A DNA stretch of 64,000 nt, from the IMG/VR virus record IMGVR_UViG_3300044259_000036, positions 1-64,000 of that record; one strand, given 5' to 3'. The DNA comes from a virus (taxonomy: Duplodnaviria > Caudoviricetes). This document shows positions 1-64,000 of the stretch, piece after piece. The notes beneath the pieces are model-generated. The model did no database searches and was not told the origin of the DNA. It saw nothing but the letters and a program-made list of their open reading frames with translations. Position 1 is the first letter of the stretch. Every line of letters begins with the position of its first letter. The position numbers and the translations under genes were made by a program.

Positions 1-80
1 CCTCCTCATGGCCACCTTGATGGCCGAACTCATGGCCACCTTAGTGGCCGGGCTCAGTTGGAATTCAGGCTGCCAGTGAC

Positions 81-587
81 TCAGGCAGCGGGGACGAGGG
101 CGGCGATCTCGGCCTGCAGCTCGTTCCAGGCTGCCTCGTAGTCGATGGGCGGACGGGGCGTGGTGATCGGCGTGGCTGGGCGCAGCTGCCTGGTCGTGGA
201 CGTGGTCGTACCGCTGAGGTGCGCCGCAATCCACGCTGGCAGCTTGAGCAGGGCGACGACGATGTCACGCTCACCCGCCGCCCGGGCATTGGCCAGCGCC
301 ACGTCGTAGGCGTCGGCGTTCTCCATCAGGTCGCCCAGCTTGAGGCGGCGGACTTTCAGCCGGGAGTTGCTGCGCATCGGACGGAAACCGTGGTGCTCAG
401 CGCAGTGGTTGGCCATCTTCTGGACCACAGCGATGGTGTGGTCGGCTGCCAGGTGGGTGTGACGCTTGGCGTGACCGGGCATATCCGCGGTGCACCAGTA
501 GATGTTGGGCAGGGGTAGGTCGAGGTCGTAGTCGTAGCGGGCATTGGCGAACTGGGTGGCCACAGCGGCCATGGTGAGGGCTGTCAT
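81..587 (-). CDS. hypothetical early protein
   Basis: 168-aa ORF with phage-like codon bias and AAGGA RBS upstream. Confidence 0.7.
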   Translation of the reverse strand: MTALTMAAVATQFANARYDYDLDLPLPNIYWCTADMPGHAKRHTHLAADHTIAVVQKMANHCAEHHGFRPMRSNSRLKVRRLKLGDLMENADAYDVALANARAAGERDIVVALLKLPAWIAAHLSGTTTSTTRQLRPATPITTPRPPIDYEAAWNELQAEIAALVPAA

Positions 588-629
588 GGGGATTTTCCTT
601 GTCTGGGCAACCCAGAATCTGGGCGGGGA

Positions 630-857
630 TTACAGCGGGCGAGCGCTGCGGACGTCGTCGATAGGCCAGCTGGTGAAGGCCTTGTCACCCTGATACACGA
701 CGAGGCGCTGGCTGTCGGCCTGGGCGACGACGGTGTAGGACCACTGGGGGCCACGGAAGTTGTGGTCGTCGCCGTGCTTGTCGATCACGCAGAATCCGGC
801 CGTCGACGAGGACGTGGCGCGGTCCTTGGGCAGGCTGGCAATCTCGGTTTTGGTCAT
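630..857 (-). CDS. hypothetical early protein
   Basis: 75-aa ORF in the same orientation, GGAG upstream. Confidence 0.65.
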   Translation of the reverse strand: MTKTEIASLPKDRATSSSTAGFCVIDKHGDDHNFRGPQWSYTVVAQADSQRLVVYQGDKAFTSWPIDDVRSARPL

Positions 858-1014
858 GGCTGTGGAACTCCGGTATATCCTGGGGTTATGTCCAGTATTT
901 CCCCGTATTTTTGGCAGCTTTTTCAGCGGCCTTACAAGGCGGCGCAGGCTGCGGACAAACTGGGGCTGGGCGGCCTACCTGGTCGTCGGCGTGTCACACA
1001 CACGCGCGCGCACG

Positions 1015-1048
1015 AAAACAGCCCGGCCTGTCACCAGGTCGGGCTGTC
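1015..1048 (-). terminator. Rho-independent terminator
   Basis: minus strand ACAGCCCGACCTG-GTGA-CAGGCCGGGCTGT followed by TTT, directly after the stop of 1050..1331. Confidence 0.7.
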
Positions 1049-1049
1049 C

Positions 1050-1331
1050 TCAGAAGCGGTAGGAAACTTTGTGGGCGGTGGGGGCGGCCTCGGGGGTGAC
1101 GCTGCCGTCGCGCCCCTTGACCAGTGTGATGACGCAAGTGGCTTCGCGGAAGTCGGCCATTTTGCCGGCCTTATCCAGCGCGGCATAGGTGGCGTTCAAT
1201 TCGTCCGCCATTGTCGCGCAGGTCACAAGGTCAGTTTCGGTCGGACCCTCCCAGCTTTGAGGCCGGTAGTAATTCGGGTCCGCGCCGATACTGGCGACCA
1301 CACTGATAGACAGGTAGGCCATGATTCCCAT
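1050..1331 (-). CDS. hypothetical protein
   Basis: 93-aa ORF coupled to the upstream gene by a TAATG overlap. Confidence 0.65.
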   Translation of the reverse strand: MGIMAYLSISVVASIGADPNYYRPQSWEGPTETDLVTCATMADELNATYAALDKAGKMADFREATCVITLVKGRDGSVTPEAAPTAHKVSYRF

Positions 1332-2293
1332 TAGGCGACGTCCTTAGCTTGCGGCTGGATGGCGTCCGGCGATTCGGCGATAGCCTTGATTTCACCAGTA
1401 AGCGCGGTCTCGGCCAGTGCCTGCGCGGCCTTGTTGCGAGATTGACGCGTGGTTGGCTTGCGGGTTTCCGCTTGGGCGGCGTTGGCTGCGCTTGCCGCTT
1501 GCTGGGCGGCGCGGTCGTCCTTGATCTTTTGGATCTCGGCCGGGGTAAGTGCCAGCGCTTGGGTAGTGGCGCGGACTTGCTCGGCACGGGCGGTCGCCTC
1601 GTTTGCGCGGTCCTCGGCGTCACGCAATTTGACCAGCGCGGCGTCTATATCGGCCTTGTTAGAGGCGCTGATTTGCGCTTGAACGGCATTTGCGAGCGTT
1701 CCAAGGTTGGCCAAAAGGTCGACCAGTTCCAAGGGGGCGCCGATAAGGAGGCTGTCAGACTGGGCTGCAATGGCCTTTTCCAGCGCCTTTACCAGTGATT
1801 TAGCCTGTACTGGCTTATTATCTTCGTCGGCACCTTTAACCTTTTCCGCTTTAAAGGCCTTGTATTCAGTGAAAGTTAGCGCAAAGTCGCCGTGTGGGCG
1901 GTAAAACTTTTCGTTAACTTCAATGATTTGCAGGTCAGCGGAAATCTCAGAATCGCCAACCGAAACGAAGTTTGTAGCCAGCGGGGAGTCTGGATTGTAC
2001 TTTTTAAGACCAATTTTCATGGTCTCTTTATCGTAGGTCAAACGCGGGTAGTGCGCTTGGGCATACTGGTACACTTCCATACCCAACTTATTCAGGCCGC
2101 CGTTTGCAAGGCGAAACGCCCGGCAATCGAACATATCATACAACCAATTGCCGTTCTGGTTTTGTACCAGTTCAAGCATGGCACCGTTTGCCCATTGGGT
2201 AATGATTTCATCGGTCGAGTTCAACCGGCGGGCAAAAGCGGTAATGAGTGCCGGGGTAATGGCCTTGCCGCGTACAACAATTTGTTTAGTCAT
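1331..2293 (-). CDS. hypothetical (pre-)early protein with C-terminal Ala-rich coiled coil
   Basis: 320-aa ORF from ATG 2293 (MTKQIVV) with AGGA RBS; atypical lower-GC codon usage. Confidence 0.75.
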   Translation of the reverse strand: MTKQIVVRGKAITPALITAFARRLNSTDEIITQWANGAMLELVQNQNGNWLYDMFDCRAFRLANGGLNKLGMEVYQYAQAHYPRLTYDKETMKIGLKKYNPDSPLATNFVSVGDSEISADLQIIEVNEKFYRPHGDFALTFTEYKAFKAEKVKGADEDNKPVQAKSLVKALEKAIAAQSDSLLIGAPLELVDLLANLGTLANAVQAQISASNKADIDAALVKLRDAEDRANEATARAEQVRATTQALALTPAEIQKIKDDRAAQQAASAANAAQAETRKPTTRQSRNKAAQALAETALTGEIKAIAESPDAIQPQAKDVA

Positions 2294-2857
2294 TGTCGTT
2301 ATTCCTAATGCGTGGGAGTGTTTTCTAGACTGGGAACGATCCGCGCCCAGTCCGTAAACCACTCATAATCCTAATGCTAGTTCGGTATGCCTAGGCCTTG
2401 CGTAGGGGCAAGGCCTAGGGTTCTCGGTAGGCTGTCTGATATATCGGCTAGTCGTTATCACTAGACGTTGTAGCGGTTTGTTATGTTGCTTGTTTCCCTA
2501 AATTGTTAAGTGGTAGCACGCGCCTTATAAAGGTCACGCTATATCTGTCTATTACCTGTTATTGAAAGGTCAAACGATGATCTAAAGCCACTTGTGCGAT
2601 AGGTCGCCTAATTACTAGATAATACCCTGCAGCCCGTTAGCTCTATGCCTAGCCTCGGTTAAAAGGCTAGGTTATCTACTGTGCGCCCGTCGTATCCCAT
2701 GGGCGCCGGTTCTACGCTGTCACTGGTGACCATTAGATAAGGGGGTATGACGTCCCCTATTACAGTCGTGCAGCCGGCCGCATACTTGCCCCGCTCGGGC
2801 ATGTATGGTCGTGTGTCGTTATCTAGCTTGCCTAGGGCAAGTAGTAGACAGATATAG

Positions 2858-2871
2858 ATTGTTAAAGAGCG
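2858..2871 (-). promoter_or_regulatory. boxA antitermination element
   Basis: minus strand CGCTCTTTAACAAT matches the rrn boxA consensus GCTCTTTAACA. Confidence 0.7.
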
Positions 2872-2942
2872 GGGTAGGCCTAGGCCTAGTGCTAGCCAGT
2901 GGTGGCCTAGCGGTTGAATCAATTACTTACTGCATGGGGGTA

Positions 2943-2970
2943 AAGATAACACATAAGGGGATAAGAGCAA
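2943..2970 (-). promoter_or_regulatory. putative sigma70 promoter
   Basis: TTGCTC-N16-TATCTT with extended -10 TGn, about 70 nt upstream of boxA. Confidence 0.5.
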
Positions 2971-3138
2971 GCAAGAAAAGCAGATATTTCACACTAAATT
3001 TTGAGTGGTCAGCGTACCCACCCCACCCCCGTTTTTGAAGCACGGAAGAGACGTGCTACCCGCCTAGGTCAGCGCTAGAATTTTTTCTGATTTTTCGTTT
3101 TGGCCATTGCCCGACACCGACGCCCTCACCCAAACTCT

Positions 3139-3178
3139 CCTCCGCACTTACGTACTTACGTAACTCCGCACCTACGCA
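3139..3178. repeat. 8-bp-period array (nnTRCGYA-like)
   Basis: CCTCCGCA CTTACGTA CTTACGTA ACTCCGCA CCTACGCA. Confidence 0.7.
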
Positions 3179-3208
3179 CTCACCCAAGCACTCAAGGACA
3201 CCCTCGCC

Positions 3209-3985
3209 ATGGATCAAGGCCAGCGTCTCACCCGAGCCGAAACCCGCATCTCCACCGCCGAAGGCACCATCACCTCCCAAGGCAGCGCCATCTCCTCCCA
3301 CGCCCACCAGCTCAACGAGCACACGCAGACCCTGCACACCCTCACCCAGGCCGTCGATGGCCTCGTCGACATCCTCGAGGCCCAGCCCGCCGTCACCCCC
3401 GGCGCCTTGGTCAACACCCAGGTAGTCAACACCTGCCAGGGCGACTGCCAGGCCAAGGACAAGGCCAACCTGTTCACCGGCACCGTGCGCCCGGCCAGCG
3501 ACCCGAACACCACCCTCAGCATCGTTGACGGCGTGGTCCGCGCCCGCCTCGGCGCCCTGGATGACCAGCCGGCCGCCACCCGCCTCAAGATGCGCCTCCA
3601 GTCCGTCTCCCAGGTCAAGAGCGCTGACAACCCGCTGAGCCACTGCACCTTCCACGCCTGCGGCGAAGACCCGGTGTTCGGCAAGTACACCCCGAATGGC
3701 CACCTGAACTTCAGCGTGATCAACGAGGTGGCCGCCAAGCTGGTCGCCGGCCGCGACTACTACGTCGACCTGGTACTGGCCGCCCCTGTCGAGCTGGCAC
3801 CGCATCAGCAGCGCGTCGTCGCCGAGCATGCCGAGCTGCAGGAGCGCAATACCAAGCTGGGCGTGTTCTTCGGTACCGACGCCTACCACAAGCTGAAGGA
3901 CAGCGAGCGCAGCCGCCTGCTGCGTCAACACCAGTTGCAGACTGAGCTGCTGGAAGTCCTGTCCGAGCGCATCCGCGCGTTCTAA
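3209..3985 (+). CDS. multi-domain hypothetical protein (tail-fibre-like coil, small beta domain, crAss001_48-like C-terminal domain)
   Basis: 258 aa, AAGGA RBS; C-terminal HQQRVVAEHAELQER...LSERIRAF pattern. Confidence 0.75.
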   Translation: MDQGQRLTRAETRISTAEGTITSQGSAISSHAHQLNEHTQTLHTLTQAVDGLVDILEAQPAVTPGALVNTQVVNTCQGDCQAKDKANLFTGTVRPASDPNTTLSIVDGVVRARLGALDDQPAATRLKMRLQSVSQVKSADNPLSHCTFHACGEDPVFGKYTPNGHLNFSVINEVAAKLVAGRDYYVDLVLAAPVELAPHQQRVVAEHAELQERNTKLGVFFGTDAYHKLKDSERSRLLRQHQLQTELLEVLSERIRAF

Positions 3986-4133
3986 CCAGGCACCACGGCG
4001 CGATGCAACGTCGCGCCGTGACCTCGATCACGTCACATTCCCACCCAATCGCTAACAATTAAATGAAACGTTCCACCCACTCGGGTGTCTACGCCTGTCG
4101 CCGTTTGTCAAATCCCGGACCATGAGCTACGAC

Positions 4134-4157
4134 TTAATCCGGCGAACGCCGGACTAA
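4134..4157. promoter_or_regulatory. palindromic operator, copy 1
   Basis: TTAATCCG-GCGAACGC-CGGACTAA. Confidence 0.6.
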
Positions 4158-4257
4158 GTCATTACTTACATTTCTTTCACATATTATGTCCGTCATTCCG
4201 GGTAAATTAGTAGGCTTTTGTTTGACAAACGCGGTTTGTGAGCTTTCCTAAAGTGAG

Positions 4258-4281
4258 TTATTCCGCTAATCTCCGAATTAA
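4258..4281. promoter_or_regulatory. palindromic operator, copy 2
   Basis: TTATTCCG-CTAATCTC-CGAATTAA. Confidence 0.55.
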
Positions 4282-4373
4282 GTCGCGGTTACACCCGGCA
4301 GCAAGGATCGCTGCCAACCAATGGATTGACCCTGTGAGTACCCACAGCTGGGAAGGAATCTCACCCGCGACTT
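4280..4373 (+). ncRNA. candidate structured RNA or 5' leader (multi-stem junction)
   Basis: closing stem AAGTCGCGG/CCGCGACTT encloses GGCAGC/GCTGCC and CTGTG/CACAG hairpins; strand inferred from the downstream gene. Confidence 0.35.
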
Positions 4374-4400
4374 TCTTCGCCCCTGGAACGGATTCAACCA

Positions 4401-4688
4401 ATGATTGAGAGAGCGAGCCTGATTCAGCTGACTGAGTACGTCGCTGAAAAATCGGGGTGTAGCAAAGCCGAAGCCAAGCGGCGTATTGAGACGGTGCTAG
4501 AAGGCATCGTCCACTTGGCAGACGAGTACCCCAAGCTGGTCCTTCGCGAATTCGGAAAGTTCGAGAACAAGGTCTACAAGGGTTACACCCACAACGCCAC
4601 GATCGGCGAAGCCAAAGAGATCCCGACCCGTCGGGTGCTCACCTTCACCTCCTCACCGAAGCTGACCCAGGAGGTCGAAGATGACTGA
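4401..4688 (+). CDS. HU/IHF-family DNA-binding protein
   Basis: 95 aa; LTEYVAEKSGCSKAEAK, LVLREFGKFE, IPTRRVLTFTSSPKL match the HU fold. Confidence 0.85.
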   Translation: MIERASLIQLTEYVAEKSGCSKAEAKRRIETVLEGIVHLADEYPKLVLREFGKFENKVYKGYTHNATIGEAKEIPTRRVLTFTSSPKLTQEVEDD

Positions 4689-5232
4689 AAAGGCCCAAGC
4701 CGTATCCGCCAACTACAAGAACCTCCCGACCCCGGTCGAAGTGACCGATCTGGAGTCCCTGCGACTGGCTGACCCTTCCGTGTTCGATGCTATCCAGATC
4801 GTCCTCGGCTGCCTGCGCAATGACATGCTCCCCGACGAAGTCCAGCTGGCCATCGTCGAGGCCATGTCGCCCAACACCCGCCGTACCATCGTGCAGCAGA
4901 TCGCCGGCCTCGATGCCAGTGTGCTCATGACCTTCAAGCAGCAGATCAGCCTGGTGGACAACGTGCTTCGGCGCGTGGTGACGCCAGAGGGCCAGGCCAT
5001 CCCCAGCGGCAGCGACTTAGGCATCTCCGTCAAGGACGCCATGAACATGTCGCTGAAGGTCTGCGGCATGCTCACCAAGGACTTGCCGAAGGTGTACAGC
5101 ATTGCCCGCGTCCAGCGCCTGGAGCAGGCCTTGCTCAACGTCGTCGAGACGTTGCCCAAGGTGGCTCAGGACACCGTGCTGGCCGAGCTGGAGAAGGAAG
5201 AAATGAAGGCGGCGAAAGAGGGGCGGCAATGA
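4681..5232 (+). CDS. hypothetical helical protein, terminase small subunit candidate
   Basis: 183 aa, upstream of the large terminase; function inferred from position only. Confidence 0.5.
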   Translation: MTEKAQAVSANYKNLPTPVEVTDLESLRLADPSVFDAIQIVLGCLRNDMLPDEVQLAIVEAMSPNTRRTIVQQIAGLDASVLMTFKQQISLVDNVLRRVVTPEGQAIPSGSDLGISVKDAMNMSLKVCGMLTKDLPKVYSIARVQRLEQALLNVVETLPKVAQDTVLAELEKEEMKAAKEGRQ

Positions 5233-5495
5233 CGAAAAAGCAAGCGCTGAAGAAGGGATTCGTCTACGAGGGCATGGTCGGCTATGTGCCGGTCTACCTC
5301 ACTGAGCTGCACAAGTTCGGCAAGGACCAGCCGGGCGTGTGCGCGAAGAACTGGCTGTGGGGCATCGTGCTCGACATCCAGGAATTTGCAACGCAGCTGG
5401 CCAATATGATCAAGGACCAGGACTACGTTGGCGACAACATCTTCTTCGGCGACCGCCTCGACGGCCAGCCCTACGGTGACAAGGAGTTCGACTGA
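5229..5495 (+). CDS. hypothetical protein
   Basis: 88 aa, ATGA overlap with the previous gene. Confidence 0.65.
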   Translation: MTKKQALKKGFVYEGMVGYVPVYLTELHKFGKDQPGVCAKNWLWGIVLDIQEFATQLANMIKDQDYVGDNIFFGDRLDGQPYGDKEFD

Positions 5496-6193
5496 TGTGG
5501 GAAGCCCGTGTGAAAGGACGTGCATTCGGCCGCCAGCGGCTGCAGGTGTGCACCATCCAGGACGACCAGCGTATCGAGTGGCAGGACCTTGACCTCCCGC
5601 TCCTACAGAAGATCCTGCATGACTTCAATGGCCAAGAGCTACAGATCGAGCTGCTGAAGGAACGCATCGGCGAGCTGAAGGCGTCTAGCGCGGCGCTGCT
5701 GATGCCGGTGGCGGTACCGACGCCCAAGAGACGGCCTCGCAATGAGATCAGCCCGTTCGGCCGGCGCCTGACGGAAGCGCGTGTAGCAGCCTCGGAGATC
5801 GCCGAAGGGGAAGCAGTCGTGGCTCAAGGCGCCGCTGTCACCGCCCTGAGCAACTTGCGGCAGGAGCCGTGCGAGCCCGGCTGCCTACACGTCGGCCCGA
5901 ACATTGGCCCACCAGGTGGCTACGCTCGCATGACCTACACCTGCACACCACCTCCGTCGTTCCCGCCTGCAGAGACCGACCTAACCTATGTCGAAGAAGA
6001 TGGGATCTTGTACGCTGGGCTGAAGTCCCACAACCCGGAGGCAGTGCCGCGCACGTTCGGCACCGTGGTACCGGGCAGCATCCTTAAAGAGCCTGACCAA
6101 GATTTCCGCACTGTGAAGGACTGCGTCAGCCGTTTCGAGGGAGCGATCCTGCCACCGTTTGGCGGTTTCCCCTTCACCCAAGCTATGATGTGA
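5495..6193 (+). CDS. hypothetical protein
   Basis: 232 aa, TGATG coupling. Confidence 0.6.
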   Translation: MWEARVKGRAFGRQRLQVCTIQDDQRIEWQDLDLPLLQKILHDFNGQELQIELLKERIGELKASSAALLMPVAVPTPKRRPRNEISPFGRRLTEARVAASEIAEGEAVVAQGAAVTALSNLRQEPCEPGCLHVGPNIGPPGGYARMTYTCTPPPSFPPAETDLTYVEEDGILYAGLKSHNPEAVPRTFGTVVPGSILKEPDQDFRTVKDCVSRFEGAILPPFGGFPFTQAMM

Positions 6194-6221
6194 CACCCGC
6201 CGGGCACGGATCGCCCAGCAC

Positions 6222-6245
6222 TTAATCCGCCATATGGCGAAGTAA
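6222..6245. promoter_or_regulatory. palindromic operator, copy 3
   Basis: TTAATCCG-CCATATGG-CGAAGTAA just before the terminase RBS. Confidence 0.65.
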
Positions 6246-6259
6246 CAAGGAAGTTACGC

Positions 6260-8056
6260 ATGAGCAACGGCTCCGTCGCCCAGCGGTTCAGGATGGCCCT
6301 GAACCGCGAGGAGGGCATGAAGTCGCTAGACCAGGTAGCACTGGACTACGGCTACGTCGAGGGGGAGAAGTTCACCTTCGAGGACCACGAATACCAGATC
6401 GAGATCATGCGTGACACCGCGTCGCGCATCGACATCCGCAAGTGTTCCCAGGTCGGAGCATCGGAGCTGTGGGCGCAGAAGACCCTGGCCATGTGCGCTG
6501 TCCTGAAGAACATCCGCATCATGTTCAGCCAGCCCACCAAAGAGATGGCGGTCAAGTTCTCCAAGGACCGGATCGACGGGGTGATCGAGCAGAGCCCGTA
6601 CTACAGCGGCCTGGTCGCACCTGGTGGCAACGCCGCCGGCATGAAGAAGATCGGCAGCAACATGCTGTACATCATCGGTACCTTCGGCGCGAACTCGGCG
6701 ATCTCCATCCCCGCCGAGATCATCATCTGCGACGAAGTCGACTTCTCCAACGAGGTCGTCCTCGGCAAGCTGAACTCCCGCCTGCGTCACGCCAAGAGCG
6801 TCGATGCCCACGGCGACCGAGGCTTCCGGTACCGCTTCTCCACGCCTACGGTCGATGGTTTTGGCGTGGACAAGGGCTTCCAGAAGGGCGACCAGCGCTA
6901 TTACATGTGCAAGTGCGAGCACTGCTCACACTGGGTCGTGCCCGACTACATGACCGACTTCATCATCCCAGGCTGGGACAAGCCGATTATCGAGTTCGGC
7001 ATCGACAACCTCAGCGACAACGGGGTCGACATCGAGGCGTCCTGGATCAAGTGCAGCCACTGCGGCAACGACCTGTGGCCGTCCCTGTGCAACGCGGCCA
7101 ACCGCGAGTGGGTGGCCAAGTTCCCCACCAGGCACCGGCACAGCTACCAGATATACCCGTGGGACGTGCCGAAGTACAACACGCCGGCCGCGATCGCCCG
7201 CCAGTACGACGACTATCCGATCAAGAGTGACTTCTTCAACTTCGTGATCGGGCTGCCCTACTCCGACGCTGAGAACAGCTTCATCACCAACGACGAGCAC
7301 CGGGCGCGCGTCTGCGACGTGGACCTGTGGATCTTCGGCCGGTGGACAGTCCTGTGCCAAACGGTAGGCGGCATGGACGTCGGCAAGACCTGCCACCTGA
7401 CGGTTAAGGCCAAGGTCGGCAAGGGCTGGCACGTCGTGTGGATGGAGAAGATCGTCAACACCAAGCAGGACCCCGCCTACCTCAAGGTGATCCAGCGCTT
7501 CGACTTCTACCGCATGAAGAAGCTCTGCATCGACTCCGGCCCCGACATCACCCTGGTCAACCTGCTGGTCAGCGCGCGGGCCGAGATCAAGGCCGTCGTC
7601 TACACCAACGTGCCGGGCTTTATCCCGGTGGCCGAGGGACGCGGCGAGGACATCATCAACGCCGACCGGACCAAGACCCTGTCACTGCTGCTGGCCCAGC
7701 ACAACGGCGGCGACACGCACTACCCGCACAACGACGAACTGAAGCAGGAGCTGTTCAAGCACCTGGCCACGACCAAGAAGGTGAAGGAACGGGCGCAGGA
7801 CGGGACCCTGGTCGAGAAGTTCATCAAGACCGACCGCCAGGACCACTGGGTGCACTCGCTGAACTACGCCAACATCGCCGCGCTGGCGTGCGAGATGCTG
7901 GAAGACGACACCCTGGTCGGGGCCTTGCCACGCACGGGCCGGACACAGGTAGGCAGCGCCGTTGAAAAGCCGCAGACAGACTCGGCGCAGCTGATCGGAT
8001 CGGTGCTCGGCGGCATGTTCGGCGGCAGGGCCACTGGCTTTGGAAGGCGCAGATAA
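6260..8056 (+). CDS. terL: terminase large subunit (GpA-like)
   Basis: KCSQVGASE Walker A, IICDEVD Walker B, STPT, CxxC pairs, nuclease motif GGMDVG. Confidence 0.92.
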   Translation: MSNGSVAQRFRMALNREEGMKSLDQVALDYGYVEGEKFTFEDHEYQIEIMRDTASRIDIRKCSQVGASELWAQKTLAMCAVLKNIRIMFSQPTKEMAVKFSKDRIDGVIEQSPYYSGLVAPGGNAAGMKKIGSNMLYIIGTFGANSAISIPAEIIICDEVDFSNEVVLGKLNSRLRHAKSVDAHGDRGFRYRFSTPTVDGFGVDKGFQKGDQRYYMCKCEHCSHWVVPDYMTDFIIPGWDKPIIEFGIDNLSDNGVDIEASWIKCSHCGNDLWPSLCNAANREWVAKFPTRHRHSYQIYPWDVPKYNTPAAIARQYDDYPIKSDFFNFVIGLPYSDAENSFITNDEHRARVCDVDLWIFGRWTVLCQTVGGMDVGKTCHLTVKAKVGKGWHVVWMEKIVNTKQDPAYLKVIQRFDFYRMKKLCIDSGPDITLVNLLVSARAEIKAVVYTNVPGFIPVAEGRGEDIINADRTKTLSLLLAQHNGGDTHYPHNDELKQELFKHLATTKKVKERAQDGTLVEKFIKTDRQDHWVHSLNYANIAALACEMLEDDTLVGALPRTGRTQVGSAVEKPQTDSAQLIGSVLGGMFGGRATGFGRRR

Positions 8057-8076
8057 TGCGCCATCTGGCGCATTAA
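8053..8076. promoter_or_regulatory. palindromic operator, copy 4
   Basis: ATAATGCG-CCATCTGG-CGCATTAA. Confidence 0.65.
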
Positions 8077-8187
8077 CTCGTCAAAGTTAAAGTAGTTTCT
8101 CATGCGGTAGCAAAGAATTGCTTGAATTTCAACCAGCTGCGCGAATAAACTCGCGTTATCTCTGAACTAGAGTCGACAAGTACCTGA

Positions 8188-9651
8188 ATGGCCACGCCAA
8201 AGACCCCAGGCAGCACAGGATCGCGGTACCGGAATGCCGGTCCCAAGGTCATCATGCCGTCCAGGAATCTGGCGGGTAAGGTGCGCTCGAAGCGCCCAGG
8301 TTCAGATCAGGCCAAAGACACCACCATCACCAACACGCTGACCAGGTTCGCGGCCAATGCGGTCGAGAACGTAGCGAAGCGGACCGACGTCAACGAGATC
8401 ATCCGCGTGATGATCCGCGAGGACGGTCTGTTCAGCTCGGCGGCCAACTCGATGTGTGCTCTGTCTGCCGGTGCGGGTTACCGCATCGCCGGCTACGACG
8501 CCGCCGGCGCCATGAGCTTGGAAGTGATGGCCCTCGCCTACTCGATCATGGACGGCTTCGACGTCGACCACGATTACAGCAAGGGCTTCAACGACAAGCC
8601 GGGCGTGGACACGCTTCTGGCCACCATGCAGATGGACGTCATTTGCACGGGCGGCTGCGGTGTTGAGCTGGTACTGGACCCTGCCTTCGGGCCGGAGCGC
8701 CTGGTGCCTATCGGCTACTCCACCATCGAGTGGAACGCCGACGGCAAGGGCGGCCGGTACCCGTCGCAAGACGGCGGCAAGATCGACCTGAACCTGCCGA
8801 CCATTTTCGTGGCCGAGCACAACCGCAACGCGGACGAGGCCTACGCCGTGTCGCTGCTGCGGCCAGGCCTGACCCACACCATCAACTTCAACGGCTTCCT
8901 CGAAGACATGCACCGGGCGCTGAACCGCACCGGTCACAGCCGTCTGATCGCGACCATCTTGGCCGACAAGATCAAGGCAGCTGCGACCGACGAGGTGAAG
9001 GCAGATCCGGTGAAGATGGGCCAGCTGTACGACCAGGTGCGCACTGAGGTGATGGAAGCGTTGGCCGGTTTGGAGCCGGAAGACTCCGTCGTCACCTACG
9101 ACTCGGTCGAGTACGACATCAAGGACACCGGCGGCAACAAGGCCGACTACTCCGAGATGCTGACCACACTGGGCAACCTACTCGGCGTATCGCTGAAAAC
9201 CCCGGCATCCGTGTCGGGGCTGCGCGCCGGTGGTAGCCAAGCCCTGTCGAACGCCGAAACGCTTATCTACCTGCAGGTCACGCAAGGAACGCGGCCTCCG
9301 GTGGAAGAAGTGATGTCGCGCGCGCTGACCCTGGCCTGCCGGCTGAACGGCATCGACGGCTATGTGACCTTCGAGTTCCTGTCGATCGACCTGCGTCCGC
9401 AGGCTGAGCTGGAGGCGTACTACGGTACCCGCCTCAAGCGCATCCTCGAGCAGCTGAGCTGGGGGATCATCAACGAGGCACAGGCGTGCTGGGAACTGGG
9501 CCTGCGGCCACAGGGCTTGAACGCCGTCCTCGCTGGCACCCAGTTCTACGCCAAGAACGCATCAGCTGCACCTGATCCCGCGGAAGGGGATCGGACAACT
9601 TCAGCAGGAAAAGCGCTGAATCCGAGCACGCCGGCACAGTCCGGCAGCTAG
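8188..9651 (+). CDS. portal protein
   Basis: 487 aa, between terminase and protease. Confidence 0.8.
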   Translation: MATPKTPGSTGSRYRNAGPKVIMPSRNLAGKVRSKRPGSDQAKDTTITNTLTRFAANAVENVAKRTDVNEIIRVMIREDGLFSSAANSMCALSAGAGYRIAGYDAAGAMSLEVMALAYSIMDGFDVDHDYSKGFNDKPGVDTLLATMQMDVICTGGCGVELVLDPAFGPERLVPIGYSTIEWNADGKGGRYPSQDGGKIDLNLPTIFVAEHNRNADEAYAVSLLRPGLTHTINFNGFLEDMHRALNRTGHSRLIATILADKIKAAATDEVKADPVKMGQLYDQVRTEVMEALAGLEPEDSVVTYDSVEYDIKDTGGNKADYSEMLTTLGNLLGVSLKTPASVSGLRAGGSQALSNAETLIYLQVTQGTRPPVEEVMSRALTLACRLNGIDGYVTFEFLSIDLRPQAELEAYYGTRLKRILEQLSWGIINEAQACWELGLRPQGLNAVLAGTQFYAKNASAAPDPAEGDRTTSAGKALNPSTPAQSGS

Positions 9652-9693
9652 TAACGCCGGCAACACCGGCCACAACCAGAAAGGAGTCTGGAC

Positions 9694-11151
9694 GTGGAAG
9701 CGATCATCTGGCTGGGCTCCCAGTCTGCCCTCGACGTGCTCAAGAGCTTCGAGGTCAAGTATCAGTACGACCCCGAGGCCAGCGCCCGTGGTCGTTACGA
9801 CGACGACTACGAAGACAGCACTGACCCTGTCTACGGCGTACAGACCTCCCGCATCGGCCTGACCGTGCTGGAGCGCGTGCGCGGCACCAACGTACTCAAG
9901 GTGCATGGCTCGCTGACCCCGTCCTTCCAACGCTGGCATGCCTGGTTCCCAGGCTTCGTCACCAGCTACGACGCCATCAAGGACGCCCTGGCCATCCTGC
10001 AGGAAGCAGGTGAAACCAAGGTCCTGATGGACTTCGCAACGGGCGGCGGCGCCGTGCGTGGCCTGGACACTGTCACCACCGCCATGTCCCGTGCACGCCA
10101 GAACGGCCTGCGCATCGACGGTCACACCGACAACAGCGCGTTCTCCGCCGGCTACTGGCTCATGGCGGGCTGCCAGACGCTGACTGCCAGCCGGATGGCT
10201 GAGGTCGGCTCGATCGGCACGCTGATGGTCCTGTCCACCTATGCCAACACCGAGGAGACCTTCGGGGTCACCTTCACCGTGCTCAAGGAAGGCAAGTTCA
10301 AGGCCGTAGGCAACCCCTACGAGAGCATGAGTGAAAGCGACAAGGCGTACCTGCAAAAGAGCCTCCGGGAGACCAACCAGTTCTTCCTGGAGCATGTGTC
10401 CAGCAATCGTAGCCTGTCCCTGGAGGACACCGATCGCTGGGCTGAAGGACAGACCTTCTACGCGGCCAAGGCCGTGAAGTTGGGCTTGATCGACCGGGTA
10501 ACCACTCTGGACGATCTTCTTGGAAGCGGCCCGTCCGCACACAACCCTGGCGAAAAAAGGAATTTTGGCATGGTTATCTCCGCCGAAAAACTCGCTCAGA
10601 TCGAGGCGGGCGCAGCACCAGAAAGCGTCCTCACCGCCGAAGAACTGAAGCACTACAACGAAACCCTGGCCGCCGAAGCAGCGACCGCAGAAGAAGCGGC
10701 AGCCGCCGCAGCCACTGCCGAAGCTGAAGCCGCCGCTGCCACTCCGAAAGACGACAACGACCCGGCCGCCGCGCCAGTCGCGTCTGCAGGTGACACCGAT
10801 GCGCTGCACAAGGCGCTGAAGGAAAACGGCAAGCTGGAAGCCAAGGTCGAGGACCTGCAGGGTCAGATCGAAAAGCTCCAGGCCGACCTGACCGCCGTCA
10901 AGGCTGAAGGCTCCGCCCTGCTCGTCGTGGCCCAGGCTGCCGTCGAGAAGCTGCAGAACGCCACCAAGAGCCCCAAGGAAACCAAGTCCACTGCTACCGA
11001 GGTCATCGGTCAGTACAACGACCTCCAGGCCAAGATGGCGACCATGTTCAAAACCGGCCAGCAGAGCAACCCTGCCCCGGTGGCGGACAACACCCAAGAG
11101 CAGCAGGCGAACTTCCGCCAGAAAGCTCAGCAACAAAACCAAGGCCGCTAA
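9694..11151 (+). CDS. S49 prohead protease with C-terminal scaffold
   Basis: DFATGGG, AFSAGYWL, EVGSIG S49 motifs; Ala/Glu-rich coiled C-terminus; GTG start. Confidence 0.88.
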   Translation: MEAIIWLGSQSALDVLKSFEVKYQYDPEASARGRYDDDYEDSTDPVYGVQTSRIGLTVLERVRGTNVLKVHGSLTPSFQRWHAWFPGFVTSYDAIKDALAILQEAGETKVLMDFATGGGAVRGLDTVTTAMSRARQNGLRIDGHTDNSAFSAGYWLMAGCQTLTASRMAEVGSIGTLMVLSTYANTEETFGVTFTVLKEGKFKAVGNPYESMSESDKAYLQKSLRETNQFFLEHVSSNRSLSLEDTDRWAEGQTFYAAKAVKLGLIDRVTTLDDLLGSGPSAHNPGEKRNFGMVISAEKLAQIEAGAAPESVLTAEELKHYNETLAAEAATAEEAAAAAATAEAEAAAATPKDDNDPAAAPVASAGDTDALHKALKENGKLEAKVEDLQGQIEKLQADLTAVKAEGSALLVVAQAAVEKLQNATKSPKETKSTATEVIGQYNDLQAKMATMFKTGQQSNPAPVADNTQEQQANFRQKAQQQNQGR

Positions 11152-11163
11152 GGGAGTAGTGCC

Positions 11164-11616
11164 ATGACTCAGAAGTTTGATTTCAACCTGCTGACCCACA
11201 GCCCGGAGCGGATGAACGTCATCTCCGTGAAGCTGGGTCCGAACCCTGCCACGCCGTACAGCGATCAGGACAAGAAGAAGGCGGTGAAGCTGCAGGCCAA
11301 GGGCATCGCAGTCCTGTGCGAAGACGGCGACGAGCTGGAAGGCTTCATCGACTCCGTCGAATCGTGGACCGTGGAAGGCCACAGCTGGGGCGGCGCCGCG
11401 CGCGGCAACGTCGGCTTCCGTGTCGAGGCCCAGGTGGCTGCCGGCGTAGCCACCCCGCTGGTGTTCGGTGACCTGGTAGTCGCCGCTGCCCAGCTGCCAG
11501 TCGGCACCAAGGGCCTGGCCCAGGTGAAGAAAGGCACCCCGGCCCTGCACAAGTACCGCGTCCTGCGCCTGAACACCGGCGCTGCAGGCGACATCGTTCT
11601 GCTGGAGAAAGTCTAA
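11164..11616 (+). CDS. head decoration/cement protein
   Basis: 150-aa beta-rich ORF between scaffold and capsid genes. Confidence 0.7.
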   Translation: MTQKFDFNLLTHSPERMNVISVKLGPNPATPYSDQDKKKAVKLQAKGIAVLCEDGDELEGFIDSVESWTVEGHSWGGAARGNVGFRVEAQVAAGVATPLVFGDLVVAAAQLPVGTKGLAQVKKGTPALHKYRVLRLNTGAAGDIVLLEKV

Positions 11617-11660
11617 GGCCTCGGCCTTAGACCCCTCCCACACAGTCAAGGAATGACGAC

Positions 11661-12836
11661 ATGTTTAAGCTGAAATACACCGCGAACGTGGACGGCAAGC
11701 AGGTCCAGAAAGAGAAAGAGTTCGGTGTCGAGGTTTACCGCCACGCCGCCGAAGCCGGTATGGACCTGCGCCAATACCTGCGTACCCAGTGCGCTGACTG
11801 GGACGTGACCGCTGGCGACCCGATCGACCAGATGATGACCAACGCCGGCATGATGGATGCCGCCCACCGCGTTGGCCCGGCACTGACCATGGCCCAGATG
11901 GCCGGCATGACCACTGCTGAAGGCTTCCGTCGCCCTGACGGTTCCGACAACAGCCTGGGCGCCCGCCTGCTGTACCCCCAGCTGATCCTGGAAACCCTGA
12001 ACGCCAACGCCTTGCGCGATGACGGTTCGGACATCCTGCAGATCTGGGAAAGCTCGATCGCCCTGACCCGCAACGTCAACGGCAACAAGGTTGAGCAGCC
12101 GATCATCGACACCTCGGCGCCGGAAGGCAGCCGCAGCGGTCGCATCGCTCAGCTGGCTGAGCCTGAGACCATGATCTCCATCACCACTGGCGATCAGTCG
12201 TTCCGCATCCCGACCAACTCGATTGGTCTCTTGATCGCGAACGACGCCATGGCCGCTACCACCATCGACCTGGTGCGTATCGTCATGGAAGCCCAGTCCC
12301 GTGGCGACAAGATCCGCCGCGTGATGGAGATGTTCAAGTCGATGGTCCAAGGCAACATCGACATGAAACTGGCTCCCCTGCCAGTGACCAAGATCGGTAC
12401 CTTCGACGCGGCCATCACCGCCAACGGCCAGATCACCAAGCGCGCCTACCTGAAGTGGCTGCACTCGGTGCAGGAAGTCTGCAACGTGTCGCGCGTCTTC
12501 ACCGACATCGACACCGCGCTGACCCTGGACGATGCGTTCCTGCCGAAGCAAACCGGTACCGACTCCGCGAAGATCTCCGGTTCGTGGGGCGGCGTGAACC
12601 TGGGCATCACCCAGCCGAACATCGTTCCGCTGAAGCCTGATGTCTTCGGTGCCTCGCTGCTGGTCGGTATGGACCCACGCTACGCGATCCAGCGCTTCGT
12701 GAACATCACCGCTGCCTACGAGGCGATCGAAGAGTACGTGATGCGTAAAGCCACCGGCTTCCGTGTTGACTACGGCGAGTCGGCAACCCGTCTGCACGAC
12801 GAAGCCTGGTCGGTCGTCAGCCTGGAAAAGGCGTAA
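11661..12836 (+). CDS. major capsid protein
   Basis: 391 aa, position, strong codon bias, terminator downstream. Confidence 0.85.
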   Translation: MFKLKYTANVDGKQVQKEKEFGVEVYRHAAEAGMDLRQYLRTQCADWDVTAGDPIDQMMTNAGMMDAAHRVGPALTMAQMAGMTTAEGFRRPDGSDNSLGARLLYPQLILETLNANALRDDGSDILQIWESSIALTRNVNGNKVEQPIIDTSAPEGSRSGRIAQLAEPETMISITTGDQSFRIPTNSIGLLIANDAMAATTIDLVRIVMEAQSRGDKIRRVMEMFKSMVQGNIDMKLAPLPVTKIGTFDAAITANGQITKRAYLKWLHSVQEVCNVSRVFTDIDTALTLDDAFLPKQTGTDSAKISGSWGGVNLGITQPNIVPLKPDVFGASLLVGMDPRYAIQRFVNITAAYEAIEEYVMRKATGFRVDYGESATRLHDEAWSVVSLEKA

Positions 12837-12847
12837 GACCGTGATGA

Positions 12848-12870
12848 TGGGGCGCTCCGGCGCCCCATTT
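12848..12870 (+). terminator. Rho-independent terminator
   Basis: TGGGGCGC-TCCG-GCGCCCCA-TTT. Confidence 0.6.
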
Positions 12871-12892
12871 GCGAATTGGTAGGAGACCTCCA

Positions 12893-13306
12893 ATGGCACT
12901 GAAGAAACCTGACGCAGCTGAGAAGGCTGCCGCAGCAGCACCGGCCGAGACCCCGGTCAAAGAATCCCCCGCAGCAGCTCCGGCTGCCGCTGAACCTGCT
13001 CCAGCCGCAGCTCCTGCAGCTGAGCCGGCGCCTGCCCCCGCTGAACCAGCTCCGGCCGCACCTGCTGCCGCCGCAGCTGAAGAAGCCAAGGCACCTGTAG
13101 ATCCGACCGCCAACACCGGTCCTGACGCAGTCCTGCGTATGGCCGACAGCGAAGGCGAGCTGGTCACTGTGACCAACCTGCGCAAAACCTCGTTCCGTCA
13201 GCACTCGTCCACCCTGTGGATCGACGGCAGCGAGACCAAAAAGATGGTGAACGACGGCTGGCTGCAGAACCAGGTAGCCGCTCGCCTGTTCTCCTTCGAC
13301 GAATAA
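12893..13306 (+). CDS. Ala/Pro-rich hypothetical virion-associated protein
   Basis: ATG 12893 with AGGAG RBS; AAEPAP repeats. Confidence 0.7.
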   Translation: MALKKPDAAEKAAAAAPAETPVKESPAAAPAAAEPAPAAAPAAEPAPAPAEPAPAAPAAAAAEEAKAPVDPTANTGPDAVLRMADSEGELVTVTNLRKTSFRQHSSTLWIDGSETKKMVNDGWLQNQVAARLFSFDE

Positions 13307-13318
13307 GGCGCCGCCCCG

Positions 13319-13774
13319 ATGCCATATCTGGACCTGACCAGCACTGCACAGATCCGCGCTGTCCTCACCGTCAGCGAAACGGACCTGCCCGACGAAGTCA
13401 TCGACGGCTACGGCCTCGAGGACGACCTGGGCAACTTCCTGGACAAGCAGCTGCCTGTCTGGCCCCAGCTATTGGCTGACAACGGGGCGAACGCCCGCCG
13501 CCTGCGAATGGCGGCAAAGTATTACTGCGCTGGCACGATTGCCAGGATGGCTCAGATCTTTGTCCTGAAGAAGGACACCGATGGATCGAACGAGGGCCAG
13601 CGCAGTGATAAGGACGGCTGGGCGTGGGTTTCCGCGTCCCTTCTGGGGCAGGCAGATGGCTGCATCACTGAGATCAAGGATGATCTCAAGCTGTCCCCAG
13701 AGGTTGCCATGCCGTTCACCGTGGTGAGCCGCGGCACACCGGACCGCGACCCGATCACCACGCCGAGGTCGTGA
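13319..13774 (+). CDS. head-tail adaptor
   Basis: 151 aa, helical, position. Confidence 0.6.
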   Translation: MPYLDLTSTAQIRAVLTVSETDLPDEVIDGYGLEDDLGNFLDKQLPVWPQLLADNGANARRLRMAAKYYCAGTIARMAQIFVLKKDTDGSNEGQRSDKDGWAWVSASLLGQADGCITEIKDDLKLSPEVAMPFTVVSRGTPDRDPITTPRS

Positions 13775-13775
13775 C

Positions 13776-14693
13776 ATGCACCTCAAGAGAATCGCGCTAA
13801 AACACGCGAACGAACCCATGGAGGCCTGGGATCTGGCAACAGAGACCTGGGTACCGAACGCCCTTCTGGCGCGCATCGACCTGACCGATCGGTTCCTGAG
13901 CAACTTCAACCGCCCCACCCGGATGCGGATGATGTTTCACGCCGACGACGCGGTCCTGCCGCCGAGCATGACTGTTCGCCACCCTGGCACGCTGGACGTC
14001 TACATGCTCGGCACCACCCGGAAGGATGCGCGCAAAGGCCAGCCCTACGTCGGGCTGACCCTCTGCCGCCTGGCTACCGACGTACCAGGTGGCACCGCCG
14101 GCTACGCCACGATCACCCGCAAGGCGCCGCAAGGCCCGGCGAGTGACCCGGGCTGGCTGGTGGAAACCCTGTTCGCCAAGTCGTGGATGGACACCGAGTT
14201 CCTGAGCAGTGCCGACGAGGTTGGTGCGACAGACCTGCGCATCGAGCGCTACAACGCATTCCTGCCGCTGGCTGTCCAGCCGCAGGAATGGGACTTCGTG
14301 ACCATGCACGGTGTGAAGTACCGGGTGATCGACACCTTCGCCGACTCAGGCCTGTTCGCGCTGCGCCTGGACCATGAAGCGGACCTGCGTCGGGACTTCG
14401 TCCTGACTGTGGCCGGCACCCGCACCATGGACCACGGTACCCACGAATACGTGGTCACGCCGGAGCAGAGCTACAACGTCACGGGCGTCATCGAGAGCGA
14501 GGGCGACGTGGCCATTTGGGCCAAGGACACCAACGAGGTGATCACCGTCTACTTCGACGCTGACCACTTCCCAAGCGGCGTACCAGCGCTGACCGGGCGT
14601 GACATGTGGTTGACCATCGACGGTAAGCGTCGCACGGTCAAGCAGATGCAGACCCAGTCCGGCCGCCGGCAGTACCAGCTGAGGTGCCTGTGA
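13776..14693 (+). CDS. neck/head-closure protein
   Basis: 305 aa, beta-rich, position. Confidence 0.6.
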   Translation: MHLKRIALKHANEPMEAWDLATETWVPNALLARIDLTDRFLSNFNRPTRMRMMFHADDAVLPPSMTVRHPGTLDVYMLGTTRKDARKGQPYVGLTLCRLATDVPGGTAGYATITRKAPQGPASDPGWLVETLFAKSWMDTEFLSSADEVGATDLRIERYNAFLPLAVQPQEWDFVTMHGVKYRVIDTFADSGLFALRLDHEADLRRDFVLTVAGTRTMDHGTHEYVVTPEQSYNVTGVIESEGDVAIWAKDTNEVITVYFDADHFPSGVPALTGRDMWLTIDGKRRTVKQMQTQSGRRQYQLRCL

Positions 14694-15226
14694 TGGGCAA
14701 GTTCGCCGCCGAGGCCATGCGCTTCCAGGTCGACCTGCATGAGCTGTTCAACCGGGCGATCCGCCAGGCCTTGATGGCCGGGCTGACCGCTGCGGTCAAC
14801 AAGACCAAGCAGGACTCCTCGAACGCCGCTGCGCACTGGACCATCAAGGTCCGAGGCCAGCAGCGTTCGGGCGGACGTGCCTGGTCCCGCCTGCGGGACC
14901 TGCGGGAGACCCGCACCGGCGGCAAGAAGTCACCTGGCGTCGGCCGGCGCCGGGACGCCGGCAAGAACAGACAGGCAGTCCTCACCCTGGTGCGGGACCG
15001 CGAGCTGCGCGACGTGGTGAACAAGTTCGTCTCAGGCCGTAGCCCGTCGACGATCTTCTCGTTCTTCAACCCGATCGAGGAAGGGTCGGACTACTGGGAT
15101 TTCATCGAGACCAGTGACCTGCCAGGGCTGACCTTGAGCGAGGCTGGCCAGCTGGCTGTCGAGCGTGTGCAGGACATCCTGGCCAAGCGGATCGCGGCCG
15201 GGCAGACAAGGAAGCGTCGCCTATGA
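14693..15226 (+). CDS. neck/tail completion protein
   Basis: basic protein with TKQDSSNAAAHW motif; position. Confidence 0.55.
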   Translation: MGKFAAEAMRFQVDLHELFNRAIRQALMAGLTAAVNKTKQDSSNAAAHWTIKVRGQQRSGGRAWSRLRDLRETRTGGKKSPGVGRRRDAGKNRQAVLTLVRDRELRDVVNKFVSGRSPSTIFSFFNPIEEGSDYWDFIETSDLPGLTLSEAGQLAVERVQDILAKRIAAGQTRKRRL

Positions 15227-15663
15227 ATGCGCCTGACTCGATGGTGGCAGCGGAGAAGCTGTTCAGGGACTTTGTCTTCACAAAGGTCTCGAACAACATG
15301 CTGTATGCCTTTGATTTTGATGAAGGAACCGATGTAAGTTTGAACAACGCCGGGGCACTGCTGGAGCAGGACGCAGACTTCTGGCTGTTTGAATGGCACA
15401 TCGAGGACTCTGGCCGGGCTGGCCCAGGACGGGACAGCCCACGCCGGTATTGGGGAGCCTTGGACCTGTCGGTGCTCACGAAAGGGCCGCGGGACAAGGT
15501 GAAGTTCACAGGGCTGTTGGAGCAGGTTGCCAACTGGTTCCAGGACGAGACGGTCAGCGGCATCAGGTTCCGTACCTTCGTGCCCACCCCAGCCGCGCCC
15601 CTAAAGGGGTTCACCTCCTATTCCGGGGTGATCAACTTTGACTTTGAAACCCCAGCGAGGTGA
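15223..15663 (+). CDS. tail terminator protein
   Basis: 146 aa directly before the tail tube gene. Confidence 0.6.
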   Translation: MNAPDSMVAAEKLFRDFVFTKVSNNMLYAFDFDEGTDVSLNNAGALLEQDADFWLFEWHIEDSGRAGPGRDSPRRYWGALDLSVLTKGPRDKVKFTGLLEQVANWFQDETVSGIRFRTFVPTPAAPLKGFTSYSGVINFDFETPAR

Positions 15664-15672
15664 TGGATCACT

Positions 15673-16713
15673 ATGGCTAAAATCAAGACTTTCAATGACT
15701 CGTCCTCGGTGACGGTGGCCTACGCCATCACGGACTCCGCGGACAAGGCGACCGTCGAGGCTGCCAAGCCTGCGATGAAACTGGTGCCGTTCACCAAGGA
15801 AGCCTTCCAGATGCAGAAAGAGGCCAAAACCTCTGAAGCCATCCGGGGCGACCGCCGCACCTCCGGCTCGAAGAACACCAAGGGCAGCGCGAACGGTGGT
15901 GTGACCGTGGAATTCGGAGCCGTGGGCTTCGTGCTCGATCTGCTGCAGGTGGCCATGCTGAGCACCTGGAAAGACATCGACGCAGGCAACCCAGCGGCGG
16001 GCAAGTACATCACCGATGACCAGCTCATTCAGTACCTGCTGGTCGAGAAGACCACCCGTCAGGGCGCCCTGGCTACCGACAAGCAGGACCACGAATGGTA
16101 CTTCGGTACCGTGATCAACGACCTCAGCATGAAGTTCGCTGACGGTGAGCTGATCACCCTGGAAACCAGCACTATCTCGGCGAACGGTGACTATGCCAGC
16201 GCCGTGATCGGCGCGAACGGACTGGGCGGCTCGCTCGCTTCCGCGAAGGCCAAGCCAATCCAGTACGAGATCGCCGACAGCTCGAACAACCTGGCGACCA
16301 TCGAGATGAAAAGCGGCACCACCGTGATGGAAGTCACCTGGTCGGACGCCACCCTGCAGCTGCAGAACAACGCGCGCGAGCAGTCGGGCCTGTCCCGCCA
16401 GTTCGCGGCCGGTGTGGGGGTGGGCCTGGTAGCCGTAACCTTCTCGGGCGAGATCTACTACGTCGACCAGTCGCTGCTCGATGCCCACATGAAGAACGGG
16501 TTCGTCAGCATCAAGCTGACCATCTCGACTGCTCAGGGCACCTTCACCATCCAGATGCCGAACATGAAGGTTGGCTCGCCAACCAACAACGCGGAAGGCC
16601 AGAACACCGACTACACCACCGCAGTCACCCTGACCGCGGAAGCCGGTGAAGTCGAGATCGGTGCCGCGACCGTGCCTTGCATGATCGCCATCGAGTACGT
16701 ACCTACCCCGTGA
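15673..16713 (+). CDS. major tail tube protein
   Basis: 346 aa; SEAIRGDR motif and beta-rich tube pattern. Confidence 0.85.
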   Translation: MAKIKTFNDSSSVTVAYAITDSADKATVEAAKPAMKLVPFTKEAFQMQKEAKTSEAIRGDRRTSGSKNTKGSANGGVTVEFGAVGFVLDLLQVAMLSTWKDIDAGNPAAGKYITDDQLIQYLLVEKTTRQGALATDKQDHEWYFGTVINDLSMKFADGELITLETSTISANGDYASAVIGANGLGGSLASAKAKPIQYEIADSSNNLATIEMKSGTTVMEVTWSDATLQLQNNAREQSGLSRQFAAGVGVGLVAVTFSGEIYYVDQSLLDAHMKNGFVSIKLTISTAQGTFTIQMPNMKVGSPTNNAEGQNTDYTTAVTLTAEAGEVEIGAATVPCMIAIEYVPTP

Positions 16714-16744
16714 TGCGTGACTGGCGGACTGACTCTTGGTAGAG

Positions 16745-16768
16745 TTAGTCCGCCATCTGCCGCATTAT
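16745..16768. promoter_or_regulatory. palindromic operator, copy 5
   Basis: TTAGTCCG-CCATCTGC-CGCATTAT before the chaperone RBS. Confidence 0.6.
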
Positions 16769-16784
16769 CTCAAGGAAGAAACAA

Positions 16785-17204
16785 ATGCTCGAATTGAATT
16801 CGATTGCCGTCGACCCGCAACTGGCCAAAACCGGTGTATGGGCCAAGTACATGGGCGGTGAGTTCCTGCTGGCCCGCAAAGGCCCTGAGTACCAGGCCCG
16901 CCTAGTCGAGCTGTACAACGCCGACAAGGAACTCATTGAGTCCAAGACCCCGGAAGGTGACGCCAAGTCGCTGGAGATCTTCCAGCAGACCTTCTGCGAA
17001 ACCGTGATTCTGGACTGGAAAGGCATCACCCGTGATGGCGTGAAGCTGGAGTACAGCCCTGAAGAAGCGCTGAAGATCGTCACTGACCCGACCATGTATG
17101 AGCTGGTCACCTTCCTCGAAGGCTTCTCGGTCACCCACACCAACTACCAGGTGAAGGTGGAAGCTGAGGTAGCCGAAGAAGTAAAGGGTACTGCCGCTTC
17201 CTGA
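16785..17204 (+). CDS. tail assembly chaperone (gpG-like)
   Basis: ILDWKGI motif; between tube and tape measure genes. Confidence 0.8.
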   Translation: MLELNSIAVDPQLAKTGVWAKYMGGEFLLARKGPEYQARLVELYNADKELIESKTPEGDAKSLEIFQQTFCETVILDWKGITRDGVKLEYSPEEALKIVTDPTMYELVTFLEGFSVTHTNYQVKVEAEVAEEVKGTAAS

Positions 17205-17575
17205 TCAAATACGGGGAGAAGGGTCTTAGGATGTTCCGGGAGCTGGAGGCGAAGTTCAAAAAGCCCCACCCGCTTCTGGAACAGTTCAAGGAACCCTCCC
17301 CCGTGTATGCTTGGTTACCGGCGGCGTTCTTTGCACTACACCGGCGCCGCCAGTTCCGGGACGAGGGGCGATACCAGCCCCTCACCTATCAGGAAATGGC
17401 CACCTACGCGACTCAGGTGATCAGGCTCGACCCTTCTGTGACCTCCCTGTTTTACAGGGTCATGGAGGAAACGGACAACGCCGTGCTGTATGATCAGATC
17501 GTGAAAGCCAATGACGCCTACCAGGCTGCGAAGGCTGAACAGGAAAGACGCGGAGGCAGGAAGCCACCGCGCTGA
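17183..17575 (+). CDS. gpGT-like frameshifted extension
   Basis: -1 frame open from slippery A AAG GGT (17183-17189) through the ORF at 17231..17575. Confidence 0.7.
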   Translation, partial: KGYCRFLIKYGEKGLRMFRELEAKFKKPHPLLEQFKEPSPVYAWLPAAFFALHRRRQFRDEGRYQPLTYQEMATYATQVIRLDPSVTSLFYRVMEETDNAVLYDQIVKANDAYQAAKAEQERRGGRKPPR

Positions 17576-17590
17576 TCGCAGGGATTGCAC

Positions 17591-20500
17591 ATGGCAGAAT
17601 TTGACGTTGGCCTAAACGGGGCGCAGCAGCAGGTCGCTGCCCTCGTTTCCGCAGTACACGGGCTGGGCAAGAGCCTGGACCAGACGGAGTTCAAGTCGAA
17701 AGGCTTGGCTACCGAGGTCGCGCGTGCCATGTCCGCAATGGACTTGGTGTACGACCGACTTCACCGGAGTATGCAGAAGGCCGGCGACTCGTCTGCCGAC
17801 ATCAACAAAGCACTTGAACACGCCAAGGTCATTGCGCAGAACGTTTTCGCAAGCGTCGCTGCCTCCAACCTGAAGGCCACTGTACAGGCGCAGGCGTACA
17901 CGGGGTCGCTCACTGAGCTGCAGCGGGTCCTGAACGACACCCAGTCGAAGAACACCTACGTCCGCTGGCAGCAGAAAACCGCCCAGCTGACCAACAACCT
18001 CATTGGCGAGAACGCCCACCTGCAGCAGGTGATCGCGTCGCTGACCACTGAGGAAGGCCGCCGCAACGCCAACCTGAAGGTACAGGCTGCCGGCCTGCGC
18101 GAACTGGTAACGGCTGAAGACCGGCTGATCAATGCCCACAACAGCCTGACCCAGGCCTCTGGCCTACTCGACACGGCGCTCGGCCGCGAGACGGCCAACC
18201 TGCGCGTGCAGAACGCTGCCAAGGAACGGCTGATCACGCTGGATACCCGCATCCAGGCCAACTCCGAGGCCCTGCGGGCGAGCATCGCCAACCTCAGCAC
18301 CGAGGAAGGGCGCCAGAACGCGATCCTGAAGGTACAGGAGCAGAGCAAGCGCTCGCTGTTGACCGCCGACGCTCGAATGACGGCCAGCAACTCTGCCCTG
18401 CTCCAGTCGATCACGGCGCTGGACGGCCATTTAGGCAAGCTGAATGCCCAGTTGAAGGTCACCCTGCAAGGCAAGACCGCAGAGGTCACCGCCGACGCGC
18501 GTCTGGCCAACTCGACGCAGGCCCTGTACACCAAGCTGGAGCAGCTGAACACCGCCAAGGGTCACGACAACGTCCTGACCCAGCAGGCCGTGGCCACCAG
18601 GAAGGCTGAGATCACCGAAGCCGCCCGCCTCGAAGCGAAGCTGGCTGCCCTGCAGCGCGAGTACATGAGCCTCAACGGCGGCGTGCAGGAGCAGATCGCC
18701 AAGATGCAGCAGTTGATCCAGGCTCGGAAGGCCGGGATCACCGAGGGCGCGCGGGAGGAAACGCAACTCGAACGCCTGCGCCGCACCCTGGCCAGCCTGA
18801 ACGGTGGCAGGCAGGAGGAGATCACCAAGCTCAACGCGCAGATCTCCATCCGCCGCAAGGCCATTGTCGAGACCATCAAGCAGAAGGACGTGGTCGACGA
18901 GCAGGCCGCCGCCCTCGCACGCGAGCAGGCCCAGCTGCAGAAGCTCCAGCAGCAGATGACGCTGGCCAGCAGTGCCCGTGGCGCCGAGATCACCAAGCTC
19001 AAGCAGCAAATCATCGAGCAAGAGCGCTACAACAAGCTCTTGAACAAGACGACCCTGGAGCTGCTGGGCTTCGAGAACGCACAACGCCGGGCCAGCCAGT
19101 CCAACCTGGTGGGTTCGCAGTCGGCGGCGATGCTCCGTGCAGGGCTGTCCGGCCTGCAAACCAACATCGGCATGTACACCAGTGCCACGATCGTCGCGGC
19201 GGCCTCGACCTACGCGCTGGCCCGAGCACTGCGCAGCACTGTCGAGCTGGGCGCCGAGTTCACTGCGTCCATGGCCAAAGCCGACGCTGTGATGGGCACC
19301 GGTGTAGCAAGCTGGATGCCGACCTCCATGGAAGCCATGGAGGCGCAGGTCCGCGCGCTCGGCCAGTCCACCATGTACACCGCCAGTGAAGTCGCACTTG
19401 GCCTGGTGGAATTGGGCCAGGCAGGCTTGAACGCTGCTGACTCGATCATGGCCCTGAAACCGGCCCTGAACCTGGCAATGATCGGCGGCATCTCGATGGC
19501 TGAGTCTGCGGACATGGCCACCAACGTCATGATGACGTTCGGCATGCAGGCCAAGGACCTGACGGACATCGTGGACTTGATGGCCACAGCGGCCAGCCAG
19601 TCCAACACCAACGTGCAGCAGCTGGCCAACGCCCTGACCTACGCTGGTCCGGCCGCGCACACCGCCGGCATCTCGATGAAGGACACCACGGCCGCGGTCG
19701 AGGCCCTGTCCAACACCGGTATCAAGGCCTCCCGCGCCGGTACCAGCTTGCGTAAGCTGTTCGTCAGCTTGCTGAACCCGACCAAGAAAGGTCAGCAGAT
19801 GATGGCCGAGTACGGCATCTCTGTAACCGACCTGGAGGGCAAGACCCGAAGCCTGACCGACATTCTCGGCCAGCTGAACAAAGCATTGAAGGGCGTAGGC
19901 GAAGGCGAGCGACTGGGGGCCATTCAGGACCTGGTAGGCCTGTACGCAACCTCGTCGGTCGCTGCACTGGTCGAGCAGGCCGGCGAAGGTGGCAACCTGG
20001 AGCACCTGCGTCGCCAACTGGACGATACTGCCGGCGCGGCCGAAGAAATGCGCGGCAAGATGGAGAACAGCCTAAAGTTCGACTGGAAGCAGGTGCTTTC
20101 GGCCTTCGAGGAAGCACAACTCCAGCTGTTCGATGCGCATGAGTACCAGCTGCGTGTGGCCACGGCCAAGCTGTCGACCTACCTGATTGAGCTGACCAAG
20201 CCAGCAGCTGAGATCAAGGACCAGTACGGGAACGTCACCGCGACGTTCAGCCATCTGGACCTGATGCTGCAGAACGGTAAGGAACTGGCCACAGGCCTGG
20301 GTATTGCGATCGCCGCAGCGCTCAGCTTCAAGATGACCGGCGCCTTGAGTGCGTCCCTCACTGCACTGTCCGTGGACAGTACAGCGGCGGCGGCGCGTCT
20401 CAAGGTACTGGCTGTCGGGATGGCTGACGGTACCCGAGGAACCTTGACGCTCTCCGGCGCCCTGAACGGCCTGTACGGTACCCTCGGTAGAGCGGTGGTA

Positions 20501-23101
20501 GGCACCATCGCCCTGCGGAGGGAGATCGGCCTGCTGGGTACGATCGCGGTCGGCAGCGCCAAGGCATTGGGCGTGCTGGCTACAGCGGGGCGAATCCTGT
20601 CGAGCGCGTTCGGCTGGGTAAGCCTGATCGCGGGCATCGGCTATGCGATCTACGAGGCGTTCGGCCAGGACAGCCAGGCTGAAATCCTGAAGCAGCAAGC
20701 AGGTGTGGAGAGCCTGAAGACCGAGTACATGGACCTCAAGAAGGCCATCGACGAAACCGCCAAGGCGCGGGAGCGTGCTGCTCTGGTCAAGCAGCAGGAC
20801 ACCGAGCTGGCCAAGCTGGGCACGATCAACGAGCGTCAGTACGAAGTCGAGGGCGCGATCGGCGCCTACGAGAAGAACGGACTGGCCGTGCCGCAGGCGC
20901 TGAAGGACGCCCTGTACGACACCCAGCAGGCCGCCGCCGCCGCTGGCAAGGCCATTCAGGACGCAAGCCGAGAGCTGGACAAGCTCAACGACCCGGCCAA
21001 GCGCGGCCGCGAAGCCGACCTGCAGATCGAGAACGGCAAGCGACTGGCCGAGCTGACACAGAACGTCGCTGACAAGCACAAGTCTTACCAGGAAGCCTCC
21101 GGCAGGATGCGCCTCGCCCAGATGAACGAGTGGGCGGAGGCCCAGCGGGCACTCGACACGTTCAAGGCCAGTCTGGTAACTGTCACGCAGGTCAGCGAAG
21201 AAGCCACGGACAAGGCCAGCGCTGCCATCCGCCTGATGAAAGAGTTGAAGGACGAGCAGCTGGCCGCCATGGGCGCTCACGCCTTCGACAAGAACGCCTC
21301 GTCGGCGGTGAAGCTGGCAAAGAACGCCAAGGACCTGGCAGACGCTCAGAAGGCCCTGGACACCGCGGTCGCCAACAACGACGGCAGCGGCGCGCTGCGT
21401 GCCCAGAAAGAGATTATCGGCCTGACCAAGGCCAACTTCGACCTGAAGAAAGAAGTCAGCGGTACCGCCGAGTCGTACAACGACGTCAAGGATTCGATCG
21501 CCGACCTGACTCGGACCGACGCCGAGCGCCTGGCACGCGCCAAGCAGCAGCTGGCCGAGCTGACCAGCCCTGCTGCGCAGATGACTGCCGGCACCCCTGA
21601 GATGGTGGCCGAGGGTGACCTCAAGCGGGCGCAGGAGGAACTGAAGCTCCGTCAGCAGATCAAGCAGATCGAGACGTCCATGGCCTCTCAGGCCAAGAAG
21701 GACGGCCGCCCGGCGGGCAAAACCCAGTCCGAGAAGGACCTGGAAGCCGCGAAGAAGGCGTTCGACGAGCTGCAGAAGAAGTCCGACCCACTGGCTGCTT
21801 CGCTGGCCAACGTGGCGAAGAAGACCGAGCAGCTGGACCTGCTGCTGGCCGCCGGGAAGATCACGGCGGAAGACCGGACCAAGGTACTGGCAGAGCTGCG
21901 CAAAGAGCACATCAAGCTCACGCTGGAACAGGACAAAAACTACCAGTCCCTGCTCAAGCTGAAGGAGAGCTACGGTGAATCGCCGTTCAGCGCTGCCACT
22001 GCCGACCTGGCAGAGATGGGCCGCCTGCTCGAAGCCGGCACCATGTCGCTGTCGCGCTACACGCAGATGTATGACGCCTTCCAGAAGAAGCAGAAAGAGA
22101 AGGTGCTGGACGGCCTGCCGACCGGCAAGGACCTGAACATCAGCAGCGGGCAGTCCGGGTTCAACCCGTTCGGCGAGTTCATCAACACCGCCAACGAGGT
22201 CGGCCAGGGTCAGGACAAGTACGCCACTCGCAAGACGGATCTGGACGTCGGGCTGAACACCGCCCTGATGAACCAGGACGACACCCTGGCCGCGCAACTG
22301 GAGGCCCAGCGTCAGCTGGAGCAGCAGATGTCGGCGCAGGAACACGCTGCAGCCATGCAGAAGATCGTCCAGGACGACCTGAACACCCGCAAGGCCCTAC
22401 AGCAGCAGTTCAACACTGACAGCAACACCCTGGCCACTGCGCAGCAAGAGTTCGCTTCGCAGTCTCAGAAGATGCTGGCTGCATCCATGCTCGGCAGCAT
22501 GAGCGACATCTTCGGCCAGTTCGCCGCTGTGGGGGAGGAAGCCACCACCGCGCAGAAGCTGGCCTTCATCGCGCAGAAAGCCCTGGCAGTGGCACAGATC
22601 ATTCTGTACACCGAGGTCGCGGCCCAGCGGGCCAACGCCGAGCTACCGGTGTTCATGGGCCTGACCATGGCCCAGCTGATCCGCGCGCAGGGCTACGGGT
22701 CCGCTGCGCTGGTAGGGTCTCTTGCAATCGGCCAGCTGGCAGGTGGTGGTTCCAGCTCCAGCGGTGGCGGCGCCTCGATGTACGACACCGGCGGCACCAT
22801 CCCTTACAACCGGGTGGGCATCGTCGGTGAGTACGGACCTGAACTGGTGAGCGGCCCGGCGCATGTCACCGGCCGCGGGGCCAGCTCCTCGAAGCTGGCC
22901 TCCAGCGACAGTGGTAGCGGGGGCGGCATGTCCATCACCTTGGCTCCGGTGTTCAACGTTGGCAGCGACCAGGTAGGCGACAACAAAGACCCGACGATGC
23001 TGTCGAAAATCTTCGGCACGTTGTTCATGAAGTACATCACCGATGCCCTGCGCCCGAACGGGTTGCTGGACACTTGGTACCGCAGCAAGCGAGGAGGCTG
23101 A
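17591..23101 (+). CDS. tape measure protein (TP901-type core)
   Basis: about 1836 aa; TMYTASEVA...GIKASRAGTSLR; C-terminal YDTGG/GEYGPE motifs. Confidence 0.93.
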   Translation: MAEFDVGLNGAQQQVAALVSAVHGLGKSLDQTEFKSKGLATEVARAMSAMDLVYDRLHRSMQKAGDSSADINKALEHAKVIAQNVFASVAASNLKATVQAQAYTGSLTELQRVLNDTQSKNTYVRWQQKTAQLTNNLIGENAHLQQVIASLTTEEGRRNANLKVQAAGLRELVTAEDRLINAHNSLTQASGLLDTALGRETANLRVQNAAKERLITLDTRIQANSEALRASIANLSTEEGRQNAILKVQEQSKRSLLTADARMTASNSALLQSITALDGHLGKLNAQLKVTLQGKTAEVTADARLANSTQALYTKLEQLNTAKGHDNVLTQQAVATRKAEITEAARLEAKLAALQREYMSLNGGVQEQIAKMQQLIQARKAGITEGAREETQLERLRRTLASLNGGRQEEITKLNAQISIRRKAIVETIKQKDVVDEQAAALAREQAQLQKLQQQMTLASSARGAEITKLKQQIIEQERYNKLLNKTTLELLGFENAQRRASQSNLVGSQSAAMLRAGLSGLQTNIGMYTSATIVAAASTYALARALRSTVELGAEFTASMAKADAVMGTGVASWMPTSMEAMEAQVRALGQSTMYTASEVALGLVELGQAGLNAADSIMALKPALNLAMIGGISMAESADMATNVMMTFGMQAKDLTDIVDLMATAASQSNTNVQQLANALTYAGPAAHTAGISMKDTTAAVEALSNTGIKASRAGTSLRKLFVSLLNPTKKGQQMMAEYGISVTDLEGKTRSLTDILGQLNKALKGVGEGERLGAIQDLVGLYATSSVAALVEQAGEGGNLEHLRRQLDDTAGAAEEMRGKMENSLKFDWKQVLSAFEEAQLQLFDAHEYQLRVATAKLSTYLIELTKPAAEIKDQYGNVTATFSHLDLMLQNGKELATGLGIAIAAALSFKMTGALSASLTALSVDSTAAAARLKVLAVGMADGTRGTLTLSGALNGLYGTLGRAVVGTIALRREIGLLGTIAVGSAKALGVLATAGRILSSAFGWVSLIAGIGYAIYEAFGQDSQAEILKQQAGVESLKTEYMDLKKAIDETAKARERAALVKQQDTELAKLGTINERQYEVEGAIGAYEKNGLAVPQALKDALYDTQQAAAAAGKAIQDASRELDKLNDPAKRGREADLQIENGKRLAELTQNVADKHKSYQEASGRMRLAQMNEWAEAQRALDTFKASLVTVTQVSEEATDKASAAIRLMKELKDEQLAAMGAHAFDKNASSAVKLAKNAKDLADAQKALDTAVANNDGSGALRAQKEIIGLTKANFDLKKEVSGTAESYNDVKDSIADLTRTDAERLARAKQQLAELTSPAAQMTAGTPEMVAEGDLKRAQEELKLRQQIKQIETSMASQAKKDGRPAGKTQSEKDLEAAKKAFDELQKKSDPLAASLANVAKKTEQLDLLLAAGKITAEDRTKVLAELRKEHIKLTLEQDKNYQSLLKLKESYGESPFSAATADLAEMGRLLEAGTMSLSRYTQMYDAFQKKQKEKVLDGLPTGKDLNISSGQSGFNPFGEFINTANEVGQGQDKYATRKTDLDVGLNTALMNQDDTLAAQLEAQRQLEQQMSAQEHAAAMQKIVQDDLNTRKALQQQFNTDSNTLATAQQEFASQSQKMLAASMLGSMSDIFGQFAAVGEEATTAQKLAFIAQKALAVAQIILYTEVAAQRANAELPVFMGLTMAQLIRAQGYGSAALVGSLAIGQLAGGGSSSSGGGASMYDTGGTIPYNRVGIVGEYGPELVSGPAHVTGRGASSSKLASSDSGSGGGMSITLAPVFNVGSDQVGDNKDPTMLSKIFGTLFMKYITDALRPNGLLDTWYRSKRGG

Positions 23102-23102
23102 C

Positions 23103-23471
23103 ATGGCTGCAGAGATTTTCCCGCCGATCGAACACCAGCCTATGGAATTGCCGGACTGGAACTTCGGCGAACGCCCGGAGGTGAAGGTCGAGGAGTCGGA
23201 GCTGGGAGACGGGTACGTCTTCCGGCAGGCCCAAGGACTGAACTTCAAGAAGGGGACCTGGCAGCCGGTCTGGTCCAACTTGGACCCGGTCAAGGCGCAG
23301 GCCCTATACGACTGGCTGCTTGAGCGAGTGAAGCTGGTGACAGTCCAATGGACCCACCCGGTGCGAAACACCGTCCTAAAGGTGACAATCGAGGACGTGA
23401 GCCTGGTGTGGGACCAATGGAACAACGCCATTCTGTCGGTCAGCTTCAAGCAGAGCTTCAACCCGGTTTAA
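23103..23471 (+). CDS. distal tail protein (gpM-like)
   Basis: ELGDGYVFRQAQGLN motif. Confidence 0.8.
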   Translation: MAAEIFPPIEHQPMELPDWNFGERPEVKVEESELGDGYVFRQAQGLNFKKGTWQPVWSNLDPVKAQALYDWLLERVKLVTVQWTHPVRNTVLKVTIEDVSLVWDQWNNAILSVSFKQSFNPV

Positions 23472-23480
23472 GGAAAAACC

Positions 23481-24203
23481 ATGGAACTGATCGCAACGGA
23501 TGCGCAGAACCTCAGCCAGGTAGGCAAGGTCGAGCTGTTCATCATCGACGCCTCGGCCAAGGGCCAGGGTATCTATCGCTTCACCTCCGCCGTGTACGAC
23601 CCGGATACCGGCGCGCGCCTGGAAGAGGTGTCGTTCGGCGGCAACGTCTACCAGCAGATCCCTATCGAGGCAAAGGGGTTCGAGTGGAACGGCACAGGCA
23701 CCGCGCCGCGCCCTACCCTGACCTTCGTAGCCATCGACCTGATCCTGATGCAGGAAATGGTCAGGGCCAACGACTTGGTGGGCTGCCCAGTGCAGCGGAT
23801 CAAGACGAATCGCAAGTACCTGGACGACGGGCTGAACCCCAACCCGGATGCCCACTACCCGATCGACTACTACCAGATCGAGAAGAAATCCAAGCAGGTC
23901 CGCCAGCTGCTGGAGTTCGACCTGTCGAACAAACTTGACCAGCAGGGCAAGATGATCCCGGCCAAGCAGGTGATCCGTGACACCTGCCAGAACCAGTACC
24001 GGTACTGGGCCAACAATCGGTTCAACTACCAAGGTGTCACCTGCCCTTACGCTGGCTCGAACTACTTCGATCAGAAGGGCGAAGGACAGCTTGACCCGAG
24101 CAAGGATCGGTGCGGAAAACGGATCAATGACTGCGTGATCAGGTTCGGTGAAGATGCCGAGCTGCCAATGTTTGCGTTCCCAGGTGTGGGCCGAATATCA
24201 TGA
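23481..24203 (+). CDS. minor tail protein L-like
   Basis: YQQIPIEAKGF, KYLD, C-terminal Cys cluster, FAFPG. Confidence 0.88.
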   Translation: MELIATDAQNLSQVGKVELFIIDASAKGQGIYRFTSAVYDPDTGARLEEVSFGGNVYQQIPIEAKGFEWNGTGTAPRPTLTFVAIDLILMQEMVRANDLVGCPVQRIKTNRKYLDDGLNPNPDAHYPIDYYQIEKKSKQVRQLLEFDLSNKLDQQGKMIPAKQVIRDTCQNQYRYWANNRFNYQGVTCPYAGSNYFDQKGEGQLDPSKDRCGKRINDCVIRFGEDAELPMFAFPGVGRIS

Positions 24204-24212
24204 CGGCTCATA

Positions 24213-24244
24213 ACTACGTACTTACGCACCTACGTAAGTACGCG
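24213..24244. repeat. 8-bp-period array
   Basis: ACTACGTA CTTACGCA CCTACGTA AGTACGCG. Confidence 0.7.
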
Positions 24245-24257
24245 CCAGGGAGACGGC

Positions 24258-25028
24258 ATGCTTCAGCTATTCACGGAATTCACCGAACAGATCCGCGCTG
24301 AAGCCATCGCGGCGTTCCCCAACGAGGCCGCCTGGGTAATCACCCAGGCCGGCTGCCGCCAAGTCGATAACGTCGCCGACGACCCTACCAACTTCTTCGA
24401 CATCTCCGCGCTTGACGTGGCCCGTGCACAGGCAGAAGGACTTCTGGCCATCGTGCACAGCCACGTCAACGGCCAGCATTACCCGTCCGAGATGGACATG
24501 CGCTACCAGGTAGCCAGTAACGTGCCCTGGGGCCTGCTGACCACCGACGGCGTGGGCGCCTCCACCCTGTGCTGGTGGGGCGGAAAGACTATCGAGCAAA
24601 CCGAAGACTTGGAACACCGCCCCTTCCGGCACGGAACGTCGGATTGCTTCGCGTTGGTCCGAGACTACTACCGAGTGAAGCTCGGCATTGAGCTGCAGGA
24701 AGTCCCTCGAAAATGGCGATGGTGGGAAGACCAGAACATCATCGAGGAGAGCATCGAGCCTCTGGGCTTTACCGTGGTCAAGGGAGACCCGAAGCCTGGG
24801 GACGTATGGCTTGCCAGCTTCAGCAGCCAGAGCAACGTCATGAACCACTGTGGCGTTCTCGTTGATAACGACCTGACCCTCCACCACCCCGGTGCCAACG
24901 ACCCGGTCAGCGAGATGAAGAAGGCGGCCTACATGCCTATCTATCGCTACCTGCCGTACATCCGCATGTGGATTCGCCATAAGGACATGGCTAATGAAAA
25001 CCTTTTACCTACACGGCCTGGCGGCTGA
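24258..25028 (+). CDS. tail assembly protein K-like (JAB plus NlpC/P60)
   Basis: IVHSH...PSEMD; DCFALVRDYY; NHCGV. Confidence 0.9.
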   Translation: MLQLFTEFTEQIRAEAIAAFPNEAAWVITQAGCRQVDNVADDPTNFFDISALDVARAQAEGLLAIVHSHVNGQHYPSEMDMRYQVASNVPWGLLTTDGVGASTLCWWGGKTIEQTEDLEHRPFRHGTSDCFALVRDYYRVKLGIELQEVPRKWRWWEDQNIIEESIEPLGFTVVKGDPKPGDVWLASFSSQSNVMNHCGVLVDNDLTLHHPGANDPVSEMKKAAYMPIYRYLPYIRMWIRHKDMANENLLPTRPGG

Positions 25029-25566
25029 TCGGTACGGCGCGAGCTTTGAGCTAGCGGTCAACTCACCTGCAGAAGCCATCAAGGCGCTAGCCTGCCAGCT
25101 GCCCGGCTTCAAGAAAATGATCGAGGAGCACAGCTGGCACGTTATCCGTGGCCCGCTGGACAAGCAGCAGGCGGACGACGAAGAAAGCGTGCGCATGTTC
25201 CTTGGCTCCGAGACCGAGTTCCACCTGGTACCGGCGATGTCGGGCGCGGGTAACGGCGGTGGAGGCCTCATGGCCATCGTCGGTATTGCCCTGATGGTCG
25301 CTGCCACCTTCTTCACAGGCGGCGTGGCCGCTGCCCTATGGGGCGCCGGTATCGGTACGACGCTGGGCGGCGTGATCAGCATGACCACAAAGGTCCCAAC
25401 TGGCATGACCAACACGGAGTCGGTCGACAGCCGGGCCTCGTTCCTGTTCCAAGGCGCGAAGAACCAGTCCTCGCAAGGCGTCTGTATCCCTCGCGGGTAC
25501 GGCCGGGAGTTCGTGGGAAGCATCGTAGTGAGTGTGAGCTTGAACGCTGAGGAGACAGCGACTTGA
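24994..25566 (+). CDS. tail assembly protein I-like
   Basis: SPAEAIKAL, QGVCIPRGYG...VGSIVVS. Confidence 0.88.
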   Translation: MKTFYLHGLAADRYGASFELAVNSPAEAIKALACQLPGFKKMIEEHSWHVIRGPLDKQQADDEESVRMFLGSETEFHLVPAMSGAGNGGGGLMAIVGIALMVAATFFTGGVAAALWGAGIGTTLGGVISMTTKVPTGMTNTESVDSRASFLFQGAKNQSSQGVCIPRGYGREFVGSIVVSVSLNAEETAT

Positions 25567-28500
25567 AGAAAGTCAAGGACGAAGTATTAGTCATCCAAGG
25601 ATCGGGTGGCGGCAGCGGGAAGAAGCAACACACGCCGGTGGAAGAACCGAACACCCTCCGGTCGAAGGTGCGAGCGCGCATCCTCGACTTGGTGGCCTAC
25701 GGCCCCATCAAAGGCCTGGTCAACGGGCTGCGATCGGTCTACCTGGACGGTACCCCGGTCGAAAACGCCGACGGCACCCTGAACTTCCAGGGTATCACCG
25801 TCACCACGCGCGAAGGCTACCCGGACCAGACCTACATCCCTGGCTTCCGTTCGGTCGAGAACACGTCCGAGGTCAACACCGAGATCAAGCAGGCGACCCC
25901 TGTGATCCGCTCGATGACCAACAACGACGCGGACGCGGCTGCGGTTACCATCCAGCTGGCCAGCCTGTACAAGCAGGAAGAAAACGGCGACACCGTGGGC
26001 ACCACGGTCGAGGTGTTCATCGACGTCAGGAAGGACGGCGGTGCTTGGCAGCAGGCGGTGGCCTACACCTTCCAAGGCAAGACCACGGCGCCGTACCCGA
26101 AGACCTTCCGTATCGACCTGAAGCCGTATGGCAAGGGATCGTTCGACCTGCGCGTTCGCCGTAACTCCAAGGAAAGTGAGACCTCGAAGCTCGCGGACAA
26201 AATGACTTGGACGCTGCTGACCGAGATCATCGACCGCCGCTTCAGCCACCCGAACATGGCCCTGGTCGGCATCGAGGTGGATTCGGAGCTGTTCGGTGCG
26301 CAGATGCCGGCGCGCGTCTACCACATGGACCTGTCGATCACCCAGGTGCCAAGCAACTGGGACCCCTACACCCGCGCCTACACCGGCATCTGGGACGGCA
26401 CCTTCAAGGATTCCTGGCACGATAACCCGGCGTGGGCCTACTACGACCTGGCAATGCACCCAGTCATCGGTGCGGGCCTGGACGTAATCGACAAGTGGGA
26501 GCTGTACCGCATCGCCCAGTTCTGTGACGAACTGGTGCCGAACGGCTACGGCGGGATGGAGCCGCGCTTCACCATCAACACCGTGTTCGCTGACCAGGAA
26601 GACGCCACCGTCGCCCTGAACACCCTGGCCACGATCTTCCGGGGCATGACCTACTGGGGTTCCAACACGGTCGTTCCGGTCGCCGACATGCCGGAGAACC
26701 CGGTCCTGACCGTCGGCCCGTCCAGCGTGAAGGACGGTGACTTCGCTCGCACCGGTACCAGCATGCGCGAACGGCACTCCGTGGCCATCGTCATGTGGAA
26801 CGACCCGGATGACATGGGCAAGGCGGTACCGGAGATCTACGAGGACCCGGATTCCCTGGCTGAGTTCGGCTGGAGGGAGACCCGCGTCACCGCTGTGGCG
26901 TGTAACAGCCGCGGACAGGCCCGTCGTATGGCCATGTGGATTCTGGACTCGGAACGCTACGAGACCCAGACCCTGTCCTACACCGGTACCACCGAGCACG
27001 CTTTCCTCCGCCCGGGCAACATCATTGAGGTGGCTGACCCGTTCGAGCAAGGCGCGCGGATGTCTGGCCGGCTGCTGGAGCGCTCCACCAACCAAGTGAC
27101 TGTGGACAAGGTCCCGGCCGAGGCTGTGGCACAGGTAGGTGGCCAGTGGTGGCTGTCGGTGATGCTGCCGGACCTCACCCTGTCCCGTCACCGGGTCAGC
27201 TCGTTCGACGGCGACGTCGTCCACCTGGTAGACCCGCTGCTCACCCTGCCGGTGGTCGGTGCGATTTGGGGTCTGTACAGCGCAGGCCTGCAGCTGCCGC
27301 ACTACCGTGTGGTCAGCAACGCGGAAGACAGTGAAACCGGGATGTTCCAGGTCACTGCTACCGAATACGACATCAACAAATACAGCCGTGTCGAGCAGGG
27401 CCTGATCCTGCCTGAGCGCCCGATCAGCCTGCTTCCGAACGGTCCACTGCCGGCTCCGACCAACCTCGAGTTCAAGGTCTACACCTACTACGCCGGTACC
27501 GCGCGTCAGCAGGGCCTGCTGATCAGCTTCGAGCCGCCAAGCGACGTGCGCATCGACTCGTTCGTGATCGACGTCAAGTCGCCATCGGACGCGAGCTACC
27601 GCACCGTGTACAACGGCCCGGGCACCTCGTTCGACATGACCAACGCCGAGGCAGGTCAGTGGACCGTCCGCGTGCGCTCTACTGCCAGCACCGGCAAGCT
27701 GTCCCAGTGGACTGCGCGTACCGTACAGATCAGCCAGCTGCTCCTGCCAACCCCGCCGGACTCGGTGAACGTGGCCGTGGCCACCTTCAGCGTGACGCTG
27801 ACCCCGCTCAGCGCCTACACCGATGCCATGTGGGAATTCTGGCGCAGCCTGGTACCACTCACTGCTCAGCAGATCGAGGCGAACGCCCAGCAGCTACCGA
27901 CCGGCCAGTACCTGGTAGACGCTGACCTCAAGCCGGACACCCAGTATTACTACTATGTCCGCGGCGTGAACCAGTACGGCAAGTCCAACTGGTTCGGCGT
28001 ACAGGCCAAGACCCTCAACAACTTCGACGACATCCTCGAGGCGGTGACTGAGGACATCAAGGAAGGCATCCTCTACCAGTATTTCGAGGAGAAGATCGAC
28101 ACCAAGGCCGCCCAGGTTGCGATCGACAAGGCCAACGAAGTCGTCAACGGCGCGCTGACCGAGGTCAACCAGTCGATCGCCGACCTGAACGCCACTGTCG
28201 ACCAAGTGGGAAGCACGGTCACCACCGGACTGGCGGACGCCAACACCGCGATTCAGGCTGTGAAGACCCAGGCCGACGGCATCCGCGCGGACTTGAACAC
28301 CAACGTGTCCAGCGTCTCCGGCACCCTGCAGAGTATCCTGGGCAACGTCAGCACGCTGCAGAGCGAGACCAACACGCTCAAGACCAGCATGACCTCGGTG
28401 CAGGGTTCGATCACTACCATCAACACCACCACCGGGACCCTGCGCGCGGACCTGACCGCCCTGCAGACCGACGTTTCCACGCAGGTCGGTACGCTGCAGG

Positions 28501-31500
28501 GCCTGACCGGAGGCCTGCGCACCGACCTGAGTGCCCTGCAGTCCAGCGTCTCCACGCAGGTCAGCGGGCTGCAGGCTCAGCTGGACGCTGCATCGAGCGC
28601 GCGTGAGTACAACAAGGGGAACGCCTACACCGCCGGCCAGTTCATCAGTGTCGGGCGATCGCTGTACCAGGCGAAGATCGCGGTACCGGCCAAAGCCGAC
28701 GGCACCAACGCGCCGCCGAACGCCACCTACTGGCGGGATGCCGGCAGCGTCGTGGCTTCCGCAGATGGCTTGGCCGCCCGCGTGACCACCGCCGAGACTA
28801 ACATCGGCACGATCAACGGAACGCTGACCTCCCAGGCGACGACCATCAGCGGTCTCCAGACCACCCTGAACGGCAAGGCTGACTCCAGTGCGCTGACGGC
28901 GCTGACCAGCCGTGTGACCGCCGCTGAGAACACCATCACCAGCCAGGGTTCTGCGATCACCAGCCTGACCAACACCGTGGCCGGCAAGGCGGATGCCTCG
29001 GCCGTGACTGCGCTGACCACTCGCGTCACGGCGGCGGAAGGCACGCTGACCTCGCTCAGCAACTCGCTGACCACCGTACAGGCCACGCTTGGCAACATCG
29101 CCGGCAACGGTAGCAACTTGGTGCCATCGGAATACAGCTGGCTGTCCGCAGCCGTGCCGACCATTGCCATGAGCCCTGTAACCCCTGTGGTGTCGGAGGC
29201 TGACGCCACCGTGCCGAGCGGGTACCGCTACAAGATCACCCGTGGCAACGCCTCCAACCCGTGGACCATGTTCTGCAAGACGAACAACGCGGCGGGCTGG
29301 AACACTACCCTGACGGCCGGCACCTACATCGTGTCGTTCTACGCGAACACCAACGCGGCAGGCGTGACCAACGGCCTGAAGGCCCGGTCGGCTGTGTGGG
29401 ACGGTACGTCCCGCGGAACCACTGACTTCACCGTGACCGCCGCCCGCACCCGGTACAGCCACCTGGTAACCCTGGCTGCCGACACCGTGGGCGCGCTGAC
29501 GATCTTCCTGCCCACCGGCGCCGTAGGCGACCTGCTGTGGGTCGACTCGCTCATGATCGAGCGGCAGATCGCCAACGGCACCACACCGTCGGCCTTCGTA
29601 GCGGGTCCAACTGGCTCCGAGATCACTGGCCTGGCCACTGCGCAGACCGCGCTGGAGGCCCGTGTCACATCTGCAGAAGGTGTGAACACCTCTCAAGCGA
29701 CCTCGATCACCAACCTGAACAGCTCGCTGGCAGGTAAGGCGGACGCATCCGCTCTCACAGCCCTTACCACTCGGGTGACCGCGGCTGAAGGTGTGAACAC
29801 GTCGCAGGGTGACTCGATCACCAGCCTAACCAACACGGTCAATGGTAAGGCCGACGCCTCTGCGCTGACGGCGCTGACCACCCGCGTCACCGCGGCTGAG
29901 GGGTCGATTTCCAGTCAGGGTAGTGCGATCACCAACCTGACCAACAGCCTGGCAGGGAAAGCGGACGCTGCCGCCCTGACTGCGCTCACCACCCGTGTTA
30001 CCAGCGCAGAGGGCACCCTTACCTCGCTGGGCAACTCGCTGACCAGCGTGCAGGCTACGCTGGGCGGGATCTCCGGCAACGGCACGAACATGCTGCCGGC
30101 GGAATACTGCGTGTTCGGCGCAACGGCGCCGGCCATGGTCGTGGGCGGCGGCATCACCGCAGAGGTGGAAGCAGACGCCACTGCGTTCAGCGGATACGCC
30201 CTGAAGTTCCAGAAGAACAGCGGCACGGCCACTGTCTACCTGTCGCCTTCGACCGTGTTCGGTTCGGCGAACATGGTGTTGAAGAAGAAGAAATACTTGG
30301 TGTCGATGTACGCCCGGGCGGGCACCGCTGGCCATCAGTTCCGCGCTGGCTTCCGTGCCATCCAGGCCGACGGCACCGTGGTGTTCCACTACCCGAGCAA
30401 CATGACCGTCACCACTGAGTGGGCGCGCTACACAACGGTCATCGACATGACCGCCTCGCCTGCCGACAAGATGATCCTGTGCATCGACGCCAAGTCGGGC
30501 ACCGGCGCCTACGGCGTGCCAGTGTGGGTCGACAAGATCATGGTCGAGGAGCAGATCGGTACTGGCACCGAGCCCTCAGCATTCGTGATGGGCAACAGCG
30601 CCGGCCAGGTAACTGGGCTCGCTGCCGCGCAGACCGCGCTGGAAGCCCGTGTGACTGCTGCAGAAGGGGTTAACACCTCCCAGGCCACGTCGATCACCAA
30701 CCTGAACAGCTCGCTGGCCGGCAAGGCGGACGCATCCGCGCTCACCGCCCTGACCACCCGCGTGACCGCGGCCGAAGGGGTGAACACCTCGCAGGGTGAG
30801 TCGATCACCAGCCTGACCAACAGCCTTGGCAGCAAAGCGGACGCATCTGCGCTCACCGCACTCACCACCCGTGTCACGGCTGCCGAGGGGGTGAACACCT
30901 CGCAAGGCACCGCGATCACCAACCTGACTAACAGCCTGACTGGTAAGGCTGACGTGTCCGCGCTGAACGCGCTGACCACCCGCGTCTCTGCGGCGGAAGG
31001 GTCGATCATCAGCCAGGGCAACTCGCTGACCAGCGTGCAGGCTACCCTCGGCAACATCGGCGGGAACGGTACCAACCTGCTTCCCACCGAGTGGAGCTGG
31101 CTGACCTCCCTGAACGCACCACCTCTGCCGAAAGGCGCTGCGGTAAACCTGAGCATGGTGGCGATCGCAGAAGCTGATTCCGGGTTCGGGGTCAAGTCGG
31201 ACACCGTAAACGGTGGTTCGGTGACCAACAGCTTCTACATGTACTCCCCGGCCAACAACGCAGGCGGGCGAAACATCCGCATCGAGCCGGGTACCTACCT
31301 GGTTTCGATGTACGTCAAGGCCAGCGCCGCTGCAACTGTCCGCGTCTCGCTGTACGACGGCACCCACCGCTACTCGGCGGACCAGACCTCGTCGACCACC
31401 CGTACCCGCATGACCTTCCCGGTCACTGTGACGGATTCGGCGCGCATCTCGGTGACCGTGTACCCGAACCGGACGATGCTCAACGACATCAGCACCGAGA

Positions 31501-34500
31501 TCGACTCGGTGATGATCGAGCGCCGAATCGGCGAGAGCAACACCCCGTCCCCGTTCGTAGCAGGCCCTACTGGCTCCGAAGTCGCCACCTTGGCCAGCGC
31601 ACAGACTGCGCTGGAGGCCCGTGTCACAGCTGCAGAAGGTGTGAACACCTCTCAAGCGACTTCGATTACCAACCTGAACAGCTCGCTGGCCGGGAAGGCA
31701 GACGCCTCCGCTCTCACAGCCCTGACCACTCGGGTTACGGCGGCTGAAGGTGTGAACACGTCGCAAGGCAGTGCGATCACAAGTCTGACCAACAGCGTCG
31801 CTGGTAAAGCGGATGTGTCGGCCCTTAACGCGCTGACCACCCGTGTCACGGCTGCCGAAGGCACGCTGACCGCGCTCAGCAGCTCGGTAACCACCGTTCA
31901 GGCCACGCTGGGCAACATCGCCGGTAGCGGCGTCAACCTGCTGCCAAGCGAATACAGCTGGCTGACCAGCACTACCCTGCCGACCATGACCAGCTCGCTG
32001 TCCAACCGGTCCGGCGTAGCAGTGGCGGGCTCCCCTTCGGGCTTCGGCTACTACCTGCAGGCGACCAGCAACAGCCTGTTCTCGTACATGGTCATGGCGC
32101 CGAGCAACGCGGTGGCCAACTACAACCTGAGCCTGGAGGCCGGCACCTACCTAGTGTCGATGTACGTCAAGGGCGACACGGCTGGCCAAGTCATGGCCAA
32201 CCTGTACGACGGCACGAACTCGCGCTCTGCGACCCTGGCCTACACCACCGCGCGTCAGCGTCTGACCTTCGTCATCACCTTGCCTGCGGCGGCCAAGAGC
32301 GCGCTGCTGATCTACCCGAACCGCCAAGGCGCTGCCACTGCTGGCATCACCGTCGATTCGATCATGATCGAGAGCCGCGTAGGCGAGAACAACACGCCGT
32401 CGACCTTCGTGCCTGGTCCGTCTGCATCGGAAGTGGCCGGCGTGGCCAGCGCTACCACCGCGCTGGAGGCCCGTGTCACAGCCGCAGAAGGTGTAAACAC
32501 CTCGCAGGCTACGTCGATCACCAACTTGAACAGCTCGCTGGCCGGGAAGGCAGACGCCTCCGCGCTGACAGCGCTGACCACCCGGGTAACCAACGCAGAG
32601 GGCGTGAACACCAGCCAGGGCAGCGCAATCACCAGCTTGACCGCAGGGGTGGGTAACACCAGCCAGGAAGACGTCCTGCTGAACCCTACGTGGGCTGCGG
32701 AGGGCTCGCTGAAGACCGAGAACGGTTCGGTCTACCAGATGGACTACGCCAACGCCACGGATGCAGGCGTACCAGCAGGCGCGCCGGCAGGCCGACTGCT
32801 GTGGCGTCTGAAGAAGGCTGCGGACTCCGGGTGGGGAGGCACTGTCCTGAACTCCGCCTACGCCATTGGCGGAACGAACCAGATCTACAGCCGTGCTAAC
32901 GCCGGAGATGTGATCAACCTGTCCTGCCACATGTTCTGCGAGAACACGGCCGCGAACGCAGGCAAAATCGCTATCACTCCAGTAGACGCTGACGGTAACA
33001 GCGGCGGCGTGGGCAACATCAGGATCTTGGGCTACGACGCTGCAACTGGCGGCTGGCAGTTCCTGACCGCTCAGTACACCATTCCGGCTGGCTACGCAGG
33101 CTTCCGCATCTACGTGGTGCCAGAAGGCGTGGCGCCGGTAGGGTTCAAAATGTGGCTGGCCAACCTGAAGGTCACCCGTCAGACCGCAGGTGAGAAGACC
33201 CTGGCCTCTGCCCAACAGGCGCTGGACACCCGCGTGACGGCTGCCGAAGGCACCATCACCAGCCAGGGCAGCTCGATCACCAACCTGAGCAACAGCCTGG
33301 CCAACAAGGCGGATGCTTCGGCACTCACCGCACTGACCACTCGCGTCACCGCCGCTGAGGGTGTGAACACCAGCCAGGGTACGTCGATCACCAACCTGAC
33401 CAACAGCCTGGCCGGGAAAGCCGACGCATCCGCACTGACGGCGCTGACCACGCGCGTGACCGCCGCTGAAGGCGCGATCACTTCTCAGGGAAACAGCATC
33501 ACGACGCTGACGTCGATGATCGGCCAGCAGCCCGACAACCTGATCCTGAAGGGTACCTTCGAGGACGGTGACATCGGTCCGTGGACTGCCAGCCCGTTGA
33601 TTGCCAACGTGACGGCCCACGCTTCGTACAGCAAAGCCATCCAGTTCATGGCCAACAGCTTCTGCGGTACGACTCGGAACGTGATCACCCGCGGCGGGGA
33701 GGAGTTCGACTGCTCGGCGGATGTCTGGAACAACTACATGACGGCTGGTCAGACCACCCGCCTGCAGATCCAGTTCTACGACAAGGCCGATACGAGCCTG
33801 GGCTACTTCACTGCGTTCACCGTATACGCAGGTGCAAACGGCTTCCAGACCTACAGCGGTCGCATCACCGCGCCTGCGGGTTCGGTCACCGCGCGCTTCG
33901 TGGTCCGCCACGAAACCTCGGACGGCACCGGCCGCTCGCTGTGGTGCAACATTCAGGCGCGTCGTGTGTCGATGGCTGACTCGGCCAACGCCGCGGCTAC
34001 CAGCGCGCTGACCACCCGTGTGACCTCGGCGGAAGGCTCGCTGACCTCGCAGGGCAGTTCGATCACCAACCTGACCAACTCGATGAACGCTATTGCTGGC
34101 TCGGGTAGTAACCTGCTGCCGGCGGAATACAGCGCCTTCTCGGCGACCGGCCCGGTCACCTCCACCAACGCAGCCTACTCGGTGGCTGTTGAAGCGGACG
34201 CCGCTGCGTTCAACGGCTACGCGCTGAAGCTGACCACCAACAACACCACCAACAGTACGATGTACTTCGTACCGTCCGCCGCCGCGACCGTCGTTTACGG
34301 CCACGCCAACATCGGCTTCAAACGCGGCAAATACATCGTCTCCTACTACGCGAAGGCAAACGTCGCTGGGCACACCATTGCGCCGTTCCTCAAGAGCATC
34401 GCGGTGGGTAACGCGAACGTTAACTCGAACATCGCCAACCAGAACCAGGCACTGACCACGGACTGGGCGCGCTATTCGGCTGTGATTGACATGACCTCGG

Positions 34501-37500
34501 CCAGCCACGTCGGCGACCTGATGATGCTGTGCATGCAGCTGAACGTCTCGGTCACCTCCGGCCGTATCGTGTGGATCGACAAGGTCATGATCGAGCCCGC
34601 GGTAGGAGGCGGTACCGAGCCGTCTGCGTTCGTACCAGGTAACAGCGTCCGCCAAGTGATGCTGAACGCCGCTGCCACCCAGGCTCTGGATACCCGACTG
34701 ACCGCCGCCGAAGGGGTTAACACCTCCCAGGCGACCTCGATTACCAGCCTGAACAGCTCGCTGGCCGGGAAAGCTGACAACTCCGCACTGACAGCGCTGA
34801 CCACCCGCGTCACCGCAGCGGAGGGGTCCATCACCAGCCAGGGCAGCTCGATCACCGCCCTCAGCTCCACCTTGGGCGGGATCTCGGGTAACGGTGCCAA
34901 CCTGCTGCCGTCGCAGTACAGCTGGCTGACCAGTGCGGTTGCACCTCAGATGGCGGTATCCGCTACCACGATCGCAGGTGTTGCGGTGGCTGGGTCGGTG
35001 AGTGGCTTTGGCTTCACAGCGACTTCCACCTCTGCAAGCACTGGCTGCTACGCCGAATTGGCCCCATCCAACAACGCCGCCGGCTGGAACATCTGGATGG
35101 AGCCAGGCACCTACCTGGTGTCGTTCTACGCCTCGGCGCCGAGCGCTGCGTCGGTCCGGGTCAGCATGTACGACGGCGCACAGCGGTACAGCCCGACCTT
35201 CACCCTGAATGCTACTCGCACCCGCTACTCGGGCGTGGTGACTGTAACAGCGGCTACCAAGGCCGGCCTGGTGTTGTTCTACAACATGGGTGGCGTCAGC
35301 GGCACTGTTGTCACCTTTGACTCGGTGATGATCGAGCGGCAGATCGCCGGGGGCACCGTGCCTTCGAGCTTCGTCGCCGGCCCATCCGCCTCGGAAGTAA
35401 CCGGCCTGGCCACTGCTCAGCAGGCCCTGGATACCCGCGTGACCGCCGTAGAGGGTGTGAACACCTCCCAGGCCACGTCGATCACCAACCTGAACACCTC
35501 GGTGGCCAGTAAGGCCGACGCTTCGGCGCTGAACGCCCTGACCACCCGGGTGACGACTGCCGAGAACACGATCACCAGCCAGAGCGGCGCGATCACCAGC
35601 CTGACGTCCGGCCTGAACGGGGTGTCCACTGACAACCTGATCATCGACCCGACCTACGCTGTCGGCAACAACACCAACCAGGGTACCGTCACCGTCCTTA
35701 CCCGCACGGCGCCGACCGTGACCTCGATCGGCTGCCCGGCACCGCGCGTCCTGAACTGGCCGGTGGCAACCAGCACCGGCAACACCTACATGGGTATCAA
35801 CGCGGTCGTGAACTCGCGATCGCCAGAGTCGGCGCTGGCCCACAACATGGCCGTGGCTGAGGGCGAGACCTACGACTTCGAGCTGTATGTGTTCTCGACG
35901 GTGGCCCGCCAGTATGGCCTGTGGATTCAGTTCTACGACACCGCCGGTGCCAGCATCAACCACACCTGGGCTGCCGAAGGCGGTGACGGTGTGCGCCTGT
36001 CCTCGACGGCGGGTGCGTGGGTCAAGCTGACCGGTACCGCCACTGTTCCGGCCGGCGTGATCCGCATGGCCATGTGCTTGCGCTTCAGCGCTGGTGACGC
36101 CACCACTGCCCAGATCTGTTCGCCGGTGTGCCGCAAGCGCGACGGCCAGACCAACGGCCAGGCCTCCGCCATCCAGAACCTGGACACTCGCGTGACAGCG
36201 GCTGAAGGGGTGAACACCTCACAGGCAAGCTCGATCACCAGCCTGACCAGCACCGTGGCCGGCAAGGCGGATACCAGCGCGCTGAACTCGCTGACCACCC
36301 GCGTGACGGCAGCCGAAGGTTCGATCTCCAGCCAGGGCAGCGCTGTGACTGCGCTGCAGACCTCACTGGGCAACATCGGCGGTACCGGCAGCAACCTGAA
36401 CCCGTCGGAATACTCGGTGTTCGGCCCGAATCCTCCAACCATCGGTGCACTGAGCAGCGGTCTGACCGCAAGCACCGTCGCGGACTCGGCGACCTTGGGC
36501 GGCTACGCGCTGAAGTTTGTCAGCTCCAACACCACCACCACGCTGGCCTGCTACCTGCACGCCTCTAACACGGTGGCGGCGGTTGGCTCGTTCCCGATGG
36601 CGTACAGCCCGGGCAAGTACATCCTGTCGTTCTACGCCAAGGCCAACGTAGCCGGCCGCACGATCAAGGCTTGGCTGCGCGCGCTGAACTCGGCAGACGC
36701 AGTGGTTGCACCTACGGCGCCGACCTTCACGCTGACCACCGGGTGGGTCCGCTACTCGGCCATCATGGACCTGAGCAACGCCACCACCTACTCGGGCAGC
36801 CGGATGGTGTTCGCTGTCACTCCGAACAACTCGGGCGTCTCCGGTACCGAGGTCTACCTCGATCGGATCATGGTCGAGCAGCAGATCGGCTCCAACGCTA
36901 CGCCTTCCGCGTTCGACGGCGGTACCAGCTACACCCAGGCGCAGGCCCAGGCATCCGCGATCAACTCGCTGGATACTCGACTGACCTCGGCTGAAGGGGT
37001 GAACACCTCCCAGGCTAGCTCGATCACCAGCCTGACCAGCCGTGTAGGGAGCGCTGAGGCGAGCATCAGCACCACTGCCAGCACCCTGGCCAGCACTAAC
37101 GGCACGCTGTCGTCGATGTGGGCCATGAAGATGACCCAGACCTCCAACGGGATCAACTACGTTGCAGGTATGGGTGTCAGCCTGGTAACCGACGCGAACT
37201 CAGGTATCGCGCAGGCCGCCATCGCCTTCCAGGCTGACCGCTTCGCGCTGCTGAACGTCGCGAACAACTCGGTTACGGTGCCGTTCTTCGTAGAAAACGG
37301 GGTAACCTATATCCAGCAGGCGATGATTAAGGCAGCCACGATCACCAACCTGATCGTCGGTACCGAACTCAGCTCCGCTGCACAGACCAACTGGGGCGGC
37401 CCGGTGATGCAGGTCAACTTCAACATTGGCCAGGTCGTCACCCGCCACCCTACATCGGCCTGGACTTACACCGTGATGGATAGAAACGGCGTGGTCGTGG

Positions 37501-37541
37501 TCGTTAACGGGGTAGTCCGGGTGCGGATGGGCGTCTGGTAA
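25563..37541 (+). CDS. giant central tail fibre / tip protein J-like with repeated CBM-like modules
   Basis: N-terminal J motifs (GPIKGLVNG, WDGTFK, DNPAW), Fn3-like part, repeats, C-terminal DUF1983-like FQADRFA...VRVRMGVW. Confidence 0.92.
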   Translation: MKKVKDEVLVIQGSGGGSGKKQHTPVEEPNTLRSKVRARILDLVAYGPIKGLVNGLRSVYLDGTPVENADGTLNFQGITVTTREGYPDQTYIPGFRSVENTSEVNTEIKQATPVIRSMTNNDADAAAVTIQLASLYKQEENGDTVGTTVEVFIDVRKDGGAWQQAVAYTFQGKTTAPYPKTFRIDLKPYGKGSFDLRVRRNSKESETSKLADKMTWTLLTEIIDRRFSHPNMALVGIEVDSELFGAQMPARVYHMDLSITQVPSNWDPYTRAYTGIWDGTFKDSWHDNPAWAYYDLAMHPVIGAGLDVIDKWELYRIAQFCDELVPNGYGGMEPRFTINTVFADQEDATVALNTLATIFRGMTYWGSNTVVPVADMPENPVLTVGPSSVKDGDFARTGTSMRERHSVAIVMWNDPDDMGKAVPEIYEDPDSLAEFGWRETRVTAVACNSRGQARRMAMWILDSERYETQTLSYTGTTEHAFLRPGNIIEVADPFEQGARMSGRLLERSTNQVTVDKVPAEAVAQVGGQWWLSVMLPDLTLSRHRVSSFDGDVVHLVDPLLTLPVVGAIWGLYSAGLQLPHYRVVSNAEDSETGMFQVTATEYDINKYSRVEQGLILPERPISLLPNGPLPAPTNLEFKVYTYYAGTARQQGLLISFEPPSDVRIDSFVIDVKSPSDASYRTVYNGPGTSFDMTNAEAGQWTVRVRSTASTGKLSQWTARTVQISQLLLPTPPDSVNVAVATFSVTLTPLSAYTDAMWEFWRSLVPLTAQQIEANAQQLPTGQYLVDADLKPDTQYYYYVRGVNQYGKSNWFGVQAKTLNNFDDILEAVTEDIKEGILYQYFEEKIDTKAAQVAIDKANEVVNGALTEVNQSIADLNATVDQVGSTVTTGLADANTAIQAVKTQADGIRADLNTNVSSVSGTLQSILGNVSTLQSETNTLKTSMTSVQGSITTINTTTGTLRADLTALQTDVSTQVGTLQGLTGGLRTDLSALQSSVSTQVSGLQAQLDAASSAREYNKGNAYTAGQFISVGRSLYQAKIAVPAKADGTNAPPNATYWRDAGSVVASADGLAARVTTAETNIGTINGTLTSQATTISGLQTTLNGKADSSALTALTSRVTAAENTITSQGSAITSLTNTVAGKADASAVTALTTRVTAAEGTLTSLSNSLTTVQATLGNIAGNGSNLVPSEYSWLSAAVPTIAMSPVTPVVSEADATVPSGYRYKITRGNASNPWTMFCKTNNAAGWNTTLTAGTYIVSFYANTNAAGVTNGLKARSAVWDGTSRGTTDFTVTAARTRYSHLVTLAADTVGALTIFLPTGAVGDLLWVDSLMIERQIANGTTPSAFVAGPTGSEITGLATAQTALEARVTSAEGVNTSQATSITNLNSSLAGKADASALTALTTRVTAAEGVNTSQGDSITSLTNTVNGKADASALTALTTRVTAAEGSISSQGSAITNLTNSLAGKADAAALTALTTRVTSAEGTLTSLGNSLTSVQATLGGISGNGTNMLPAEYCVFGATAPAMVVGGGITAEVEADATAFSGYALKFQKNSGTATVYLSPSTVFGSANMVLKKKKYLVSMYARAGTAGHQFRAGFRAIQADGTVVFHYPSNMTVTTEWARYTTVIDMTASPADKMILCIDAKSGTGAYGVPVWVDKIMVEEQIGTGTEPSAFVMGNSAGQVTGLAAAQTALEARVTAAEGVNTSQATSITNLNSSLAGKADASALTALTTRVTAAEGVNTSQGESITSLTNSLGSKADASALTALTTRVTAAEGVNTSQGTAITNLTNSLTGKADVSALNALTTRVSAAEGSIISQGNSLTSVQATLGNIGGNGTNLLPTEWSWLTSLNAPPLPKGAAVNLSMVAIAEADSGFGVKSDTVNGGSVTNSFYMYSPANNAGGRNIRIEPGTYLVSMYVKASAAATVRVSLYDGTHRYSADQTSSTTRTRMTFPVTVTDSARISVTVYPNRTMLNDISTEIDSVMIERRIGESNTPSPFVAGPTGSEVATLASAQTALEARVTAAEGVNTSQATSITNLNSSLAGKADASALTALTTRVTAAEGVNTSQGSAITSLTNSVAGKADVSALNALTTRVTAAEGTLTALSSSVTTVQATLGNIAGSGVNLLPSEYSWLTSTTLPTMTSSLSNRSGVAVAGSPSGFGYYLQATSNSLFSYMVMAPSNAVANYNLSLEAGTYLVSMYVKGDTAGQVMANLYDGTNSRSATLAYTTARQRLTFVITLPAAAKSALLIYPNRQGAATAGITVDSIMIESRVGENNTPSTFVPGPSASEVAGVASATTALEARVTAAEGVNTSQATSITNLNSSLAGKADASALTALTTRVTNAEGVNTSQGSAITSLTAGVGNTSQEDVLLNPTWAAEGSLKTENGSVYQMDYANATDAGVPAGAPAGRLLWRLKKAADSGWGGTVLNSAYAIGGTNQIYSRANAGDVINLSCHMFCENTAANAGKIAITPVDADGNSGGVGNIRILGYDAATGGWQFLTAQYTIPAGYAGFRIYVVPEGVAPVGFKMWLANLKVTRQTAGEKTLASAQQALDTRVTAAEGTITSQGSSITNLSNSLANKADASALTALTTRVTAAEGVNTSQGTSITNLTNSLAGKADASALTALTTRVTAAEGAITSQGNSITTLTSMIGQQPDNLILKGTFEDGDIGPWTASPLIANVTAHASYSKAIQFMANSFCGTTRNVITRGGEEFDCSADVWNNYMTAGQTTRLQIQFYDKADTSLGYFTAFTVYAGANGFQTYSGRITAPAGSVTARFVVRHETSDGTGRSLWCNIQARRVSMADSANAAATSALTTRVTSAEGSLTSQGSSITNLTNSMNAIAGSGSNLLPAEYSAFSATGPVTSTNAAYSVAVEADAAAFNGYALKLTTNNTTNSTMYFVPSAAATVVYGHANIGFKRGKYIVSYYAKANVAGHTIAPFLKSIAVGNANVNSNIANQNQALTTDWARYSAVIDMTSASHVGDLMMLCMQLNVSVTSGRIVWIDKVMIEPAVGGGTEPSAFVPGNSVRQVMLNAAATQALDTRLTAAEGVNTSQATSITSLNSSLAGKADNSALTALTTRVTAAEGSITSQGSSITALSSTLGGISGNGANLLPSQYSWLTSAVAPQMAVSATTIAGVAVAGSVSGFGFTATSTSASTGCYAELAPSNNAAGWNIWMEPGTYLVSFYASAPSAASVRVSMYDGAQRYSPTFTLNATRTRYSGVVTVTAATKAGLVLFYNMGGVSGTVVTFDSVMIERQIAGGTVPSSFVAGPSASEVTGLATAQQALDTRVTAVEGVNTSQATSITNLNTSVASKADASALNALTTRVTTAENTITSQSGAITSLTSGLNGVSTDNLIIDPTYAVGNNTNQGTVTVLTRTAPTVTSIGCPAPRVLNWPVATSTGNTYMGINAVVNSRSPESALAHNMAVAEGETYDFELYVFSTVARQYGLWIQFYDTAGASINHTWAAEGGDGVRLSSTAGAWVKLTGTATVPAGVIRMAMCLRFSAGDATTAQICSPVCRKRDGQTNGQASAIQNLDTRVTAAEGVNTSQASSITSLTSTVAGKADTSALNSLTTRVTAAEGSISSQGSAVTALQTSLGNIGGTGSNLNPSEYSVFGPNPPTIGALSSGLTASTVADSATLGGYALKFVSSNTTTTLACYLHASNTVAAVGSFPMAYSPGKYILSFYAKANVAGRTIKAWLRALNSADAVVAPTAPTFTLTTGWVRYSAIMDLSNATTYSGSRMVFAVTPNNSGVSGTEVYLDRIMVEQQIGSNATPSAFDGGTSYTQAQAQASAINSLDTRLTSAEGVNTSQASSITSLTSRVGSAEASISTTASTLASTNGTLSSMWAMKMTQTSNGINYVAGMGVSLVTDANSGIAQAAIAFQADRFALLNVANNSVTVPFFVENGVTYIQQAMIKAATITNLIVGTELSSAAQTNWGGPVMQVNFNIGQVVTRHPTSAWTYTVMDRNGVVVVVNGVVRVRMGVW

Positions 37542-37555
37542 GGGAAACAAGCAAC

Positions 37556-37579
37556 TGGTAGGCGTGAAAACGCCTACCA
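37556..37579 (+). terminator. hairpin after J
   Basis: TGGTAGGCGT-GAAA-ACGCCTACCA, no clear U-tract. Confidence 0.4.
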
Positions 37580-37654
37580 CGGGCTAAGGCATATGTGACA
37601 GGCTACGGAAATCTGCCAACAGCCTTCGCTAGACACAACGATTTAGGATAACTT

Positions 37655-37945
37655 ATGGCCGCGAAACGGACTTTCGTATCAAAACCAGCCGCAGAGGATC
37701 TGCTTATGTACGCTGTGATCAACAAGACCAACAACTTCGACCCTGCCAACAACCTGCGCTTCGCCACCGAAGCCGAGGCCGAAGCCAAGGCAGTCGAGAT
37801 CCTGAATCTCAACCCCACCCACGTTGTCCTCACCTGCGACCTGCTCAAGTCGTTCAAGGCTGTCGTGACCATCGAGTCCGGCCCTGTGGTTGAAGAAACC
37901 CCAGTGGGCGGCGGTGGCGATAGCGGCGAAGGCATGCCCGAGTAA
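37655..37945 (+). CDS. hypothetical protein
   Basis: 96 aa; the start may be the later ATG at 37706 (MYAVIN) behind GAGG. Confidence 0.65.
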   Translation: MAAKRTFVSKPAAEDLLMYAVINKTNNFDPANNLRFATEAEAEAKAVEILNLNPTHVVLTCDLLKSFKAVVTIESGPVVEETPVGGGGDSGEGMPE

Positions 37946-37996
37946 GCATCACCAGGTGCCGGCACCTGCCGGCACCACTTGATGCACGGAGGCATC

Positions 37997-38422
37997 ATGA
38001 GCAAACAACTCGAGAAGGACATCGACGTCCTGGCTCGCACCCTTTGGGGTGAGGCGCGAGGTGAGGGTTACACCGGCCAGGTCGCGGTAGCCTGGACTGT
38101 CCGCAACCGGGTCGACGATGGCAAGGACAAGTCGTGGTGGGGTGAAGGCTACGCCGGCGTCTGCCAGAAGGCCTACCAGTTCAGCTGCTGGAACAAGAAC
38201 GACCCGAACTACCCCTACCTGGCAGGGCTGAAGCAAATCCCTGCAGCGCAGTACGCCCAGGCGCGCAAGGCGGCGATCGCCGTGATGACCGGCGAGCTAT
38301 CCGACCCTACCAAGGGTGCCACCCATTATTTCTCCGACGTGATCAAGGCTCCGGCCTGGTCCAAGAACGCAACTCAGACGCTGTACCTGGGTCACCACCT
38401 GTTCTTCAGGAACGTTCCCTAG
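37997..38422 (+). CDS. endolysin, SleB-like cell wall hydrolase
   Basis: LARTLWGEARGE, YQFSCWN, DPTKGATHYF, GHHLF. Confidence 0.92.
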   Translation: MSKQLEKDIDVLARTLWGEARGEGYTGQVAVAWTVRNRVDDGKDKSWWGEGYAGVCQKAYQFSCWNKNDPNYPYLAGLKQIPAAQYAQARKAAIAVMTGELSDPTKGATHYFSDVIKAPAWSKNATQTLYLGHHLFFRNVP

Positions 38423-38475
38423 CCCTGCGAGCGGGCGGCGTATACAATCGCCCAAAATTTGACAAGGATTGTCAT

Positions 38476-38841
38476 ATGACAGGGATCAAAGGATTGGTCG
38501 CCTTGCTCGTCATCTGCGTCATCCTGGCCGCGAGCCTCGTCGTCTCGATGAAGCACGTCGGCCAGCTCCAGAAGGATCTGGAGGATTCGGCGCATGACCT
38601 GCAAACCATCACCGCTGAGCGCGACGGTGCGCTCGCAAGTCTCGACGCTTGCCGGGGCCAGCTACAGAAGAACAGCCTGGAAGCCCAGCAGCAGTCCGAG
38701 AAATCCCGACTGGAAACCGAGGCAGCGCTCAAGCGCGCTGACGACGTTCTCAGCCAGCTGCCCACGCAGATCGCTGCCGATCGCAAGGACAGCAAGACGC
38801 CGGAGCAGGCGTCGGGTTGGTTGAAGGCGCTGTTCCAATGA
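38476..38841 (+). CDS. i-spanin (Rz-like)
   Basis: N-terminal TM segment plus coiled coil. Confidence 0.75.
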   Translation: MTGIKGLVALLVICVILAASLVVSMKHVGQLQKDLEDSAHDLQTITAERDGALASLDACRGQLQKNSLEAQQQSEKSRLETEAALKRADDVLSQLPTQIAADRKDSKTPEQASGWLKALFQ

Positions 38842-39152
38842 AGGCGCCAACGTTGTTGCTGATGCTCGCCGTCCTCCTCCTCGCAGGCTGCACCAAGACG
38901 GTGACGCAGCGGGTGGAGATCCCCTACGAAGTCACCGTACCGGTTTATTTCAAGGTAGCTGCGCCGGCAGAGCTGCTGCGTCGCTACATCCCGACCGAGT
39001 ACCCCGTCTTCATCTCTCCGAGCAGCAAGGACGCTGTGATCGGTATGTCCACCCTGGACTGGGAACGCCTGCAGGTGATTCTGCGGACGCTCGAAAGCAG
39101 GGACGAGGCATGGCGCTCCTGGGCTCAGCAACCGGCCGAGGCCAAGCCATGA
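38838..39152 (+). CDS. o-spanin lipoprotein
   Basis: lipobox LLAGC, Pro-rich. Confidence 0.78.
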   Translation: MKAPTLLLMLAVLLLAGCTKTVTQRVEIPYEVTVPVYFKVAAPAELLRRYIPTEYPVFISPSSKDAVIGMSTLDWERLQVILRTLESRDEAWRSWAQQPAEAKP

Positions 39153-39481
39153 GCACACCCCAAACCATCGACGTTCTTATCGACCTGGCTCCCTTCGCCA
39201 TGTACACGGCAGTGCTGGTGAAGCTGCTGTTCGGATGGAGAACGGTCAAGACCCACGGCTTCAACAGCGGGCGCACAGCGATCTTCGCGCTGCTTGCCCT
39301 TGTCGTCACCAGCCTACTAGCGGCCAACGTGTACGCCTTCACGGTCGAAGGCAAGACCTACCTGTCGCTGAAAGTCTTCCAGATGTTCCTCGTCGGGAAT
39401 TGGTTGGTCTACTGGATCGTCATCGACTTCCTCACCAGAGCACCGGAGCAGAAGGAAGCGAGCCGTGAATCTACCGACTGA
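39149..39481 (+). CDS. 3-TM membrane protein (holin/antiholin candidate)
   Basis: three hydrophobic segments in the lysis cassette. Confidence 0.6.
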   Translation: MSTPQTIDVLIDLAPFAMYTAVLVKLLFGWRTVKTHGFNSGRTAIFALLALVVTSLLAANVYAFTVEGKTYLSLKVFQMFLVGNWLVYWIVIDFLTRAPEQKEASRESTD

Positions 39482-39824
39482 GCTGATGGAGAAGTTCCAT
39501 GAGTACGCCTACACGGGCGCGCTCGGGGCCTTCGCCGCGCTGGTAGGCTATCTCTACCAGGTGGCCAAGAATGGCGGGGCCAAGATCAGCTTGCTGATGA
39601 TCGTGGCCACGCTGGTGATCGGGTTCTACTTGGGGGTTTTGTTTGGCGGCTTCATCCCCAAGGACTGGGGAAACCGCGATGCCGTCCTGCTGCTCGTAGG
39701 AGCGACGGGCTTGAAGGGGTTCGAGATCGTCAGCGGCTGGGCCAAGGCTGTGATCCCGCGACTGCTGCAGGCGTTGGTACCAAGTGCCGGGGGCATACCG
39801 CCCCCGGATGACCCTAAGCCCTAG
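39465..39824 (+). CDS. putative holin
   Basis: 119 aa, 2-3 TM segments with Gly motifs. Confidence 0.65.
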   Translation: MNLPTELMEKFHEYAYTGALGAFAALVGYLYQVAKNGGAKISLLMIVATLVIGFYLGVLFGGFIPKDWGNRDAVLLLVGATGLKGFEIVSGWAKAVIPRLLQALVPSAGGIPPPDDPKP

Positions 39825-40087
39825 GGATGGGTCCAGGCGAATCGGCCAAAGTAGACCGATCCGTCATCTGCTTCATACGACATCTCGTCGTCGCGTCGCT
39901 CGATATGTGCAACACGGGTGACGCGCTTCTTGTGCGGCGGGGTCAGCATCTTCTCCAGCCGGCTGGCCTCCTCCCCATCGTCATTGAACATCCGGTACTC
40001 GCCCTCGACCTTGATGATCAGCGGGCTGCCCACCGGCGGCAGATGGCCTGACGAGTTGAAGTGTTCGTACTGATCCAGGTCAGTCAT
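39821..40087 (-). CDS. hypothetical protein
   Basis: 88 aa, last gene of the minus-strand operon. Confidence 0.65.
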   Translation of the reverse strand: MTDLDQYEHFNSSGHLPPVGSPLIIKVEGEYRMFNDDGEEASRLEKMLTPPHKKRVTRVAHIERRDDEMSYEADDGSVYFGRFAWTHP

Positions 40088-40337
40088 CGGCGTAACCCTC
40101 CGCAGCTGTCATACCCTCGGGCATTTCCAGCACCTTGAAGCTAAGGGAGGTTTGAGGGCTGTGCTCTACGTACAGCTTTCCAGCCCCTTCAACCTCCACC
40201 ACTTTGGGTCCTGATTTCTTGTTTACGAAGTCGGCCACCTCCAGGCGGCCTCCGTCGTCGGTGGTAAACACTACGTCCCCTTGGCACACAAGCTGGCCGA
40301 CTTGGTAGTACAGCCGGGAAATTTCGATCTTGTACAC
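40080..40337 (-). CDS. hypothetical protein
   Basis: 85 aa, GTG start with GGAG RBS. Confidence 0.6.
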   Translation of the reverse strand: MYKIEISRLYYQVGQLVCQGDVVFTTDDGGRLEVADFVNKKSGPKVVEVEGAGKLYVEHSPQTSLSFKVLEMPEGMTAAEGYADD

Positions 40338-40338
40338 C

Positions 40339-42588
40339 TTACTCCCCCACGCAAATGATGTTCTGTGCCAGCGCCTGGTCGCTGACCCGGTGGGTGATCA
40401 GCAGCGTCTGCTTGGCGGCGGTGGACAGCATCGCCGACAGGCTCGCTGCGTTGTTCTCGGAGCACGACTCGGTCGGTTCGTCGAACAGCAGCGGGCACTC
40501 CTTGCCGTACAGTGCGCGGGACAGGCCGATGCGCAGCGCGGTGCCGATCAGCGCTCCCTGAGCACCGGAGGCTTCGGCGCAGGAGATAATCACCCCCGCC
40601 TCTGCGTACTGGAACTCACCTTCGCTGTTCAGGATCTGGGTGATGGTGCCCTTGGACGACTGCTTCACGATCTTGGTCGACAGGCCCAGGATCACGGCCC
40701 AGACCTCCTGCAGGTAAACCTGCCGGCGATCGCGGAGGAAGCGGACCAGCTTGTTGTACAGCTCGGCCTTATTGGCATCCGCCACCGCAGCCGCCGCCCG
40801 CTCGCGCAGGCGCACCAGGTTGGCCTCCGCAGTGCTCAGCGAGTGCTTGGCATGGCCCATGGCCTGATCCGTGGTCTTCTGCTCGGACTGTAGGGTCAGC
40901 GCCTTGTAGGCGTGAGCCTGCTTGCGCTCGTTGTAGGCTGCCAGGGTCTTCTCGGCTTCCTGCACCTGGGCGTCGGTCGGAGGCTCAGGCAACGCTGCAT
41001 AGGCCTCGTCCAGCTCTTTCACCTTGGCAGTCAGCGAGTCGAAGGACGACTTGGCGAAGTCACGCCGGCCAACAGCCTGGGTGATGCGGTCGTTGTGGGC
41101 GCCTGCACCATCCAGCTCGGCCTTCAGGGTGGTGTGCTGGGCGCGCAGGTCGTCGTAGGCCTGGTGCTTCGCGCTCTGGATACCCACCAGATCGGACAGC
41201 GGTACGAGCGCTGCTACGGTGGCCAGCGCGTCTTCCTTGGCAGCCGCAGCCTTTACAAGCTCGGCCTGCTTCTGGTCGTAGGCTCGATGCAGGTCCTCCA
41301 GCGTGCGCAAAGTGCCTCGAGCTTCGCTCAGAACCCGGCGCTTCTCCTTCTCGATCTCTGTCAGGCTGTCCAGCTCGGCCTTCGCCGCAGCCAGTTCGGC
41401 TTCCAACTTGGCCGGGTCGTGACCTTCCTTCACTGCGCCACAGGTAGGGCACTCGGCGCCGTCGGACAGCTGCTTCAGGGCCTGATACTTGGAGTTGGCG
41501 TCGGACCGGGCTTCCTGTGCGCGGTCGACCGCGCCCTCGGCTTCAGTGATGGTGAACTTCAGAGCGTCCAGAGGAGCAGGCTTCTCTGGCAGTGCCTCGG
41601 CAGCGTGGGTTGCGGCGGCCACTGCATCGTCAGCGCGCTTGGTAGCGTCGTGGTGAGCTTGCACGGCCTCGTCGGCCGACTTGCGCTCGGCAGCTGCGGC
41701 CTGGCCATCGTCCACCAGCTGCTTCAGGCGGGCGGCCATTTCAGTGGTGTCTCGCAGCTCGCCGGACTCGGCCACGGTCTGCTCGGCGGCGTCGAGCGCT
41801 GCCTTCTGCACCTTGTGCTGGGCCTCAGCGGACTCCAACTGGCTGAGCAGGTTGCTTGCAGCCGTCTTCTCGGCGCGCATCGCCGCCGGGTCCAGCTCTG
41901 GCGCAACCTCGGTGAACTCACCGTGAGCCTCGACCGCGCGGCGGGCCTGCTCAGCCAGCTCGACCTTCTCGGTGACGACAGCCTTGCAGCCGTCCACGGC
42001 GTCGGCCGCATTGGCCATCTCCTCGTCGCCGACCTGCTTGGCCTCGGCGTAGGAGGTATAGAGCGAGGCGATGCGGGCCGACTCGGTGGCCACCTTGTCG
42101 ATCAGATCGACACCGGCGAACTCCTCGACCTTGCGGTTCAGCGCCGTGGCACCGTAGGTGAGCACGCCGGCCGACTGACCCTGACGGGACTGCATGAAAA
42201 GGTCGTAGTCCTTGGCGCTGACGCCGATCAGATCCTCGACGAATTCGGTGACCGCGGTGTGGCCGTTGGCAACCAGCTCGTCGACTGCCTCGCCGTCACG
42301 GGAAGTGCGGCGCATCTTGCCGGTGCTCTTGCTGCGGGTGATGTGGTAGGTGCAGCCGCCTGCAAAGAAGGCCAGGTCGACAGACCACTTGTCGTGGCCC
42401 CAGGTTGGGATGTCTTCTTTCTTGCCCGGGATCGAGGCGATGCCGAACAGGGCCAGCTTGATGGCCTTGAGCAGGGTCGATTTGCCGTGGGCGTTCTCGC
42501 CGGAGATCACGTTCAAGCCAGCTGTGAATTCAGCGGCGAAGGTGCCCAGGCGTTTAAAATTCAGGGTGTGGAGGCTGATAAGGCGCAT
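40339..42588 (-). CDS. sbcC: SbcC/Rad50-like ATPase
   Basis: GENAHGKS, CPTC zinc hook, ASGAQ signature, LLFDEPT, LITH. Confidence 0.92.
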   Translation of the reverse strand: MRLISLHTLNFKRLGTFAAEFTAGLNVISGENAHGKSTLLKAIKLALFGIASIPGKKEDIPTWGHDKWSVDLAFFAGGCTYHITRSKSTGKMRRTSRDGEAVDELVANGHTAVTEFVEDLIGVSAKDYDLFMQSRQGQSAGVLTYGATALNRKVEEFAGVDLIDKVATESARIASLYTSYAEAKQVGDEEMANAADAVDGCKAVVTEKVELAEQARRAVEAHGEFTEVAPELDPAAMRAEKTAASNLLSQLESAEAQHKVQKAALDAAEQTVAESGELRDTTEMAARLKQLVDDGQAAAAERKSADEAVQAHHDATKRADDAVAAATHAAEALPEKPAPLDALKFTITEAEGAVDRAQEARSDANSKYQALKQLSDGAECPTCGAVKEGHDPAKLEAELAAAKAELDSLTEIEKEKRRVLSEARGTLRTLEDLHRAYDQKQAELVKAAAAKEDALATVAALVPLSDLVGIQSAKHQAYDDLRAQHTTLKAELDGAGAHNDRITQAVGRRDFAKSSFDSLTAKVKELDEAYAALPEPPTDAQVQEAEKTLAAYNERKQAHAYKALTLQSEQKTTDQAMGHAKHSLSTAEANLVRLRERAAAAVADANKAELYNKLVRFLRDRRQVYLQEVWAVILGLSTKIVKQSSKGTITQILNSEGEFQYAEAGVIISCAEASGAQGALIGTALRIGLSRALYGKECPLLFDEPTESCSENNAASLSAMLSTAAKQTLLITHRVSDQALAQNIICVGE

Positions 42589-42607
42589 TGTGGGTGTCCT
42601 CAAAGAG

Positions 42608-42631
42608 AGCGCCCGGCTTTCGCCGGGCGCT
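42608..42631 (-). terminator. GC hairpin terminator
   Basis: AGCGCCCGGC-GAAA-GCCGGGCGCT then CTCTTTG. Confidence 0.55.
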
Positions 42632-42636
42632 GGGTG

Positions 42637-43083
42637 TTACTTGGCGGCGGGTTTGCGAGGCGCCCGGGTAGGCTTCGCGGCTGCTACTGGCACTGCCTTC
42701 GGCTTGGCCGGGGCGCGCTTACGCGGTGGCTTGGCTGCACCAGGCGCAGGCGGGGTCACCACTTCGTCGGTCTGGACGATGTGCTCAGGCATCTGCGGCG
42801 GGTTGGAAGGGACAGCTGCCACGATCATGTCGGCGCGGATGGCCACCGGCACGCCGTTGCCCGGGTCAATCACAACGGTCCACAGGTCCAGCTCGCCCTT
42901 CTTCGGGCCTAGGCGAGGCTGCGACACGCCGGCACACAGGTAGCCACGGATGTAGCCGCGCTCGGTGTAGGCAGGGTTACCGTCCTGATCCACCCCTGCC
43001 CAGTCGCGGCGCATGACCAGCGCCATGAATTGACCGAGGTCCAGACCCAGGTGGTTGTTGCGATTTACGTTGTTTTTGCTCAT
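42637..43083 (-). CDS. hypothetical protein with basic Pro/Lys/Ala tail
   Basis: 148 aa. Confidence 0.7.
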   Translation of the reverse strand: MSKNNVNRNNHLGLDLGQFMALVMRRDWAGVDQDGNPAYTERGYIRGYLCAGVSQPRLGPKKGELDLWTVVIDPGNGVPVAIRADMIVAAVPSNPPQMPEHIVQTDEVVTPPAPGAAKPPRKRAPAKPKAVPVAAAKPTRAPRKPAAK

Positions 43084-44123
43084 TACTTCGTTACCCCGTT
43101 GAGAACTTCCGTGAAAATTTCTTCAAGCTCCGTACCTGCCAGATCGCGCTTGATGCGCTCCGGCAGGTGTTCCAGGCCGACATCCTCGACGACGTCATCG
43201 ACGCCACCCAGGCTGTCCTCTGGCTGGATGCAGTTACGGACGGCCAACATGTGAGGTGCGGCCTTCCAGATGGTTTTGATGTACTCGCTGATCTCGACCA
43301 CAGTGGCGTCGGCCGGCGTGCCGGTGACGTCGATGAACTGGACCTTGCTCAGGTCGGGCAGCTCGCTGTTCACCTTGAGCGACAGGTAGCCTTCATCCTT
43401 GGACCAGATCATCCGCTTGGTCAGCGTCGCTGTTTCCAGCTCCAGGTCGTAGACGAACTTGTCGCTGATGTCGTGGAACGACGTCGGGTGGGTGTTACCC
43501 AGCATGACGATCCGGCCACCCTGGTGGGTTGACGGGATGTGCTCATGGCCGATGAAGATGAAGTCGAAGGCTTCCAGCAGCTGCTCGCCGACGTGCGCCG
43601 GCAGGTTCAGCGAGTCGTCCTCGATGGCCAAGGTGAAATCGTAGTTGCAGTGCAGGACCAGATAGCTGGCCAGCCCGTCACGGGTTTCCGCAGCGTGGGC
43701 GGCGGCCTGGGCTACGGCGCGCAGGAACAGCTCCTGCGAGGCGTGGTGCGGTACCAAGTAGATCGAGTCGTGGTGCTCGAAGTACGGAGCGCTGAGATCC
43801 TTGGAGCGGATGACCGGCACGCCGGCTTCTGCCAACGCCATCAGCGAGGTGACAGTGCCCTCGCGGTTGGTCTCGTCGTGGTTGCCGGACAGGACGGCCC
43901 AGCAGCGCGAGCCCACCTGCATGCCCTGGACGATACCGGCTTCAGGGTTGAACGAGCGGTCGAACAGGTCACCGGCGCAGAGGACCGGGTGCTTGCTCTC
44001 GTTGACGACCTTCATGGAAACGTCGAACAGGGCGGTGCGCAGGCGCACGGCCGAGTCCGGGGTGGTGTGAGCTTGACGCTGCAACCAGAGGTGGTTGTCG
44101 CTGAATAGGGTCAGGTTCTTCAT
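43083..44123 (-). CDS. sbcD: SbcD/Mre11-like nuclease
   Basis: SDNHL, GDLFD, GNHD, GHEH metallophosphoesterase motifs. Confidence 0.92.
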   Translation of the reverse strand: MKNLTLFSDNHLWLQRQAHTTPDSAVRLRTALFDVSMKVVNESKHPVLCAGDLFDRSFNPEAGIVQGMQVGSRCWAVLSGNHDETNREGTVTSLMALAEAGVPVIRSKDLSAPYFEHHDSIYLVPHHASQELFLRAVAQAAAHAAETRDGLASYLVLHCNYDFTLAIEDDSLNLPAHVGEQLLEAFDFIFIGHEHIPSTHQGGRIVMLGNTHPTSFHDISDKFVYDLELETATLTKRMIWSKDEGYLSLKVNSELPDLSKVQFIDVTGTPADATVVEISEYIKTIWKAAPHMLAVRNCIQPEDSLGGVDDVVEDVGLEHLPERIKRDLAGTELEEIFTEVLNGVTK

Positions 44124-44236
44124 GAGATTGCCTCTTTGATGGCTGTGTAGCCAACGGCGAGAATTGGAAGGGCAGCGAGAGCCAGGACGCTGCCGAGGAT
44201 CAGGGCAGCCAGGCGCTGGAGTGTCTTCTTTGACAT
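44120..44236 (-). CDS. small membrane peptide
   Basis: 38 aa from ATG 44236 with AGGAG RBS, one TM segment. Confidence 0.5.
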   Translation of the reverse strand: MSKKTLQRLAALILGSVLALAALPILAVGYTAIKEAIS

Positions 44237-44428
44237 GATCGTCTCTCCTGAGAGGGCAGCTCGCGCTGCCCGAGGGTTACAGCAGGCTGTGTGCCCAGTC
44301 GAAGAACGACCAGGCCGCCGCGATACCCGTGAACATTCCAAGGCCCAGGAACACGCCGGTGTACATCAGGCGGCGGACAACCCGGAGTTCCTGGACAAAT
44401 TCGTTGGCGAGTTGTTTCAGGAAGGCCC

Positions 44429-45547
44429 TCACAGCGGTTCGTACCAGCACTTGGCGGTGGCGATGCAAGGGATACCCTTGGCCGAGTAGCCCATGTGCTT
44501 GACGGTCAACAGCTTGTCCATGTGCTCCTCCCACTTCAGCCCCTGCTCATGCTTCTCAGCGTGGGTACCGGCCGCGAGGACCTTGGCGTTGACGTCAGGC
44601 TTTACCTCGTAGGTCCAGATGGGGTTGAGCCACTTCTCGCCGTTCGGCCCCTTATTAGGCTTGCCCCAGGTTACCGCGATCACTTTGAACTCGGTGTCCT
44701 GGAACGGCTTCACCTTAATCAGGTGGATGCTGCGGGTGTCGTCCTCGTAGCCTTCGTTACCCCAGCGCAGGATCGAACCCTCGAAGCCGTTGCGCAGGTT
44801 TTCCTGCTGCGCCGCTTCGACTTCTTCCCAGCTGCGAACACGGACGGTCGGGGTCAGGATCAGCAGAGGGTGTGCCGGCGAGGCGTCGAATGCCGCCTTG
44901 AGCATGTCAAAGCGCTCACCGAACGGCGCGTCATCCACCACGTCGTAAAGCCAGTAGGCCAGATTCTGCGTGCCGTCCTGCATCTTCTTGATGAAGCCGG
45001 TGATCTTCTGCAGCAGTACGCCCTTGGTGTAGATCTCGCCGTCGAGGTGCAGGTTTTCCAACGGCGTACCGACGACCAGGTCGTTCAGGTGGGACAGGTT
45101 CACGAACTCGTTGCCGGCGCGGCTGTACATGATCTCGTCGCGTAGGCCGCGGTTACCGTCCAGCTTCGGCTGCAGGTAGGCGGTGTCCCAGTCGATGTCT
45201 TCGGCTTTCACCTTGTCGGCCGGCTGGGCCAGCATCGGTTTCTTCTTGCCCAAGGTGTTGGTCACCGGCTCGTTGGCGGCTTCCAAGGTCTCGACGTAGC
45301 CGCGGTCCAGCTGCTTGGCATGGCGGGCAATCAGCTCCAGCTGTGCCTGAGTTTCAGCGGTGGTCTCGTTGCTGCGGCCGAGGTTCTTCGCCTCGGTGGG
45401 GCTGAATTTCTGGACCGGGCTGCCGTCCATCTTCTTAGCGAAGGTGATCAGCAGGCCGGGCTCCTGTCCGCCGATAGCCTTGATATTCCAGTAGCCGATG
45501 GTGCCGGAGTGGTTTTTGTACAGCGTCTTCTCTGCAAGTACCTGCAT
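44429..45547 (-). CDS. ATP-dependent DNA ligase
   Basis: PMLA, QPKLDGNR, LDGEIY, EGSILR, IKVK. Confidence 0.93.
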   Translation of the reverse strand: MQVLAEKTLYKNHSGTIGYWNIKAIGGQEPGLLITFAKKMDGSPVQKFSPTEAKNLGRSNETTAETQAQLELIARHAKQLDRGYVETLEAANEPVTNTLGKKKPMLAQPADKVKAEDIDWDTAYLQPKLDGNRGLRDEIMYSRAGNEFVNLSHLNDLVVGTPLENLHLDGEIYTKGVLLQKITGFIKKMQDGTQNLAYWLYDVVDDAPFGERFDMLKAAFDASPAHPLLILTPTVRVRSWEEVEAAQQENLRNGFEGSILRWGNEGYEDDTRSIHLIKVKPFQDTEFKVIAVTWGKPNKGPNGEKWLNPIWTYEVKPDVNAKVLAAGTHAEKHEQGLKWEEHMDKLLTVKHMGYSAKGIPCIATAKCWYEPL

Positions 45548-45565
45548 GGGAATCCTAATATCGAG

Positions 45566-45589
45566 TTAATGCGCTGATTGGCGGACTTT
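45566..45589. promoter_or_regulatory. palindromic operator, copy 6
   Basis: TTAATGCG-CTGATTGG-CGGACTTT upstream of the ligase. Confidence 0.5.
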
Positions 45590-46099
45590 CTCAAGTGTAA
45601 CCGCCGATCGCGGGATGTGGAAGTAGGCAACGAGGTGGTCAACCACTCGCTGTGTAATCAGCTTGTTGATGCAGCCAATGCCCTCCCACTGGGCGAGCAT
45701 GTGGCGTTTGTCGATGTTCTTCTCGCCCTGGATGGCAATGCCGTCCCACAGCTGCAAGACGCCCAGCTGTGTGTCCCAGAACAAAATGAAGTAGGGGATG
45801 CCGAGCATGTACCGGAAGGTCCCGATAGCTCCGCGCTGTGATGGCCTCACCATCGCCTTGGCCAGCTTGTGGTGCACCTCACTGGCCTTGATCTCCAGGA
45901 ACATCATGCGCTGCCCGTCCAGCCCGGTCTCAGCGCCGGGTGGAAGGCCGAGGATGTAGTCGCTTGGCTGGGCCGAGACAACGGAGCCAGCGGCTCCGGT
46001 GTCTGTGAGCCGATGCCAGCCGACCAGGTATTGCGCCTTGAGCTGCTTGAAGACCTCAGTCATCTCGCCCTCAAAGACCTTGCCTATGTCAGCTGCCAT
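45566..46099 (-). CDS. RecU-like Holliday junction resolvase (PD-(D/E)xK)
   Basis: GKVFE, PSDY, LEIKAS. Confidence 0.7.
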   Translation of the reverse strand: MAADIGKVFEGEMTEVFKQLKAQYLVGWHRLTDTGAAGSVVSAQPSDYILGLPPGAETGLDGQRMMFLEIKASEVHHKLAKAMVRPSQRGAIGTFRYMLGIPYFILFWDTQLGVLQLWDGIAIQGEKNIDKRHMLAQWEGIGCINKLITQRVVDHLVAYFHIPRSAVTLEKVRQSAH

Positions 46100-46100
46100 G

Positions 46101-46670
46101 TCACACCTTCGTCAGGTAGTCCTTCATCAGGCTGTCCAAGGTCTGGTGCAGGTAGGCCAGGTCGCCTGTGTTGTGCACCTTGACGTTGGTCAGCCCTGGA
46201 CTGATCCCCCGCTCGCTGGCATGGCCGGCGATGCCGACCTCCTCGATGCCCGGGCGGTCGATCTCGATCAGGATACCGCCCTGCTCTTTGATCCAGCGCG
46301 CCTCGGAGTCGAAGCGGACATCACTGAGGATCATGCCGGTGGTGTGCCCAGTCTCGGGCGACCAGAAGCCGTCCTTGACTGTGTTCCACTGCTTGGCCAC
46401 CAGGTTCACCCACAGGTCCGGGTTCACCGCCCGGCCCCACTCGGTGCCCAAGGTCTGCATCAGCGCGCGGTAGCTGATCCCCGCCTCTGGGCAGATCTGC
46501 TCCCGGTCGCCGGTGTGGAAGTGCGGGCCGAATACGGACGTAAGCATTTGCTTGATTGGTTCCGCAAATGCGTACTTACGTAAGTGCATACGTGCGGCAA
46601 GGTAGTCGGACATGGTGTCCTTGCCGGACCGGGCCTTGCCGTAGACCCCGATCAGGACGGGCTGCTTCAT
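46101..46670 (-). CDS. deoxynucleoside monophosphate kinase
   Basis: GKARSGKDT, FAEPIK, LGTEWGR, SDVRF, HASE. Confidence 0.92.
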   Translation of the reverse strand: MKQPVLIGVYGKARSGKDTMSDYLAARMHLRKYAFAEPIKQMLTSVFGPHFHTGDREQICPEAGISYRALMQTLGTEWGRAVNPDLWVNLVAKQWNTVKDGFWSPETGHTTGMILSDVRFDSEARWIKEQGGILIEIDRPGIEEVGIAGHASERGISPGLTNVKVHNTGDLAYLHQTLDSLMKDYLTKV

Positions 46671-47398
46671 GCCAGGCATGCTTGGAGCCCCTTACGCAGG
46701 TCGTGGGAGAACGGCACCTCGCACTTGGTCAGCAGCCACTGGACGTAGTCCTTCTCCAGGTTTTTGAGCTTGCTGCCCTTGTGCTTGCCGAAGTTGATGG
46801 TCATGTTCGGCGTGCCTTCGTCCTTGGTAGCCCAGGCGATCAGCTCGTCCAGGCTGTTCAGGCCAGCTGCCTTGATCGCAGGGGCGACCAGGTCGAGGGT
46901 GGCGGTGACGTCAGCCAGTGCGTCGTGCGCCTTTTCCATCGGCTTGCCCAGCAGCTTCTCGTAGGACTGGACCAGCTTGGCGCCTTCCCAACCATGCAGC
47001 TTCTTCAGCGCACGGCACGGCTTGATCATGTCGATGGAGAAGACGGGCTTCCAGCCCACCCGCATGCTGATCTTGTCGTCGTAGCTGTAGTTGTTGTAGC
47101 CGAACACCGCGTCCACCTTGAGGGCATTGACGGTGTCGAACTGTTCGGTCATGTACTCGATCCAGCACGGCTTGTCGGCCACGTCCATCATGCTGTAGCC
47201 GTGAATCGCGGTGGCTTCAGCGGTGATCTCCACGCCGGGGTTGAGCAGCTGGCAATCCTTGTCGAGGATTTCGTAGCTGCCGTCCTGGTGCAGTTTGACG
47301 ATGATCAACGCAGCCTGCAGAACGCCGCAGGAAGCGGTGTCCAGGCCTGTGGTCTCGTAGTCATAAGCCAGTACGTCGATGCTGCGTCCGAAGTTCAT
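46667..47398 (-). CDS. DEDDh 3'-5' exonuclease (ExoX-like)
   Basis: DYETTG, GYNNYSYD, AHDALADV, C-terminal FGKHKG. Confidence 0.9.
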   Translation of the reverse strand: MNFGRSIDVLAYDYETTGLDTASCGVLQAALIIVKLHQDGSYEILDKDCQLLNPGVEITAEATAIHGYSMMDVADKPCWIEYMTEQFDTVNALKVDAVFGYNNYSYDDKISMRVGWKPVFSIDMIKPCRALKKLHGWEGAKLVQSYEKLLGKPMEKAHDALADVTATLDLVAPAIKAAGLNSLDELIAWATKDEGTPNMTINFGKHKGSKLKNLEKDYVQWLLTKCEVPFSHDLRKGLQACLA

Positions 47399-47578
47399 TT
47401 GCGTTTCTTCCTTTTGGTGGTGGGCCGCACGTTGGGGAAATACCGGGCACAAAGGTCAGGATGTTCTTTCCTGAACTGGTCAATGCCCGCTTCAGCGCGG
47501 CTGAGCTTCGTGCTCAGGCCTCTGATCATAATTCCTTGCTGATGCACCTGCAGTTTCAACTTGTCTAAGGACTCCACT

Positions 47579-47611
47579 GGAACCCCCGGGGGCAATTGCC
47601 CCCGGAGTTCC
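47579..47611. other. long near-perfect palindrome
   Basis: GGAACCCCCGGGGGCAATTGCCCCCGGAGTTCC just downstream of polA. Confidence 0.5.
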
Positions 47612-47631
47612 GACGTCAAGAGTCCGCACCA

Positions 47632-50600
47632 TCAGTCAACAACATCGAGTTCAACCTCCTCGTCTTCGTCCAGCTCAACCAGGGTGTATTTCGTGATTGG
47701 ATCGAACGGCTCAAGCATGTCCTCGTTCCAGATGTAGCCCGACTCCCACAGGGCCAGATCCACGTATTCCTGGACGTTCTTCGGGCTGATATCGCGGCCC
47801 AGTTCGTGTACCCGGCCCCAGTCGGCGCCGATGGAGAACTCCGGCACCTGGCGGACCACATGGTCAGGCGGCGTCGACTCTTCCATGTACTTGCCCATCT
47901 CTTGGCAGTAGGCGAGCACGTCGTCCTTGTGCACCCAGGACACGATTTCGTCGTATACCGGGGCGAAGAACTCCATGCGCAACCGGTCCAACATGTCCGA
48001 CTCGGCCACCCGGGTGAGCACGATCCGCAGCATGTCGGCGCCGGTGCCCTGGATCTGGGCGTTGGTGCCTTGACGATGCTGCCGAGCGACCTTGCCGTTG
48101 TCCTTGTGGAAGATGTCGGCCGTGGCGTGACGCTTCGAGCCGTAGGCAGTCAGCGTGTAGCCATGGGTCTCCATGAACTTCGCCGACTCCTCCTGCCACG
48201 GCCGGATTCGCCAGTAGAGCTTCATGGTCTGCTCGAGGAGCTGCTTCGCTTCCTCCAGCGGGGCGATCAGGTTGCGGGACAGCGTGCCCGCGCCGGCGCC
48301 GTAGGCCATGCCGAAGTTGATCGTCTTGGCCTTGCCGCGGATCGCGATGCACAGCTTGTGCATCGGGTGATCCTCGCTGTCCTTGGCCAGACAGAACTCC
48401 AGGTAGTCCATCTTCGCGATACCGGACCCGGTCATGCTGTGCAGGTCTTTCTCGTTCTCCGGGTCGTAAACGCTCAGCATCACCGGGTCTTTTGCGAGGT
48501 TCGCCATGATGCGAATCTCTTGACCGTTGAAGTCGATCGCCACGCACAGGTAGTCGCGGTTCGGCGGCACGTAGATCGAACGCATCGCCTTGCCTGCACC
48601 TTTCTTCGGCACCTGCAGGATGTTCGGCGCCGAGCCGGTTGGACGGCCGGTGTCGGTACCGTAGTCGGTGATGTACGGGTGAACCCGGCCATCGCGGTGA
48701 CGCCAGAGCGGGTACTTGTCGTGGTACAGGCTGCAGCGGGTGGTAGCGGTCTTGACCTTACGCAGGACATCCAGGGCGTCACGCTGCCACTGGAGCTTCA
48801 CGTCGTTCGCGATCGCCGTCAGGATCGCCTGCTCGTCGGTGGACGGGCCAGCTTCCTGAATGCCCACAGCCAGGCGACCTTTGCCTGCCTGCTTGCCCCG
48901 CAGCTTGACCGGCACGCCGATCTTGCAATACAGCAGCTGTTGCATCTGCGCCGGGCTGCCCACGTTCAGTGGGTCGCCGAAGGTCACGATGCGAGGCTCG
49001 ACGCCGGCAGCGCGCTGCACGATGTCAGCCATGACTTCCATGTGGGACTCGGCTGCCAACAGGGCCTGTTCCGCGGCGTTGCCGCCGTCCTCGGTCTTCT
49101 TCCGCAGATCGCCCATCTTCAGGCAACCCAGGTTTATGGCCTTGGCCAGCAGCTTCACCATGGCTACCTGATCGGCGTTCAGCTCCCAGTTTTCCTCATA
49201 GCCTACGGCGCCGGCCGCTTCCAACCACTGGTTGAACGCCTTCTGCGACAGGCTCTCGAACTCGGGCAGGCCCAGGTTCTTCATCGCCGGGTTCAGCTGG
49301 GTCGGAGTGAAGGCGAAGGTCGGCATGATCTTCTCCTCCCGATACGGCGTGTATTGGCAGGATGCCTCCAGCTTCTTACGCCATTCGACCAGCTTCTGCG
49401 TCGCGACCTCGGTGTTGCCGTCGGCCTTCTTCTTGGCGGAGCGGAAGATGTAGTCCTTCTCCGCCTCGATCAAGGACAGGCAGCCCTCGGTGATGTTGCC
49501 GGTGACGTTCTCCAGCAGGATCTGGCGCAGCTCGACCATGCCTTCCTCAATGGTCTTGAGGTCGGCGGCGTGCAGGCGTTTCTGCTGCGCCCAGTTCATG
49601 TTGACGCCGCAGATGTAGGAGCGCTGCAGGACTTCGGTCGGCCGCACTGCCCAGCGGCTGTAAAAGTCCCACTGCCCGTCCAGCTTCAGCAGCAGCTCAA
49701 GCAGGTCGTGCAGGTGACCTGTGACCAGGGAGTCATCGGTACCGTAGGTGAACGTCTCGTCGGCGGTCAGCTCGCACATCATGTTGACGCCCAGGCCACC
49801 GTTGCCAGCTGCCAGGGTGTCTTCAAACGAGGCCTGCTCATAGCCGAGGTAGTTCAGCGACAGGAACTTCAGGCCGGCCGGCGTGTTCTCGTCGTAGAAG
49901 CGCTGCATCATCCGGGTGTCGTGGACGTTCTTTAGCCGCTTGCCCAGGTTGGTCTGCGTCACCACGCCTTCAAAGTGGGCGTTGTGGGCGATCAACTGGG
50001 TATGCTTCTCGGCGTGCTCCAGGATCTCCAGCACCACCAGCTTGTTGACGTTGGCCGAGTCCTTGTGGTCTACGGGAACGTAGATCACGTTCTCCATGTG
50101 CCGCCCGAACTGGAACGAGGCGCCGGCCAGCTCCTGGCTGAGGGCATCGACGAAGCTGTTACCACTGGCCGAGGCCATGCGGAACCCGGGGATTGGGTCC
50201 TTGTCGCTGGACTCGTAGTCGAACGCGGTCTTGTCGCCTGCCTCGATCTCCGCAAAGATCGCTGCCTTCATGTCGGCCCAGTTGTTTGCGTCGACCATCA
50301 GCGGCGCCGGCAGGACTGGCTCAAAGTGCGACCACAGGTCCAGCGCGCCGATATCGGCCAGCAGGTCGTACAGCCGCTGCGGGTTGGGCACGCGCTTGTC
50401 GATGGTCAACTTGGTCAGCTTACGCTGCCGCGGCTTCCAGCACAGCTCGGGCTTGAGGTTGGCCAGCTTCCAGCCAGTGCGCCACTCACCGAAGGACTCG
50501 CGCAGCTTGATCAGGATCTTGTTGCCCGTCTCCTCGATCGCCGCGTCCAGCTCGGTAGTGTTGCCGCTGGCCACGATAGCTTGCAGCTCCAAGAGGCCAT

Positions 50601-51270
50601 CGTCGCCGAAAGCCTCGCGAAGATCGCGTATCTTCTTCGGACCGAGGCCTTTCACGCCGCCGTAGTTGTCCGAAGGGTCGCCGACGATCGACTTGGCGAA
50701 GCTGGTCAGGTAGTACGGCAAGCCCGCCAGGTCGTGAGTGTCGTCGTAGGTGCCGTCGGCGCCGAAGTGCGGGGCGCCCTTCAGGTAGACGATGGTGTCG
50801 TCATCGACCAGCTGCAGCATGTCCTGGTCGACGGTGTGGATGTTCATCGGCCCTTTCACCATCTGGCGAATCCAGGCCATCAGGTCATCCGCTTCCACGC
50901 CTTTGACCGCCAGCTGCGTGACGCCCAGGTTGCGTAGGAACTTCTTCGCCCAGTCCATCATGAAGCCGTACTGCTCGATCTCGACCGGCGACTTGTTCTC
51001 GTCCTTCTTCGACTTCTGGCCCTTGTAATCAGGGTAGATGCCGGTGCGGTAGTCACGACCGAAGTCGTGGGCAACGATCATTTCCCGCGGCGAACCACCG
51101 CCGTCGAGGACCGGGATGACGTAGCGGGTCAGGAAGTCCGCTGCACCAGTCTGCCAGGTGGCGAACCGGCGGTCCGTCTTCTCGCAGTGGATGCCCTCGT
51201 CCTTCGAGGCGCCGTAGTAGGCGTGCTTGGCGCACGCCCGAAAGTCCATCACGTTGTAGGGAAGTTTCAC
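47632..51270 (-). CDS. polA: family A DNA polymerase with 5'-3' and 3'-5' exonuclease domains
   Basis: EADD and GDPSDNYGGVKGLG; DYES/HNAHFE; TGRPT, DFNGQEIR, RGKAKTINFGMAYG, VYDEI. Confidence 0.95.
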   Translation of the reverse strand: MKLPYNVMDFRACAKHAYYGASKDEGIHCEKTDRRFATWQTGAADFLTRYVIPVLDGGGSPREMIVAHDFGRDYRTGIYPDYKGQKSKKDENKSPVEIEQYGFMMDWAKKFLRNLGVTQLAVKGVEADDLMAWIRQMVKGPMNIHTVDQDMLQLVDDDTIVYLKGAPHFGADGTYDDTHDLAGLPYYLTSFAKSIVGDPSDNYGGVKGLGPKKIRDLREAFGDDGLLELQAIVASGNTTELDAAIEETGNKILIKLRESFGEWRTGWKLANLKPELCWKPRQRKLTKLTIDKRVPNPQRLYDLLADIGALDLWSHFEPVLPAPLMVDANNWADMKAAIFAEIEAGDKTAFDYESSDKDPIPGFRMASASGNSFVDALSQELAGASFQFGRHMENVIYVPVDHKDSANVNKLVVLEILEHAEKHTQLIAHNAHFEGVVTQTNLGKRLKNVHDTRMMQRFYDENTPAGLKFLSLNYLGYEQASFEDTLAAGNGGLGVNMMCELTADETFTYGTDDSLVTGHLHDLLELLLKLDGQWDFYSRWAVRPTEVLQRSYICGVNMNWAQQKRLHAADLKTIEEGMVELRQILLENVTGNITEGCLSLIEAEKDYIFRSAKKKADGNTEVATQKLVEWRKKLEASCQYTPYREEKIMPTFAFTPTQLNPAMKNLGLPEFESLSQKAFNQWLEAAGAVGYEENWELNADQVAMVKLLAKAINLGCLKMGDLRKKTEDGGNAAEQALLAAESHMEVMADIVQRAAGVEPRIVTFGDPLNVGSPAQMQQLLYCKIGVPVKLRGKQAGKGRLAVGIQEAGPSTDEQAILTAIANDVKLQWQRDALDVLRKVKTATTRCSLYHDKYPLWRHRDGRVHPYITDYGTDTGRPTGSAPNILQVPKKGAGKAMRSIYVPPNRDYLCVAIDFNGQEIRIMANLAKDPVMLSVYDPENEKDLHSMTGSGIAKMDYLEFCLAKDSEDHPMHKLCIAIRGKAKTINFGMAYGAGAGTLSRNLIAPLEEAKQLLEQTMKLYWRIRPWQEESAKFMETHGYTLTAYGSKRHATADIFHKDNGKVARQHRQGTNAQIQGTGADMLRIVLTRVAESDMLDRLRMEFFAPVYDEIVSWVHKDDVLAYCQEMGKYMEESTPPDHVVRQVPEFSIGADWGRVHELGRDISPKNVQEYVDLALWESGYIWNEDMLEPFDPITKYTLVELDEDEEVELDVVD

Positions 51271-51506
51271 GGCTTCTCCTTGCCCACTTGGGCCTGCTGG
51301 AGTCGCGCCGCTGCCAGGGCGCAGGCAGTCGAGCTGCCTGAACCACCGGTGCTGAAGGCACAGTCAGCGGCAATGGGGTCGGCCCCATCGCGGATGGCTT
51401 GGGCCGTCAGGTTGTTACTGTGAACGGTGCAGGAGACCGGGACGCCCACAACGATGGCTGCGAGTGCCAGGGCGCCCAGCCAGTGCACGATTACTTCAGC
51501 GTCCAT
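51267..51506 (-). CDS. small membrane protein
   Basis: N-terminal TM segment, 79 aa. Confidence 0.6.
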   Translation of the reverse strand: MDAEVIVHWLGALALAAIVVGVPVSCTVHSNNLTAQAIRDGADPIAADCAFSTGGSGSSTACALAAARLQQAQVGKEKP

Positions 51507-52240
51507 TACTCACCCCGCGTCAGGGCAGCCCAGCTCACCGGGAACAGCGGCTCGATGATCTTGCCGACCTGGTCGAACAGCTCACGCACTTCCTGCTGGG
51601 CGTGGGTGTCGGAACGAGCGTTGAAGGCCATGGCGTAGGCATACAGGCTGCCGGTCCAGACCCAGTGCACTTCCACGCCTTGGGCCAGCACGAAGCGCGC
51701 TTGTTCAGGGCACACGCCGTCCTTCAGCATCGAGAGGTAGATGCGGATGCCGTTCTGGACGTGCTGGGTGTAGGTGAACTTCCAGTATTCGCTCTGGTGG
51801 TGCTTGCCTGCGCTACCCTGCTTGACGTCCTCGGCCGCGGCGCGGAACTCCTCGGGAACGTAGAACACCGGCTCTGAGGTGATGTAGCGGCGGCTTTCCT
51901 CGGACTCGACGTAGCCGATCTTGTGCTTGAAACACTGGGTGCGGATCGGTACAGGTGCTTCCATGCGGATGGAGATGTGGGGGTGGCCGAACGGTACCCA
52001 GTGGGTCGGAATCTTGCGCAGATGCACAGCGAGATGGTGTGCCAGCTCGCGGGTCTCCAGCTCGACCATGCTGTCCAGAATGCCGTTCCAGTCGCTGGTC
52101 TTAACGCCGCGAGCCAGGTAACGAATCAGGCTCGCGTTCTGGTCTTCGGTGTAGTTGGCAGCGAGGTCAGCGAACGAGTGACGTGCGAAGTTGGCCACGT
52201 CGTCGTCGGTCAAATAGTGGCTTTGGTAAACGGCTTTCAT
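51506..52240 (-). CDS. thyX: FAD-dependent thymidylate synthase
   Basis: HWVPFGH, KHKIG...SEESRRY, PEQARFVL, HAQQEVRE. Confidence 0.9.
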   Translation of the reverse strand: MKAVYQSHYLTDDDVANFARHSFADLAANYTEDQNASLIRYLARGVKTSDWNGILDSMVELETRELAHHLAVHLRKIPTHWVPFGHPHISIRMEAPVPIRTQCFKHKIGYVESEESRRYITSEPVFYVPEEFRAAAEDVKQGSAGKHHQSEYWKFTYTQHVQNGIRIYLSMLKDGVCPEQARFVLAQGVEVHWVWTGSLYAYAMAFNARSDTHAQQEVRELFDQVGKIIEPLFPVSWAALTRGE

Positions 52241-52521
52241 GCGCGGATGATCTCCCCTTTCTCACCCCAAATAGGCTTCCCGCCTACGGCGACCATGGCT
52301 GCGTTCATTTCAGCGCGGCTGAGCAGCTTGCCGCGGATGTGCGGGCTGTGGCTGCCAATGTCCTCGGGCATGCACAGGATCAGCGTGCCTTTCGACAGCT
52401 GACCAGGTTGCCGGAGGGTGGCACCGTCGTCGTGGACGTGGGTACAGCCGAAGTGCGCCATCAGCTTGTGCTTGTGAGTGGTTTTGCCGGTGCCGGCAGG
52501 TGAAGCGAAAATGATTGGCAT
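52237..52521 (-). CDS. small P-loop protein
   Basis: SPAGTGKTT near the N-terminus of a 94-aa ORF. Confidence 0.6.
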   Translation of the reverse strand: MPIIFASPAGTGKTTHKHKLMAHFGCTHVHDDGATLRQPGQLSKGTLILCMPEDIGSHSPHIRGKLLSRAEMNAAMVAVGGKPIWGEKGEIIRA

Positions 52522-52538
52522 CGCCTAATCCTTGTTCT

Positions 52539-53195
52539 TTACATGTAGGTAACGTCGGCCAGCAGGACCTGGGGCGGCCCTCTGGTGCTCTTGGGTCTGT
52601 TCGAGCCGGGGTCCTCGCCGCCGACCGAGCCCACCTTGATGTCGTCGATGTAGATCGAGGTGCCGGAGACCCACATAGCCTCTTGGTAGAGGTCCCAAGG
52701 GGAGTGGGTGATGGGGCGTTTCTCAACCCACATGCGGGAGAACGACATGGCAGCGGCGTAGGACCGACCGTCTTGGGGGATGCTGAACGAGTTCGGGCCG
52801 GTCCCAGTCACCTGGAACACGTCCTTCAAGGTCAGGACCATGTAGGCGGCGTCGTAGGTCAGCTCGCCCGAGGCGTTGAACACCTGCATGCCAGAGTTAC
52901 TGGCTGCAGGAGGCCCCTTGTCGAAGATGTAGAGCTTCACGTCCGCTTGGCTGTTGGCCCGCAGCGTGAATCGCCAGAGGTTGGTGCCGATGTAGACCCT
53001 GCTGAGCACGACCACTCCGATGCCGTTGGTGTTGCCCAGGAACAGCATCGGGCTCACACCGTAGACGTCGTAGTAGGTTTTGTTGGGGTAGCCTGCAACA
53101 GTGATCACCGGGGCTGCCCGAAGGCCGACCGCCGAGTAGTTCTCGTCGAACTGGACCGTGCCCCAGTCGTTGATGCTTTGGAATCCTGTAGGCAT
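52539..53195 (-). CDS. tail-tip accessory / receptor-binding-associated protein
   Basis: MPTGFQSINDWGTVQFD and GMQVFNASGELTYD, typical of post-J genes. Confidence 0.65.
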   Translation of the reverse strand: MPTGFQSINDWGTVQFDENYSAVGLRAAPVITVAGYPNKTYYDVYGVSPMLFLGNTNGIGVVVLSRVYIGTNLWRFTLRANSQADVKLYIFDKGPPAASNSGMQVFNASGELTYDAAYMVLTLKDVFQVTGTGPNSFSIPQDGRSYAAAMSFSRMWVEKRPITHSPWDLYQEAMWVSGTSIYIDDIKVGSVGGEDPGSNRPKSTRGPPQVLLADVTYM

Positions 53196-53197
53196 GG

Positions 53198-53485
53198 TCA
53201 GCGGAACCCGTAGGTGATGATCACTGGTTTGTTGGAAGTCCACTGCACGTTGCCGAACTCCCAGAAGAGGGTGTTACCCTCGAACCAGATGTCCGGCAGC
53301 AGGTGGTTCAGCTGCGGTTCCTCCACCGGGGTGGCGTAAGCCCAAGGCGTGCCTTTGGCTGTATCCGTCCAGACGCTACCGCTGCTGGTACCTGAGTCCA
53401 CTGTCCCAACGAAGGTGCCGACCCTGGCACTGGTGTCTACGATCAGACGACCACTCGCATCCCATACTTGCAATCCGTTAGGCAT
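53198..53485 (-). CDS. small tail-tip accessory protein
   Basis: MPNGLQVWDASGRLIVD...IITYG pattern. Confidence 0.7.
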   Translation of the reverse strand: MPNGLQVWDASGRLIVDTSARVGTFVGTVDSGTSSGSVWTDTAKGTPWAYATPVEEPQLNHLLPDIWFEGNTLFWEFGNVQWTSNKPVIITYGFR

Positions 53486-53497
53486 AGGCTCCCTACC

Positions 53498-53722
53498 TTA
53501 TTGCTCTGTGCGCAGCTCCGACTTAGGCGTCCAGCCGCTGTCCTTCTTCACCATGCAGCCCACGCCGATGGCGTACTTCACGGTGCGGTCGGTCTGGTAG
53601 CCGTACAGCTGACAGCTGCCGAGGTTCCAGGCGGCCTTCACGACCATAACCATGAGCACCAACAGCAGCAGGATCAGCCAGGTCAGCGTCTTGACCGACA
53701 GACCTTTCTTCTCCGCGGCCAT
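53498..53722 (-). CDS. small membrane-anchored 2-Cys protein
   Basis: TM segment plus two Cys and a C-terminal Trp. Confidence 0.7.
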   Translation of the reverse strand: MAAEKKGLSVKTLTWLILLLLVLMVMVVKAAWNLGSCQLYGYQTDRTVKYAIGVGCMVKKDSGWTPKSELRTEQ

Positions 53723-54177
53723 CAGGCTTCCACCTGCAGGTAGTCTTCGATGCGCAGACCGAACTCGCGGCCGATTTCGCGCAGGACTTCCATCTCGGCC
53801 TTCTCGATCGGCATTTCAGCCTGGGCCATGGCGATCATGTTCACGAACACTTCTTCAGCGTCCTGCTTGTTGTTCTTGATGTCGGCGATTTCGCGCTTGA
53901 TGTGCACACGGCCCACGATGAAGTTGGCCTTCAGCTGCGCGCTGAAGCGGTTGATGGTCTGGCCGATCTCGCTGCCGAAGTGGGTCAGCGCCGGGTTGGA
54001 ACGGATCAGCTCGTCCAGCTTCAGGATCTCGTTGTCCGAGATGTTGCCGTCGGCTGCGGCCACCAGCAGAGCACCACCCACGATGGCTTCCATCAGGTCC
54101 TTGTTTTCGACCTTCTTCATTTCAGCCAGGGCGTTGCCAGCTTTGCGACCGAACATCTTGCCGAGAGATTTCAACAT
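53722..54177 (-). CDS. TerB-family protein
   Basis: DLMEAIVGGALLVAAADGNISDNE, EKAEMEVLREI. Confidence 0.85.
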   Translation of the reverse strand: MLKSLGKMFGRKAGNALAEMKKVENKDLMEAIVGGALLVAAADGNISDNEILKLDELIRSNPALTHFGSEIGQTINRFSAQLKANFIVGRVHIKREIADIKNNKQDAEEVFVNMIAMAQAEMPIEKAEMEVLREIGREFGLRIEDYLQVEA

Positions 54178-54215
54178 TGCGTAAGTCCTTGTGTGCGTAG
54201 TTACTTGCTTGAGTA

Positions 54216-54271
54216 GGTACGCAGTTACGTAAGTACGCAACTGCGCAATTGCGTAGGTACGTGCTTACGGA
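54216..54271. repeat. 8-bp-period array (7 units)
   Basis: GGTACGCA GTTACGTA AGTACGCA ACTGCGCA ATTGCGTA GGTACGTG CTTACGGA. Confidence 0.75.
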
Positions 54272-54456
54272 GTAACGATGATCCAACTATCGCCGGCTTT
54301 CGCCAAGCAGTAATTGGTTCGGCTGTCGAACTTGGTGGTCACGCTGTAGGCCTTGCCGTATGCCTCACAGCGGTCCATCCGCTCGTTGGTCTTTACGACA
54401 GCCATCACGATCACAGCTGTAACCACCAGTCCGGCCAGCCAGTAGCCGATGCTCAC
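54265..54456 (-). CDS. small membrane-anchored 2-Cys protein
   Basis: same architecture as 53498..53722. Confidence 0.65.
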   Translation of the reverse strand: MSIGYWLAGLVVTAVIVMAVVKTNERMDRCEAYGKAYSVTTKFDSRTNYCLAKAGDSWIIVTP

Positions 54457-55079
54457 TGGCCTGGCTCCTTATCAGCGCGCTCCTGGGCTGCAGCGTCGCT
54501 GTAGCCTTTCGGGTAGCGCTTGCCGAGCAGCTTCACCATGTTGGCAAAGCCGGCGGTCTGCATGCTCAGGCCAACCGGGCCGAGCAGCCCCTGGATGAAG
54601 AAGGAAGCGTCGCCGCCCTCCTCGAGGATGTTGTCGACGTCCAGCTGGCCACCGAAAACGTGGTCCAGCACAGCTGCCAGCATCTCGGCGCCTTCGCCTA
54701 CCAGGCCGATGGCCATGTGCAGAAGGTGGGCCTTTTCAGGGGTCAAGGCAGCCAGCGACTGGTCCAGGCCTTGACTGGTTGGGAGGACGTAGCGCTCAGC
54801 TGGCTGCACGTCTTCCTTGTTGTAGATCGCGATGCGCTTGGCCTGGTCCAGGCCGTGGCCGGCGTTCACCATAAGCACGGCGGCGCGGGTCAGCGTCACG
54901 AACTTGTCGAAGGTCATCTTCTCGACAATGGCCTCGCCCGGCTTGGACAGCTCGCTGACCATCTGGGCGTAGGTGGTGCCCTTGATCTTCTCCTGTGCTT
55001 CCGGCGACACGCCGGCCAACAGGCTGTTGCAAAGATCCAGGTCCAAATTCTCGGGGTACTGCGGCTTCACTTGCGTCAT
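54453..55079 (-). CDS. MazG-like nucleotide pyrophosphohydrolase
   Basis: LHMAIGLVGEGAEM...EEGGD...NMVKLLGKRYP. Confidence 0.78.
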   Translation of the reverse strand: MTQVKPQYPENLDLDLCNSLLAGVSPEAQEKIKGTTYAQMVSELSKPGEAIVEKMTFDKFVTLTRAAVLMVNAGHGLDQAKRIAIYNKEDVQPAERYVLPTSQGLDQSLAALTPEKAHLLHMAIGLVGEGAEMLAAVLDHVFGGQLDVDNILEEGGDASFFIQGLLGPVGLSMQTAGFANMVKLLGKRYPKGYSDAAAQERADKEPGQ

Positions 55080-55104
55080 GCAAATCTCGAATCAGTAGTG
55101 GAAG

Positions 55105-55131
55105 GAAAAGCCCGGCGATCGCCGGGCTTTA
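55105..55131. terminator. bidirectional Rho-independent terminator
   Basis: AAAAGCCCGGCGATCGCCGGGCTTT. Confidence 0.75.
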
Positions 55132-55146
55132 AGGGGAGCTGCCAGA

Positions 55147-56124
55147 TTAGGCGGCTGCGGCTTCACCGGCGGCTACGCGCAGGGCCTTGAACAGCCATGG
55201 GCGGAAGGCTTCATCGCCGGAACCGATCTTCTTGCCAACGCGGCATTCGATGATCAGGTTGTTCGCAGCGGCACGGAACAGCTGCTTACCGACTGCGAAT
55301 GCGCCTGCCAGACGGTCACGGGAGGCCGGTGGAATGGACAGGGTCACGATCATGCCATCGTACTCGTCGTCACGATTCACCAGCATGGCCATGCCTTCGA
55401 TGTAGCGCTTGATGTCGAGCGGCTTGCCGTCGACGCCGTAGCCGTCATCGCGCCATTCGGCCAGGGTTTCTTCAGCGCTCGAACCGTCGGCCTTGAACTT
55501 GCCTTCAGGATCGTAGCTGTAGTAGACCTCGGCACCGTTGCCGCTGTACTGACGGACGATGTACAGGTTGCGAGTGGACATGATCTGGACTTCGATTTTG
55601 TCGCCCAGGTTCACGTCTTCGCTGCCCAGCTGGAAGTTCGCTTCGTGCAGCTTCACACGCTCGAACGACATGCCGGTGAGGGTCAGGCCCTCGAAGCCTT
55701 CCTCAGCCATGTCCTGGCTGAAGTTGGCCATCGCACCAGTGGTCTTGTGAGCCACGGCCACCTGGGTGGTCTGCTCGGCTGCCACATGGACCTGCTTCTG
55801 CTCTGCTACCACTTCAGGCTTTTCGGGCTCAGCCACGGCTGCAGTGTCAGCGGCGGCTGCGTCCGAAGCAGCTTCAACGGTAGCGGCTACATCGCCCTTT
55901 GCTTCCCCTTGCTCTGCAACAGTCTGGCTCGCGCCAGTCTGCGACTCGGCATCCTTGCCAGCGCCTTCCTTGGCGATAGCGTCCGTGCTTGCATCGTCCT
56001 TGACGACTTCAGTCTGCTGCACCACCGCGGTGGTGGTGACCTCGTTAACAGACTGTTCGGAGCCTGCGGCTGCGTTAGCGGCGGAGGCTTCGTTATCAAC
56101 TACATCTGGTTTGCGCAGTGCCAT
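55147..56124 (-). CDS. highly expressed replication protein, SSB candidate, with acidic low-complexity N-terminus
   Basis: own promoter, RBS and terminator; function inferred. Confidence 0.5.
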   Translation of the reverse strand: MALRKPDVVDNEASAANAAAGSEQSVNEVTTTAVVQQTEVVKDDASTDAIAKEGAGKDAESQTGASQTVAEQGEAKGDVAATVEAASDAAAADTAAVAEPEKPEVVAEQKQVHVAAEQTTQVAVAHKTTGAMANFSQDMAEEGFEGLTLTGMSFERVKLHEANFQLGSEDVNLGDKIEVQIMSTRNLYIVRQYSGNGAEVYYSYDPEGKFKADGSSAEETLAEWRDDGYGVDGKPLDIKRYIEGMAMLVNRDDEYDGMIVTLSIPPASRDRLAGAFAVGKQLFRAAANNLIIECRVGKKIGSGDEAFRPWLFKALRVAAGEAAAA

Positions 56125-56168
56125 GGTCGTGTTCCTTTCGTCAATTTAAACATCATCGTTATCATCGG

Positions 56169-56192
56169 TTAATCCGCCATATGGCGAACTAA
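56169..56192. promoter_or_regulatory. palindromic operator, copy 7
   Basis: TTAATCCG-CCATATGG-CGAACTAA. Confidence 0.65.
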
Positions 56193-56208
56193 CTAGCGCA
56201 GCTGGTAT

Positions 56209-56238
56209 TTTATACAGCGCCGTCTGCACCGCTGTCAA
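56209..56238 (-). promoter_or_regulatory. sigma70 promoter
   Basis: TTGACA-N18-TATAAA. Confidence 0.6.
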
Positions 56239-56290
56239 GACAGCCGCCATCCTCGAATTGCTTCGTGAATGGAGGCGGTCTCAGGTGGGG

Positions 56291-57967
56291 TTAACCGAGC
56301 AGTTCGTACAGCAGGTCGTGCTTGTCCTTGATGGCTCGGTTGTTGCTCCACTCGTTCTCGAGTAGGGCCTTGAAGTTTTTGTCAGCCAGCGTCTTGAGTA
56401 CCCGCAGGAAGTACACGTTGACGATGTTGACCTGACCCTTGCGGTCAGCCCTGGCGATGGCCTGCTTGGCGGCCTTCGGTGAGGTGGGGGTCTCGTAGAA
56501 GATGATGTAGCCGGCGACCTGCAGGTTCAGCCCGGCGCCGCCGGAAACCCATTGGATCACGATCACGCTGCAGTCATCGTCGTGGAGGAAGCGATCCAGC
56601 TCGCCCTGGCGGTCACGGCTCTCGCCGTAGACGACCGCCACGTTCATGTGGGCGAATTGCTTGGCCAGCCCCTCGATCGCCTTCTTGTAGTAGGCGAAGA
56701 TGATCAGCTTACGGGTTGGCTGCGGGTTGATGGTCTCGACCAGCTCTCCGCAGGCCTTGGCCAGCTCGTTGTGCTCGTTGAACGACTGGTCGAACTCGCC
56801 CGGACAGCTGATGATCTGTAGGGCCAGGTGCCGCAGCGCGCTGACGTTGTCCGGTGCCAGCACCTGGTCGCCCAGGATAGCGAAGCGATCGTTGACCACC
56901 TCCCGGTACAGCCGCAGGTGCTTGCCGGACAGCCTCACCGGCAACTGGCTGATGATCGGCTCAGGCATGTTGATCACGTCGCGCTTCTGCACCCTATGGG
57001 CGTTCTTCCAGAGCGCATCGTAGATGCCCTGCACGTTTCGGTACTCGGCGATCTGCTTGACCTTCGCCGTCTTGCCGTTGGCCAGCGGTACCTTGAACGT
57101 CTTCTCGATGCAGTGCTGCCGGATGAAGGCAGCCTTGTTCATGAAGGCGCTAGGGTTGATCAGCCGGATCAGGCCGTAGGCGTTGTGCAGCTTGGTCGGG
57201 ATCGGTGTGCCGGTCATCACGTAGATGGCCATCTCGTCCTTCAGCTGCAGGGACATCTCGTAGACCGACTCGGACAGGATCGAGTCCAGGCCGCACAGCT
57301 GGTCACCCTCGTCGAAGAACAGGACGTTGTAGCCCTCCTCCTTCAGCTTCATCTTGCGGGTGTTCTCAGCGTATCCCTTGCGGTCGATACGCCTGCCATC
57401 CGACGTGTAGGGCTGCGCCCCGACGCTGAACGGCGTGCCGTCCTCCAGGAAGTACGGCGTGGCGTATTCCTGATCGGTGCCCACGGCGTTGGTATTGCGA
57501 ATTTTCCAGAGGTTATTGCCGATTTTCTTCTTGTTGTTCTTGTCGTTGTACATCCGGTAGATGCCGTAGGACATCACCAAGATGTCCGGCCAGCCCTCGG
57601 CTGCCCAACGGGTTTCACGCTTTTTCTTCTGCTCAGCCGAGCAGGCGATGTCCTCGATCTTCAAGTGACGGCTGACGCCCGGGAAGAAGGCCTCGAACTC
57701 GTCCATAAACTGGGGAATCAGCGCGGGCAGCGTCACGAAGACGACCTTGTTGCCCAGAGCAGCCATGGTGATGGCGTGGGTCTGTGCGGGGTAGGTCTTG
57801 CCAGCGCCGGGTTCGGAGAAGTCGCCGTACCGCATGTGGCGGGGGTACTTCTTGATCATGTCCATCTGATGGGGCATGGGCCAGTTCGGGAGTCCAACCT
57901 TCTCGAACCAGGCGGGGTGGTTCTTCACCCCGCATGCCAGCATCAGGTCGTGGAGACTCGATGCCAT
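56291..57967 (-). CDS. SF2 (SNF2-like) helicase
   Basis: EPGAGKT, FFDEGD, MTGTP, GAGLNLQ, QAIARADRKGQ. Confidence 0.88.
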   Translation of the reverse strand: MASSLHDLMLACGVKNHPAWFEKVGLPNWPMPHQMDMIKKYPRHMRYGDFSEPGAGKTYPAQTHAITMAALGNKVVFVTLPALIPQFMDEFEAFFPGVSRHLKIEDIACSAEQKKKRETRWAAEGWPDILVMSYGIYRMYNDKNNKKKIGNNLWKIRNTNAVGTDQEYATPYFLEDGTPFSVGAQPYTSDGRRIDRKGYAENTRKMKLKEEGYNVLFFDEGDQLCGLDSILSESVYEMSLQLKDEMAIYVMTGTPIPTKLHNAYGLIRLINPSAFMNKAAFIRQHCIEKTFKVPLANGKTAKVKQIAEYRNVQGIYDALWKNAHRVQKRDVINMPEPIISQLPVRLSGKHLRLYREVVNDRFAILGDQVLAPDNVSALRHLALQIISCPGEFDQSFNEHNELAKACGELVETINPQPTRKLIIFAYYKKAIEGLAKQFAHMNVAVVYGESRDRQGELDRFLHDDDCSVIVIQWVSGGAGLNLQVAGYIIFYETPTSPKAAKQAIARADRKGQVNIVNVYFLRVLKTLADKNFKALLENEWSNNRAIKDKHDLLYELLG

Positions 57968-57972
57968 GAGGA

Positions 57973-58194
57973 CTACCTCTTGTAGAACTGGCTCTTGTTG
58001 CGCTTTTCAAAGTCGTCGCGACAGTCCGCGTCACAGAAACGCGACTTTTCTTTGAAGGGTTCGCCACAGTTGTGGCAGGAATCGGCGAGGGGAATAGGCT
58101 TCTCTCCAGGCTTCCGTGCCTGGCGGATCTGCTCCTCGAGGAGACGATCCTGTTCCACCGTGGCCCGATCCAATGGGTCCGCGTAGTGTTCCAT
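57973..58194 (-). CDS. DksA/TraR-like C4 zinc-finger protein
   Basis: ADPLDRAT N-terminus, CHNC...FCDADC. Confidence 0.75.
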   Translation of the reverse strand: MEHYADPLDRATVEQDRLLEEQIRQARKPGEKPIPLADSCHNCGEPFKEKSRFCDADCRDDFEKRNKSQFYKR

Positions 58195-58197
58195 GAT

Positions 58198-61089
58198 TTA
58201 GGCTTCCAATGCTTCCGTTGAGTCGTTGAAGTTGTTCATAAGGGTGCCTTTGTCGGTCAACTTTCCTTGGTTGACCACGAAGACATCCACCTCACGATGC
58301 GGGTGTGGCTCCATGCGCTCGAAGTACACCTCACCTTCCAGCAGCGTTGCAAGCTGGTCGTAGTTGCGGATCGGCGCGATCTCGCCGACCGACTTGGTGT
58401 AGCCGAGGTAGCGGGGCATGCACGACTGCAGGACCAGGTACAGCTGGTCGCCTTGGCGCCAGTAGTGCAGCCCAGGCTCCAGGCGGTAGCGTTCCTCGAA
58501 GGTCGGGTCCGCCATGGTGTTCAGGGTGGTGAGCACCTTGTCCACTTCCGAGGCCGACTTGCCGCGCTCGCTGATCATGACCTGGCCACCCAGGTACTCG
58601 ACCAGTGCGTCGTTCAGACGCTGCACTTCCTCAACGCCGCCCACCTTGAATTCCTTCATGGTGTGCATGAGCATGTGCAGCCCGGTCAAGCAGGTCTGCA
58701 TGCCCCACTTGGGACGTTCAGCGAGCGCCTTGTGCACCAGGTCGGCCTTGCTGTCGAAGATCTCCAGCAGAGCCTTGGGCGAGGTGCCCATGGCCACTGT
58801 GACCATCGCCTTGGCCAGGCGCAGCAGCGACTGCCGCTTCGAGCTGGCGATCTTGAAGTTGGTCTTGTACGAGTCGTTGGTCAGCGTGCGGGCCTGCAGC
58901 CTGACCTCGACCGAGCGGCTGCGCAGGGATGGCATCGCTGCCAGCTGCTCGCTGGTGTACACCAACGGCGCCGAGACGCGGTCTTCGGTGACGCCGACGT
59001 CTCGGTCGGTAAGCCGGCCACGTTGGATCGGCGCGCTGTTCCAGGATGCCTTCAGCACGCCGGCGATCTTGGCGTACATCTGGGCGCCCAGCATTACCGG
59101 GTTCACTTCCTCGACCAGGCGCGGCACCGTGGTGCTGCTGCTGACGAACTTGACCAGCGGGTAGAACGTGCCGACCTCGACGTTCTGGAACTCCGCCCGG
59201 GTGTAGTCGATGCCGTTGATCATGGCGATCAGCATGGCCAGGCTGGTCTTGCCAGAGCCAGCGTTACCGGAAATGTTGCAGACCGGGAACTGGGGCTCCT
59301 CGAACTGGATGTGCTGCCGGTAGTGGCAGGCAGCGAACCAGCCGATCAGCATGGCCATCTGCACAGGCTCGTTACAGTGGCACAGGGCACGGATAGCCGT
59401 TTCCAGCTCGACGTCGTCGACGAACGGGTTGGACTGGCTCAGCAACGCCGGGGATTGCCGGGGGTTGCCGTTGAAACGGTAGGCGCTGCGGCCTCCCATC
59501 GAGTTGATCGAGGCATCCGATTCAACATAGTGAGGTACAGGGTGCTTACCGCTGCGGTCCAGAATCAGACCGCACACGTCTGCACGGATCATCTTGTCTA
59601 GCTCCTTGGATTCCGCCCTCTCTTTGGCGAAAAATACGATGGCCTGCAGCATCTTTTGGATTTCAGCGTCACTGGCAAACACGGCGCAGGCGGCGTGGCC
59701 CTTGACTGTGTTGATCAGGTCGCGGCGAGAACCCCAGGTGCGCTCCGGCATCTGCATGTCCTCGATGCGGGTACCGTTCTCGTCGAGCAGGGTGCCTCGC
59801 AGTTCGCGGCGCGGGCTCTCCTTCCAGGCCGGGCTGCCGTCCAGGGCGATCGACGGCATTAGCTCGAAGACCTCGGTGTTCGGGAAGAACACGAAGTTGG
59901 TCAGCTGACGGCTGCTGTTCTCACCGACCAGCCAGTAGCCGCGTTCGTCGAAGCGGATCTTCGAGTCGTGGTGGTAGTTGGTACCGGCCTCGGACTGGCT
60001 GGACTCACCCTTGGCGATATCCGGCCGGCAGATCGGACACTGGCGGCACGGGGTGCCAATCGCCGCGATGAAGGCGCCCGGGGCGAACTTGAACGAGCCA
60101 CGGAAGGTCCGGTTCAGCTGGTCCTTGACGTGCTTGTACCGCTCGTTCTCGTTGGCGCGACTGCTGCTCTGTACGTTCTTGGTGAACGGGCGCACCAGGT
60201 GCTCAAGGTAGAACTTCTCGTCTTCCTTGGTATAGGCCGCGGCGATGTAGGAAGCGAGCTGCATGGCAGCCTGGTTCCAGTTCGATTCGCCGCAATCGCC
60301 GTCTGTGATCAGTCGTTCCACGCAGCCAGGGATACCCTCCCACTCACGGAAGACCTCAGCCGGAACCGTGCAGGCTTCCTTCATGGCGCGGATCTTCTTG
60401 TTCGCAGCAGTGCGCGCGGCCTTGTACAACGCCTCACACTTCAGGAACGTCAGTTCCTTCGGTGGGTACGGGGTCGCAGCGGTCGGCCGTGCGGCGGCCA
60501 CGATCGCCAGGTACTCGTCGGCGTCCATGTGGGCCAACTCGTTCGGCGTGGTGGCGACCTTGAAGGTCCCGCTGCCCGGGCGCGGCATGCCCTCGCAACG
60601 CCACATGCGGCCCTTGCCGCAGGAATAGACGTTGTAGTCCAGGGTGCTCGGCGTGATCAGGCCGGCCGCAGCCTCTGCCGTCATCATGATCTCTTTGTAG
60701 ATCATCGGCAGCGCTTTGGTCGGACCTTTGACGCCAAAAACCTGGTACGGGACGGTGATGTGCACGCCCTTACCGCCAGACAGGTAGCAGTGGATGTACT
60801 GCTCCGGGATGTCCAGCTTGTTCATCAGGTAGTCGATGACAGCGTTGGCCTCGCCGATCACTCGGTCCAGGTCGTGCTTGTCGTCGAAATCGAAGTACAT
60901 CGGACCCACGTATTTCAGCGTGTCGATCAGGTCCAGTTCCTGCTCCATTACCTCGTCGGGGTTATGGCTGACCATCAGCACGGTCTGGAAGGTCGGCGGA
61001 CTCGGCAGGTCGCCTGCGGCGATTTGCTGTTCGGTGTACATCCGCCAGGTGTCGCTCTTGTCTGGGCGGAACTGCAGGAAATAGTTCAT
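58198..61089 (-). CDS. primase-helicase
   Basis: YFDFD and SGGKGVH (AEP-like); CRQCPIC; GNAGSGKT Walker A. Confidence 0.82.
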   Translation of the reverse strand: MNYFLQFRPDKSDTWRMYTEQQIAAGDLPSPPTFQTVLMVSHNPDEVMEQELDLIDTLKYVGPMYFDFDDKHDLDRVIGEANAVIDYLMNKLDIPEQYIHCYLSGGKGVHITVPYQVFGVKGPTKALPMIYKEIMMTAEAAAGLITPSTLDYNVYSCGKGRMWRCEGMPRPGSGTFKVATTPNELAHMDADEYLAIVAAARPTAATPYPPKELTFLKCEALYKAARTAANKKIRAMKEACTVPAEVFREWEGIPGCVERLITDGDCGESNWNQAAMQLASYIAAAYTKEDEKFYLEHLVRPFTKNVQSSSRANENERYKHVKDQLNRTFRGSFKFAPGAFIAAIGTPCRQCPICRPDIAKGESSQSEAGTNYHHDSKIRFDERGYWLVGENSSRQLTNFVFFPNTEVFELMPSIALDGSPAWKESPRRELRGTLLDENGTRIEDMQMPERTWGSRRDLINTVKGHAACAVFASDAEIQKMLQAIVFFAKERAESKELDKMIRADVCGLILDRSGKHPVPHYVESDASINSMGGRSAYRFNGNPRQSPALLSQSNPFVDDVELETAIRALCHCNEPVQMAMLIGWFAACHYRQHIQFEEPQFPVCNISGNAGSGKTSLAMLIAMINGIDYTRAEFQNVEVGTFYPLVKFVSSSTTVPRLVEEVNPVMLGAQMYAKIAGVLKASWNSAPIQRGRLTDRDVGVTEDRVSAPLVYTSEQLAAMPSLRSRSVEVRLQARTLTNDSYKTNFKIASSKRQSLLRLAKAMVTVAMGTSPKALLEIFDSKADLVHKALAERPKWGMQTCLTGLHMLMHTMKEFKVGGVEEVQRLNDALVEYLGGQVMISERGKSASEVDKVLTTLNTMADPTFEERYRLEPGLHYWRQGDQLYLVLQSCMPRYLGYTKSVGEIAPIRNYDQLATLLEGEVYFERMEPHPHREVDVFVVNQGKLTDKGTLMNNFNDSTEALEA

Positions 61090-61091
61090 GC

Positions 61092-61343
61092 TCAGTCCTT
61101 TGTCATGCGAACCTTGGAGATCCGTTTGACGTAGGTCTTACCGTCCTTGTTGAAGGCCTGGTAGTCCACCCCCTGAGTGATCCCACGCAGGTCCAGCGAG
61201 CGGCGGAACAGCGTGATGTTGTAGACCTTCTCCAGCTCTACCGCGTCCCCATCCTCGCAGCGGTTGTAGTAGTCGGCCAGCTTGCCGTAGTCGACCGTCT
61301 TTCGTTCCTTGGGGCCGGAGGCTTGGTCGGACACAATTTTCAT
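61092..61343 (-). CDS. small hypothetical, possibly DNA-binding protein
   Basis: 83 aa, AGGAG RBS. Confidence 0.65.
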   Translation of the reverse strand: MKIVSDQASGPKERKTVDYGKLADYYNRCEDGDAVELEKVYNITLFRRSLDLRGITQGVDYQAFNKDGKTYVKRISKVRMTKD

Positions 61344-61428
61344 AGCCTACTCCTGTTGGGTTGACGCACAGCGGGGCGCTGGTAAGCGCCCCGGTGCGTG
61401 TGATTTTGCGCACAGCATACACCGATGG

Positions 61429-62757
61429 CTACGCTGCGAACGCCGTCTTGTTGGTGATCAGCTCCTCGGCGCCGCGGCTGAACGCCACGTAAGCCAGTCG
61501 CTGTCGTTCGCTGCGCACAGGGTTGCCCAGGATGTCCTTGATGTCGACGATCGCCCGCTTGTACGTGCTGCCCTGGCTGCGATGCACAGTCAGGCAGTAG
61601 CAGTAGCGAATCTCGTTGAACATGCCCTTGAACTCATGGTACTGCCGCCACCAGTAGCCCTGCGCCTTGCCCTCGGCAGCCTGAGCTTTCTGAGCCAGCT
61701 CCTCCAGACGCCGCTCGTAACGAGGACGCTCGATCTCGTCCAGGACATGGGCGAAGGCCTGCTGCACGTCGGAATAGATCGGCTGCAGGGTCAACAGGAT
61801 CGTCTTGTACGACTCGTTGGTCTGCTTGTCGATCTTCTTGCCTTCCTTATGGGCAGAGACGATGCACTCCTCGTCGGTGTTGAGCAGGACGTCGCCGTAC
61901 AGGTCCTTGATCGTGCCGCCGGTGACGATGCGCTCGCCCACCTCGAAGCGCGCCGCGTCCTTGCCGTAGATCTTCCGACGGATCGCGTTGTTCAGGTCGT
62001 CGACGCGGCGGTTGCGCCATGCCAGCACTCGGGTGTGCTCCATGTCCGTGTCCTTGTCGAACAGGGACAGGACGTGCTGGAGGAACTGGGAGTCCTTTAG
62101 GGCCACCACGTTTTTATCCGGCACCACGGTGAAGCGGAACTCGCGGCGTTCCTTGATGGCTTCGCGCAGCGGGTGGGTGAGCTGCAGGATGCCGTTCGGC
62201 GAGCCGTCCGGGTTGTTCTGGTTGCGCTCGGGCTTGGTCAGCTCACTGCACGGGAAGATGCCGAAGGCCATCGACTTCTCTTCGCGCACCGGCGGCAGCT
62301 GCATGTCGTCACCCATCAGCAGGCAGAACAGGCCGTTGGCCTGCAGCTCAGGGATCAGGTAGTTGAACAGCATGAACTCGCTGAGCATCGACGCCTCGTC
62401 GAGCACCAGGAAGTCGTAGTCGCACAGAACGCTCTCGCGCACCGAGCGGGCCGCCTTGTTCTCCTTGTCCGGCAGGAGCGACAGGCCCATCGCGCTGTGG
62501 ATGGTCTTGAACGCCACGCGGGTGGTATCCAGCCCCGCCGCGCGAGCCGCACGGTAGAGCTGCTTGACCGCCTTGTTGGTCGGCGCCGTCACCAGTACCG
62601 AGTTACCCAGCTTGATGATGCGCCGGATGACCTCGATGCAGGTGTAGGTTTTCCCGGTACCGCCTTCCCCGATCAGGGTGTGGCCCAGGACCTTCTTCGC
62701 CTCAAATGCCGCGACGATGGCGGTTGCCGCCAGTTCTTGGCCGGTATTGAGTGCCAT
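61429..62757 (-). CDS. Dda/RecD-like SF1B helicase
   Basis: GEGGTGKT, LDEASM, GDDMQLPPV, TVHRSQGST, AYVAFSR. Confidence 0.92.
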   Translation of the reverse strand: MALNTGQELAATAIVAAFEAKKVLGHTLIGEGGTGKTYTCIEVIRRIIKLGNSVLVTAPTNKAVKQLYRAARAAGLDTTRVAFKTIHSAMGLSLLPDKENKAARSVRESVLCDYDFLVLDEASMLSEFMLFNYLIPELQANGLFCLLMGDDMQLPPVREEKSMAFGIFPCSELTKPERNQNNPDGSPNGILQLTHPLREAIKERREFRFTVVPDKNVVALKDSQFLQHVLSLFDKDTDMEHTRVLAWRNRRVDDLNNAIRRKIYGKDAARFEVGERIVTGGTIKDLYGDVLLNTDEECIVSAHKEGKKIDKQTNESYKTILLTLQPIYSDVQQAFAHVLDEIERPRYERRLEELAQKAQAAEGKAQGYWWRQYHEFKGMFNEIRYCYCLTVHRSQGSTYKRAIVDIKDILGNPVRSERQRLAYVAFSRGAEELITNKTAFAA

Positions 62758-62769
62758 GGGTATATCTCC

Positions 62770-62816
62770 TTATACCGTTATGCGCTTATGCTATTATGTG
62801 CTTATGTGCGCGTCAA
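62770..62816 (-). promoter_or_regulatory. sigma70 promoter overlaid by 8-bp repeats
   Basis: TTGACG-N17-TAGCAT on minus strand; TTATnnnn x5 on plus strand. Confidence 0.6.
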
Positions 62817-63133
62817 CGACTTTTTGCAAACATATTCACGATGTTATCCGCCAGAGGTTCTTCTGCGGGACGCTGTCGTGGTTCAGGGGCGACGTCGATG
62901 TACAGGACCAAGTCGCGGTTGGCCGTCTCGATGCCGGTCTCAGCGGCCGCCCTGAACCAGTGCACCATCAGCGCACGCAGGTGGAACATCTCGAACGAGC
63001 GGATGGCTTCGGGTGTCAGGTACAGGTGCAGGGCATCCATGAACACCTGGATGAACTGGCGCCTGTCTTCCACAGAACCGTGGTCACCTCGCTCGTTGCT
63101 GAGCTTCAACAGCTCGACCTTGATCTTGTCCAT
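62813..63133 (-). CDS. hypothetical protein
   Basis: likely start ATG 63133 (MDKIKV), coupled to the upstream stop. Confidence 0.6.
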   Translation of the reverse strand: MDKIKVELLKLSNERGDHGSVEDRRQFIQVFMDALHLYLTPEAIRSFEMFHLRALMVHWFRAAAETGIETANRDLVLYIDVAPEPRQRPAEEPLADNIVNMFAKSR

Positions 63134-63846
63134 CAGCGTGGACTCTCGAGGTAGGCCTTCAGGGTCTCGTACAGCCTGCTTGGCCGGCCCAGGCGGAAGT
63201 CGAAGCACAGCTGGGTCTGGTTCTGCTGGCTGAATACAGCCATCAGGGTCGCTTCATCCGGCACCTTCCATACACTGCCTGGCGTGTACATGTGCATGAA
63301 GTTCTTGGTCTTGGCCGCTCGCCGCTGCTCCGGCGTCACTTGGTCGTACTGGATGCCGTGGAACAACGCGGCGCTGATGGTGTGCAAGTCCAGTAGCTTG
63401 GACTGGATAGCCGGCCCGACCCGGGCGGCGTGCGCTGCAGCTCGTAGCTCCAGTGCCTCGAAGCTGCCGATGCCTGGTTGATCTTTAAACATGGTGCTCT
63501 CCTCATTGAGGTAGTGTTTGGCCCGCTCGCAAGCACGCCGGATACGGTTGGCGTCTCTCTCTGTGCCGTCCATGACGGCTCGGGAGATCGAAGCCCAGGA
63601 GGCCCCCGCCCTCCGTGCACGGGTGGCTGCCTGCAATAGGTCAACGGAATATGTGACTGTACGACCCTGCCGCCGCCGGACACGGCCATCACGGCCGTTC
63701 TTTATGCCCTTGTGGATCAGGTGGTGCACGGCACTCCTCAGTACCTGAGCTGGGTAGCCCAGGCCTTCGGCAATGTTCTGCCAGCTGCAGTTGTCCACCT
63801 TCATCTCGTAGGCCAGGACCAGCTCGGCGATCGTAGGTAGCGTCAC
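63133..63846 (-). CDS. tandem HTH-like protein fused to a degenerate PolA-like fragment
   Basis: SWQNIAEGLG and ASWASISRAV; DLHTISAALF...VTPEQRRAAKTKNF. Confidence 0.6.
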   Translation of the reverse strand: MTLPTIAELVLAYEMKVDNCSWQNIAEGLGYPAQVLRSAVHHLIHKGIKNGRDGRVRRRQGRTVTYSVDLLQAATRARRAGASWASISRAVMDGTERDANRIRRACERAKHYLNEESTMFKDQPGIGSFEALELRAAAHAARVGPAIQSKLLDLHTISAALFHGIQYDQVTPEQRRAAKTKNFMHMYTPGSVWKVPDEATLMAVFSQQNQTQLCFDFRLGRPSRLYETLKAYLESPR

Positions 63847-64000
63847 GAACCTTTCATCCCCTTGCGGATCATCACCATTTCCTCGGGGTACGAGCTGGCC
63901 GCACAGTAGGTGGCAACCCCGTCCTTATTGAACGTCAGGCGGTCAGCCCATCCGTAGCAAGGCATGAGGCTTAGCGAGCGGCCCAGCCAGCGGCCACAAG

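Follow-up and report, generated by a model that had tools for sequence, protein, structure and literature searches.

Layout of the leader and its surroundings

The window (the whole stretch of DNA analysed here, 64,000 nucleotides) corresponds to bases 1-64000 of a circularly assembled phage contig of 91.6 kb, the terminase of which (window gene 6260-8056) is 64-70% identical to those of the Pseudomonas phages PMBT3, Lana and UAntarctica. A gap of 915 nt separates the start of a minus-strand gene (2293) from a plus-strand gene (3209); in it, an initial annotation had recognized a non-coding leader with nested base-pairing behind a promoter and a boxA; every element it listed was found back at its position. 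Since the open reading frames (ORFs) from about 39.8 kb round the circle to 2.3 kb lie mostly on the minus strand, the leftward promoter in this gap heads a long gene block that includes replication genes, and the leader is probably transcribed early in infection. Near 3000, the GC skew flips. In the direction of transcription, the region comprises the following features:

3021..3087, no strand assigned: DNA motif conserved in relatives, situated 5' of the promoter where the GC skew switches
2943..2970, minus strand: sigma70-type promoter, read from the sequence
2875..2906, minus strand: two short hairpins immediately 5' of boxA, at the position of rrn boxB (helix probability 0.8-0.9)
2860..2870, minus strand: boxA1, exact GYTCTTTAANA, exact in 17/17 loci
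2840..2857, minus strand: 5' (leader) arm of the outer helix P1, pairing with 2539-2556 (17 bp, mean pair probability 0.9)
2557..2839, minus strand: non-coding cargo domain, as a predicted fold only
2826-2820/2621-2615, minus strand: predicted inner stem of the cargo
2806-2782, 2706-2683 and 2671-2648, minus strand: predicted cargo hairpins
2774-2758/2739-2716, minus strand: predicted cargo stem
2539..2556, minus strand: 3' (trailer) arm of P1, pairing with the 5' arm
2504..2514, minus strand: decayed second boxA, with 4 mismatches in the window
2390..2419, minus strand: perfect 12-bp hairpin in the downstream leader (probability 1.0)
2316..2364, minus strand: conserved interrupted hairpin ahead of the ribosome binding site (consensus helix of a 15-locus alignment)
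1331..2293, minus strand: first gene of the transcript (320 aa), from an orphan family that all relatives conserve

The promoter combines a -35 element TTGCTC (2970-2965), a 16-nt spacer and an extended -10 element TG-TATCTT (2951-2943), with a predicted start near 2936; it was absent from the list of a consensus scanner and was read by eye at matching placement in relatives. Its spacer (2949-2964) holds a TTAT-N4-TTAT repeat, present in many relatives, as a candidate repressor operator. The upstream motif at 3021-3087, the sole blastn-detectable match to Lana and PMBT3, is a candidate terminus/packaging or protein-binding site. A genome-wide scan for boxA, with the consensus GYTCTTTAANA as given in PMC5725501, returned 2870-2860 as sole exact match and a single site with one mismatch, at 19036 on the plus strand.

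The window core contains no Shine-Dalgarno-led ORF. An 87-codon ORF with a TTG start exists at 2922-2659 on the minus strand and was rejected as coding cargo, as five of the six strain variants that fall in it hit codon positions 1-2. As had been suggested as a check, the window was searched against Rfam, with 0 matches, and the element has no hammerhead core. ARAGORN found nothing in the window, which removes a tRNA or tmRNA. Likewise rejected were a retron or other RNA associated with reverse transcriptase (no such family among 106 ORFs by Pfam, four YxDD-like words seen), an RsmA sponge (GGA not enriched), an antisense RNA to the phage's own genome (best match 12 nt) and a MITE (no target duplication by eye). 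The first gene has no PHROG or Pfam family, and no Foldseek match was obtained for it; other searches gave only coiled-coil rows (VIA-align) and only hypothetical viral clusters (Atlas).

In sequencing run X4, of which the RNA status is a guess, contigs cover 2097-3242 at a depth of 58-133, compared to 3.8 at 1300-1816. This coverage was not counted as expression, because the contigs overrun the promoter and, being contigs, say nothing about ends, strand or level. Over the same locus, three wastewater RNA-Seq runs are patchy and were flagged as probably DNA.

Several further observations concern the surrounding genome. The tetranucleotide CTAG is concentrated in the 646-nt leader 2295-2940, which holds 15 of the 38 sites of the genome, and leaders of relatives have 2-11. 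Contigs that start near the first gene (window 1-60; L088, L089, L090, L098 and L099) hint at a genome end or terminal repeat nearby. At 4070-4290, upstream of an HU-like gene, lie nested inverted repeats (4130-4161/4254-4285 and two similar hairpins) in which neither a tRNA nor an Rfam match was found in the window; PMBT3 and UAntarctica carry tRNA genes at the matching place. A ParA gene, a ribbon-helix-helix partner and a Replicase/PriCT RepA at 69503-71851 of the contig make the window phage look like a phage-plasmid. This RepA was not found in any of the five relatives searched, and PMBT3 was reportedly published as a lytic phage with turbid plaques.

Homologous leaders and the fold conserved in relatives

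Sixteen distinct homologous leaders were collected from annotated phages and from IMG/VR and metagenome contigs (two of them, L110 and L111, are 93% alike), which together with the window gives 17 loci. All 17 share one order: the conserved DNA motif, a sigma70-type promoter (by eye), GC-rich hairpins in the equivalent place before boxA, an exact boxA, 301-392 nt until a further boxA-like site is reached, some 220-300 nt with hairpins and the same orphan gene. The second boxA carries 1 mismatch in 13 loci, 2 in three and 4 in the window, and variable hairpins take the place of the hairpin at 2390-2419. None of the 17 cores has a Shine-Dalgarno-led ORF of more than 11 codons. With 25 shuffles each, the core folding z is at or below -2 in 15 of the 17 loci, and the promoter strand folds better in 16. 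In 10 relatives the element gave no Rfam match at the gathering threshold or at E<=5, bar one to HOTTIP_3 below threshold (20 bits compared to 50).

A metagenome motif scan returned 59 matches, five of which are true loci and one of these new. A search of viral contigs with the early gene alone and searches of bacterial genomes found no homologs, and a plasmid search for homologous loci gave nothing beyond terminase matches of 22-23%. In L094, the closest relative by terminase, a C4 antisense RNA (65 bits) lies among early genes at 5222-5316.

A consensus was derived from six close relatives aligned by sequence alone; a home-made structural alignment served only to build an HMM. The consensus has 89 pairs in six inner domains and an outer helix, which starts in the boxA tail and stops immediately short of the second boxA. 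The closed, multi-junction domain contains invariant loop sequences. In this alignment 92.8% of cells are paired, compared to 76.7 in shuffles and 30-40% in slid controls, and both sides have changed in 43 of the 89 pairs, compared to 22.6 in shuffles; 0 of 500 shuffles reach either value. The outer helix has double changes in 7 of its 18 pairs. As these counts use a structure derived from the very alignment that is counted, four held-out relatives were tested, in which 193 of 350 cells pair compared to 99-150 when slid. Helices P1 (41/70 compared to 17-18 slid) and P7 (51/60 compared to 15-29 slid), as well as P2, P6a and P6c, exceed the slid controls in this set, and P3, P4, P5 and P6b do no better than them. 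Covariance model R1 retrieved seven further relatives, with 15-122 bits and all on the promoter strand. The window, L021, L110 and L111 were not found by the family HMM or the covariance model.

The evidence on strand bears on the possibility that the repeats act as DNA, in terminus, packaging or injection control, with hairpins or short repeats binding proteins. The initial annotation had put forward such a DNA-level structure as alternative; it comes out weaker than the RNA reading and we regard it as improbable. Six of the eight metagenome contigs longer than 80 kb (window included, three isolate records excluded) begin no more than 3 kb from the first gene, and the distant relatives Seuss and EAb13 have terminal repeats of 1.7-2.2 kb a few kb upstream of the terminase, but nearness to a genome end can also be reconciled with the RNA reading. 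The abundance of CTAG, 17 times in the 915-nt gap compared to 0 in 1862 nt of five other gaps, speaks for a DNA signal; against it stands boxA, a signal that acts in RNA and points the same way as the promoter in every one of the 17 loci. The ratio of G-U to A-C counts, 16:11 (p 0.44), does not separate the strands, and the consensus fold is nearly as stable in antisense (-79.1 compared to -81.2). Conversely, nested multi-branched pairing over 300 nt, the better folding of the promoter strand in 16 of the 17 cores and strain variants of the window, which among those listed break four predicted pairs on the plus strand compared to two on the minus strand, all argue for RNA.

The outer helix and interior of the window

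The outer repeat of the window is perfect over 13 bp, a length reached in 2 of 1000 dinucleotide shuffles of 2295-2940, and lengthens to 20 nt at 90% identity. Among the nested repeats that had been singled out, this outer pair stands, whereas TTATCTA/TAGATAA (2672-2678/2734-2740), plain two-copy repeats, is not among the helices with a probability above 0.6 on either strand. The same holds for the proposed GGGG/CCCC hairpin at about 2742-2757. Dinucleotide shuffling had been named as a control on the folding energy: for the region 2530-2865 the minus strand reaches z -4.2 and the plus strand -3.4, the minus strand of 2295-2940 reaches -4.1, and no shuffle folded as well. In one test of the window core the antisense fold was the better one (-2.9 vs -3.4). 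Across loci, cross-pairing of the arms is noisy, with 7 of the 17 5' arms and 10 of the 17 3' arms pairing best with their own partner.

Compared to the family HMM and covariance model R1 of the PMBT3/Lana-type relatives, the interior of the window gave no match, and its identity to relatives (54-61%) is at the level of shuffled sequence (51-61%), which indicates that the window holds a different cargo within the same frame. None of the 16 relatives shares this cargo, so covariation does not test the window's interior. Of the two earlier proposals that this concerns, the structured, non-coding domain (about 320 nt) that follows promoter and boxA finds support in the 16 homologous leaders and in the covariation among relatives, and the comparison of homologous regions yielded the compensatory changes in six relatives; in both cases the window's own interior, having no homolog, stays outside that support. 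The proposed likeness to an rrn leader followed by a processing stem is supported by the same loci and covariation.

As the window's interior lacks homology to relatives, the evidence for its fold consists of the folding energy (z about -3 to -4) and 13 variants listed from near-identical strains. On the minus strand, 10 of these listed variants fall on unpaired or uncertain positions, one, at 2544 in P1, keeps its pair as G-U on this strand only, and two break a pair, one of them in the middle of the hairpin at 2648-2671; on the plus strand, four break predicted pairs and one is kept. These variants support the fold weakly. It might be argued that the window phage needs no more than promoter, boxA and outer stem and that the interior is a relic or a spacer free to drift, as it has no homology to the family interior, its second boxA has decayed and a hairpin-breaking variant is present in two of four sequencing runs. 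We consider this very unlikely, even less probable than a DNA signal: the distance from boxA to the boxA-like site is kept (368 nt compared to 301-392), the folding z is -3 to -4, and only 4 of the 13 listed variants fall on positions paired with a probability above 0.5, where 58% of positions are paired (p about 0.04).

Leader and first gene appear, from sequence comparison, to be exchanged as a module. This is indicated by the closest phage by terminase (L004, 86%), which shares only 34% identity in the first gene and has an interior of the family type; the window's first gene is closer to 12 other proteins (P0002-P0013, 47-83% identical to it) than to that of L004.

Proposed maturation and known systems

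We propose that the leader is an rRNA-operon-like cassette and that enzymes of the host free a folded RNA from it, out of the early mRNA, a reading to which we give about an even chance. Host sigma70 polymerase would initiate near 2936, and NusB/NusE with the other rrn antitermination factors would load on boxA, where they may protect some 640 untranslated bases against Rho and bring the polymerase into the long minus-strand gene block. The arm tethered beside boxA would then pair with the trailer arm, RNase III or another host nuclease would cut the helix and part a stable structured RNA from the downstream mRNA, and the released RNA would act in trans, most likely by binding a protein via its conserved loops. 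Because some phages have genes inside the frame and others have RNAs that are unrelated to one another, action in trans is favoured. We counted in support of the cassette the boxA1 that is exact in 17/17 loci and unique in the genome, the covariation, the strand preference, the missing coding frame, the similar frames of T5, My1 and K1-5 and the boxA of T7. Counted against it were the unrelated interior of the window, its two pair-breaking listed variants, the antisense fold, the noisy arms, the short P1 and the decayed second boxA.

Possible, though clearly less probable, is a fold that works only in cis, in the manner of put/EAR or of the lambda N leader, as an mRNA leader that releases no functional RNA but aids antitermination, mRNA stability or the translation of the first gene. 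The element does head a long minus-strand gene block, a conserved hairpin precedes the ribosome binding site, pairing between the second boxA and the Shine-Dalgarno sequence is predicted in many relatives, and boxA can also repress translation, as reported in PMC5725501. Yet the closed multi-junction domain, the invariant loops and the gene-enclosing frame in other phages fit a cargo better, and no boxB hairpin follows boxA.

The cassette resembles the bacterial rRNA operon (boxB-boxA-boxC, rrnTAC) in its promoter, upstream hairpin and exact boxA, and in the long helix that joins the sequences flanking a non-coding RNA; a second boxA-like site after the cargo is recognizable in relatives, with 1 or 2 mismatches, and has decayed in the window. 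According to PMC10250234 and PMC12360218, boxA of rRNA operons assembles a Nus complex, the flanks pair into a leader-trailer helix that contains an RNase III site, 23S is preceded by a second box set, and tethering by boxA is proposed to aid helix formation. The phage helix begins in or right after boxA, whereas that of the rRNA operon starts 18-19 nt downstream (PMC10250234). Of the rrn-type characteristics, a boxA after a host promoter and a long flanking helix are present and an rRNA or tRNA cargo is not: the cargo is 300-380 nt, protein genes follow and cutting is putative here. As the cargo is neither rRNA nor tRNA, the element would work like an rRNA operon without being one.

Early leaders of other phages share parts of this layout. 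In T7, promoter A3 is followed after 63 nt by an exact boxA, comparable to the boxA about 65 nt after the host promoter and before the first genes in our phages, but this T7 boxA has no strong long-range partner within 800 nt and no folded insert of 320 nt. It is described as an anti-termination element whose mutation makes Gp2 dispensable (PMC3709561). The boxA in the early leader and the large stem before the first gene also recall the lambda nut site and N leader; in our phages the long-range arm occupies the place after boxA where boxB would lie, and the first gene, which encodes a folded orphan protein of 320 aa, is not N-like. In lambda, boxB follows boxA, a large stem lies upstream of the first gene and the N protein takes part. 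RNA antiterminators of the HK022 put type are twin stem-loops that modify polymerase without Nus factors; our element gave no Rfam match. GOLLD, ROOL and C4 antisense RNA are phage-borne, multi-stem, processed or abundant RNAs; our element is likewise phage-borne and multi-stem, but is without Rfam match at gathering or E<=5.

A boxA in a phage early leader is already known. In the literature searchable here, no description was found of an rRNA-like cassette around an uncatalogued covarying RNA, nor of this RNA itself or of the T5/K1-5 cassettes; older subscription papers on phage genomes, possibly describing such boxA sites, lie outside that coverage. The 300-380 nt RNA family covaries, is absent from Rfam and is directly testable, as isolates exist (PMBT3, Lana, UAntarctica).

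Scans for paired boxA sites 285-346 nt apart gave at least 40 loci: five known family loci, six of other phages (L118/L141, L121, L132, L149 and L153), the others being tandem repeats or chance matches. In long non-coding regions, L121 and L153 carry three boxA sites together with repeated host promoters. In T5 (4988), My1 (7051 and 6747) and K1-5 (710 and 1255), boxA is directly followed by a helix of 27-36 bp whose partner lies 170-475 nt further on, enclosing short early genes. The trailer arm is directly followed by the next boxA in My1 and K1-5; L149 and L132 also have such boxA-helix sites. The injection stop signal of T5 (iss, 9140-10149) is separate from the T5 cassette, and the K1-5 cassette at 1255 contains an unannotated ORF led by a Shine-Dalgarno sequence. 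Our element has the same succession of a boxA and a long-range helix, often with the next boxA just after the trailer arm. The helices of T5, My1 and K1-5 are nearly perfect, whereas P1 measures 17-20 bp and is bulged. As those helices enclose short ORFs, the boxA-helix frame takes different cargo.

More speculatively, and rather doubtfully, several unrelated phage groups may use such a mini rRNA-operon cassette as a general expression unit of the first minute, into which PMBT3/Lana-like phages would load exchangeable structured RNAs as decoys or inhibitors of host proteins, for example of defence systems. If true, this would define a class of early RNA effectors matured by the ribosome-biogenesis machinery. 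The comparison suggests an N-independent use of the host rRNA antitermination/folding complex with leader-trailer helices, common to T5-like, K1-5-like and these Pseudomonas phages, and offers small natural substrates for the question whether boxA-bound Nus factors chaperone long-range helix formation.
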